Assembly (NCBI GenBank): GCA_951406725.2
Contig: OX597831.1
Location: forward strand, 47,368,001 to 47,432,000
Length of the DNA stretch: 64,000 nucleotides
From: Octopus vulgaris
Taxonomy: Eukaryota
Direction: 5' to 3'
Shown: positions 1 through 64,000 of the stretch, in pieces
How positions within the stretch are numbered: position 1 is the stretch's first letter
How the letters are laid out: every line of letters begins with the position of its first letter
Position numbers and translations under genes: made by a program
The notes under the pieces: generated by a model
The model's database searches: none
Seen by the model: the letters and a program-made list of their open reading frames with translations, nothing else
Told to the model about the DNA's origin: nothing

Positions 1-1117
1 CTGAGTCACAATTTATGTTCCTAACACTAGCTTAATGATAACTAAGTTATTTTGCTAAATTCTTTGTTATATTTAAATTAATTGAAAGATATACAGAGCA
101 CCTTAACAGAAATACAGTAATGAAAGTGTTAAACTTTTTACAGTTAAACTAGCCATATCCATCCCAAATATTTGACCTGTTTTATGTTCAAACTGGCCAG
201 ATCTGACCTTTGACTCCTACCCTATAAAATGCTCATTGAAATTGAGTAGCATCCTGTTTGCCGGGTGGCTGGGTAATTTCAGTCATTTATATGCCATGGA
301 AAGTAGGTTAAGCTCTGGCCTTATGAATCCTGGGGCTCATAACACAACTATCCCTGCCAAAATGCACATTGAAATCGCACAACTATGAGATAATGTATGA
401 TCAATTCAAAGCAGTGTGAATAAATAAACATTACATTTGACAGAATAATCTGATTGCTAAAGGGTTAAGAATATGCAGGCAGGGCAAACAGCTGAACCAT
501 CAAGGATAGTTGCTTGGGATAAGTGTGTCATAAGATCCAGGATTCATAAGGCCAGAGCTTAACCCACTTTCCATGGCATGCAAATGACTGAAATTACAAC
601 CCATCTTTCATCTCCCAAACAGGATGCTGGTCAATTATAAAATTGATTATGATTTTTTTAATACAATCAGAAGGTCATAAATTTGAGGAGAAAGTGCATA
701 ATTAGATCAATTTCATCCTCCTTCATTATTCTATTGGTTCTGCTTTTGATTAATCTCCAAAGGATAAAAATGCAAAGTTGGTCCTGGTGGAATTTAAACT
801 TTTAACATTAAAGATACACATCTAAGCACTGCAAAGCATTTTATCTGTTATTTTACTGATTCTGCCAATTCAATCCTTAATAGCAATAGTAGTAATGATG
901 ATGATGGTGGTGATGGTGATGGTGGTGGTGATGATAACTGTTGGGACCACATTTTATGAATTTTCTTATTTATATTTGAATGTACAAATTTATACATCCT
1001 CTTAACATCATTTCATTATTACATTAAAGATTTTTTAGACATAACTGAAGTTGTTTAAAGTGTATCACCCAAATGCACAAGTTCCATTAAAGCAGGTTAA
1101 TATTACAGATATTAATA

Positions 1118-1570
1118 AGGTGGCAAGCTGGCAAAATTGCTATTGTATCAGGTTGAATGCCTAGCAGCGTTTTGTCCATTATTATGTTCTGAGTTCAAAT
1201 TCCGCCAAGGTTGACTTTGCCTTTCATCCTTTCAGGGTTGATAAAATAAGTACCAGCTGCATACTAGGGTCAATGTAATCAACTTATTCCATCACCTGAA
1301 CTTGCTGGCCTTGTGCCAGAATTTGAAATCGACGCTACAGATGTTAACGCAGCATGCTAGCAGAACCGTTACTGTGCTGGGGAAAATGCTTAGTGGCATT
1401 TTGTCCATCATTACGTTTTGAGTTCAAGTTCTGCTGAGGTCGACTTCGCCTCTTATTCTTTCAAGGTCAATGAAATAAGTACCAGTTGTTCACTAGGGTT
1501 GATGTAATTGACTGCCTTCATTCCCCCGCAAACATTTTCCGGCTTTGTGCCCTATAGTAGAAAGGAATCT
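1118..1570 (+). mobile_element. SINE family B (~210 bp), two tandem copies
   Basis: GG(C/T)GGCGAGCTGGCAGAA head, GAGTTCAAATTCC B box, central GCCTTTCATCCTTTC.GGGTCGATAAA.TAAGTACCAG. Other copies at about 4376-4590(-), 12657-12870, 17283-17470(-), 21033-21210, 27097-27300, 31022-31225, 36633-36828(-), 46498-46695, 57090-57480, 59050-59220(-). Confidence 0.88.
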
Positions 1571-3419
1571 TATAGATGTTAAGAATCATGGTGCGATAGA
1601 CAGTAGAATGCCTTACTAAGCACTTTGTAGTGTTTAGTATTGAGGCTTAAGTTCCAACATTGTATCAGTTGATTTTGCCTTAAGGATCAATAAAATAAGT
1701 ACCACTCAAATACTGTGGGTGATTGAATTAGCTATACTTATCCTACCAAATTTTTTGGCAGCCTCATATCAATGCTAGAAACCATTATTACAAACATAGA
1801 TTTCATTAGTTGCAGTTTTGAGTTAAAAATCTCACCTTTGGCTGACAGTTTTGTGATTTGATTTGATTTGTCATTGTTGTTTAACCCTTGGCAGGCCTGA
1901 TGAAGTTAATCTATGATCAAAAATATTTTCTCTTTTTATTTGAGTATACTGTATTTTGGACTACGTTATCCAATGTATCTGTTTTATATGTAGTCAGATG
2001 TGAGTTGAGGGTGATTTGGTTGCTAATTCTAGCGAGTTGAACAATCTCATAGTAGCTACTTCATTAGCTCATGAGTTGACTGTTTTTCTTAACAGACAGG
2101 ATGTCTTAATATCAGAGAAGCTGAGTTAATCTCCAGCATACTCTGCTTGTTATACAGGACAGCATTCCTAATTAGATGCTGAACACAGCCATCAATGATG
2201 CCAAAAGAATTTGCCTAAACTTGCTTCAGTCAACAAACTTCAAAATTCCAACCTCCCCATATCCCATCACTGCTCCAAATAGTTCTCACTATGTCAGTTA
2301 TGTGTTGATTAAACCATTGACTCACAAGAGATGAATAAATGATGTAAATGCGAATAGCTTTGACAGAGTAAACATTAAAAAACATATTAACTTTATGTTA
2401 AACAGACCTTGAGCTTTCAGCTACTGCTGAAGTTGTATTCAGTAAAAGTAGTATGCTACAAAAGATTAGAGTGGGCTACATATGACACCTTAACTGCTTG
2501 AGTAAGTGGAGCATGGTTTGATTTTAACAGTGCTGATATGGAAGAATGACTATGCAGAGGAATTATTATATTCCTCAACTCTTAATGGATCATTCAAGCT
2601 TTCCTAAAGACTTTGTCTTTATGTGTATTGTCTTGTGAGGAAGTTAGGCTGCCAAAGTACATTCTTCTCTACGTTATTGACATTGGTTGGAAAATGCTTG
2701 TTTGAGTAGTGGTATGTGAGATTAACCTTTTGCTAGTAACCTGTCAGAAGCTGCCTTTAGTTCATCATCATCATCATCATCATTTAATGTCTTTTTTCCA
2801 TGCTGGTATGGACTGCATGGTTTGACAGGAGCCGGTCAGCTAGAGAGCTGCCCTGGCTCTCTCAGTTCTTTGGCATGGTTTCTACAGCTGGATGCCCTTC
2901 CTAATGCCAACCATTTTACTCAGCTCTGGCACAGGTGCATTTATGTGACACTGGCATGAGTGCTTTTTATGTGGCACCAGCACCCCTGGGCTTATAACAT
3001 AAGGAATGCTCAGCTGCTGTGATATAAAAACCACATTTTTTGTTGTTTTTTTGTTTGAGTATTCATATTTAAAATCTATCTTAATTTTATGTGAGAACAC
3101 TTTAAATAAATTGTTTCAAACTACACCTTGATAAAGAAGAGGTCAGACACCTTACTAAATTCCTCCAAATTCTTGATTATTTTAAAAGTTTTATTGAAAT
3201 ACATAGGCAGCATTATTTCTTGAGAAATATGGTCAGAAAAGATTTTAAATAGATCGAACTTGTATCATAGATTTATATCATTTGGTTATCCAGAGCTTTC
3301 CACTTCTCTACAACATGTCTGTTTTGTAACTTATCAGTCATATTGTTAAACACAAAGACTAAGGCTTCTTCTGTAAGTTCAGTGATCCTATGTCTAGTTT
3401 ATGTAAAAATGTATGTACG

Positions 3420-3460
<41 letters not shown>

Positions 3461-4586
3461 AAAAGAGAGAGATGTAAATATATGCCAGAGGTTAATTCTA
3501 CTTCGTTTATTGTTTATATTTTGTACATCACATGTAATAAGCATGATAGCTACATTATCAATCTCAAGTATGCAAAATGTTTTTATTTATATGTTGCTGT
3601 TATCATTTTTGAAGTTGAATAATTGGTTTCTGAAACAAAGCTCAGAATAGGAGCAGATAGTCATGAATTGTTCGCCTGTGAATTGTACTGAAAATGCTAC
3701 TGTGTAAAATAACTGCTACAATGAGAGCTGAGTTGTGTAGTTTGCACAAGTTGCCTTTGTTTTATTTGTCAATGTAAACTTAAAAACAATAGCCTAAGCA
3801 CCAGTACCCAAGGAAGCTGGTGGCTGTCTACATTTATCATCTATCTTTTACTTGTTTCAGTCATTTAGCTGTAGCCATGCTGGGGCACTGCCTTGAAGAA
3901 TTCAGTCAAACAAATCTCCTCTAATTAATATATATATATATATATATTTTAAGGCTGGTACTTGTTCTGTCCATCTCTTTTGCCAAACCACTAAGTCACA
4001 AGGACATAAACAAACCAACACTGGTTATCAAGTGATTAAGGAGTTACAAATACAAAGACACACAGATATATACATATATATGGCAGGTTTCCATACAGTT
4101 TCTCTCTACCAAATCCACTCACAATGCATTGATTGGCTTGGGGCTATAGTGGAACACACTTGCCATTCTGTGGAACTGAACTTGAAACTGGGTAATTGCA
4201 AAGCAAGCTTCTTAATTTCACAGTCTTGCATGCACCTATTCACCTAATCCATAGAAAAATTCATAGAAAAGTTTGATAAGACCAATTGCCGTAAGGTATG
4301 GTAATTGACTTCATTAAACTTCTTTTAAGCAATAATTTAACATGAAAAATTGGCTTCTTTGTGCACATACTAATCCTTTCTACTAAAGGCACAAAGCCTG
4401 AAATTTTTGGGGAGGGGACTAATTGATTACATCGACCCCAGTGCTTCACTGGTACGTAATTTATTGACACTGAAAGGATGAAAAGCAGAGCCGACCTCGG
4501 TGTAATTTGAACTCAGAACGTAAAGACAGATGAAATACTGCAAAGCATTTTGCCTGGTGCGTTAACGATTCTGCCAATTCACCACC

Positions 4587-4621
<35 letters not shown>

Positions 4622-4751
4622 CCTTATGAGCATAATAATAATATATAACTAGAATAAATGGGAAGACATAAATTGTTACTCTTTTCTGCTATTAGTGGAA
4701 AAATTCTGTTTGATACTCTCTAAGTTGTTTGATGTATATATAAACAGTTTA

Positions 4752-5150
4752 GGTACAGGAGTGGCTGTGTGGTAAGTAGCTTGCTTACCAACCACATGGT
4801 TCCGGGTTCAATCCCACTGCATGGTACCTTGGGCAAGTGTTTTCTACTATAGCCTTGGGCTGACCAACGCCTTGTGAGTACGTTTGGTAGAAGGAAACTG
4901 AAAGAAGCCTGTCGTATATATATATGTATGTATGTGTGTGTATGTGTTTGTGTGTCTGTGTTTGTCCCCCCCAACATTGCTTGACAACTGATGCTGGTGT
5001 GTTTACATCCCCATAACTTAGCAGTTTGGCAAAAGAGACTGATAGAATAAGTACTAGGCTTACAAAGAATAAGTCCTGGGGTCGATTTGCTCAACTAAAA
5101 GCAGTGCTCCAGCATAGCCACAGTCAAATGACTGAAACAAGTAAAAGAGT
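4752..5150 (+). mobile_element. tRNA-derived SINE family A (~400 bp, internal TA/TG microsatellite), representative copy
   Basis: A box TGGCTGTGTGG, B box GGTTCAATCCC, CORE-like CCTTGGGCAAGT. Other copies at about 3840-4240(-), 8607-8955(-), 9888-10080(-), 24553-24910(-), 48250-48560(+), 54479-55115(-), 57510-57674(-). Confidence 0.9.
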
Positions 5151-5534
5151 TTATATAATTCAGAAAAAGGTTGTATTTGTTCTTATTGCTAAAAATATAA
5201 ATAGTAACAAACTAAAAAGGTCACCTGTTGCATGACAGGTCTTTTGCACATTCTTTTGTGTGGTCTTATTTTTCTTTAATATCATCCTTGTATTATGTAA
5301 TGGACAAGAACTACATAAGAAAAATATATTTTCATTTGTCTTACAATGAAATGGTGTATGCAATTGAAGCAGTGTTAAATTAAAATAGCTATATATGTAT
5401 CATACTAGTATGTCTATTAGAGATTTAATCTCAGACAAAAAATAACACAGTAATTTGCCTATCAACATTGCATGTATATTATGTATGACAAATAGGTGTC
5501 TATTCTGATTTAATACTGCTTCAATTGCTTACAG

Positions 5535-5625
5535 TGGATTGTTTATTCAACTTGGCAGCTATTCACAATACCAGTGAATGTATTATTCACTGTTTACTAC
5601 ATCAGAGGCAACAAATCTTATTTAG
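5535..5625 (+). CDS. Candidate upstream exon of the TBC gene (coding or 5'UTR)
   Basis: ttacag acceptor and AG|GTATGT donor. The frame (DCLFNLAAIHNTSECIIHCLLHQRQQILFR) is open and would splice in phase to 9117. No homology support and no in-frame ATG. Confidence 0.3.
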
Positions 5626-5739
5626 GTATGTGGCTGATCGCAAGTACATATCATTGATGAGGCCCAGAAAAGCCAAAATGCCTCTGGTGCTCTCACTAGC
5701 TGTTGCCAGGATGATTTTTTTTTTTGCTGTTTTATCTCC

Positions 5740-5771
<32 letters not shown>

Positions 5772-6085
5772 GGAGCACTCCGTCAGTTACGGCAACGAGG
5801 GTCCCAACTGATACGATCAAAGGAACAGCTTGCTCGTGAAATTAACGTGCATGTGGCTGAGTACTGCACAGGCACATATACCCTTAACGTAGTTCTCAAG
5901 TGAGATTTAGCGTGACAAGGTTGGCCCTTTGAAATACAGGTATGTCTCATTTTTGCCAGCTGAGTGAACTGGAGCAATGTGAAATAAAGTGTCTTGCTGA
6001 AGGACACAATGCATAGCCGGGAATTGAACTTGTGACCTTACAATCATGAGCCAAATGCCCTACCCACTAAGCCATGCACCTTCAC
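5772..6085 (-). mobile_element. tRNA/CORE-type SINE family D, tail type 1
   Basis: tRNA-like head plus TGTGTCCTT.AGCAAGACACTTTATTTCAC core; tail shared with 11960-12140. Second copy at about 52066-52390(-). Confidence 0.85.
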
Positions 6086-6100
6086 TGTTATATATATATA

Positions 6101-6180
<80 letters not shown>

Positions 6181-6181
<1 letters not shown>

Positions 6182-6600
6182 ATTATTATTATTTGAGGGA
6201 ATAAAATCCAAACTTACAAGGAAAAAGAATTCAATTTAGAAATACTAAATCAAATTCCACACAATATAATATATATAAAATATTAGAAAAAAACCCACCT
6301 CAATATGAATAATTAACTTACACCATCTAGAAAATTACATATAATAAAAAAGTTAAAATTAAAATAACAATTAAAAAGTAAAGATTAAGTAAATTACAAG
6401 AATAATATAATGTATATAATAGGTAGTTTTTCTACCTATTATATACATTATATTATTCTTGTAATTTACTTAATCTTTACTTTTTAATTGTTATTTTAAT
6501 TTAAACTTTTTTATTATATGTAATTTTCTAGATGGTGTAAGTTAATTATTCATATTGAATTGATAAAAGGTGTTTTTTTTTCTAATATTTTATATATATA
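6181..6600. mobile_element. AT-rich fold-back element (Penelope pLTR-like), same family as 57751-58960
   Basis: 127-bp arms 6300-6426 and 6432-6558 with a 5-nt loop; embedded in (TA)n; alignable by eye to 57751-58035. Confidence 0.7.
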
Positions 6601-6882
6601 TATATATATATGGAGCAAATAATTCAGGAGAAAATGTTTGCAAAGGTATTATTGACTCTGTTATTATTTAGTGTAACAATTAAAAAAAATGATAATAACA
6701 GAATCCAATAATAACTGGCAATTGCAGGCCCAAAAAGTATTAAATAGCTTGATTTCTATAGTTATCATCTTTTTTTTTTCGGTGATTTAAATAAGAGTTT
6801 TGACTGTTATTTCCAGCAGGTAAGCATACCTAGTATGTCATTCGATTAATTTTAATCCTTCAGCTATTTACATATATCTATA

Positions 6883-6990
<108 letters not shown>

Positions 6991-7734
6991 GTTTTTAAAC
7001 TTAGCACATCCATAAGAGATTTTATCTTGGTCAAAACACAGAGTAACTTGCCTGTCAGTTATGTAAATACATTGAGTATGATAGGTAGCTACTCTTATAC
7101 AATATTCTAATTCAGTATGTACCTCTACAACATTTCTATATACACGATACTTTTGGTAAAAAAAATCCATTTTCATTTGTTGTTTTTGCCATAATGCTAA
7201 ATCCATCTGAATTTTGTACTCTGGGTATAGCTACATGGAGTTGATCATGAGAAAAACATTCATTGTTCTTTAGGTAGATGCCAACTTTTGAAGATGTTTG
7301 GCCTTGAGATTTGTGTAATTGTTAGACCAAAAGATGATTTGAGAACAAACTGATGCCTTTGCATTTGGAATAGCAGTACATGATCACCTGATGGCATATG
7401 TATTCTTGAGATAAATAGATCTTTCCCTTCAAGAGTTCAGAAGCAATAACAGGGTAAATAGCTGTGCTGCTGAGACTTTTAATAATAGAGCGTGTCTCAC
7501 TGCAATGGCCATTTACTGCAGCAAAATTTTGAAGAAATAAAGTGGTTGCACCTTCTTTGAGATGTAATCTGTGTTGAGTCTTGTGACTGAAATGAACTGT
7601 GTTTAAAAACCCAGTTGAGTGAAGATATACTTCATTGTTATTAAAGACTATATCAATGCTTAAACATTTGATTTGGCTTATAATTTCATTAATTTCAGTA
7701 ATGCCATTGTTAGTTACACACACACACACACACA

Positions 7735-7768
<34 letters not shown>

Positions 7769-9116
7769 TGCATGCACGCATACACATGAACAGAGAGAGG
7801 GGGAGGGAGGGAGAGAGAGAGCAAGTTTGCTAAACCAAGCCATATGTTCCTGGAGGTCTTCGAAAATGTAATTGTAAAAGATTTTGTGTAAAAAAAAAAA
7901 AAATTAACTGAAATTTTCATCTTCAATAGACCTTGTCAATGTGACTCTTTGCATTTACCATTTCAAAGCAGAAGTACCACTAAGTGGTCTCCATTGTCTC
8001 CGGCTGCCATGTGAATATGCAGCTTTCTGGGTGGTTACATGATTTGTTGTTTTTCCCTCAGGAAAAAATTCATGAAACAATTATTAATTACCCGTGCACA
8101 GCCTTGCCAATACGACTCTTTCCCTTTATTAATTTACAAGTAGAATTTCTTACATGGCATTTCAATCATTACATAATCCATTCTTTTGGCAATGTATTTT
8201 TAAAGGTAGTTCTCTGGCTTCATCACAATCCTATTATGTCATTGATATTTGTTTCATACATATTAGCATCTTTCAGTCAGAGAGGAATTTTTAATCAGAA
8301 CAATTTGGTTTTAAAACTGTTTCAGAAATCCTTTCTTTCATTTTCCATGTTCTTTTATTGAATGTGAACAGACCATTGAAATTGATATATCCACAGGGCT
8401 CTTTACTCGTGTTATTTTTTAACTGTATGGAACAGCAATGGTTTCTTTTTCTTGTCTGGAATCTCTGTGCAAACAAATGGATCAATATCAGCTTGCTCAG
8501 TAGGGACCAATACAGTGACTGTAGTAGGGGTCAACATTTGGCACCAAATCACAGTGGTGCCTCATTATAGTGACTTTATCAGTCACAGTGCTAAAGTTTT
8601 TTTTCATCTTTTACTTGTTTCATTCGTTAGACTGTGGCCATGCTGGGGCACCACCTTGATGGGTATCAAATAATGTATCAAATAAATCAACGCCAGGACA
8701 TTTGTTTTTGTTTTTAGTCTGGTACTTATACAAACTGCTAAGTTACAGTGATGTAAACAAACCAACACTGGTTGTCAAATGGTGGGCAAGAACAAACACA
8801 GTCATGCTCGCACATGCATACATACACACACAGAGGCTGTCCTACAATTTCCGTCTACCAAACTCACAAGGCATTGGTTGGCCCAGGGCTATAGAAGACA
8901 TTTGTCTAAGGTGCTGCATAATGAGACTGAATCTGAGCTACACAATCATGCTTGCATCTTTGTTATGAAAAATATTAAAAAAATAAACGTTTTGTATCCT
9001 TGTGCCTAATCAAGAGATACCCATGTTTTCAATTATAATGAGATCTTTTTTTAATTGTGATAAGTAACCCCTGTTGCAACTCATGTGTACATTAATTCTC
9101 TTCATATTTTTGCCAG

Positions 9117-9328
9117 GAATCTAGATACACAGCCTTATTGTGCAGGAAATGATGTTTCTGCTGATGAATCATACATCATCATGGATCTACCTCCACATTC
9201 TCCTTTCACCTTAGATACACCATACTCTGAAAGGTCGCCACCTCTCAATGAAGAGAAATTCCTCACCATGTTTGACAGTGATGGGCGTCTTGTGCAAGAA
9301 CGGCAGCTGAGGAAGGCAGTTTTTCTTG
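9117..9328 (+). CDS. TBC gene exon A (NLDTQPY...PPLNEEKFLTMFDSDGRLVQERQLRKAVFLG)
   Basis: ttttgccag acceptor, G|GTTAGT donor. Contains the pre-TBC 'PL..E.F..MFD.DGRL....LRK.VF.GG' signature. First in-frame ATG is at 9181. Confidence 0.9.
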
Positions 9329-11443
9329 GTTAGTGAGTTTTTATTCTTCATTTGTAATTGTAACATTGTTTTCATTTTAGCCCCAGTTCAGTCCTGCTCA
9401 AGCAGACCTATGATCAAACAATTCCAGTCATGACCATCCCTTCTAATTTTCAGACAATATATCCAGAATTTCCTTAGTCAACATGTCCTTATTTTGTTTG
9501 GTGGAAACTGACTGTTATTTCTAGCAAAACTAGTAACCATGTAGAAGCACCTTCTGGTTACAGTTGATGTTCATCATGTATTTACTTACAGCTTACAGTA
9601 TTGCTTGACAATGCTTTTAAATATTTCATCTTTACAAAATCATTTCATAATATTATTTCTTCTTTTGTAAGAAATCTACAGGAGGAAATATTCAAATCTT
9701 GGACACGATGCTTTACTGTATATATTCCAGTGCCTTGTGTTTTTAGTTCAAATGCTTCCAAAATGAACTTTGCCATTCATCCTTTTAGGATGTGCCATTC
9801 TGGTGGCCAATATGATACTCCCAAAATGTAGTTTATTTATGGTTTCATGCTGAAAAATGTTTTTTTTTTTAATTTTGTTTACTTGTAACTCTTTACATGT
9901 TTCAGTCATTTTGACTGTGACCATGCTGGAGCACTGCCTTTAGTTGAGCAAATCGACCCCAGGACTTATTCTTTGTAAGCCTAGTACTTATTCTATCGGT
10001 TTCTTTTGCTGAACTGCTAAGTTACAGGGATGTAAACACACCAGCATCAGTTGTCAGGTGATGTTGGGGGGACAAACAAAGAGAGCATGAAAGGCAAAGT
10101 TAACCTTTGTAGGTTACCTGAGCTGTATATATATAATCATCATCATCGTTTAACGTCTGCTTTCCATGCTAGCATGGGTTGGACAATTTGACTGAAGACT
10201 GGCGAACCAGATAGCTGCACCAGGCTCCAATCTGATCTGGCAGAGTTTCTACAGCTGGATACACTTCCTAACGCCAACCACTCCGAGAGTGTAGTGGGTG
10301 CTTTTACATGTCACCGGCATGAGGGCCAGTTAGGTGGTACTGGCAACGGCCGCGCTCAAATGGTGTTTTTTACGTGCCACCTGCACAGGAGCCAGTCCAG
10401 CAGCACTGGCAATGACCTCGCTTGAATGTTTTTTCACGTGCCAGTAAGGCAATGCTGGTATATATATATATATATCTTGTTCTCTTTCTGGCTGTCTGTC
10501 TTTGTCTAGCTATTCACCCACCTACCTATCTATCCATCCATTTGTTTGTCTTTCTTCCTTCTTTCTACAAACACAAAATTAGTAACTCCCAACTCTGATT
10601 GCTTATTGAGGAAGAAACAGATTTCAATATTTATTTAACATACACTTTAATGAAGTTAATCACATTCAAGCCAAATTTTCTTTTGAGACCATTATACTAA
10701 GTAGTAATTTTTACCATTTCTTCTTCATTAGGTGGAATCCAACCTTCTCTCAGGAAATCTGTGTGGCCATTTCTGTTTGGAATGTATCCATGTCAGTCAA
10801 CTAAAAGGTATGGGAACAATGTGGTTCTTGTAATTTTTTTTTCTTTTTTGTTATTTCGATTCATTTTCTCTTTCAACAAGTTAGATTATCATCATGATTC
10901 TAATGTCCACTTTTCCCTGTGTGTATATGCCAAATGGAATTCATTGAAGCACATTTTCTATGGCCAGATGCTATTCCTGTCACCAATTCTCATCCGTTTC
11001 CAAGGAAGGTAGTATTTCTCCATGACCGGACATGTTTTCATGGAAGACTGGAAATTAATGACACCGTTTGTAAGTTGATGGCACTTACAGCTGTCACATG
11101 ATGTCAAAATAAGAAGATACAAATTAAGACACACACACGCACACAAACACATACATGATGGGCTTCCATGCAGTTTCCATCAATATAAATTCACTCACAA
11201 AACATTAAAACATTGGTCGGCACAGGTCTATAATAGAAGATACTTGCCCAAGGTACTGCAATGAAGCCATATGACTGCAAAGTAAGCTTTTTAACCACAC
11301 AGCGTCTATTATATTTATTTTATTATTCTCCTGCCTAGGTGGGTCTGAAGAGGTTATGAACATTGTCCATTTTCTTCAGACTAAATAATCAAAGAAATAA
11401 AATCAGCCCACATCTCTTTCTTCCTTGCTGCCATCACCACCAC

Positions 11444-11475
<32 letters not shown>

Positions 11476-14400
11476 CCATCATCATTTTGTATCTACTTTT
11501 GCTCTATTATTTATTGAGGCAGTATTCTATGGTCAGATGTCCTTCTTGATACCAGCTCTTACTTGTTTTCAGTTAAGGTACTGTATTCCATGTCACTGCA
11601 TATTGAACTACCGCCAGACCTTTTGTTTCTGGGAGGTGTAAAGACCATTGTTGCTGCCTAAACAGTGTCGATAAGAAAAAATGTGGAGAAAAACACACAC
11701 ACACAAATGCATACACACCATGCATACAACACATATACACATTGCATACATACATGAAGTGGAGGCGCAATGGCCCAGTGGTTAGGGCAGCGGACTCGCA
11801 GTCGTAGGATCGCAGTTTCGATTCCCAGACCGGGCGTTGTGAGTGTTTATTGAGCGAAAACACCTAAAAGCTCCTCGAGGCTCCGGCAGGGATGGTGGTG
11901 ATTCCTGCTGTACTCTTTCACCACTCTTTCTCTCACTCTTTCTTCCTGTTTGTGTTGTACCTGTATTTCAAAGGGCCGGCCTTGTCACTCTCTGTGTCAC
12001 GCTGCATATCCCCGAGAACTACGTTACGGGTACACATGTCTGTGGAGTGCTCAGCCACTTACACGTTAATTTCACGAGCAGGCTGTTCCGTTGATCGGAT
12101 CAACCGGAACCCTCGTCGTTATAACCGACAGAGTGCTTCCACATACATGACATAACACGCAAAACACATGCATACATTATGTGTGTACATAGACTTTATG
12201 TTTGCTGAATTTTACTCCAAACCATTAAGCTCAAAGCTATGGTAAAACACACCAAAGAAGCCATGCATTAGGACCAGACTTGAGATCATATTGTTTCAAA
12301 GCAAACTTCTTGATCACAGAGCCATTCTTACACCTATTAATGAATAAAAATGAAAACTACTTTTACTGTATGTTAAGTAATTAATTTGTTCATTTATTTG
12401 TTGCAGAGAACGAGAAATAATTAAGTTGGAGTATGTAATAAAGTACCATGAAATGAAGGCCCACTGTCTCCACGTCCTCAACAAATTGGAGGCTGCTGCT
12501 GCTAAAGCAAATACAGGGGGTAAGTAACAGTTTGTGATGCTATTTCAAATAATGCAGCCAGTCACACCCCTGCAATATGCAGATGTATATGGAGATGATT
12601 TTATTATGCTATAACATATTAAATTTTGATCTTGGATTTAAGAATATTGGTTATAAGGCAGCAATCCAGCAGAATCGGTAACACGCCGGCCCAACTGCAT
12701 AGTACCATTTTGTCCGTCACTACATTCTGAGTTCAAATTCTGCCGAGGTCAGCTTTACTTTTCATCCTTTCGAGGTCAATAAAATAAATACAAGTTGGGC
12801 ACTAGGATCGATGTAATTGACTTAATCCCTTCTCTGAAATCGCTGGCCCTGTGCCAAAAATTGAAACCAGTATTATAGGTGCAGGAGTGACTGTGTGGTA
12901 AGTAGCTTGCATACCAACCACATGGTTCCAGGTTCAGTCGCACTGCATGGCACCTTGGGTAAGTGTCTTCTACTATAGTCTCAGGCCGACGGAAACTGAA
13001 AGAAGCCCGTCGTATATATGTATATATATATATATGTATGTGTGTATATATGTTTGTGTGTTTGTGTTTGTCCCCCACAACATCACTTGACAACCGATGC
13101 TGGTGTGTTTACGTCCCCGTAACTTAGCGGTTTGGCAAAAGAGATCGATAGAATAATAAGTACTAGGCTTACAAAGAATAAGTCCTGGGGTCGATTTGGT
13201 TTGACTAAAGGCGATGCTCCAGCATGACCGCAGTCAAGTGACTGAAACAAATAAAAAAAAATAAATATTGACTGAGATGCATTTGCTTGTCATCATTTAG
13301 TCAAATGAAGAAGGACAGAGTCTATAAACTATTTCTCAGGGCATCCATAATTGGTGGAACAAAGTTATTTTCAAGCCTGAAATATGACCAAATTGGTGGT
13401 GGCGGTGGCGGTGTTGTTGTTGTTAAACAGCTGGGTAAGGGATTAAGTATACAACACAAGAACAGTAACAATCTCTGTGTTAGGCTTGACAACGATACAC
13501 ATTTTGAAGGAAAGCATAATTAATTAAACCAGATCTCTGTACTTATCATCATCAACTCCATGACATTAATGCCTTGAGTCCTATATATATCATATGGCTG
13601 GTTACCTGGTTTCCTTGATGTATAAGTGACTGAGATCACAACCTCCTTCAATGGGACCCCAGTCCATTGCAGTATCACTCATTTAGAGCCAAGTGGATTG
13701 AAGCAATGTGGAATGAAGTGTTTTGCTTAAGAGTACAATGCACCACCCAGTCCAGGAATTAAAACCATAATCTTGCAATCGTGAGAGCAACACCCTAACC
13801 ACTAGGCTACATGCCTTCACTCCTGTACTTAACCAGTACTTTATTTTATTGACAACAGAAAGATGAATGGACATATTGACCAGTGAGACTGCATTGTATT
13901 TAACCCTTTAGCATTTTAACAAGCCATATCTGGCCCAAATTTTCTATCTGCTTTATGCCCAAACCAGCTAGAGCTGGCTTTTCATATCTATCCTATAATA
14001 TCATTCTAATGACAAACTATCGCATCACCAAAATCTCAAATTACAAGATAGTGTTTGATTAATTCAAACCATACATTTGATAGACTAATCTGAATGCTAA
14101 AGAGTTAGGTAAATATAGTAGTTTTAGAATTGAGTCTCATTAAATGATAATCAGCTGTTGCAGAAAGTAAACTAATCTAGATTGTTTTACTAAAATTATA
14201 TTTTAGATCTAAGCAATGGCTGAAAACATAATCTATATCTGAGCCTTGTTTTTCCTGTGAATCTTCTATGTAATTTAAGAAAGTAACTTGTGGCTGGAGT
14301 CTGTATGAAGATACAACTTTTGCTACCCATCACTCCTATTTTCTGTAGACAGTCATACATATTGTGAATACTTCGACTTATAGCAATTGTGCTGGCCTGT

Positions 14401-17400
14401 TCCTGTCTGAAGAGATTCACGAGGACATGTATAGAGTTCTAAATTTTAAGTGCATTTTTTTAATGTATCAAACTACATCTTTTTAATCCATGTAATTCAT
14501 ATAGCCTCATAAGGACAGAACCTCTCAGAGGCCTTTAATCCATCATCTTCATTATACATTTACCACATTGCATTGTGAGAGCCCCTACATGGTTGCTCAA
14601 CTTACTAGAAGTAGCATCCATTTCTTTCTTTTTAAGCCCTCCACTCCCTATCAATCATAGGCCATCGGCAACTTTCTGCTCTGTTCTCAAATTTAGGGTA
14701 TCTTTTCTGCTTCTCTCCAGCTGGATCCCTTATTTTTCAGCTCTGCCTTAGTGTCCTGTCTCCAGCTATTTTAAGAACATTTTCTCTTCCATCTTCTTTT
14801 GGTTTCCCTAAGGGAAGGCCTTCCTTTCCCAGGTCTTGCTAGTTTGGGATTATCATTGATGCTTCTGTAACTTTCCTTTTTCACTAGGTAGGGGTGTTAG
14901 CCCAATGCAAACCCATTTTTACCTCTGGCAAGATGTGGTCCATATCATCCTGGCCTCCATCCTTTGATATGTCCAGTATGGAGAGGTCCTACCTGGAGCT
15001 TGTGCCCCACTAACATAGCTCTCAGTGTCATCAAAGCACACAAACCATCATGCCGCAACAAGGACTGGACTTGATGGTCATGGTTGGAATACCTTTGATC
15101 AGTGTTGATCTGTACCTAAAAAAAAATATCAAAATAATCTGGGTGTTATTTTTAAGTATTGTATTATTTGATTTTAAGTAATGACTGTAATTTTTATTTT
15201 ACTGTAATTTGAGAAACTATTATTGTTTTTAAATCTAATTCCAGATCAGGATATTGATGACAATATTATGTCAGAGGAATTTTATAATGAAGACAATAGT
15301 CCAAATTTAAATTTAGTAAAGTCGCCGTCGTCTGGAGATGAGACCAGTTGGATTACTGTCAATATGGATTCATCAGTTAATTCAAATGAAACTGTGCGAT
15401 CAATTTCAAAAAGCCCATCTCAAAGTAGTCTTTCAGAAGAAATTTTTACAGATACCAGTAAATTTTATAGCTCTTGTACAGTATGTGGGCAGCCATTGGA
15501 CAGTGTAGAGAAAATGTCTTCCTTTGAAGATACATGTTCCGGTAAAGAAAGTTCTGTTGAGCATTTTTGTACTTGTTTTCATTCCTTGTCTTCTGAAGTT
15601 GTGAGTCCTACCAAAGTAGCACAACTGCAATTAAATGGTGTTAGCTCTTTGAGCCCACCTCTAAAAACTCATTTGTTCCATCCTGAACATTCTGGACACA
15701 AAAAAATTAGTGATGTAATGGAGTATTCTCTAATGGTTAATCAATTTGGTAATGGAAATTTGTCTCAGTTAGGAGGAATGCAGAGTTCTTCAAAAGACAG
15801 TGAATTAAATTTGGAAGATATTGCTGCTGCTGTGGCAGAGGCTGAAGCCAAAAGATTTCAAACTAATGTCTTTAAATCGGATCTTATCAGTTCTGGTCTC
15901 TCCCTTGATTGGAATTCACCAGATGTACAAAAGCAGATCAACTTCATTGATTTTCAAGCACAGGTGAGTAAAGAATTCACTTAATGGTTCTGTCAATAAA
16001 TTTTATTTACTGACAGGTACAGGTATGGCTGTGTGGTAAGAAGTTTATTTCTCGGTTACATAGTTTCACGTTCAGTCCCACTGCATGCACCTTGGATAAG
16101 TGTCTTTTACTATAGCCTTGGGCTGATCAAAGTCTTATGACTGGATTTGGCAGACAGAAACTGAAAAAAGCCCATCAGGTACGTACGTGTGTGTGTGTGT
16201 GTGTGTGTTACTGTTTTCTTGCCTTGACTTTACATGAGAGTCATAAATGAGTGTCATTGTCATGCAGGTAGTGTCCTTCATTTCTAATGCTTCGGGAAAA
16301 CGTCTGGTCATGGGGAATATAACCAGGTGAATGTTAGTGACAGGAAGGGCATCCATCCATAAAAAAATTTTGCTTCAACATATTCCATCTGACCCATGCA
16401 AGCATAGAAAATTGGACGTTAAGATAATGATGATGATGATGATGATGATGATAATAGTTAAATGCTTCTTACTGGAAGTAGAGAATATTTGTTTTTGTTT
16501 AACCCCAACTCAATCTTAATTGAATAGAACTGTGATTGAAGACAGGCATTCAAAGAATGAAATTTTCTATAGAAATAGCAAAATCTGAACTGGTAGAAAA
16601 CAAGAGCAGAATACGAAATATGCAAACAAGTAAGATCTGTCGCTCTCTGACAGGTTTATGGTTGAGCCTGTGGTAGTGGAGACCTCTGGTGTCCTTAGCC
16701 CCTGAACCATATCCATGCTCACCACTATTAGGGTGGAGATGGCTATCTGCAAGTGCAAGCCCCTTGAGTCAGAGTGGGTGTTCCAGTGTAACTCCCTTAC
16801 CATCCTCCGGGGCAATGTCTTTTCCATTCTGTCTGTCGGGACCATGAAGCAGTCTGAATTACAGGAAATGGCAAGAATCTAAGAATTTCGAAACTTATTA
16901 TGCGAACAATAAAGTTACACTAGCACTTCTCAATGCAGAGAAGTAGTGGCTTGGTCTTAGTAAGACAGGTTAGTTGGTTGGTGTTGGGTAGGGATCAGGT
17001 GGGTGTTACTGTTGTTGACCTGGAATGCTTTTGATTGTAGGTGTGTTTGTTTTGATCATAGGTTTAACTTTCACCTAGGTCTAAGCAGTAACCACAACAA
17101 TGGCAGCTGATACTTTATCAACCACAAAGGATAAAGGGAAAAGTTGACATCAGTAGAACTGTGAATAGAAAATGTAAAGAGATAATAAGTACAATGCATT
17201 TCTGGTTGAGTAGACCTATGCTTAAAAACCGCATTCTAACTGTGGCCATCCTGCCTTTAGAGACAATAAGTCTCAGATTACCTTCTTTTCTACTCTAGGC
17301 ACAAGGCCCAAAATTTTTGGAGAGGGAGCTAATTGATTAGATCAACCCCAATATGTAACTGGTACTTAATTTATCGACCCTGAAAGGATGAAAGGCAACT

Positions 17401-20400
17401 CAGAACGTAAAGACAGACGAAATACTGCTAAGCATTTCGCCCGGCGTGCTAACATTTCTGCTAGCTCCTCGTCTGTCTCTGATTATCTTAACAAAAAAAC
17501 AAATAAGATAATGGCATGTGATTCAAGAGAGATATGACTGCTATTTTAGCAGGTCAGGCAACCATATAGAAGTTTTTTTTCTTGTTGATTTATTAGTATT
17601 TTCACATATGGTGGCAGTGGTGAAACTTCTGGTATTACTCACCAGATAATGGTGATAATGGTAATAATTGTGCTGACTGCTGTAGAATCAGTTACTCTTT
17701 TATGTTTTTTACTGGTTACAGTCATTAGAATATGGCCATGCTGGGGCAATGCTTTCAAGTGTTTTCTGTCTTCCATATTAACTCAGACTTTGCCCTGATC
17801 CATGTCAGACCAAACTGGAGCATATACTTTTCTGGTTCTTGTGGAAAGGACATGTTCTACTAGTCAGATGGTCTGGTCCATCTGTTGCTTGTGCCCTCTG
17901 GACATGTTCTACTATTCAGATGGTCTGGTCCATCTGTTGCTTGTGCCCTCTGGGTGGCAGGCTCAGCATGCCATAGTTCTTAATGTGCAAACACATGTTT
18001 CAGTTGCACCAATTACAGATTTTCCTGGATGGTGACCTGGTGTGATCTCTGTTTGTTAGAAATGCTTTTCATTTTTATTTTATTAATCCATTTTTGTATT
18101 GAGTGGCTAAGTTAAGTTACCTTTCTGATACTGCATTTGTTTTTTTGTTTTTTCTCAGTAGTCTCTTATGCTAAACACATGTATACAACCATGGACGCAA
18201 ACAAACATATTGTTTTTGGTGGCATAAAAAGATGCACAGATGTTTTAGGTGCAGCCCAATATCAGTGGCAAATATCTGGTAGAATATTAATGTCAGGAAC
18301 AAAATTAGTTTGTGGGAGGTCCAACTTCGCATATAAGACCCAAGGGGATCTTTTGAAGCATTTTTTTTTGGCAAAAAAAAGAAAGAAAGAAGTGCGTATT
18401 ATATGTCATCAAACATGGTACATCCTTATTGTCATCATCATTTTATGTCCACATTCCATGTTGACATGAGTTGGATGGTTTGTCACTTCCAAGTGTGTTT
18501 TTTTTATTTAGACTTATTGCCCTCATCAATGGGTCAAGGTTCACATCTTGATCAAAGTGCTGCACAGTAAGATTGACCCCAGAACCATTTTGTTACAAAG
18601 AAAACTTCTTAACTGCACAACCATGCTTAAACTTATATCATTATTAATATTATTATGTGCTGTTGTTTACACAGAATTTGTGTTTGGACTGATTTAATTA
18701 TGGTTCCTATTTACCACAACTTGTGGTCAAAGATGAGGAGCATTTTGTAATCTCTGTATAAACTCTGTATAAAAGCTTTTTGTTTCCTCTTCATATCTGT
18801 TCTTGGGGACTTTCTGGATAATTCTTGCAGAACCTAGTCGACATGTTTTCGACACTGCACCTACTTCCATTTTAATACCAAGATTTTAAGATTTGTTTAA
18901 AATATTTGTTATTGTTTGCAAGGCTCCAGTAATTATTGCTATCTTCTCTGTTCCAGCACCTGAGAATTTCATACTTCAAGTTGGTATACTGCTCCACTTT
19001 TTGCCTTTCCTTCCTTTTTTACTCTAGTGTCAAATGGGCATTCTACATCTGTTTGTGATGTATATTTTCTGATCTGTTGTGTTCTTTTCTTCTTTTCTTT
19101 TGGATCATATTGGAAAGTCCCACAACAACCTCATTTCATCATTTTTGAGTGCTTGCATTTCTATTTCTACAAAATGGTTATAGCTCTTCCCTCTGTATGC
19201 AAACCCAAATTTCCTGCAAAAATTCTAGTGAATTATTGCAGCAATTTTATTACATCGACAGTATATATCCATTCCATGCTAACTGTGAGCTACAATTTTG
19301 TTTGAATCATTTCTTATTCTACACTGCTAATCTATCATCTACTTAATTCAATTTAACCCTAGAACCAGTTCCTGTGCTCCTAAGATCACTCCTTCTGACT
19401 CTTTCTTCAAAACACCTTTCTTTAGTCAGCCCGTTTTTCTTTATCTGTACTGTTTTAAAAAAATGTTGAGTGAAACTTCTTTCTTTCAAAGTTTGATTTT
19501 CTTTTTCCCACATTTTCTTGTTTTCTCTTTTTGTGTTCTGCACATTCTGTAAACAGTCTTTTATTTACCATCTTCTTAACGAGTGGTTCTTTCTCTTCTG
19601 GATAGCAACTCAGACTTGTCTCGTCTAGTTGTGCTACTTCTTCAACTCTCATTAAACCTCTTCTCTCACTTCATCTCCATCATGCTATATTTGTCTTTTG
19701 TATTCAGTCTCACTTAGAAATGGGTTGAGAGGAAATTATCCCTGAAATGTCAAGCAGAAATAGCGAATGTGCACATTGCCTCTTTAATAACCTATCATCT
19801 GACTGTTGTCCTTTGCCCTGATCCATGTCAGACCAAACTGGAGCATATACTTTTCTGGTTCTTGTGGAAAGGACATGTTCTACTAGTCAGGTGGTCTGGT
19901 CCATTTGTTGCTTGTGCCCTCTGGATGGCAGGCTCAGCATGCCATAGTTCCTAATGTGCAAACACATGTTTCAGTTGCACCAATTACAGATTTTCCTGGA
20001 TGGTGAGCTGGTGTGATCTCTGTTTGTTAGAAACGCTTTTCCACAGCTCTGCTCTTTGACAAAGCTACAATCCTGGGTCAAGAAAAGACCAAGATTAGAT
20101 GTCAGGCACTCACTGTTTTCTGCCAGTCAGACAATACTGTCTGGAAGTTCTGTGGTAGCAATATATAAAGATCTAGTGATAGGTAAGAGCAATGACTAGC
20201 TGGTGTATTTCAGAGAAGTTTCAAACCATGTACTATTGTGGATTACTTCTAGAAATCCTTGGCCTGGCAGTGCTATTAAGGAGCATTGCCAGTTCAAGAT
20301 AAACTCTGAAGCACTGTCAAGCAGGAATGTCTGAGATGCACACACAATGAAGAAACCATTCTGCATGCACTTGTGCAGTATCCGAGTATTGCTGACTTGT

Positions 20401-21762
20401 GGAATTATGTCGAACAACAGCTGTTATCATATGTAGGACGAATCTGACTATCAGCTGAAGCCATTGTGAGGACCAGCCCACCACCACTTTTAACAAGGTT
20501 GGGTAGCTGGTATTCCTCTGTTTAGTGGCTATGCCAAAAGAGGTTATGTTGTGGACAAGGCTGAAGGATCAAGGAAAGACACCTTCCTCTTCAGTCAAGC
20601 TCTCGTTGACATAGTTTTAAGGAAAGTGAGCGTGGAGAGGGAAGTGCTACCTCCCAATGAATTTGTGGAAGGATGAGTGACTGTGACAACAGTGGTTAGA
20701 ATGAATGGCCCTGTAGATTGGAGAGCAGGAGAGAGGGCTTGTACCATTGGTAGCCAGGGTAATCCTGGATCTATGGGGTTCCTTGATTAGCCCTAGTTGG
20801 AGTTTCTACTTTATCAGGAAGACTGCATCATTCATGTTATCACATACTTTGTATACTATGTATACTTTTATAGTATTCCACTGTCTTTTCCATCTTTCTT
20901 CCCATCCTTTGTGTAAATCCTGCACAAATTGTTTTCTGTCCTTCGAGTGTCCCTCTCATTTATGTCCCTGTGACTAAATCATCATCATCATTATCATCCT
21001 CATCATCATCATCATTATTATTATTATTATTAAGGTGGCAAGCTGGCAGAATTGTTAGTGTGCTAGACAAAATGCATAGTGGCATTTTGCCCATTGCTAT
21101 ATTCTTTTCAGGGTCAATAAATTAAGTACCAGTGAAATACTGGGATCGATGTAATGGACTTGTCCCCTCCCTCAAAATTTCAGGCCTTGTGCTTTTAGTA
21201 GAAAGGATTATTATTATTGTTCTTGAGTGAGAGAGCAGTGCATGCCATCAAAGTGACACTGGGCTAAAATATATGAAACCTGATATACCCATCAAGACTA
21301 GGGTACACCAGACACATGCAACACAACCATATGCGTGTGGCATAGTGATCTCATATCAAGACAAACAGTGCATGATCTTGCAGGCGGGCCCCAGTTAGAA
21401 TTTTCTTCAGAAGTAGCTCATCCCACTCAAAAGGTCCTGGAATAAGGGTTGTTTAAGAATATTGAACGGAACATCCATGTTTCCAGAGGTGAATTATTCA
21501 AACCTCAAAAAATTCCTCTCAACACATGGCTATGATGCTCCTCCACTACTTCTGCTCATGATCAGAGATGCACATATCGTCAGCCACTAAGGGACATGCT
21601 CAACTGGTTAAGGTCAAACAACTGAGAAGCAAATCTGTGGTACTGAGCAGAATATTTGCTGTAGCCCATCTTTTATACCAAGAGAAAACAGGTACATGAT
21701 AACACTTCCAATCAGTTTAGATCAGAAGCTATGAGAGCCAGTGCCTGGTACTGCATCGGGGC

Positions 21763-21804
<42 letters not shown>

Positions 21805-21909
21805 CATTATCATTTATTTTCATCATTATTATAATTATTATTATCATTATCATTATTATTATTATCATCATTATCATTATTATTATTATCATTATCATTA
21901 TTATTATTA

Positions 21910-21943
<34 letters not shown>

Positions 21944-22018
21944 CATTATTATCATTATCATTATTATTATTATCATTATTATTATCATTATTATTATTAT
22001 CATTATTATTATTATTAT

Positions 22019-22055
<37 letters not shown>

Positions 22056-25000
22056 CATCATCATTCTTCTTCTTCTTCTTCTTCTTATTATTATTATTAT
22101 TATTATTATTCTATGTTTGACTTTTGCTTTATATTTGTACAAGTTGGCTCCAAGTCTCACCCAGAGACCTCAAGAGACAACAGGTTGGAAGTTCATGTTG
22201 TTGTTATGCCTAGTGTGCCATATATTTGGCTTTGTATTTAGTGTTGTACTAGTGTTATTATTATTATTATTATTATTATTTCAACAGTTATTATGTGAGT
22301 TTTTACTCTACCACCATGTTCTTAAGGCTTGTTGCCACATTGTCTTCTAACAATGAAGAACCATTTGTATTCTAAATCGTATTCATTTACTTGTCCAATT
22401 CAGTTTTGTTGTTTTTGTTACTATTTTAATGTTCCACCTGCTGTGTAAAGTATGTGCATTGTGTCGTGTTATTTTCATGGGTGGTGTTTGTGTTTCATAT
22501 GTGCGCTTTGACTGGTGTTGAGTTTTAGTGTAGAGTGCATTTGTATAGCATTAATGGGTTGCATCTGCAAGTTGATAGTGTTGTCATGACAAGTGTCAAT
22601 TATGTAAGAAAAAAAGGAGTGTGTTGTGTTATTTTATTCACCTTGTAATGTGAAGTTACACTCTCAACATTCTCTCTCTCTCTTCAGCTGAAGAAGCCAT
22701 GTAATATCTTCTTCTGCAAGATACTCATTCCTTTCTCTCTATCATACTTACACTTGCTTCAATACTATATCTAACAAAATTGGGAGGTTTTTGTCTTGTG
22801 AGTACTTGTGATCTCATTAGTGCCAGTGTCACAATAAATGCACCCAGACACTCTGATTTTTACTATGTAATTTTTTTCTGCTATTGTTATTTCATAGTAA
22901 GGTATACTAGCCATCTCAATATGGCTAACCACTAAGGGTGGGTGTTACTGTAGCTTGTAGCCCCAGGAGATCATCGTCTCCAGCTGGCTTTAGGCACACT
23001 TTCTGTGTCCTTATGGTATTTGCAAAGGTTGATGAGGGAGGGATGACCTCCCTTTGCAAATACCATAAGGGCACAGAAAGTGCGCCTAAAGCCAGCTGGA
23101 GACGATGATCTCCTGGGACTACAAGCTACAGTAACACCCACCCTTAGTGGTTAGCCATATTGAGATGGCTAGTATACCTTACATTGTCGTGCAGTTACTG
23201 TCTACATCTCGTTCAGAGATTTATTATTTATTTCATAGTAGTTTTCTATTTATCTCGACCCTTACTCTTTCACTTGTTTCAGTCATTTGACTGTGGCCAT
23301 GCTGGAGCACTGCCAAACAAATCGACCCCAGGACTTATTCTTTGTAAGCCTAGTACTCATTTTATCAGTATCGGTTGTCAAGCGATGTTGGGGGGACAAA
23401 CACAGACACACAAACATATACACACACACACACACACACATACATATATATCTACATATATACGACGAGCTACTTTCAGTTTCCCTCTACCAAATCCACT
23501 CACAAGGCTTTGGTCGGCCCGAGGCTATAATAGAAGACACTTACCCAAGGTGCCACACAGTAGGACTGAACCCAGAACCATGTGGTTTGTAAGCAAGCTA
23601 CAAACCACACAGCCACTTCTACGTGTAATATATTCTATCTTAATTAGCTCTGGAGTGATGATTTCAAACCACTGTTAGTAGTTTACTGGATTTTCTGTTT
23701 AAGGTCCCCATTGCATTCAACTTCCAGTTTGTTGTAATGGAGACAACTGTAGTTTATAACTAGTGTATTTATGCCCACTATTTTAATTCTAATACTAAGT
23801 TTAGTTTGTAATATTAGTCTGTCTCTAAGGCAGTGAGCTGGTAGAATCGTTAGCATGCCAGGCAAATGCTTAGCAACATTTTGTCTGTCTTTATTTTCTG
23901 AGTTCAAATTCTGTGAAGGTTGACTTTGCCTTTCAACCTTTTGCAGTAGATAAAATAAGTACCAGTTGAATACTGGAGTTGATCTAATTGACTTACCCCT
24001 TCCCCCGAAATTGCTGGCCTTGCACCAAAATTTGAAACCAATATTAATTTGACTCTGAGGCAGAATCATTAGCATGCCAGGCAAAATGCTTAGCGACATT
24101 TTACCTGTCTTCACATTTTGAGTTAAAAATCTGCTGAGGTTGACATTGCTTTTCATCCTTTTGGGGTTGATAAAATAAGTACCAGTTAAACACTGGGGTC
24201 AATGTAATCAACTTATCCCTTCTGCTGAAATTACTGGCCTTGTGTCAAAATTTGAAATCAGTATTAGTCAGACTCTTCTGTAGCATTGTTTCTTTATACC
24301 CTCCTTAATTTCTGTGTGTTGTATGTTTTTTTTTTTTCACTTCCAGGATATTTTTTGCTTATTGATATCTTGCTTAGTTTGTAATATTAGTCTGTCTCTA
24401 AGGCAGTGAGCTGGTAGAATCGTTAGCATGCCAGGCAAATGCTTAGCAACATTTTGTCTGTCTTTATTTTCTGAGTTCAAATTCTGTGAAGGTTGACTTT
24501 GCCTTTCAACCTTTTGCAGTAGATAAAATAAGTACCAGTTGAATATCTTGTATCTTTTACTAGTTTCAATAATAGACTGTGGCCATGCTGGGGTACTGCC
24601 TTGAATTTTTAGTTGAATGAATCAATCCCGGTACTTATTTATTTTTTTTAAGCCTAGTACTTATTCTATTGGTTGCTTTTGCTTACTGGGACATAAACAC
24701 ACCAACACCAGTTGTCAAGTGGTGATGGGGGACAAACACAGACACACACACATAGATGTATAATATATGATGGGATTCTTTCAGCTTCCATTTACCAAAT
24801 GCACTCACAAGGCTTTGGTTGTCCCAAAGCAATAGTAGAAAACACTTGCCCCCAAAGTGTCATGCAATGGGACTGAACTTGAAACTAGGTGGTTGGGAAA
24901 CAAGCTTCTTGTCTGTGCCAATGTACTAATGTACCTTTTGTGTTTGAGCCCCCATTTTTAACTTTTTCATATTGGATCCCACCATTTTTATTTCATTAAG

Positions 25001-27055
25001 TAAAGATAGTTCCTTTCTTTTTTTCTTACTTGTATGTGTTTATATTTTCTTTCCATTTTTGTTGGGTAAGGTTTCAACAAGCGCCCATATCTGGTTCCAA
25101 CCTATTTTTCCTTGCTTCTATCTCTGCTGCTAAATCAATCAATCAGGTCATCCTATCTGTCAATATTCAGGCATTTCATTGCTGTGTATAGAATTTTTTG
25201 CATGGCCCTGTTACATTTATCTATTTTCTCATAGCTGCTTCTTCAACTTCAGCCTGGACTGTGTTTTTGTTGATCCACGTTCATTGATTTGACAATGTTC
25301 GCTTTTTCTTTTCTTTATTGATTTTGCTTAGGCTCTCTCTCGCTGTTGTAATGTGATTTGTGTTTTGATTTATTTTTGCTGTTAGGCAAGACCTCTCAAG
25401 AGACATTCTGCAAAGTAACAAAGTAAAACAAAACTTTTTGCCCCCACTCCTCTTTACCCCTTCACAAAATTCAGGGAGGCTGTGAGTTTTTTTTTTTTTT
25501 TGTGCTTTTGTTTTTGAGAGAAGGGGCTTATTAGATATTCATAGGCTCCAACCTGGCTTTAAAGGACTTGGCTAAACCCCACTTACATCAGCTCTGTTGT
25601 TTGGTGTGAGGGTCAGAAGTATGCTCTTGTTCATCATCATCATCATTTATCTCCCACTTTTCCTTACTTGCATGTGTCACATGGAATTTATCGAGGTAGA
25701 TTTTTCTATGGCTGGATGCCCTTCCTGTTGTCAACCCTTGCCTGTTTTCAAGCAAGGTAATATTTCTCCATAGCTAGATGCGTTTTTCATGAACATCCTT
25801 CAATGTATTATAATGATGCTCATTTGCAACCATCCTGCAATATCTAGGCAAGGGTGTATACACACACACAATGGGCTTCTTTCAGTTTCTGCTTATCAAA
25901 TCCACTTAACATAGCTTTGGTCAGCCCAGGGCTTTAGTGGAAGACACTGTCCAAGTTGCCACACACTGGGACTGAACCAAAAAATCTGCATGGTTGGGAA
26001 GTAAGCTTCTCAACCACACAGCCACACTTGTTATGACTAAAGCATTTGGTGTTAGGAAGGGCATCCAGCATCTGCTAAAAATAGACACTTAGAGCCTCGA
26101 CAGCTCTTCACTTGTCCAGTTCCTGTCAAACCATCTACCCCATGCCAGCATGGGAAACAGACATTAAATGATGATGATGTGTATTTGGTTGAGTGTTTCT
26201 ATGTGATAGTGGTGTTTGGAGATATCTATACCCTCTCATCTTTTTGGATTTGTTTTTTTTTTTTTCTTCTCTATGTTGCTTTACTGTAATGTCTTAATAG
26301 TATCGTGTGTAGTGACTTTTGTATTATTTTCACTATATTGTAAGTGCACTTGTCACTGTTGTGTTCTTGTATCATTTTTCCGGGTCTTGCATGTTTTGTG
26401 TGTGGTGGGTTATATAATGATGTTTTTATAGGTTTGTTGTAGGTGATATTTTTTTACATACAGTTGACTGTTTTGTTTGATTTTTCAATCTTTATTCTGT
26501 TTATAGTTTGTTTTCAATTTTGGGCATTTCATTATTCTTTTATTGTGAATATCTATAGTCATGAGTATGTCAGTGTATTTACTGTAATAGTTTTCTTCAC
26601 AACAGAATCATCAGAGCTTTTTATTCAATGTTATGTTATGTTTGTGTTGGCTCTCTGTGTTCTGACTTCAAATCCTCTTGAAAGTCAATTTGCTTTTCAT
26701 CCTTTCAGGGTCAATAAAATAAATTACCAGTTAAGTACTGAGGTTGATAGTATCAGCTAACCACCACTTCTCAAAAAAACTGTTGGACTTATGCTTAAAT
26801 TAGAAACAACCCTCCTCTTCCCTTGCTTTAATTTGAAGTATCTGCACACAAGTCTCAACTAAAGACATCAAGGGACAACAAGTTATTTGCATTTAAAGAT
26901 GCAAAAAAATATTTGGGTATCATGCAGTTGAAAAACTGATGTTTGTGTGTTATATATACAAAAGAAAAAGTTACTTTTTTTATAAAATTTATTATACAAC
27001 TGAATGAATAAGATTGTATTTATTACTTTTTTTGTTATAATTATTTAAAAGTATA

Positions 27056-27090
<35 letters not shown>

Positions 27091-29423
27091 TTAAAACTGG
27101 CAGGATCATCAGCATGCTGGGTGAAATGCTAAGCAGTATTTCATCTGTCTGTGCTTTCTGAGTTCAAATTCTGCTGAGGTCAACTTGGCCTTTGATCCTT
27201 TTAAGATCAATAAAATAAGTACCAGTTTAGTACTGGGATCGATGTAATCGACTTACTCCCTCCCCCAAAATCGATGGCCTTCTGCCAAAATTTGAAATCA
27301 CCATCATCATTATTATTATTTTTATTGTTATTATTATTACTATTATTATTATTATTATTTTATAGATCTATGCCAAAAAGCAAAAAGTACAACGAAAGAA
27401 ATTTTGGGGGGACATGAGGATTATAAAGCGTGATGTGCCTCGGACTGACCGTAACCATGAACTTTTTCGGTAATTATCCTCTTTCTTTTTGACTGGAATT
27501 TCATTGGTGATGTTTACTTGCTACCTAAAACTACGTTGCTAATTGGTTTAATTAGCTTAACTGTCTTTAATTCATTAACGAGAGGAGAAAAAAAAAAACA
27601 GATTTAATTTGAAGCTTCAGTGTGTTTGAGTGTATGTGTCTTTATGTGTTTGTGTTTGAGTCTGTCTATATAATGTGTGTGTGTGTGAGAGAGAGAGAGA
27701 GATAGAGACTCAAGAAAGAAAATGCAATATATACTTGATTATTTCAGTAGACTTGTCAGGTAAATGAAAACAAAGAATATTAATGCTATCATCATCATCG
27801 TCATCATCAATATCATTGCTCTTGTCATCATTGTTGCTGCTGCTGCCACCACTGCAATCTTATTTACTCTTTTACCTGTTTCAGTCATTTGACTGCGGCC
27901 ATGCTGGAGCACCACCTTTAATCGAGCAACTCGACCCCGGGACTTATTCTTTTGTAAGCCCAGTACTTATTCTATCGGTCTCTTTTGCCGAACCGCTAAG
28001 TAACGGGGACATAAACACACCAGCATCGGTTGTCAAGCGATGCTAGGGGGACAAACACAGACACACAAACACACACGCATTTATATATATATACATATAT
28101 ACGACGGGCTTCTTTCAGTTTCCGTCTACCAAATCCACTCACAAGGCTTTGGTCGGCCCGAGGCAATAGTAGAAGACACTTGCCCAAGGTGCCACGCAGT
28201 GGGACTGAACCCGGAGCCATGTGGTTGGTAAACAAGCTACTTACCACACAGCCACTCCTACGCCTATTTGTCATTAGCTTCCGTTTCAATCTGGGTCAGC
28301 TCTGATTGAGTAGACCTATAATGGAAAGTGTTCCAGTTATGACCATTACAGCCTATCCCATCCTTCTCTGTGTCATTGCATACCTAGGACTACATTATCT
28401 AATGTGTCCTTCCATTTCTAAAAGTGGTAGGCTCTGATTTAATGGTGATTTGACTCATTTTTAGCTGGGCATGTGGCCATGTAGAGGCTCACTCTTTGGC
28501 CTACTCTCTCTTTGAATTAATCTCATCATCATCAGGTTATTGTTATGTGAGAGATTCTATTTGAAATGAGGTTACAAATGTTACTTGTGTGTGTATGTAT
28601 GCTTGTGTGTATGTGTGTATATTTGTGTATGTATATATATATATATATATGATAGGTGTGGCAGAGTGATTTAGAAGTTTGCTTCTCAATCGCATAAGTT
28701 TGAGTTCAGCCCCACTGCGTGTCACCTTTAGACCTATAGCAAGTGTCTTCAACCTATAGCCTATTGTAGATTGTAACTGAAAAAAAATAATTGTCATATA
28801 TATATATATATATATATAGCATAAGAGGAAGTGGTGTTTCCACGCAGGAAAAAAATATAGGAAAATGCGTTGTTGAAAATGCACTTAAATTTCAAAAGCT
28901 CGTAAATGTTTAAGATACATTTATTTACATATATACCAAACTAGTTTCAACAATATTTTTTGTTTAGCAATGGTAAAAGTGTAAAATTAGAAAAACATCA
29001 TTATAAGTTTCAATGTTGACAAATCAAAATGTTTCAATGTTGACAAATCAAAATGTTTCAATGTTGACAAACTGAAATGTTTCAATGTTGTTAAATTAAA
29101 ATGTTTCAATGATTTGTCAATATTGAAACTTATAACGATGTTTTTTTCTAATTTTACACTTTTACCATTGATAAACAAAAAATATTGTTGAAACTGGTTT
29201 GATATATATGTAAATAAATGTATTTTAAACATTTACGAGCCTTTGAAACCTAAGTGCATTTTCAACAACACATTTTCCTATATATATATATATATATATA
29301 TATCCGGGTATAAAAATCTGCCTCCTCGTGATCTATCAAGCATGGAAAAATATGATGGTGCAAGGGGAGGGTTTCTACTTTGTTACATGATCTGCTCAAT
29401 ATAAACACTCATATGCGTGTGCA

Positions 29424-29470
<47 letters not shown>

Positions 29471-29825
29471 TAGCATGGAGAATGGACGTTAAACGATACA
29501 CACACAAACACACACACATGCATACACTCTTGCATTACATCATTATTATGAGCATACCCCAGTATTTGGAGGTTATTCAGGCATTCTAGCTGCTGATTGG
29601 ATTAAATTGTTTCTTCACACAATTTTGATTTCTTATTGTATATCCGGGATTAGAAAATCTGCCTCGGTGATCCCCACCTGATTCCTGCAAGCATGGAAAC
29701 AAGTGATAATGATGATGGTGATATATATATATATATATTCAAAGTACAGAGACATGGCACAATGATAATGATGCAATGAAAAAGTTTCTACTTTGTTGCA
29801 TGATCTGCTCAATATAAACACTCAC

Positions 29826-29875
<50 letters not shown>

Positions 29876-30804
29876 TTATAGTAATCCCCCAACTGTGGAG
29901 GCGCAATGGCCCAATGGTTAGGGCAGCGGACTCGCGGTCGGAGGATCGTGGTTTCAATTCCCAGACCGGGCATTGTGTGTGTTTATTGTCCGAAAACACC
30001 TAAAAGCTGTATGAGGCTCCGGCAGGGTGTGGTGGCGACCCCTGTTGTACTCTTTCACCCCAACTTTCTCTCACTCTTTCTTCCTGTTTCTTGAGTAATG
30101 CTGTGATGGACTGGCGTCCCGTCCAGCTGGGGGGAACACATACGCCACAGAAACCAGGAAACCGGGGCCATGAGCCTGGCTAGGCTTGAAAAGGGTGCAA
30201 AGGAACAAAGAAGAATCTCTCAACTATTGTGAGTGTTACGTTCCCAAACTCCCCCACGACAGTTGAAAATCTATGAAGTAGAAACAGTGCTGTACTGTTT
30301 ATTTTTTTATTATTTTTTTTATAATCTCTATATATTTTATCATAAATGTAAAACAATGTAAGCTTAAATAATAAACCGTGAAAGGTGAATGGCGATATGT
30401 ATGTATGTATATAGTTTATAGGTTAGAGACATGTATGTATGTACATATGTGTGTGTGCATGTATGTATGTATACACTCCTACATTGCATCATTATTATTG
30501 GTAATGCCCCAGTATTTGGAGCCTACTCCGGCATTCTAGCTGCTGATTGGATGAAATTGTTTCCTCCTCACATAATCTTAATTTCTTATCATATTAATCT
30601 GAACTATGTCCAATCATGTGTGTGATAGAATCATTGTTTGGCTGCCTTGTGTTATATTTAAATCATTAGAGACTTTTTTTTTTCTTTTTCCTTCTTCACC
30701 TAACATAGTTTTTACATACTCATTAACAGAGCTTGATATATACTTGTCATTATCTCATTAAGTGGCTTTTTCTCAAACTTTGTGTTTATGTGTAATTGTG
30801 TGTC

Positions 30805-30842
<38 letters not shown>

Positions 30843-32018
30843 GTGGGTGTTGTTGATCAATTAAAATTTGTTTTGTCCCATATTTATCCTGTATCCTGTA
30901 TTTTATTTTGCCATTTTTCTAGTTACAGAATTCTAAGATTTGTCTGAAGTTGTCAAAATTCGAATATGCAAACTAATGGAAAGAATAAAGTTTTTGCATC
31001 TATTATTATGTCTGTCTGTGAGGCAGCAAGCTTGTAGGATTGTTAGCACACCGGGCAAAATGCTTAGTAGTATTTTGGCCATCTTTAAGTTCTGAGTTCA
31101 AATTCCACTGAGGTCGACTTCGCCTTTCATCTTTTCAGGGTCGATAAAATAAGTATCACTGGGTTCAATGTAATCAATTTATTCCCTGCCCCCAAATTGC
31201 TGGCGTTGTGTCAAAATTAGAAAGCGTTATTATGTTTCCCTATCAGTGGAGGCAATGGGCCAACCACTCATGCTATTGACATAACCTTTCTGTTGTAGAA
31301 ATGAAATGTCTGGCAGTTACTGGTCCTACTTTTGAAAGTTCCTCCTGGCTAGGGCACCAGTCCTTCACAAGGTTAACTCCAGCTGCTATTTGTACTCATT
31401 TTCACTAGAGAGGACTCGAGTAACACATGTTACTCAAGGATAGCTTGGTACAACTTGGTCCAAGTGTTGAATGCATAAGCATATGATCTTGACTCCAACA
31501 TCTTTACACATAGGCTATATATGTTCACACCTATTATTATTATAGAATTTTTTTTTGTTTTTAATTATTATTTCTATGATGATTGGAGAAAATGTCTGAT
31601 TAATCAGTATTATTGTTTCACTCTTCTTCAAAATGTATGTAAATATACACTTATTAGGAGTTTAGCAGCATGTTGTTGGTTAGTCAGAAGTACTTACTCC
31701 TCATGGTTCAGTATGTTTTGGTTCTTTGAACTTTCCTGCACAAATCTGGAGCAATCAGAGCTACACATAAATGCACAATTTATTTAACAGGAGCATATAG
31801 TAACTATCAGTACATAAATATAAGAAAAATCCAGGCGGACCTAGTTCAAGATAAAGGCTCTGAAGTGTAAATTCAAATCATTTGAGCACTAATATATTGA
31901 GCATCTCTAGATCTCACCTCTTGACTCTGTGTGTGTGTGTGTGGATGTGTGTAACATACCTACTCTATTAACAAATATATAGGCACCTATTTTTTTCTGA
32001 CATAGATTCTTAAACTAA

Positions 32019-32069
<51 letters not shown>

Positions 32070-33726
32070 TAAATAAATAAATGAAAGAATGGAGTTGAAC
32101 GACGACAAAATAAAGGAATTTTGTTAATTCGTCGTTCAACTCCATTCTTTCATTTATTTGTATTTAAAAAACACACAAATTTCCACATGAAAGCACGTGA
32201 TCTCTGCCCTTGGCATGTAGCTTCAACCGTGTTTTTCTGACGTGAATTTGCTACCCAGTTATCGGTTAACCGAATTATCCATAATAAGATAATTCATTCA
32301 ACTACTCAAATATATATATATATATATATATGCATGCATATATACTTACAAGCAGACTGTCTGATATTGATGGGGCTGAAAAGTAGATGTAAATAGCTCA
32401 GAGGTGTTCTTAATGAATGCATTTTCTGAGTAACAGAACACTATTAGATTTTCTTGAAAGTTATCTCCCTTCTTAAGAAATTGCTATGTAGCAATCCATG
32501 TTTAAAAACACTGTGTTTGGAGCTGCAGATTTCCACTGCTTGTTAATAATTTATTGCGCAATTAAAATGTCTAAATAACATTCAGGTAATTGAGGCACAA
32601 TAATTAAGAACACAGGATTGAGTAGATGTGGACAGTTTTATTCGATTTGACACTATTATTTTATCTATTATCATTAACAATCTCTAGACATAGGGCTGCA
32701 GCCATGCCGGGTTTACTCTAACAAATCACCCCCAGTCTATTATTTAAGTCTGATATTTATTTTATCGGTTTTATTACTGAACTGCTAAGTTACAAGGAAC
32801 ATAAACTAACCCTTGTCTAGATATTATGTGATGGTTGTAAACGAGCATCATTGTTATATAAGCAAGGTTTCTTATCTCTTGGCTTCTGTGGAAAATATAT
32901 CTGGCTTTTTTTTTTCACTGCTTTCACAGCTTCCCATGTCTCTGTCATCATCCATTTCTGTTATTATGAATTTGAATTGGGTGCTTGAGTTATAGTGAAT
33001 CTTTCATTAGCTGATTACACAACTATGAATGCCACCCCTAATGGATGCTCTTGATAGAGCTGGGTGATCCTGACCATTTATCTTTTAGGATTCTTCTGCT
33101 CAGTATCAGCGTCAGAAGCACCATTGCTCAGTTGCATTCTTCTATACCTTTTCATAATCTGCCATGCTGCAGTACCAGTTCTTCACCATATCCCTGGCAG
33201 GGTGGTTAACAGGTTCTATGCCTCACTAAAGGGCATCCTGTAACTATGCAGGGCATGGTTGTCATTCCGTGAGATATTTTCAATGGGGAAATATTACCTT
33301 GCTTGGAAACAGATGAGGGTTGGTGATAGGAACGGTATCTGACCATAGGTAAATTCTGTCTCAACAAATTCTGTCTAACCCATGCCAGCATAGAAACGTG
33401 AATGTTAAATGATGATGATGATGATAATGAATTATCTTTTCCTGATCCATAAACAGGAGTGAAGAGTCTGGCATGGTGAAGTAAGATAGATAGATAGATA
33501 GAGAGAGAGTATTCCTTTACTTGTTTCAGTCATTTGACTGTGGCCATGCTGGAGCACTGCCTTTAGTCAAGCAAATCGACCCCAGGACTTATTCTTTGTA
33601 AGCCTAGTACTTATGCTATTGGTCTCTTTTGCCGAACCGCTAAGTTACAGGGATGTAAGCACACCAGCATCGGTTGTCAAGTGATGTTGGGGGGACAAAC
33701 ACAGACATACAAGCACATACACACAC

Positions 33727-33791
<65 letters not shown>

Positions 33792-36700
33792 TATATATAT
33801 GACGGGCTTCTTTCTGTTTCCATCTACCAAATCCACTCACAAGGCTTTGGTCAGCTCAAGGCTTTAGTAGAAGACACTTGCCCAAGGTGCCACGCAGTGG
33901 GATTGAACCCAGAACCATGTGGTTCGTAAGCACGCTACTTACCACACAGCCACTCCTATGCCTTTGACTATTATAACTTACCATTTTCATGTATTGTCAT
34001 CATTTGATGTCCACTTTTCCATGTTTACATGGATAAGATGAATTGGGTGAGGCAAATTTTTCTATAGCTGGATGCCCTTCCTGTTGCCAACCCCCATCGG
34101 TTTCCAAGCAAGGTAATATTTTACCTTAGACATGGAAGACTGGAAATGAACAACCTCACTTGTATGACAATGGTGCACATGTAATGTCTAAACGAGCTTA
34201 CACCCACACTTATACATGTGTGTGTGTGTTACCTACTATTGTAATAATGATATCTATGGTAGAAAATCTAAAAAATTTTACAGATGTATTTTGTCAGTGA
34301 AATTGGCCACAGTACTTGACTTTTACTTTATTTGATTTACTATTAGAGAATGAATGGCAAAGCCAACTTCAGCTGGATTTGAACTCAAATAGTAAAAGGC
34401 TATGATCAAATACTGCACAGTATTGTTGCCTGAGACTCTAACAAGTCTGCCAACATCTAATCTTGATCTCTAACATTGACACAAAACCAGATAGTATACT
34501 TGATTAATTGGGCACAGTATTGACTAGTATTTTAGCTTATCTACCCAGGATGTTCTGCTTCATTTATCCTATGTTTGATTAATTATTGATATTGGCAGCT
34601 GGCCAAATCAATACAGTATTGGTTATTTGGCAGAAGAGTTGGTGGTGCATATCCTATCAGATTCACTGCTTTTAGTGTTAGGTAACTTAATTCTCATTGA
34701 CCCAATTTTCTAGTGTTAAAGATACTGCTGCAGTGTTAGGTTGTTGCTACACATTGTTGGTATATTTTACAATGGACAAGCTTTTGGGTTTTTTTTTTAT
34801 TGTTGTTTCGTACCAGGTCAACCTGATCAAGCAGACCAATGATCAGAGCTGGTTTTAAGCCAGTTAGGTTTGCTCAAATTGGGTCCTACTTCAGGAGAGG
34901 GCCCTGCACATACACACTCAAGCAGAAGATACTATGATGTATTTGTAGTATGACATTATAGCTAATGGTGTTATGGTGGAGCCTCAAGCCCTCAACCCAT
35001 TTTGACCGGGACTTGCATACTACACAAAACATAAAACATCAACTCATCAGCTTTTGTAGAGAAGAGAGCTCCACAATTCGCTATTTGGGCTCCCACACTT
35101 TCTATCACCCTCCTTGCCTATGATCAAAGGCGTTCTGGCCCTGACCTCCAATCCTTCCCCCAGGCACAGCATTTCTAGCCTTATCCAATATGTTTTTCCA
35201 TTTTTCAAATGGTAGCATGTGGTTTGAGGAAGATTTGACTACTATTTCTAACAGATTGAGTGACTGCATAGAGTGACTGAACTTATATATAATCCTTCTA
35301 TAGACCTGGAGAAGATAATGGAAAATGATTCCTTTGTATTTTATTTTAAATGATGTGAAGATAATGTATTTAATTTTGTTGTAGCTGTCCCATTGGCTTT
35401 CACTATTCCTTTATTAATAACTTCTTAACCTTTATTCCTTGAAATGTTATATAATACAACATGCTTGTATTAGCATGGAAAAAATATGGCCATATTTTTT
35501 CCCCATACCTGTTAGCTCTGACGAGCACATGATATTATATAACTGTGAAGTAATCTAACAGCTGTTTTAATGCGCTGTGTGAAACCAATTGGTAAGATCA
35601 GCTGTAATGGACATATAATTCTGTACACGGAATAACACATTGACTTTATTGACAAAATATACATTGAATACTTTTTCTGACTTATGGGTTCTTAGATGAC
35701 TATATGTGTGTGTGTATGCGTGTGTGTATGTATACGTGTGTGTGTATATGTATACATATATCTGTATTTATTTATGTGTGTGTGTGTGTGTGCATGTGTG
35801 TAGATGAATGGACGGACACAGACACACACACATACTTCCACTCAGTTTCCATTTATCCTCCATGCCGGTGGCACATAAAAAGCACCATCCGATTGTGGCC
35901 ATTTCCAGCCTCGTCTGGCCCCCATGCCGGTGGCACGTAAAAAGTACCATCCGATCGTGGCAGTTTGCCAGCCTCGTATGGCAACTGTGCAGGTGGCACG
36001 TAAAAAACACCCACTACACTCACGGAGTGGTTGGCGTTAGGAAGGGCATCCAGCTGTAGAAACACTGCCAGATCAGACTGGGCCTGGAGCAGCCCACTGG
36101 CTTTCCAGACCCCAGTTGAACCGTCCAACCCATGCTAGCATGGAAAACGGACGTTAAGTGATGATGAAATTCTCTCACAAAACATCAATCAGCCTAGGGT
36201 TATATAGGAAGATACTTGCTCAAGTTACCATGCAGTGGCACTGAACAAGAAACCATGTGGATGCCAAGTGAGCTTCTTAACCACCAAACAACCCTCCACC
36301 CACACACATACACACACAGCAAAAGAAATTGGTAGCTCTCTTGTATTTGTGTTTCAGAATAATAAAGACTTGCAACCAACTCATATCTGATATAAAACAG
36401 TGACGATAATCCCTTCTGAGTACTTCATATCTTACTTATTAGCTTGGCTGGTATAACTAAGTGGAGTAAAGTATATTTAATCCTTGAGATATTAAATGAA
36501 TCTAAAATAAGATCAAATATACAAGAAAAAAATAAAATTAATGTTAGTGGTGATTAATGTAAATCTTAGCACCTGCAAGTAGGGGAGATAACTTAGAATG
36601 TTTCACTTTTATTAGAATTATCTATTTTTTTACTACCCACAAGGGGCTAAACACAGAGAGGACAAACAAGGACAGACAAACGGATTAAGTCGATTATATC

Positions 36701-39462
36701 GACCCCAGTGCGTAACTGGTACTTATTTAATCGACCCCGAAAGGATAGAAGGCAAAGTCGACCTTGGCGGAATTTGAACTCAGAACGTAACGGCAGACGA
36801 AATACGGCTACGCATTTCGCCTGGCGTATCAATAAAAGAATAGTCACACCATAGAAAGAAGCCTGTTGTATGTATATGTGTGTGTTTGTGTTTGTCCCCA
36901 CTGCCACTTGACAACCTGTGTTGGTGTGTTTACGTCCCCATAACTTAATGGTTTGGCAAAAGAGAATAAATAACAGGCTTTGGAAAACTGGAAATATGTA
37001 CTGGAGTCAATTAGTTCAACTGAAATTCCTCAAGGTGGTGCTCTAGCATGGCCACAGTCTAATGACTGAAACAAGTTAAAAGATAGTGTTGTAGGTTTCA
37101 ACATTTTGTAGCTCGGTGCTCATCAGTGATTGGTCAATAAGAAATGATGACATAATCTTATACTATCATTCCTTATTGACCAATCATTGATTGAGTGTAG
37201 ATCGCTGTTTAATCCTTCTTTATTGCACAGACAGTAACCAATATAGATTGATATTAATTTATTTTTGTCTGATTAATCAATGACCATCTTTCTTTGACTC
37301 ATCATACATCTTTCATTTCCTTCTTTGCAGGGAGGACGACAGCAAGTATTTAGAATGGCTGAGGAATATGCTGACAACCTACACCTACTTCCATCGAGAA
37401 GTAGGATACACCCAAGGCATGAATGATATTGCTGCTAGTTTTTTATCTACATTCCAAAATGAGGTAAACATTTAAAAAATATGCTGCCATCCTTATGATT
37501 AACCTTTTTGTTGGAATATACTTTTTCTTTTCAAGTAATTTGGAAAATAATGAAAAATATAGTAATATAATTTTGTCATATTTAAGCCAATGTTTAAGGT
37601 GATGAGCTCAGAGAATTGTTAGCATACCAGACAAAATGCTTTATGGAATTTCGTCCATCTTTACATTCTTGGTTCAAATTCCTCTGAGGTCAGAGCAGAT
37701 GAAAATTGTTGAGGAAGATTTTCTGTAGTTACATACCCATCCTCTTGTTACCCTTTACTTCAGAGGTGGGCAACTTTTTGTCAACTGGGGGCCGCATTGT
37801 ACCATTTCCAAGTGGGAGAGGGCCACATGATAAAGCACATGTGCATGAAATATTACTTGCCCACTTTACATTGGATTTCTCTGAAGTTCTTCTTAATTTT
37901 ATTAGTATGAAATTTTATTTGTCTCAGTATGAAACTCAAGGGCTGCACAGCAACATGTTGAGGGCCGTATGTGGCCCGCTGGCAGCAGGTTGCCCATGTA
38001 TGCTTCACTTGTTTAGAAGTACAGAAATATTCTTCATGGGTGGAAATATTTTCATGGAAGATCGGAAACAAACAACATCGCTTGTATGATGGTGATGCTT
38101 GTTTACAACCATCACATGATGTCAAGACAAGAGCAAGTGTATACACAAGCATAATTACACACACACACACATTGGTGTGTGTGTACATACATATATGTAT
38201 ATGTATAAATAACAACAGATGGATGATGTGTCTATTCACTACAGCTGTTACCAACATTAATCAATTAAAAATTGATTAATAGAGACATTACATCATTAAA
38301 ACAAAAACGTTTCTGTCAGGTGAATACATGGTCCATCTTCATGATTCTGACCCTTGTATACAGTTTACTTTTTAACCTGACCCAGTGCCTTACCATTTAA
38401 GTGCCTGATTCACTTGAATCCTGATCTGTTATGTATGTATGTATGTATGTATGTGTGTGTGTGTGTATATATTCTTTTACTTGTTCCAGTCATTTGACTG
38501 CGACCATGCTGGAGCACCACCTTTAGTCAAACAAATTGACCCCAGGACTTATTCTTTGTAAGCCTAGTAGTTATTCTATCAATCTCGTTTTGCTGAACTA
38601 CTAAGTTACGGGGACGTAAACACACCAGCATTGGTTGTCAAGCGATGGTGGGGGAACAAACACAGACACACAAACATATATACAATGGGCTTCTTTCAGT
38701 TTGCATCCACCAAATCCACTCACAAGGCTTTGGTCAGCCCGAGGGTATGGTAGAAGATACTTGCCCAAGGTGCCATGCAGTGAGACTGAACCCAGAGCCA
38801 TGTGGTTGGTAAGCAAGCTACTTACCACACAGCCACTCCTGTGCCTATTATATATATATATATATATAGATATTAAAAATGGGAAGGGCTAGTTTATGTG
38901 ATTACCTTTGGTTTCTTGTGCATAAAGGGTTTTGCTTTATGGTGTATTGTCAGATCTCAAAAACCTGTTGGCCCTCTTAAAAATATGGAAATACTTATTT
39001 CTGTATTTTTAAGAGGTCATGGGCCAACAGGCTTTGGGATCTGACGATATGCCATAAAACTAAACCCTTTATGTGCTGGAAACAAGGTTACCTCATAAAC
39101 CTGCCTTCCCCATTTTTAATATATATTGCTCTACGTCTTAGAGTTTGCTTCTTCTTTCAGATTTATGTTTTTTTACAAATATATATATATGTATTTATAA
39201 CAGTTACTATAGTAACTGTTATAAATAATTTAATTGTTCATAGTCTAATATAATATTTCGGAATATAAAAATTCCTTCCTCAAATATTGCTAGGAATTAA
39301 TGGAGTCACTGTTATAATCGGTTTTCCAGTGGTTACTGAAGTTAGTCAGAAGCATCTCTGGAGCAGTCTGATGAAGCTCCTTCGGGAATTCCTCATGAGA
39401 AGTGCATGAGGGCAGACAATTCTCGAATTCATGTGTGTTGACATATCTGCAGTGCTGCTTCC

Positions 39463-39494
<32 letters not shown>

Positions 39495-42400
39495 ATTGCA
39501 ATCTCAGAATATGTGTATATCTAATTAATAATTTATATGTAATTGTTAAAATTGTTCAACTCTGACGGAGGAAGTTAATGGTCTGAAAGAGTTACAATTG
39601 TGTCAGTAATGTCAATTTCTCTTTTTAACTTCATGCTGCTTTTATAATATATATATATATATAAAATTTGGCTGTCTGTAATTTCATGAAACAGTAATAT
39701 ATGGCAAAAAGAAGGCAGTGTGAGATAGTTCAAGTTTTACCTGTGGATTTTGCATTTCAGCCATTGGCATACTGGTGTTTCCAATCTTACATGGAATCTG
39801 TGAAAGAAGAATTTAAAGAAGATGGATTAGTTCGGAAGATGGGTAAGTTTAGAAAAACTTATACAGTGAATTCAAAGTAACAAAGTATAACCGTATATAA
39901 ACTTCAGTAAAAATATAGGGGCAGGAGTGGCTGTGTTGTAAGTATATAGGCGCAGGAGTGGCTATACCAACCACATGGTTCCGGGTTCAGTCCCACTACG
40001 TGGCACCTTGGGGAAGTGTTTTCTACTATAGCCTCAGGCTGACCAAAGCCTTGTGAGTGGATTTGGTAGACGGAAATTGAAAGAAGCCCGTTGTATATAT
40101 GTATATGTATATATATGTGTGTGTTTGTGTTTGTCCCCCCAACATCACTTGACAACCAATGCTGGTGTGTTTACGTCCCCGTAACTTAGCGGTTCGGCAA
40201 AAGAGACCGATAGAATAAGTACTAGGCTTACAAAGAATAAGTCCTGGGGGGCGATTTAGTCGACTAAAGGCAGTGCTCCAGCGCGGCCACAGTCAAATCA
40301 CTGAAACAAGTAAAAGAGTAAAACATCAATTACAGCACCTCTTGTCTTGACCTTTTAGCATTCAGTTTACTCTTTCAGAATGTAATGCTTCACATTGTTT
40401 TGAATTAATCCTTCGTCATCTTGTAGTAGCTTCGAGATTTCAGTGATATACTCTTTTACTTATTTCAGTCATTTGACTGGCCATGCTGGAGCACTGCATT
40501 GAAAGGTTTTTTTTTAGTCAAAAGAATCAACCCCAGTATTTATTCCTTTTTTTTAAGCCTGATACTTATTCTGTTGGTCTTTTTTTGCCCAACTGATAAG
40601 TTATGGGGATGTAAACACACCAGCACTGGTTGTCATGTGGTGATGGGGGGGGACAAACAAAGACACACACATATATATGATGGGCTTCTTTCAGTTTCTG
40701 TCTACCAAATCCACTCACAAGAATTTGGTCAGCTTGAGGTTATAGTAGAAGACACTTGATCAAGGTGCCACGCAGTGGGACTGAACCTGAAACCATGTGG
40801 TTGGGAAGCAAGCTTCTCACCACACATCCATGCCTTGTTTATTTTTAAAATTACATTGTAGAATAGGTTTGAGAGGCCAGGTCTGTCCAGGTTCACCATG
40901 GAACAGGAAGATATGGTTGGTTTAAATGCTAAAAGGTTAATAGATGCTTTGAGTATATAGATGATAGAAAAATGGATAAACCTCGCTTGCAGTAGGATTT
41001 TAATTCTACAGTATGTTGTTACTTTTTTAGTTCCTGATTAGCATTGGCTGAATAAACTTATGATCAAATCATTCCAACTGTGACTATCCAATTTTTTTGT
41101 ATATCTATGACAGCAGTGTCATTTTGTTTTCAAGACTGTAGAATATGATATGAGAAAAATTTGTCTGCTATTTCTAGCAGGTTGAACAACTACTGATAGG
41201 ATTGTTTTTGTTTTCCACACTATAAATGGAAGAGGTGAATTATCCATAGGCCATAGGTATTCAGTAAAGGCATGTGACCTAGTGATTAAGGGTGTTTCAC
41301 TCATGGTTTCAATTCTTGGACTGGGAGGTATGTTGTGTTCTTGAGCAAAATGCTTTGTTTCACTCAGCTTCAGTCTTCTCAGCTATAAATGAGTAATCCT
41401 GCAATAGACTGGTGTCCCATTCAGTGGAAGTGTTGTGATCTTAGTCACTTGTATGCCATGGAAACAAGGCAGTATTGTCCTGGGGTTGATGATATAATAA
41501 TAATGAAATTATTGTATACAGTGCTCAGGTGCACCACAACTTGTCAGAAAGTGCATATAAAGTACATGCAGTAATGTAAAAATGTCTGGAAAGCGAACAA
41601 TGTATGAGTCAGATACATGCCTGTGTGTGTATGGAGGGGAGAAAATCAGGTGTATGATGATGAGTGTTCAGTTCAAATTCACTGTAGACATTATTAAAAT
41701 TTGCACTGTACCAACTATCCAGCTGTGGAGAATTGACACAAAATTTTCTGGAAAGCTTGCCTGTTATTAAGTAACACCCTGTCTAGGAGAATATTTGTAT
41801 TTCACTTACATAAAATAAATTTAAAAAAAACAAAAAATGATTGGCAGAATTCTGCTTTAAGTACACCATTAACCCCTCACAACTGTTTTTATTTTTTTTG
41901 AATTTTCAGAAAATATTTGCAAATTTGTATTCTACATGTGAGAATTCATATGATTATGCAAAAACCAAACAAAAAGAAAAATTTGGTGTGGGATTTAAGG
42001 GCTGTTTAGCTGGTTCTGTTTTTTAGCACATCTCAAAAGCAGCGCCTCGTTTATATTATTTACATTCAACGGATATTTGTCCTCATCTTGTTTGTTGTTA
42101 ACACAACGTTTCGGCTGATATACCCTCCAGCCTATATCAGGTGTCTTGGGGAAATTTCGAACCTGAGTTCTCATTCTTAAAGTATTTTTCGATGTTATTA
42201 TTATTATTCAGGTCACTGCCTGGAATCGAACTTAGAATCTTGGGGTTAGTAGCCCACGCTCTTAACCTCGTTTGTTCGTCAGTCTGACATACCTTTCTCT
42301 CCATAAACTCATTTAATGGTCTGTTGCTTGGATTTAAGCCAAAAAATTTTGACTGTGCATATTTTAACCCTTTCGTTACTGAATTTATTTTGAGATGCTC

Positions 42401-45400
42401 AGTGTTTCTTCCAATTATGTTAAATATAACAAAAAATTAAGTAAAATAACTTAGTTATCATTAAGCTAGAGTTTAGGGACATAAATTGTGACGAAGGTTT
42501 GGTGGAAGGTTTTAATTCAGAACTTTTGAAAACCAGACATTTGTACTAAAGAGCCAGAGCCGGTTTCAGCCGGGTTGGTAACGAAAGGGTAAGCGTGATT
42601 TAAGAAAAATATTTGAAATTTCTTTTTACAAGTTAAAAAGTGTAAAAGAATTTTTTCAAATTTTTTTCATAGTCATATTATTTCCCATGTGTAGAATACA
42701 AAGGCACAAAACTTTTCTGAAAATTCAAAAAAATAAATAAGTTAAAGCAAAATTCCACCGAAAATCTGAATAAAGTAAAATAAAACTGAACTTAAATCAT
42801 GAAAGGATAACTTCAGTTAATTTACTATAAATGACACAACATGTTGAATGGAATAAGTTTCACCAGTTGGTTTTTACAGTTTTGATACCTACCTGCCTAA
42901 ACCTACCTCAGATTCTACAATACAAAACCTCCTATCTTAAGAGGTTCTGATCTAAATTAAAACCTTCTCAACGGACAGAGTCAACATCCATTGACAAGGC
43001 TGCAAAAGCAACAAAACTTTTTGGAAAAAATAATATATTATAAACAATTTTTAAACATTGAATGGCTGTGGTGGTCCACCAGAATAAAATAGCAATCAAA
43101 GGAGTCCATAGGTAAAAAGTGATTGAGAACCCCTGATATAAAGTAACAAGTGCAGTTTGTGGCAAAACCTTATATAAAAGAACCGTAACAGTGCATAGTA
43201 ACACTAAATATTAAAATGCTAATACTTTATATATGAATTGGCTTGAGCTGTGCAATGTGTGAATATTTCATTACAGATAAAGTGCAACAGTTACTGAATG
43301 AAGTTGATGCAGAGGTCCGTCGTCACCTGACAGAATATCAACTCAGTATGGTCTGTTGTCAAAGGTAAATTAACAAAGTAACACAGTTATTCTTTTGTGT
43401 TTTCTCGTAACTGTACAAGGGGGTGCTGTAAAGTTCCTGGCTTTGGGTAAAAGAAAATACAGGAGGATCAGTTAATCACACATTTATTGCAGCAGTCCTT
43501 TTTTTCTAAGCCTTTTAAAAGAACTCCAACCAGGTCTTTCATGATACCCTTAACCCTTTAGCATTCAAACCGGCCATATCCGGCCAAAATATTTAACCTG
43601 TTTTATATTGAAACTGACCAGAGCTCGCCTCTCACCTCAGCCCTACCATGTCATTCTAAAACTAAAAAAATCACATCACTGCAATCTCTAAACTACAAGA
43701 TAATACATGATTAATTCAAACCATTTTAAATAAACAAACATCACATTTGACAGAATAATCTGAACACTAAAGGGTTAAAATCAGGAACTTTTCAGCATCC
43801 CCTTGTATGTGTTGTTCTTTAGATCCAAAATTAGCCCTCATTAAGCAGGCTGTAACTTCCCAGTCTTATTTTTTAGACACAATATCAGTATATTTATGAT
43901 TGCATAATCCAATGTATTCTTCCTTTAAAAGGCAACAAGATGTGATTTCAGAGAGATTTTACTGTTACTTCTAATAGCATTAGCAACCATATAGAAGCTT
44001 CCCCATTGGTCCATGTTTGTATATCTTTAATTAATTGCCTTTACATATGTATGCATGAAGGCACATGGCTCAGTGGTTAGAGCATCAGGCTCACAATCAT
44101 GAAGTAGTGAGTTTGATTCCCAGACTAGGCTGTGTGTTGTTTTCTTCAACAAGACACTTTATTTCCTGTTGCACCAGTTCTCACATCTGTAAAAATGAAT
44201 TGTGATATCACTGGTGCCAAGCTGTATCAGCCTTTGCCTTTCCCTTTCCCTTGGATAACATTGATGGCATGGAGAGGGGAGGTTGGTATATATAGGTGAC
44301 TGCTGGTTTTCCATAAACAACCTTGCCTGGACTTGTGTCTTGGAGGGTAACTTTGTAGGTGCAATCCCATAGTTATTCATGACCAAAAGGGGTCTTTTTT
44401 ACATGTGTATGTGTAAATGTCTGTTTATAGTATCTGATTAAGTAAATGTTTATATTTACAAATTCACATGAATTGCATATGAAAATATTTGTATATAAAT
44501 ATCTAATTTATATCTTAAGGGTTGTCCCAAAACTAATATAAAAATGGGCATAGCTTTATCAACAGACATAGATCATTCAAATTGCAGTGTTAGTAGAGTA
44601 ACACATTTTCTATACAAAGATGCTACTTGACATAGATGACATCACAAGTGATGAATTCTAGCCATCATTGAACCCAATTCTCAAATCCTATTTGAAAAAA
44701 TTCAGGTGTGTGCTATTGTACCCACCACTTTACAGCCAATTTTACCTTGACTGTGTCATTGTTACTGAAGACTGGATTGAACAGATAGAAGTCGGAGGGC
44801 GTTAGATCTGGACTGTATGATACCACTGGTCAGCCCAGTTTTCTGATTGCCTGATTGGTTGCCAAAAGATGTGTATGGTCATATATTGTCATGGTGAATG
44901 TGGATTGTTTTCAGACTCTTGTTGGGTCTCTTCCTTCTAATGGTTTCTCTAAGTTTTTTGAGTGTTTCAATATACCACTCATTGTTTACATTTGAGAAAA
45001 TATGAAGAATGATTTTGTCATTCTCTGAAACAGTTGCCATGACTTTTTGCAATGATAGCTGACTCCTGAACTTCTTAGGCTCCATGAATTGAGACTTATT
45101 TCCAGATCATGAAGATATGCCTACATTTCATCCCTGGGTTGATAAAGAAAAAATCAAAAAAAAAAAAAAAAGTGTCTTCTTTGGCTTCCAGCACTTTTTG
45201 CAGATCAAAGCAGACTTCCACCCTTCACTCCTTCAAATCAGGTGTTAACTGTCAAGGTACCCACATTGCACATATTTCTAATACCCAAGCACTTGCACCA
45301 TCTTTTCCTTGCTGGGTATCACAAAAGGCCTGGTTGGAGGCCCAACCTTCCGAGTTCTTTTACAAGGCTTAGAAAAACTGAAGGACCACTGCAATAAGTG

Positions 45401-48400
45401 TGTGAATCTGAGAGTGGAACATGTTGAATAAAATCATAATTAACTGATCCTCCTGTATTTTCTTTCAACCAAACCCAGGAACTTTCAACACCCATCTTTC
45501 CATTTTCAAATGCCCTGTGTTCTTTCCCTCTCTATTTTGGTGTAATTCCCCCCTCTCTCTCTCTCTCTCTCATAATTGTGGAAAGAAATAAACACTTTAC
45601 CTGTCTTATTTTCCTCAGGTGGCTTGTGGTTGGCTTCAAGAGAGAATTTGATTTGGAGGACTCACTAAAGTGCTTTGAAATCATCAACAGTCGTCATTTA
45701 GAACTGACAGCTGTTGAAACAGAATTGATACGTAGGAAAGACTGTAAATTTGATTCTGATGACTTTGGTAAGTTTGCTGTTTTCAGGAACTCTTGACTCC
45801 ACTCTCTTGTAATGTCTTCTTTCTGTTCTAGAGAAAATAAGATTGATAGAAGCCCATGTTATCCTACCAGCTAAATGCTTTTGAGAAAATTTTAAACACT
45901 GAAACAGAGGGCTTATATATGCAATGTCTAGACGTAACATGTATAACACTAAGTAACACAATTTTTGTTCTTGGGTAGCAACTGTTTATTTCCTATGAAA
46001 AATGGCTAATATTTCCGTCAAACTTTGTTTTTGTTACATTTATTCAATCCCCAAAGAATCCCTCCCAACATGCGGCTATGATGCTCCCCAACTATTCCTG
46101 CTCGTGATTAAAGATGCGCATATTATTAGCCACTAAGGGACATGTTCAAGTGGTTAAGGTCAAGCAACTGACCAGCAAGTCTGTGGTACTGAGCAGAATA
46201 TTTGCTAAAATGATATTTCTGCTTCAGCAACTCAGCTCTGAATCTGTCTGAAATGTAATGGAAAATAGGTCAGATTCAAAACATTGATATCCAGGTCAGA
46301 AAAGCAAAGTTTGAAGGGAATAGTAGTCATTTCCTTTGATTTCTAAATAGAAGCAAATAAGAAATAACATTTACTGACCAAAGACAATAAAGGCAAAAAA
46401 ATTTTATTACACAGTATAAGGTGTAATAAATACAATAAATACATAATGTATAAAGTAAGAGAGCTTACATTATAATGTAATCTAATGTTATCTATAAAGG
46501 CAGTGAGGTGGCAGAATCATTAATGTGTCAGACAAAGTGCTTTGTGGTAATTCTTTCTGGTTCTGTACATCCTAAGTCCAAATGCTGCTGAAATTGACTT
46601 TGCCTTTCATTGTTTTGAAATCACTGAAGTTGATTTAATCAATTTTTCCTCCATCTCTTTAAAATTGCTGGCCTTGTGCCAAAATTAGAAAGAACTATTA
46701 TGTAATGTATAAATGACTGATGGAGGCTCCTAAACATTACATTACACATGTAATGTCTAGAGAGACTCTACTAGTCAAGGTTAGCTATATATTTGTACTT
46801 GTATGTGTAGGTCTGGGCAAGGTTTAAAAAAAAATTTTTTTTCGTGTGAAACACTGGTGGTTGTCCATGCATACAAGTCACCCTTCTCTATACCACTGAT
46901 GTTGTTTAAGGGATAGGTTTAGGGTTGATATATTGGCATCAGTTTCATTGCAAGTGTTGATATCACAACACAAGGAACTAGAACAGGTATAACAAGGCAT
47001 ATCGTCTGATGCTCTCACAGCTCTACTAATCCATTGCTCTTGATTGGTACTTGCTTTACTGATCCTGAAAGGATAAAGGGCAAATTGACCTGGGTAGGAT
47101 TTGAACATGGTGAGCATGTAGTTGGAAACCATACCACTCTGTACAATACTCTGATAACTCTTTCTTACATGCAATGCGATGCAAATAAATTCAAAGACCT
47201 AGTCTTTAGTGATATAGCAGCATTAATAAGTGCTTATAGATTAACTATTTTGAAATCATGAATAATGAGAAGACTGAATATAATAATTTAATAACTCCAA
47301 TTAAAGAATTTTGTATTGTAGTGTACCTAAGTTAGATTGGCAAGGCCTACTGTATTTTCCAGCATACAAGTTGACAATATATAGTGTAAACATGTAGTGT
47401 AAGCACTGAAGCATCTTTCCAAATCCTGTTGTATTTCACCAGGAATTTTTGATCTTTCAAAGTCAACTTGGTGTATAAACTGACTTAGCATTTTTAGTTG
47501 TAAATTTTGGTCTGAAAAATTCAACTTGTGTATCAGAAAATAAGGTATTTCTCTCAAAGCCACATACATAGTATATAAGTTCAAGTCTGATGCCTGCCAA
47601 ACATGCTTTGGTATTTCCAGCAGAGATTTGTGCTATCCAATATCTATATTGAAGTGAATGAAATCATCTGACAGTTAAGTGTGGCTCTTACATCATTTAT
47701 GGTAACATAAGTGCAGCTGACAAAGTAAAAACCTCTAAGTAAATGGTTATAGTTAATTAACTCTTTAGCATTTAAATCAGCTATATCAGGCTCAGGCCCA
47801 GATATTCTACATTCTTTACCGTACAATGTCCTTCTAAAACTAAACAATTTACATCATCAAAATCTGAAAGCTTCATGGTAATGTAGGATTAATTCAAAAC
47901 AATGTGAATAAATAAGCATTACATTTGATAAAGTAATCTGAATGCTAAAGCGTTAAATTCTTATTTTCATTGCAGGAGGTACTCTACGAATGGTGTCTTC
48001 GATGGATAAGCCACCATACTCATTTGACATCTTCATGTGTGCTGCTCTTTTACTTGAATTGCGAGAGGAAATATTTAACTGGACGTCATTAGAAGATATA
48101 TATGTTGGAATGAATAGGTCAGTCAGTTTTTAAATCACATCTCACAGCGATGTATTTGAATTTTGAAAACCTGCCCAACTCTTGTCAGTATGGAGAAAGG
48201 CTATTAAAAAGATATTAAAAAAAAAAGAACAATTTAAAAAGCTAGAGTAGGTGCAAGTGTGGCTGTGTGGTAAGAAGCTTGCTTCCCAACCACATGGTTC
48301 TGACTTCAGTCCCACTGTGTGGCACTTTGGGCAAGTGTCTTCTATTATAGCCTTGGGCCAAATAAAGCCTTGTGAGTGGATTTGGTAGACAAAATGTGAA

Positions 48401-50587
48401 ATAAGCCCATCATATTTTTGTATGTATGTGTCTGTGTGTGTGTGTGCTTGAGTGTCTGTGTTTGTCCCCCCACCACCATTTGATAACTGGAATTGGTGTG
48501 TTTACATCCCCATAACTTAGCAGTTCAGCAAAATAGATCGATAGAATAAGTAGCAGACTTAAGATGCCTGCTTGACATCGTCCTCCATTTTACCTGACAA
48601 AGAGGTATTAACCCGTATTAACCCCAAAATACACGGTAAACTGTAAACTGTGGTTCTCTCTTCCTTCCATTTACATTCATTTATTTTATTTTGCATTATA
48701 TTCACTTGTAAACAATTTCAACTTTGAATAATTCTTAAAATCAAAGTGCACAAAGTAAAAATGATTAACTTCTAGCTGTTATTAAGTAGTTTACTTTCTT
48801 TTTTTTTTTTTTTTTTGAATAAAACTTCAATAAAAAATTACGGAGATCTATTTGCATAGCAAGTGACTTGATCTGAGATCGTGTGCTGAAACAAAAACAA
48901 TTGCAACAATCTGTTCACTGACAAAACACTTCAGCACAAAGTTTTGTCAGTGAACAGGTCGTGGTTGAAGTGTTCTTATATATAGTTATATATATAATGA
49001 AGGATTTAAAATTGTGGTATGAGTACTTTAAATTGAGTTTTGTATAATGAAATATGGGTGAGTTCATATCAGAAGGGTTAATTTCAGAGAAACTTGTTTC
49101 AATTCCACTGCATGGATCCTTGAATAAGTGGCTTGTACTTGTGACCAGAATTGGCAATGGCTAACTGCAACAAGGAACCTTTCGTGTGTGTGTGTATGTA
49201 AAAATTATTGTTCGTGTGTTGGTGTGTGTGGGCATAAGTGTGTGTATGTTGTGTCTTCTCCTTGTCTTGACATTGCCTGACAGACAAGAGGAAATAGTAT
49301 CTTACTTGGAAACAAGTGAAGGTTGAGAAAATGAAGGACATCTGGATGAGAAAAATTACCTCAATACATCTTGTCTTTCCCACAGTTGCATTGAAAAATT
49401 GAACAGTAAAATAATTAGTGGGTGGCAATGCTAAGCAGTGATGTGTACTAATACAAGGTTTAAATATGCTCCTGGCATATTCAAACCTGTAAGAAAGCAG
49501 TTTACTGTGTTTAGTCGTGGAGAAAATTCCTTGTAGACAAATGCTGTAAATACACCTAAAATCAGCTCACAGACTGAGATGCAAACATTTCAGAGTAATT
49601 ATCGCCTCTTCAGCCACAAAAACCAGACAGGGATTTGTGGTTGTGAGGTGCACTATGAGCTGATAAGGGAGATTGTCTCTCTTATGATATTTCCATCATT
49701 GTATGATGACTGGTAGCGCTAATCAGTAACTCACTGTAAACAAATTATCGGGTGGTAGCAATAAGCAGTGATTAGTATAAATACAAGGTTCTTACCTGTT
49801 TAAATATGCTTGTTGCATATTTGAACCAATAAGATGATATATATATATATATGTATATATATCTCCGTGCCAGTGGCACGTAAAAAGCACCACCCATTTG
49901 TGGCCGTTGCCAGCCTCGCCTAGCCTCCGTGCCAGTAGCACCATCCGTTCATGGCCATTGCCAGCCTCGCCTGGCCCTCGTGCCAGTGGCACGTAAAAAG
50001 CACCATCCGTCCGTGGCTGTTTGCCAGCTCCATCTGGCACCTGTGCGGGTGGCACGTAAAAAGCACCCACTACACTCACGGAGTGGTTGGCGTTAGGAAG
50101 GGCATCCAGCCGTAGAAACACTGCCAGATCAGACTGGGCCTGATGCAGCCTTCTGGCTTCACAGACCCCAGTTGAACCGTCTAACCCATGCTAGCATGGA
50201 AAGCGGATGCTAAACGATGATGATGATGAAGAAAGCCATTCTCTGTGTTTTGCCATAATGTAAAATAATGGTGATGATCAGTAAAATATATTTTATCGCT
50301 CTTTGATGAAAGCTCTTATTCAAAACATTACACTTCTTTCCCTCACTTAGATAAAATAATTTTATTACTCTTTGTAAATTTTCAAATTTTTTTTTGTAAT
50401 CAATTTGTATAATTCTATATTATTTTAACATAAGAATCTTTATTGTTTTTGTTTTTTTTTCAGCATAAAAATCAATCTAGACGATGCAATTAAAAAGGGT
50501 GAACAGCTTTTCCATCATTATTGTAAAAAAATGGTAGATGACTGCTTTCTTGAAGTGAATCCTGGCCTTTCTTCAAAGGCACTTTAG
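9117..50587 (+). CDS. Spliced gene for a TBC-domain Rab GTPase-activating protein (Gyp7/TBC1D15/17/25/SGSM-like group); 11 exons, about 646 codons; 5' end unresolved
   Basis: Join 9117-9328,10732-10807,12407-12519,15245-15963,27366-27469,37331-37463,39761-39842,43277-43364,45619-45767,47976-48117,50464-50587. All introns are GT-AG and phases match at every junction. TBC motifs: LRKAVFLGGIQPSLRKSVWPFLFGMYP, IIKRDVPRTDR, GYTQGMND, AYWCF, RWLVVGFKREF. Confidence 0.93.
10732..10807 (+). CDS. TBC gene exon B (GIQPSLRKSVWPFLFGMYPCQSTKR)
   Basis: ttcattag acceptor, AG|GTATGG donor. TBC motif A (LR..VW.FL.G.YP). Confidence 0.93.
11759..12140 (+). mobile_element. tRNA-derived SINE family C, tail type 1
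   Basis: TGGCCCAGTGGTTAG A box, GTTTCGATTCCC B box; ACATACATGA repeated on both flanks. Confidence 0.88.
12407..12519 (+). CDS. TBC gene exon C (EREIIKLEYVIKYHEMKAHCLHVLNKLEAAAAKANTG)
   Basis: ttgcag acceptor, G|GTAAGT donor. In phase on both sides; ER......Y...K helix typical after motif A. Confidence 0.88.
12878..13260 (+). mobile_element. SINE family A copy
   Basis: Full head-to-tail match to 4752-5150 with one internal deletion. Confidence 0.9.
13904..14104 (+). mobile_element. piggyBac-type MITE, family 2
   Basis: TTAA|CCCTTTAGCATT...AATGCTAAAG termini. Other copies at about 133-464, 40350-40940 (interrupted), 43554-43774 and 47761-47952. Confidence 0.8.
14640..15063 (-). mobile_element. 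Internally deleted RTE-type LINE derivative (5'UTR-like part fused to RT 3' end)
   Basis: Minus-strand SWRQDTKAELKNKGSSWREAEK resembles RTE ORF C-termini. The upstream part resembles 52990-53100 (shared GGTCCTACC..GGA.C...CATA.CTCT). Confidence 0.5.
15245..15963 (+). CDS. TBC gene exon D, 719 nt, Ser/acidic-rich insert
   Basis: Longest ORF in the window (15223-15984). ttccag acceptor, CAG|GTGAGT donor; phases fit exons C and E. Confidence 0.88.
16017..16452 (+). mobile_element. SINE with family A head and an alternative tail ending in (GAT)n
   Basis: A-type head, then ...AGGAAGGGCATCC...CCCATGCAAGCAT...GGACGTTAA(GAT)n. Similar copies at about 10890-11305(-) and 25632-26030(-). Confidence 0.75.
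19760..20720 (+). mobile_element. L1/Tx1-clade LINE ORF2 3' relic
   Basis: Translation shows LEHILFWFLWKGHVLLVR, a frameshifted PLDGRLSMP (GGLG-type motif), and zinc-knuckle-like CLRCTHNEETILHALVQYPSIADLWNYVEQ; many stops. Confidence 0.75.
21223..21765. mobile_element. Dispersed repeat inserted in an (ATT)n tract
   Basis: Bounded by (ATT)n on both sides. Its middle part recurs at about 46040-46207. Confidence 0.6.
21765..22111. repeat. ~350-bp compound (ATT/ATC/TTC)n microsatellite
   Basis: Directly visible; source of the poly-I/Y/N pseudo-ORFs. Confidence 0.97.
22112..22250 (-). mobile_element. Retroelement 3' tail in (TAA)n, possibly R4/Dong-related
   Basis: Minus strand GAGGTCTCTGGGTGAGACTTGG...CATAGAATAATAAT runs into (AAT)n. 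Clade assignment is from recalled similarity only. Confidence 0.4.
22897..23182. repeat. Near-perfect inverted repeat, 132-bp arms, 22-nt loop
   Basis: 22897-23028 is the reverse complement of 23051-23182 with about 3 mismatches. Confidence 0.92.
23263..23620 (-). mobile_element. SINE family A copy
   Basis: Reverse-complement match to family A. Confidence 0.88.
23829..24260 (+). mobile_element. SINE family B, two tandem copies
   Basis: Two head-to-tail matches to family B. Confidence 0.88.
27366..27469 (+). CDS. TBC gene exon E with arginine finger (IYAKKQKVQRKKFWGDMRIIKRDVPRTDRNHELFR)
   Basis: tttatag acceptor, CG|GTAATT donor. IxxDxxR motif. Confidence 0.95.
27862..28265 (-). mobile_element. 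SINE family A copy (young, CpGs retained)
   Basis: Full-length reverse-complement match. Confidence 0.9.
28860..29278. mobile_element. Fold-back/MITE-like element with ~165-bp arms and a 24-bp tandem core
   Basis: TA|GGAAAATG...CATTTTCC|TA. Four-plus copies of GTTTCAATGTTGACAAATCAAAAT at 29007-29111. Confidence 0.8.
29895..30213 (+). mobile_element. SINE family C, tail type 2, inserted in a pogo MITE
   Basis: Same ~190-bp 5' part as 11759, different 3' part. TSD AATCCCCCAACT/AATCTCTCAACT. Confidence 0.85.
32075..32159. repeat. Perfect 31-bp inverted repeat at the end of a ~240-bp insert in (TA)n
   Basis: 32075-32105 pairs with 32129-32159. Confidence 0.85.
33514..33962 (-). mobile_element. 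SINE family A copy
   Basis: Full-length reverse-complement match with an expanded internal (TA)n. Confidence 0.9.
34844..35116 (+). mobile_element. hAT-like MITE
   Basis: CAG...TTG termini (degenerate TIR). 8-bp TSD CCAATGAT/CCTATGAT splits an older repeat. Confidence 0.6.
37331..37463 (+). CDS. TBC gene exon F with glutamine finger (LRNMLTTYTYFHREVGYTQGMNDIAASF)
   Basis: tttgcag acceptor, GAG|GTAAAC donor. GYxQGM motif. Confidence 0.95.
37761..38002 (+). mobile_element. hAT (Charlie-like) MITE
   Basis: CAGAGGTGGGCAAC / GTTGCCCATGTATG termini; 8-bp TSD CTTTACTT/CTTCACTT. Confidence 0.75.
38473..38845 (-). mobile_element. SINE family A copy
   Basis: Full-length reverse-complement match. 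Confidence 0.9.
38870..39123. repeat. Degenerate ~250-bp palindrome in (TA)n context
   Basis: Arms about 38870-38972 and 39021-39123, plus inner 20-bp hairpin 38973-39016. Confidence 0.8.
39761..39842 (+). CDS. TBC gene exon G (PLAYWCFQSYMESVKEEFKEDGLVRKM)
   Basis: tttcag acceptor, G|GTAAGT donor. AYWCF motif. Confidence 0.93.
39918..40320 (+). mobile_element. SINE family A copy with duplicated head
   Basis: GGGGCAGGAGTGGCTGTG... is followed by a second GGCGCAGGAGTGGCT, then the full body. Confidence 0.9.
40452..40835 (-). mobile_element. SINE family A copy inserted in a piggyBac MITE
   Basis: Reverse-complement match; MITE halves on either side. Confidence 0.85.
41264..41485 (+). mobile_element. 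SINE family D, tail type 2
   Basis: D head/core plus GAGTAATCCTGCAATAGACTGG.GTCCC tail. Also at about 13590-13820(-), 51742-52015 and 55905-56140. Confidence 0.75.
42053..42265 (-). mobile_element. 5'-truncated tRNA-headed SINE with a hammerhead-like (Penelope-type) 3' module
   Basis: Head GGTTAAGAGCG...GTTCGATTCC (B box). Tail GACAC CUGAUAU A GGCUG..CAGCC GAAACGUU GUGUU. Flanked by 8-bp direct repeats CCTCGTTT (42045-42052 and 42266-42273). Confidence 0.7.
42368..42589 (+). mobile_element. piggyBac-type MITE, family 1
   Basis: TTAA|CCCTTTCGTTAC...GTAACGAAAGGG|TAA. Near-identical copy at 63592-63812; partial copy at 1-128. Confidence 0.85.
43277..43364 (+). CDS. TBC gene exon H (DKVQQLLNEVDAEVRRHLTEYQLSMVCCQR)
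   Basis: ttacag acceptor, AG|GTAAAT donor. LL...D..L..HL motif. Confidence 0.92.
43416..43805 (+). mobile_element. Mariner-type MITE containing a nested piggyBac MITE (43554-43774)
   Basis: TA|CAAGGGGGTGCTGTAAAGTTCCTG ... CAGGAACTTTTCAGCATCCCCTTG|TA. Inner element bounded by TTAA. Confidence 0.85.
44056..44397 (+). mobile_element. SINE family D, tail type 3
   Basis: GAAGGCACATGGCTCAGTGGTTAGAGC head and core, followed by a tail not seen elsewhere in the window. Confidence 0.75.
44775..45300 (-). pseudogene. Decayed mariner transposase
   Basis: Minus-strand translation gives WVP*QLT, KVMATV, YIETLKKLRETIRRKRP, HHDN and YSPDLTPSDFYLF in the correct order, with stops and frameshifts. Confidence 0.88.
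45619..45767 (+). CDS. TBC gene exon I (WLVVGFKREFDLEDSLKCFEIINSRHLEL...)
   Basis: ttcctcag acceptor, G|GTAAGT donor. RW....FKREF motif. Confidence 0.94.
47761..47952 (+). mobile_element. piggyBac-type MITE family 2 copy next to the exon J acceptor
   Basis: TTAA on both sides; matches the family 2 sequence. Confidence 0.8.
47976..48117 (+). CDS. TBC gene exon J (GTLRMVSSMDKPPYSFDIFMCAALLLELREEIFNWTSLEDIYVGMN)
   Basis: ttgcag acceptor, AG|GTCAGT donor. F..F.C.A.L...R..I C-terminal TBC helix. Confidence 0.92.
49863..50228 (+). mobile_element. Retroposon family E with internal ~60-bp tandem units and a (GAT)n tail
   Basis: Repeated GTGCCAGTGGCACGTAAAAAGCACC units, then GGTTGGCGTTAGGAAGGGCATCCAGC...(GAT)n. 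Other copies at about 2762-2990(-), 10139-10458(-), 35860-36167(+), 58505-58790(-), 62623-62930(-). Confidence 0.88.
50464..50587 (+). CDS. TBC gene terminal coding exon (IKINLDDAIKKGEQLFHHYCKKMVDDCFLEVNPGLSSKAL*)
   Basis: Long T tract plus cag acceptor; in phase; TAG at 50585-50587. Confidence 0.9.
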
Positions 50588-51232
50588 AAAATCTTTATAA
50601 TTTGAAATATTTTGTTTTTTTTTAATATATCCTCTCAAGGAAATGACTGGACCATATTTTGCTCAGGACTTTTGATAATTGATTTTATTATTTTTATTAT
50701 TATTATTATCATTATTATTATTATTATTATTATTTATTATTATTATTATTATTATTATTTATTATTATTGATGAGTGCTGTGTATACTGTTAAATTCTTG
50801 GTGATCCAAGTCTAGTACACAGTTTTGATTTCCAATTGAAACTGCTTATGTGGCTAACCGACATCACAACTTCCTGTTTCTTCTGATAGCTTGAGGTTTC
50901 TTGCCTAAATAGGAAATCACAATCATCAATAATTTATTATTATTACTATTTAAATAATTGTTATTATTAATATTATTGACATCATCTTCATCATCACCAT
51001 CATGTCCTCAATAAGCTACACATACTTTAGTAATCTAATTTCCTGTTTTTATTGATTTTATGAAATGTGTCATGCAATTTTAATGTTTTATCTCTTCGTA
51101 TAAAATCGTATTGTTTATATATTTTAAATCAAAATTACTTGCTTTCAACAACTAAGAATATATCTGCCTCAGCCAAGCTAAATGATAGGTTTAGATTGTT
51201 AATGAAATATTATTTTAACGCTCATTTAAGCT

Positions 51233-51238
51233 AATAAA
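51233..51238 (+). promoter_or_regulatory. Candidate polyadenylation signal of the TBC gene
   Basis: AATAAA about 650 nt after the stop in AT-rich 3'UTR-like sequence. Weak evidence given the base composition. Confidence 0.3.
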
Positions 51239-52769
51239 AATTATATATATAATAGTATACTCTGCTCAGTTAACTTAAACTAAATATAAAATAGCAATCA
51301 ACTACTTTACAAACCTGTCTTTATCATATTAGGTAATTATTTACTTGTATATTGTTATCACAATAACACAGTTTTAAAATGTTTTGAGAAATATATGCAG
51401 AGTCAATAGGGCTTTTTATTAATAATTTGATGTCAAACTGGTTTGCAACAATAATGCACTGTCGAAATGACTTTCAATAATGACACAATGGCAATATCAT
51501 TTGCCACTAGCTCAATGTCAAAAGTGTTTGATGATAACACAGCATAAAACTGGTTGCAGCTGATGCAGTATTAAACTATAGGCACAGTTTGGCTGAATGG
51601 TTAAGATGTTTGTTCTGCAATCAGGAGGTCCTGAGTTTACTCCCATTCTGTAGCATCTTGGGCAAATGTCATTTTCTATAGCCTCAGGTCAACCTTTATC
51701 TTATGAGTGGAACTGAATAGCTGGAAACTGTATAGAGGGATGGAAGGCATGTGGCCTGATGGTTAGGGGTTGAACTCATGGTTATGAGATTATGGTTTTG
51801 ATTCCTGGACTGGGTGATGTATTGTGTTCTTGAACCAAACACTTAATTTCATGTTGTTCTGGTTCACTCAGCTGTAAATGATTTCCATTGATAGCAGGGA
51901 AGTTAACTCTGTAATGGACTAGCATCCTGTCCAGTAGGGAATATTTTAATCTTAGTCACTTATATGTCATGGAAATTGAGTTAACCTCCAACCTTCTGAG
52001 TTCTAGGGCTCAGGGAAAGGTGATGAAACTGTACAGAGGCCCATCTAATGGATTGTACCTATAAACTGGCACTTTGTCAGTTACAGTGATAGGAGTTCCA
52101 GTTGCTCTGATCAACAGAACAGCCTGCTTGTGAAATTAGCATGCAAGTGGCTGAGTACTCCACAGACATGTGTACCCTTAATGTAGTTCTCGGAGATATT
52201 CAGTGTGACACACCAAATGTGATAAAGCTGGCCCTTTGAAATACATGTACAACTTATTTTTGCCAGCTGAGTGGACTGGAGAAATAAGAAATAAAGTGTC
52301 TTGCTCAAGGACACAAAGTACCGTCAGGAATCGAACTCATACCTTACAACCTCGAGCCGAATACCCTAACCACTATGCCATGCATTTTCGCATTGTACCT
52401 ATAATTCATTAAGGTACAACTTTGTCAAATATTTTATCAGTCTGATTCTACCTGAGAATTACATTGAAGCTACATGTGTCGATAGAATGTTCAGAAACAT
52501 ATGCATTAGTTCAGGAGCAGGTAATTGAGTTGACCAATCGACTGAATCCTCATAAATGAACGAGAGGCCCATATTGAGGCAGTGCCAAATGGATTCATCA
52601 CCACTGCAGTCTCATGACAATTTGCCATTAATGCAATGCCAAACCAGTTTGGTGCCTGTGTTTGATTCCAACACAATGCCAAAATTATTTTGACATCATT
52701 AGTGTAATGTAGAAATATTTTGGCTTCAGTGCAGTGTCAAGTATTACTTACTTGTACTTGTGGCGACAT

Positions 52770-53100
52770 TCACCCTGGGCAGGTTGAGTCGGCTTCTTCC
52801 ATGGAAGAAGTTTCGTGGGAATATGTGGATTTCACAAGCGGTCCCCAACAATCCCGCATGTAGAGACATCCTGTTTGCCGCAGATTGTCTGCAGGCACAT
52901 GGACAGAACGGCTGAGGAGCCGTCGGTTGCGGAAACAGACACTCCGAGGATTTTCACCAGAGCCCCATCTGCCAGGTTGTGGCCCTAATACCACTTGGTG
53001 TGAGACCAATCCGCCTTGGGTGGTCCTACCAGGAACCTAAGTTCCCGACGGCATAACTCTGACACTACCCATTGCCAGCGTCCGCACCATGGTGAGGAGG
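52770..53100 (-). mobile_element. GC-rich retroelement 5'-region fragment (RTE-like)
   Basis: GC-rich, CpG-retaining island sharing a motif with 14980-15063. No convincing ORF. Confidence 0.4.
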
Positions 53101-53775
53101 GTGTCAAGTATTAAGAGTACTTGGTACTAAATTCAATGTTGAATTAACTTTGCAGTGGTGTGCTACTGAAATAACTTTGCACCGGCCTTGTGAAAGTAAT
53201 TATTTTACATCATTTTAGAGTTGATATTACATACCAACCTTCCTGACAACTTCATATTTTTGTTGACATGTTTTTACTAGAACATACTTTTGCTCATGTC
53301 TCATTCACCAAGTGTTGAGATATGTTTCACCGATGCTCATATTAACATGCAACATTTCTTATTTATTGATACATCGCATTCATCATTAACTACTGACTTA
53401 ACACGATAACACTTCTCATTGGTCGAGTGTTGACTCCTCATATTGACTCAGCATTGAAATACCACAAGGATATATTACAGAAAATTCACAGTAATTTAGT
53501 ATTAGCAAATATTACCATAAGGATGCAGTGCATAGATTCCATGTTGAACTGATGCATACTAACTAGGTGTTGACTATTTTATATTACTGTCATGTGGCAT
53601 ATAATATGGAATTTTTTGTGAGACTAGGAACAAGGTTAAATTCAACACACACGCACACACACACATATATATATACACCGGAGTAAGTACATAAATGTGA
53701 AAGAAGGTGGAAAAAATAGGACTTGAATACCAGAAGTAGAGAAATATGCTTTATTAAAAAGCAGCAGAAAAATTA

Positions 53776-53826
53776 ACAAAAACTGTTACTCAGAGTTTCA
53801 CATTCCTGTTCGCCAGACAGTTTTGT
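53776..53826 (-). ncRNA. Minimal type I hammerhead ribozyme motif (one core substitution)
   Basis: Minus strand reads ACAAAACUGU CUGGCGA ACA-GGAA-UGU GAAA CUC-U-GAG UA ACAGUUUUUGU. All three helices form; core CUGANGA has A6G. Confidence 0.75.
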
Positions 53827-54872
53827 CCAACAAACAGCAACGTGAAACTCTGAGTAATGGTTTTTGTGATATTTCTGCTGCTTTTTAATAAAGTACACAC
53901 ACATACATACATACATATATAGAGAGAGATGAGGGGAGATCAGCTGAATTGATTTTATAATAATCACTGATAATGGATTAATTTATAAACTCTGGTGTAA
54001 TATAAGGTAAAGGCTGCAACTTTTGTTGAATTTGATGTCAGAATAAATTAAAGAGACATGAGACTAGTAAATGTTGCTTTACCATTTCCGCTGACTCACC
54101 ATAGCTTCGTGAAACCTCTTTCAGTATTACATATTACTTCTGAGTTCCAGTTCCACCCAGTCTAGCTTTGCCTTGATTTCTTACAGGGCTGATGTTATTG
54201 ATTATGTCCCCTACCTGTTATGCTATGTAATGTTGGTATAGATTTTTACACACTGGGTGAAAATCATGACTATATATGGTTGTTCTAATCTTGAAACTCC
54301 AAACCACTGTATAACATTCATAATACAGCTTTAAATCTGTTTTCACTTCACTATAGCATCAACATATTGTCTGACCGCTATAGGTTTTGAAACAGTGTTT
54401 AACATACTGTCACATCGCATGCCACTTTCCTATTGCAATGCTGTCATGATGTGATATAAGTCTGTTGTTGGCATTATTTCTTTTACTTGTTTCAGTCATT
54501 GGATTGCAGCCATACTGAGGCACTGCCTTGAAGGGATTTAATTGAACAAATTGACCCTAGTACTTATTTTTATAAAACCTGGTACTTATTCTGTCAGTCT
54601 CTTTTGACACCAGTTGTCAAGCAGTGAGTGGACAGATACATACACAAAGACACACATATAAAACATATATATATATACATATATAACACACACACACATA
54701 TATATATATATATACAAATAAGAAAATGGAGGAACAGATTCCTTTCAATCATCGACTTACAGATATTACCAATTCATATTATTTATTAACTACTTAAATA
54801 GGAACATCCAAATCCAACAGAATAAAACAATATACATCAATAAGTGAAATAACCCCTATCTCACTTTTGTAC

Positions 54873-54903
<31 letters not shown>

Positions 54904-54917
54904 AACAAACATATATA

Positions 54918-54969
<52 letters not shown>

Positions 54970-56184
54970 TGGGTTTCTTTCAGTTTCTGTCTACCAAATC
55001 TATTCACTAGGCTTTGGTTTGTCCTGGGACTATACTAAAAAGCACTCATCCAAAGTGTCACACAGTAGAACTGAACCCAAAGCCATGTGCTCAGAGCCAT
55101 CCCCATGCTTTACCATGCCTACTCATTATGTTAGTTTATATTGTCACATGGTTTTTATTTTTATTTCAATGCCTTCACCTAATTTTACCTGTGCTGATAC
55201 TTAACATTAGCACATTACAATGTTACCATAGCATTAGTACTGTGTTGTCACATCCCACCACTGCAACGTTACACTGCCATCACATCAGTTAATACACTAC
55301 CACAATGTAGGCTTGTCACACTGTATGGTCACCCTATTGTATTGTTACACATGCTGTTTTGCCATTTTGCCTAGATATAACATAGTCAAGGTCTCATTGC
55401 ATAATACTCTCACACCCGCGTAAACTTAGTGTTGTACTATATTTTTACACCAATGTTACTGTAACGTTAATGTTCCATATGAATGTATGTCGTGTTGTTG
55501 TGTTAATATAATAATGTCTCACTGCTTTGATGTTCATGTATTACTTCATTTTGTTATCTTACCATTGTAATGTTAGCATGATGGCACATATATTTGCATA
55601 TTACTTGCAATTTTATTGATTTTTTTTTTTAGTATATCATTATATTACTGCAATATAGATATAACGTTTCACTGTGTTGTCAGAGTGTTGCTATGTCAAT
55701 ATGTGAATTCATACATATACACATATATGTAAATATATGCATATATGCATATGCACACATATATAAATACATACATACATACCTATCTATCTATCTGTCT
55801 GCTTGCCTGCCTGCCTATCTATCTATCTATCCTACATCTCATCTCATATGTACCATTCTTCTCCAGTATTCTATCATACCTCTGCAGTAATACAATATTA
55901 TCACTGTAGTGGTCTTGTTGTTAGGGTGCTGCACTCACTATCACAAGATTGCGGTTTCAATTCCTGGACTGGGAAGTGCATTATGTTCTTGAGCAAAACA
56001 CATCATTTCTTGTTGTTCCAGTTCACTCAGCTCTTAATGAGTAATCCTGCAACAGACTTGCATCCTTTTCAATGGTAATGTTGGGATCTTGGTCCCTTAT
56101 ATTAAAACCAGGTAACTAGCTGTACGAATCCTTGGGCTTGAGACTAATGTCCAGGTGTTAATGATAATGATCATAATGACTGTA

Positions 56185-56735
56185 GTAATATTATAGTCAC
56201 ATCACTTCAATGATACCATATTATGAAACTACTACTGCATTACAGGATTGTCATTTCACTACAATGGTGCAGCAGTGTCACACCACTATGGTTATACCAT
56301 GATATCACACTATTGCAAGGAAACTTTGTTGTCACACCTTACAGTGATACAATATTGTCATACCTCTACAATGATATGTTGTTGTAACACCACATCAGTA
56401 ATATAGTATTGTCACACCTCTGCAGTTACAACATTGTCCCATCGGTGTAGTAATACATCCTTGTCACACACCTGCAATGATACATTGTCATATTGGCTAC
56501 GGTGATATAATGATGTTATACCTTAGCAAGGACACATTGTTATCACAACATAGCAGTAATCCAACATTGTTACATCATGACAGCAATAGACATTTTCGAG
56601 CCACTGCAATGATAATACAAAACTGTCCTGTCACTGCAATGACATACTGTTGTCAAACTACTTCAATGATACACTAATGACACGACACCGTTGCCATACA
56701 TTATTGTCAAACCACTATAGTATTTGTTATACATT
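56185..56735. repeat. Degenerate ~25-bp minisatellite
   Basis: Recurring ATTGTCACAC..CTGCAGTGATAC-like units at roughly 25-bp spacing. Confidence 0.65.
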
Positions 56736-57482
56736 TCCTAATTATTCCAGCTACAGAAACAATGAACAAACGGGGTGATTGCCCCCCCCCCCCCCCCATT
56801 GCAAATATAAGGACACAGAAAATGTGTCAAAGCCGACAGGAGACGTCGATGTTTCCTAGGGCTAAATGGCGGTGGTGTAATTCCCTCACGGGACTGTCAC
56901 ATTGAGTTGACAGTATACGACCACTATATCGCTTCACCACCGCTTATGTCTCTCTGAGACATTTAGAAATTCAAAAACCAAGCCATAATGTCAAACCAAA
57001 TTCTGCTGTCTCACAAACTGCAATTTCATCTTGCCAGATGTCAGTCTTGACCATTTTATAACATAAGCTATTATTATAAGATTCATGAACTGGCAGATTC
57101 ATTTGTATGTTGACAAAATGCTTAGCAGCTTTTCTTCTGGCTTTACATTCTGAGTTCAAAATTCTGCTGAGGTCGACTTTGCCTTTTATCCTTCTGGGGT
57201 TAAAAAAATAGGCACCAGTTGAGTACCGGGATCGATGTAATTGACTAGATCCCTCCTACTAAAATTTCAGGGCTTGTGTCTGTTGAAGAAAAGATTATTA
57301 TTATTATTATTAAGGCAAGCTGGCGGACCGAATGCTTAGTGGCATTCCTTCTGGCTTTATGTTCTGAGTTCAATTTCTGCTGAGTTTGACTTTACCTTTC
57401 ACCCTTTCAGGGTTGGTAAAATAAGTATCATTTAAGCTCAAGGACCAAATTTCAAGTCTTGTGCCTATAGTAGAAAGAATTG

Positions 57483-57515
<33 letters not shown>

Positions 57516-57672
57516 GGCTTCTTTCAGTTTCCATCTACCGAATCCTCTCACAAGGCTTTGGTTGGCCTGTGGCTATAGTAGAAGACACTTATCCAAGGTG
57601 CCACACTGTGGGACTGAACCCAGAACCATGTGGTTGGGAAACAAACTTCTTATCACACAGCCACTCCTTTCG

Positions 57673-57750
<78 letters not shown>

Positions 57751-57753
<3 letters not shown>

Positions 57754-57827
57754 GTTATTTTAGGGAATATTATTCCTAACTTAGAGGGAAAAATTCAATT
57801 TAGAAATACCAAATCAAATTTCACAAA

Positions 57828-57874
<47 letters not shown>

Positions 57875-58960
57875 TAGAAACAAACACCTTTTATTAATTC
57901 AAAATGAACAATTAAATTACACCATCTAGAAAATTACATATAATAGAAATATTAGAATTAAAATAACAGTAATATACCGATGATTAAGTAAATTGCAAAA
58001 AAAATAATAAAAACGTATATATTTGGTAGAATAACGACACATGTTTTGTGGCTATATTTAAAAAATGATTATAGTAAAAAAATTAATAGTAGTAGTAAAA
58101 TCACTTCGATATAAATATAGCCACTCATCAGGTTAAAAATAAACTAGAATAATAAAATAATTAATTAATAAATATACTTTAATATATATATATATAAGAT
58201 ACTAAATATACATTAAGTGAAAACTAAAACCAATACTTAAATTATTCAATACTTTATAATTAATTAATATACACATTGCTAGTACAAGCCATTAATATTG
58301 TAATTAAAATAAGAAATGGTTCAAATGTAGACAAACTCATTAAATAAGCTAACTATATATTTAATATATATGTGTGTAGTATCTATAGATTTAATATATC
58401 ACTCTATAATATAGTTGACTAAATATCAATTAATATAATACTTAATTATCTTAAATTTAATACTACTTAATAAATATACCACCTAATAATTAAATAATAT
58501 ATTCATCATCATCATCGCTTAATGTTCCTTTTTCCATGCTAGCATGGGTTGGACGGTTCAACTGGGGTCTGGGAAGCCAGAAGGCTGCGCCAGGCCCAGT
58601 CTGATCTGGCAGTGTTTCTACAGCTGGATGCCCTTCCTAACGCCAACCACTCCATGAGTGTAGTGGAGTGCTTTTTACGTGCCACCTGCACAGGTGCTAG
58701 ACGAGGCTGGCAACGGCCACAATCGGATGGTGCTTTTTTACGTGCCACCGGCACGGAGGCCAGTCGGGGCAGCGCTGGCAACGGCCACATATTGTCTAAC
58801 AAAATTCATTCTCAAATTAAATTAAATGTAATATGTTAGATCCCTTTATTAAATTATTATTTTAATTTTAATATTTCTATTGTATGTAATTTTCTAGGTG
58901 GTATAATTTAATTGTTCATTTTGAATTGATAAAAAGTGTTTTTTTTTTTCTAATTATATA
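57751..58960 (-). mobile_element. AT-rich Penelope-like element with hammerhead and inverted terminal copy, interrupted by a SINE
   Basis: About 57870-57968 is repeated inverted at about 58853-58960; hammerhead at 58032-58135; (TA)n flanks. Confidence 0.6.
58032..58135 (-). ncRNA. Degenerate type I hammerhead motif with long helix II
   Basis: Minus strand reads UAAC CUGAUGA GUGGCUAUAUUUA...UAAAUAUAGCCAC AAAAC AUGU GUC GUUA. G12A is compatible with CpG decay. Confidence 0.65.
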
Positions 58961-58999
58961 TATATATATATATATACACACACAAACACACGCATATAT

Positions 59000-59051
<52 letters not shown>

Positions 59052-59460
59052 TCTACTACAAGCACAAAGCCTGAAATTATGGGTAAGGGCAAGTCAATTT
59101 AAACAGCCCCACTATTTATTTTCTCAACCCTGAAAGGACAAAACCAAGTCAACTTCAGTGGCATTTGAACTCAGAACATATAATTGGAAGAAATACTGCC
59201 AAGCAGTTTGTCTGGTGTGTGAATTTTTTGCTGCACCACTAAATGGATCTCTGTGTTTCTAAGGTGTGCATAGCAGTCTTTTAGCGACGCAGAATTGTGT
59301 TTTTTATATTTGTCTACTAAATCAAGTTTGGTGTTGTTATTTCTGCTGTTATTTTTGTCTATTGCTCAGAACGGGTTATTTCACCAGGTTCTAGTCTGTG
59401 TTTTTGAGTGATTGATAGTTCAGTGTTTTAGTGTCAGTCCACAATAGTGCAGTAAGAGTA

Positions 59461-59693
59461 CAGTGATCCCTGGACTATCATGGGTGTTACGTTCCAAAAC
59501 CTTCCACAGAAATAACGAAAATCTAAAAAAATCTAAATACCCATCAGCGACAGAAACCCAGATGTACTGAAGAGTCCACGATATAGATTTACATATTAGC
59601 CAGAAAAATCCGCGATGTTCTGAGTGTGCAATAGGTGAACCGTTATGTACTGAGTGCACAATTGGTGAACCATGATATGGAGAGGGATTATTG
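59461..59693 (+). mobile_element. pogo/Tigger-type MITE
   Basis: TA|CAGTGATCCC...GGGATTATTG|TA. A second, interrupted copy lies at about 29879-30400. Confidence 0.75.
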
Positions 59694-59697
59694 TATA

Positions 59698-60049
59698 CTA
59701 GCAGTATCGCCCGGCGTTGCTCAGGTTTGTAAGGGAAATAACTATAAAGCATTTTTAGAGAGTTATAGCCAAAAAAATGATGGTAAATTTTTTTTGAGAG
59801 TTAAAAAAGGTCGAGTTGCGTCCCCTAGACAGTCTGTGGTTTGTGTTTCTGATTCTCGACCCCATGTCGAATTTATCGATTTTTTTTTCAGAACTGGGGG
59901 AACTTTTCAAAATTTTCGCTGCGTTAGTTTTGAATTATGACATTGGGCTATGTGTGTGTCGAGTTTCATCAGAATCGGTTGAAAGCCGTGGTCAGGGTGA
60001 GGGTACAACCAAACAGACACAGACAAACTGCCGTTTATATAGAGAGAGA
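59698..60049 (-). mobile_element. Non-autonomous Helitron
   Basis: Minus strand starts TCTCTCTCTATATAAA and ends GCAACGCCGGGCGATACTGCTAG, with a subterminal GC-rich imperfect hairpin. Sits between host A and T, no TSD. Confidence 0.85.
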
Positions 60050-60318
60050 TGCCGTATGGATTGTGTTTCTGTCAATGGGTGGCAACAGAGTAGTATGCAA
60101 GATGTTGATTTTATAGTGTCACATATCTGTATTTATTATGTAACAGTATGTGCTGTGTAGAGAGCACATACTGTTTGAGTTATGGGACTGAATTGAAAAT
60201 GCCTTGCATTGGATGTGGGCTGTGCCAAAGAAGGTTATGTTTTGAATTGTGCATAAAGTTGTGGTTTGTTTTATGCTTTTGTTGTTTATTGTTATGATTA
60301 TTGTTGTTATTGTTATAC

Positions 60319-60940
60319 AAATTCCACCGAGGTCAACTTTGCCTTTCACCCTTTCAGGGTCAATGAAATGAGTACCAGTTATACACTGGGGTCGATGTAT
60401 TTGACTTATCCCCCGCCGAAATTTCAGGCCTTGTGCCTATAGCTGACAGGATTATTATTATTATTATTATTATTAATATTATTACTATTATTATTATTAT
60501 TATTATTATTATTGCAGCGAGCTAGCAGAATTGTTAGCATGCCGGGTGAAATGCTTAGTGGTATTTTGTCTGTCGCTATGTTCTTAGTTCAAATCCCTTA
60601 GGGTTGATTAAATAAGTACCAGTTATGCACTGGGGTCAATGCAATCAACGTAATCCATTCCTCCAAATTTGAGGCCTTGCGCTTCCAGTAGAAAGGATTA
60701 TTATTATTATCATTATTATCATTATTAAGGTGGTGAGCTGGCAGAATCGTAGCATGCCGGATGAAATGCTTAGCAGTATTTCATCCGTCTTCGTATTCTG
60801 AGTTCAAATTATGCCAGGATCAACTTTGCCTTTCAACATTTTTGGGGTTGATAAAATAAGTTCCAATTGAGTACTGGGGGCCGATGTATTCGACTGTCCT
60901 CCTCACCAAAACTTCAGGCTTTGTGCCAATAGTAGAAAGG

Positions 60941-60941
<1 letters not shown>
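60319..60941 (+). mobile_element. SINE family B, three head-to-tail copies separated by (ATT)n
   Basis: Copies at about 60319-60452, 60515-60698 and 60729-60941. Confidence 0.88.
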
Positions 60942-60976
<35 letters not shown>

Positions 60977-61562
60977 ATACCAAGAACTCCATTTGTCATT
61001 GTTATTGTTGTCACTTTCATGCCATCATGCGCCACATCCTCCTGCTTATTTCAATTTCAAGATCCTTGTACTTTGATGGTTTCTTCACCTTCTTCAAAGG
61101 CAATGTTTTGGCCAGAAGAGGTCATATTATTGTTGTTGTTGTTGTTGTTGTTATTATTATTATTATTATCAATATTATTATTATTATTATTATTATTACA
61201 ATTATTATTATTATTATTATCATTATTACTATTATTATTATTATTATTACAATTATTATTATTATTATTATTATTGCTTATTCTTCACACACATACACAA
61301 ACACACACACACATAAACAAAACCTAAAATAGCTGCCTGTGATCTGCTGTAAAATTATTTTGTCTAATTTCAAGGAGACATTATATGAAAATACATAATA
61401 AAAAAAAACCCTAAAAGAACTAAAGAATTAATGATTTTAAACTCTGAAACTGAGTGTGTGTTTTTATTTGCTTTGCATGTTTTTCAATTGATGTTGTTTC
61501 AATAAGTGTCATCATCATCATCATCATTGTCATCATCGTCGTCGTCGTCATCATCATCATAC

Positions 61563-61766
61563 TCTCTTTTACTTGTTTCAGTCATTTGACTGCAACCATG
61601 CTGGAGTACCGCCTTTAGTCGAGCAAATCGACCCCGGGACTTATTCTTTGTAAGCCCAGTACTTATTTTTTCGGTCCCTCTTTTGCTGAACCGCTAAGTG
61701 ACGGGGACGTAAACACACCAGCATCGGTTGTCAAGCAATGCTAGGGGGACAAACACAGACACACAA

Positions 61767-61797
<31 letters not shown>

Positions 61798-61970
61798 CAT
61801 TTATATACGACAGGCTTCTTTCAGTTTCCGTCTACCAAATCCACTCACAAGGCATTGGTCGGCCCGGGGCTATAGCAGAAGACATTTGCCCAAGATGCCA
61901 CGCAGTGGGACTGTACCCGGAACCGTGTGGTTGGTTAGCAAGCTACTTACCACACAGCCACTCCTGCGCC
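61563..61970 (-). mobile_element. SINE family A copy inserted in (CAT)n
   Basis: Full-length match, TCATCATCAT on both sides. Confidence 0.9.
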
Positions 61971-63536
61971 TCATCATCATCATTTTTCAACTTCCAAGTT
62001 TCATGTTGGCATGGGTCAAACAGTTGACAAGATCTGATTGTTGCAAGGACTGCATCATATTCCAATGTCTGCTTCGGTATAGTTTCTATAGCTGGATGCC
62101 CTTCCTAATGCCAACCACTTTACAGTATGTACTAGGTGCTCTTTTTTGATGCCACCAGCACCACTAGTGAGGTATCCATGAAGCTTGCAAGATCAGAAAC
62201 CCTACGTGAGTTGGTGGTTTCCACCTTATGATAGGAGATGAGGAGGAGAGTGTAGATCAGAGAATTTACATGCTACTCACATTTAGAAGGGAGGGTTAGG
62301 GTTGGGGAGAAAGATCAATAGGAACTGCAAAATTAATATTTGTCTTATTGTTCCATTTAGTTTTATGAGAGAACTTATCCGGATCAAGCAGGCTTATCAT
62401 CAAAGGCATTCCAGCCATAACTTCTTAGGAGACCCAGGGCTATATTAGCCAGTGTATTCTTCTCTAAGACAGTGAGGTGTGATTTGAGGGAGATATGGTT
62501 CTTATTTCTCACAGGTTGTACGACCATGTTGGACCTCTCTACTGTTTTTCTCCAGATCAGCTTTAACTGAACAGATCTATGCTCAGATGTTTCAAATATA
62601 TGTTCATATATAATATAGTTCCATCATCATCATCATCATCATCATCGTTTAATGTCCACTTTCCATGCTGGCATGAGTTGGATGATTTGACTGAGGACTG
62701 GTGAGCCAGTTGGCTGCACCAGGCTCCAATCTGATCTGGCAGAGTTTCTACAGCTGGATGCCCTTCCTAACGCCAACCACTCAAAGAGTGTAGTGGGTGC
62801 TTTTACATGCCACCGGTACGAGGGCCAGTCAAGCGGTACTAGCAATGGCCACGCTCAAATGGTGTTTTTACGTGTCACCTGCACAGGAGCCAGTCCAGCA
62901 GCACTGGCAATGCCCTTGCTTGAATGTTGTTTTCCAGATATACAATAGTGTATCTGAAACTTCATTATCCTAGTTATTCACTTTATGTTAAAGATGGCAT
63001 AGTGTTGTTTAGAGGAAGACTTGGTTGCTATTTCTGCAGAATGTGAAACTGCATAGAGACCTCCTTATGGGCTCATAGAATGGATGATTTTTGCATATTG
63101 CTGGAGTGTTTTTGATATCTGTATACTTTCTCGTCCACAAAATATGATCTATGTAGACTGAAATAAGCATAGCTATGTGACTTGACTTTGGAACACAATA
63201 CAAATAACTATAGTAAAGCTTGATTCCGTATGGCCAATAGTCCAACACTTCCATTTCAGTGGACCCTGGACCCCTGTTATCAAAAACCAGCTATTGCTAT
63301 CACAACAAATAAATTAACAAAGCAAGTAGTTGTTTTGGTTACAAATGAGCATCATTGTGATACACGTGGCATTGTTCATTTCCAGTCATCAGTGAAAAAC
63401 ATAGCTAGCTATAGGAAAATATTACCTTCCTTGGAAACAGGTGAGTGTTGGTGACAGAAAGGGCACCCAGCCTTGGAAAATCTCCTTTAGTAAATTCTAT
63501 CTGATCCATGCAAGAATGTGAAAAAGAGTAAGTTAA

Positions 63537-63966
63537 CCCTTTTGATACCAACTCATCTCAGACTGCTCATGATTCTACCTTTCTGTTTTAACCCTTTCGT
63601 TACTGTATTTATTTTGAGATGCTCTGTGTTTCTTTCAATTACTTTAAATATAACAAAGAATTTAATAAAATAACTTGGTTATCATTCAATTAGTGTTAGG
63701 AACATAAATTGTGACTAAGGTTTGGTGGAAGATTTCAATTTAACACTTATGAAAACAAGACATTTGTACTACAGAGCCAGAGCCGGTTTCAGCCGGGTTG
63801 GTAACGAAAGGGTTAAAGGGGTCTAAATTGAGAACTTTCATTAAAATTTCGAGTTAATTTGTGTTCCGAAAACCAGTTTAATAATAATCATGTTATTTTA
63901 CTAAATTCTTCAAAATTTAAAAATTAATTGAAACAAAGGGCTGTAATAAATATGGTAACGAAAGGG
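63537..63966. mobile_element. Nested piggyBac-type MITEs (63592-63812 inside a related element)
   Basis: Both have CCCTTT..AAAGGG termini and TTAA duplications. Confidence 0.85.
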
Positions 63967-64000
63967 TTAAATAATGATGATGACTATATATTGGGTTGGC

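Follow-up and report, generated by a model that had tools for sequence, protein, structure and literature searches.

The 127-bp hairpin that lies near 6 kb in the window (the whole 64,000-nucleotide stretch of Octopus vulgaris DNA that was analysed) consists of two short copies of a Penelope element end joined head to head, the 5' end of their template RNA having probably been made by hammerhead cleavage after GUC. Most of the sampled copies of the same family have their ends at or just short of the predicted cut, and judged from the genomic copies it is likely that they record cutting by the ribozyme in the germ line. The structure of the insertion is itself a known Penelope type, what is new is the family-wide position of the ends at the cut and a route of formation through two cDNAs.

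In the proposed route the protein of the element would nick both strands of a (TA)n target and prime two cDNAs, one from an outer start site, with the Penelope tail, and the other from an inner site, without it. Both would then extend to the 5' end of the cleaved RNA, after which the 3' ends of the cDNAs would lose 0-25 nt by trimming and be joined head to head by microhomologies of 1-4 nt, often with short templated insertions. At the 6-kb locus a full-length tail-less cDNA, reaching +1 (positions are numbered such that +1 is the first base after the predicted hammerhead cut), may have met a tailed cDNA at +7 through one shared G. Nicking and extension of both strands, and two reverse transcriptase (RT) start sites flanking the tail, are described in vitro for an anole element (PMC11167929). 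Counting against the proposal, metazoan Penelope hammerheads are described as cleaving poorly in vitro (PMC4209133), and no RNA-seq reads are reported to end at the cut of the anole element (PMC11167929).

Anatomy of the hairpin and identity of its element

A sequence-only reading of the window had described the hairpin at 6300..6558, aligned it with the region 57751-58030, placed in the 58-kb copy a minus-strand hammerhead with a predicted cut between 58036 and 58035, and put the start of the second arm at that same nucleotide, 6426; all of this is borne out (Table 1). The arms 6300-6426 and 6432-6558 pair at 126 of 127 positions, the sole mismatch being 6355/6503, and the palindrome extends further still, across the 10-nt deletion of the left arm, to (TA)n at ~6270 and ~6600. 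Identity to the 58-kb copy is 214 of 249 aligned positions for the left arm and 157 of 183 for the right (~86% each), the 6-kb copy being of a different subfamily. Copies of the 6-kb subfamily that span the ribozyme read GTC followed by GTTTTTCTACC (37 exact pattern matches), and when one of them (L150) is taken as the reference the right arm agrees at 173 of 184 aligned positions and starts at +1, the first base past the cut in its own subfamily, with the left arm starting at +7. G6426 is common to both arms, a microhomology of 1 nt, and the letters before it, GTA, come from the left arm and match uncut GTC at two of three positions, so the 6-kb junction alone cannot separate a cut from an uncut template.

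The tail is likely to be the stretch between the two RT start sites, and the microsatellite that adjoins the insertion is likely to be its target site; a bias towards (TA)n targets is noted for Neptune and Naiad elements (PMC8557442). Elsewhere in the window, a 258-aa open frame on the plus strand (15208-15984) resembles a host exon.

Table 1. Features of the 6-kb and 58-kb loci, in window coordinates
Feature	Position	Strand	Basis or detail
(TA)n/(CA)n microsatellite adjoining the insertion	6090..6180	.	
Penelope tail, ~80 nt, left arm only	6181..6262	-	alignment; PMC11167929, PMC8557442
Left (tailed) arm, reaching from +7 past the predicted cut to internal (TA)n	6263..6426	-	10-nt deletion near 6299
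Near-perfect 127-bp palindrome	6300..6558	.	direct pairing of arms
Right (tail-less) arm, from G+1, first base past the predicted cut, to (TA)n	6426..6611	+	
5-nt loop TTTTT	6427..6431	+	template positions +2..+6 of the right arm's subfamily; non-random
Sister copy of the other subfamily	57751..58500	-	reads through the ribozyme; has tail
Type I hammerhead motif	58032..58135	-	predicted cut between 58036 and 58035
Third family piece, tail-less, starting near +65	58849..58960	+	inverted relative to the 58-kb copy

The 6-kb hairpin represents a 5'-truncated, head-to-head insertion of a Penelope element of Neptune/Nematis-like type, from a family whose 27-nt motif has 2389 exact matches in the genome. 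Long copies of the 6-kb subfamily (L248, L249) contain an inverted repeat and an ORF that is broken, together with a long 3' region, two tandem repeats and the tail, and the pieces of their ORF are 61-80% identical per segment to the intact 838-aa ORF of a sister family and lie in the sense of the ribozyme. [quoted passage not shown] The naming of the two domains rests on YRDD and VVY..VYIGST, seen by eye in the translations, which we take to be the RT and GIY-YIG motifs; Pfam and PDB searches returned no RT or endonuclease match. A cysteine linker precedes GIY-YIG in the intact sister ORF, with a degenerate version in L169, and it is because such a zinc-finger-like linker between RT and endonuclease distinguishes Neptune and Nematis (PMC8557442) that the element is assigned to this type. 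The 3' region between ORF and ribozyme in L168 and L169 is unusually long, ~2.5 kb of AT-rich sequence with short opposite-strand frames, and in three long copies a donor-like GTGAGT is conserved at ~2.1 kb upstream of the ribozyme.

Other identities were considered. An ORF antisense to the ribozyme was given up when RT and endonuclease turned out to lie in sense. A non-LTR retrozyme would consist of tandem units with whole ribozymes, and the 6-kb insertion is without a ribozyme and inverted rather than tandem, whilst a MITE or foldback DNA transposon would have a fixed palindrome and here the junctions and arm lengths vary among loci.

The ribozyme is of type I, with a CUGANGA / GAAA / NUH core, three stems and the open end in stem I. 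The sequence-only reading had relied on a consensus with CUGAUGA and GAAA, and amongst 51 copies, which came from a motif search that itself demanded core-like sequence, CUGAUGA is present in 48, GAAA in 45, GUC in 44 and G10.1-C11.1 in 48. Pair 2 of stem II is U-A in 39 of these and C-G in 7, which is one compensatory pair. Stem I has just 3-4 bp, which counts against the ribozyme reading; an Rfam scan of the window and four loci gave no hammerhead match, and minimum-energy folds recovered the long stem II and no hammerhead fold. In the 58-kb copy the parts are stem I (UAAC/GUUA), CUGAUGA at 58131-58125, the long stem II at 58124-58048 and a palindromic stem III, with C17 at 58036 and G+1 at 58035 on the minus strand. 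The ribozyme of this copy is probably dead, because GAAA is changed to AAAA at 58047. The third family piece of Table 1 is situated upstream of the 58-kb copy at a distance of ~350 bp, a different repeat standing between them (58526-58666, found a second time at 36011-36151), and may be the partner arm of the 58-kb copy, split off by a later insertion.

Two further observations concern hammerheads elsewhere. The terminal repeat is duplicated in tandem, as a 411-bp unit with one ribozyme motif per unit, in L248:8163-8886, L166 and L167, an arrangement that suits dimer cleavage. Other hammerhead-like motifs with a long stem II occur in unrelated repeats, in L250 (~6420 nt from its reverse start; 7612, 8206, 8884) and at L260:8410.

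Formation of the inversion

It is apparent that the tail is confined to one arm. Exactly one arm is tailed in 40 of 42 hairpins, 13 of which come from a query-biased hairpin search, and none has two tails; the sister family gives 27 one-tailed inverted pairs out of 27. The tail-less arm reaches further 5' in 21 of the 40 one-tailed hairpins (the 6-kb hairpin included), the tailed arm in 16, and the arms are equal in 3. If a target-primed, tailed cDNA simply folded back, the loop would always be expected on the tailed arm; at the 6-kb locus it is the tail-less arm that has +1..+6, opposite an arm with the tail. No tail can arise by copying a strand that has none, hence simple fold-back fits poorly. 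Two cDNAs placed head to head would account for the one-tail rule as well as for the short microhomologies and for the insertions seen at many junctions, and on the arrangement of the arms we think it fairly probable that two end-joined cDNAs fit the inversion better than simple fold-back does. The sequence-only reading, in which a self-cleaved RNA was copied to its ribozyme-defined 5' end and the cDNA then folded back and primed itself, can probably be kept for its first part, given the family-level pile-up at +1..+26, the spike at +1, the background rate upstream and the lack of a cap-type G described below. The second part fares badly, with the tail-less arm the longer in so many one-tailed hairpins, that at 6 kb amongst them.

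A version of fold-back can be kept for the inversion step if the tail is afterwards cut off either strand by the endonuclease, at the internal (TA)n, and it is only with this additional trimming that it is viable. Self-priming is proposed for such palindromes (PMC3846280), and shared variants speak for it: one variant common to both 6-kb arms occurs at 11 places in the genome, these arms accounting for two, compared with 2389 for the usual letter, 8 of the 42 hairpins have a private variant in both arms, and sister-family arms of one insertion are mostly of the same RNA class. Shared variants could, however, come from one template RNA or later gene conversion as well as from fold-back with later trimming, and the divergence within arms relative to the nearest other locus was left unused, being biased by the taking of a minimum. 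The lengths of the arms and the 8-61-nt insertions at many junctions weigh against self-priming, which we regard as unlikely, though it keeps some real weight. The preferred route for the inversion is still that of two cDNAs.

Ends of family copies relative to the predicted cut

The ends were surveyed in the first 100 of the 2389 motif matches in genome order, the motif lying ~96-100 nt downstream of the cut, which left 82 loci after pairs were merged and one duplicate removed. Per base at risk there are 20/5053 ends at +96..+27, 51/1073 at +26..+1 and 4/971 at -1..-111, so that the rate at +26..+1 is 12-fold above that on either side (Fisher p about 1e-10 against -1..-111; the loci were drawn largely from the first contigs, with some duplicated loci and shared sources among them, so that copies are not fully independent). 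Of the 62 loci that reach +26, 51 end at +26..+1, and the junctions are not spread at random along the consensus, as the sequence-only reading needed them not to be. Counted by arm, 62 of 101 have their end at +1..+26 and one has it at -1; no arm stops at -2..-46, and ten go further upstream before ending. A search with the hairpin itself as query gave 80 matches, from 40 loci that were without exception hairpins of similar apex, and being query-biased was kept out of the end statistics.

At single-base resolution a hand tally was made of the first 100 of 223 matches to the 6-kb subfamily and the first 100 of 924 to the 58-kb-type subfamilies, both anchored at +8. In the former 41 copies end at +8 (a count that both the anchor and TA microhomology with the target inflate in this tally), 10 at +2..+7, 12 at +1 and 1 at -3, with 36 reading through; the corresponding figures for the latter are 21, 12, 5, 1 and 61. 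Over both sets, exact +1 ends make up 17 of the 116 copies that reach +1, and ends at -1..-9 are 2 of 99. A script applied to 60 of the 200 tallied rows agreed with the hand tally, save for two diverged read-through copies. TT precedes the G in 9 of the 17 +1 ends, possibly as untemplated additions or as a target motif. Four +1 ends that were directly inspected (L131, L189, L202, L231) join target-like flank and have no partner arm; all four are preceded by ATT, which would be either untemplated additions or an endonuclease target motif. Self-complementarity as a cause of +1 junctions fails to explain such single, non-hairpin ends.

Some of these figures count against the cut. Most ends lie at +5..+26 and not at +1, which means a trimming step is needed, and read-through among copies reaching +8 is 36/100 in the 6-kb subfamily and 61/100 in the 58-kb type, a difference between subfamilies that may reflect ribozyme activity. 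A spliced exon joined at +1 was also considered and rejected, there being no AG there and 17 different upstream sequences.

The sister family provides a control. It is young, with intact ORFs and a different hammerhead that has U-A at the base of a short stem II, and 97 of 100 copies reaching +6 read past its own predicted cut, which also counts against the cut reading. The 88 sister arms, which represent 59 loci, include 36 that depart from the genomic sequence at -44..-51, 20 with ends at +1..+27 and 6 with ends at -3..-40. The break near -48 is a splice junction between an AG acceptor and a 23-nt exon, the end of which, at a GTAAGT donor, lies over 1.1 kb upstream, and 28 of 29 such arms copy 23 nt or less of the exon. 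Near the exon start, 71 matches to spliced sister copies divide by hand tally into 51 that end at the first A, 7 that read on and 13 that are one base short. An extra, non-genomic G stands in front of 34 of the 51 first-A ends, compared with 2 of the 17 +1 ends in the window family (p = 1.4e-4), and both of the latter are explained by the partner arm. We read the extra G of the sister family as copied from the cap, with the edge marking the 5' end of the RNA; the short sister copies are spliced cDNAs whose ends lie at an initiator-like transcription start. The rarity of the extra G at +1 ends, relative to the sister start, favours an uncapped, ribozyme-made end for the window family.

The spliced short sister copies are found in L252-L333 and L364-L393 (e.g. 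L279, L288, L319), whilst in long copies the intron is still present. Intron retention is a known trait of Penelope elements, which makes spliced copies worthy of note. Several intact Penelope ORFs of 820-860 aa, with an asparagine-rich stretch between RT and endonuclease, are present in L252:2206-4719 and L253-L262, and the family that carries them is likely to have been active recently.

The edge in the window family might also be a transcription start that happens to coincide with the predicted cut, with short copies made from capped RNAs starting at +1 or +2. The sister edge is such a start and is about equally far from the tail, a spacing that would fit a promoter or length explanation as well, and TCG+1TT resembles an initiator. 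No spliced exon upstream of the window family's ribozyme was found among the first 100 of 524 matches or in the long copies, and a Penelope terminal repeat is described as having an internal promoter (PMC2377424). A capped G+1 nevertheless predicts the extra G that is so seldom seen at the +1 ends, and it would be a priori unlikely for a start to coincide with the cut at single-base precision. Transcription starts follow a pyrimidine-purine rule, and this disfavours a start at U+2 with a cap-derived G, which the extra-G test would itself allow. A start site at the cut is on balance improbable.

Stalling of the RT at a folded but uncut ribozyme, for which cleavage would be unnecessary, is slightly more improbable again. 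Stems I and III flank the site, and the broad cluster at +1..+26 could be the product of stalling and trimming. The far more stable 12-bp stem II should block harder, yet only 1 of 11 loci that pass +1 ends at -1..-26, with isolated ends near -11/-12 (L051, L193, L226), and C at -1 was copied in none of the 17 +1 ends. An origin of the hairpin as an artefact of assembly, or as a single master palindrome spread as a unit, is scarcely credible: none of the contigs listed from four independent runs bridged the 6-kb apex, but such contigs do show opposite-strand joints of the family, the arms differ by one mismatch, a 10-nt deletion and the one-sided tail, the flanks differ, and junctions vary from locus to locus. 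An RNA end made by the hammerhead cut is thus the reading we retain.

Significance and comparison with known elements

Whether Penelope hammerheads cut in vivo, and to what purpose, is stated to be open in passages of PMC4209133, PMC8557442 and PMC11167929, the first of which states that there is no in vivo evidence of cleavage. A family that stops at the predicted cut, together with a sister that stops at a capped, spliced start, offers a natural positive case and control, and the strict one-tail rule turns the long-known inverted ends into a testable two-primer model. The natural sequences for a cleavage assay can now be named by family. Taken jointly, the family may hold a nucleotide-resolution genomic record of Penelope hammerhead cleavage in the germ line, in which most transpositions end as short dead-end stubs, and all Penelope inverted ends may be two cDNAs primed at start sites flanking the tail and each extended to the RNA's own 5' end, be this the ribozyme cut (here) or a capped spliced start (the sister family); we hold this wider statement to be evenly poised between true and false. 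The findings suggest that the ribozyme limits the element rather than helping it, and if the wider statement is true the read-through rate of each subfamily measures in vivo ribozyme activity over evolutionary time. A literature search found no paper that maps Penelope insertion ends to the hammerhead cut or that uses twin priming for them; subscription papers, one paper on dimer cleavage and the supplement of PMC11167929 (anole genomic ends, which may bear on novelty) were outside its scope.

A close likeness, going by the passages of the papers that were compared, is to insertions of EN+ Penelope-like elements (PMC3846280, PMC8557442), which share the head-to-head arms, the tail on one arm, the palindromic junction and the microsatellite targets, and which likewise have RT followed by GIY-YIG with a cysteine linker. 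In those passages the junctions are not mapped to a hammerhead cut, the tail is 30-40 nt rather than ~80, and self-priming is proposed where two cDNAs fit better here. The type I hammerheads of Penelope pseudo-LTRs (PMC4209133) have the same CUGANGA/GAAA core, short stem I and palindromic stem III suited to dimer cleavage, but differ in stem II, which is ~75 nt here.

Poseidon of Anolis, PAc (PMC11167929), is also alike in having one RT start site on each side of the tail, in the nicking and extension of both strands, and in a ribozyme that lies upstream of the start sites. For PAc uncut RNA is the main substrate in vitro, whereas most of the genomic copies sampled here have their ends at the cut or just past it. 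R2 elements with an HDV-like ribozyme (PMC3774820) provide a parallel in that cleavage determines the 5' end of their template and 5' junctions form through chance microhomology, although both the element class and the ribozyme are different and the cut frees a full-length RNA, compared with the 170-250-nt dead-end copies found here. The metazoan non-LTR retrozymes (10.64898/2026.07.22.740005) are, like the copies here, short non-coding pieces related to Penelope terminal repeats; they are tandem and keep the ribozyme, whereas the stubs described here lose it and are tied to an autonomous ORF.
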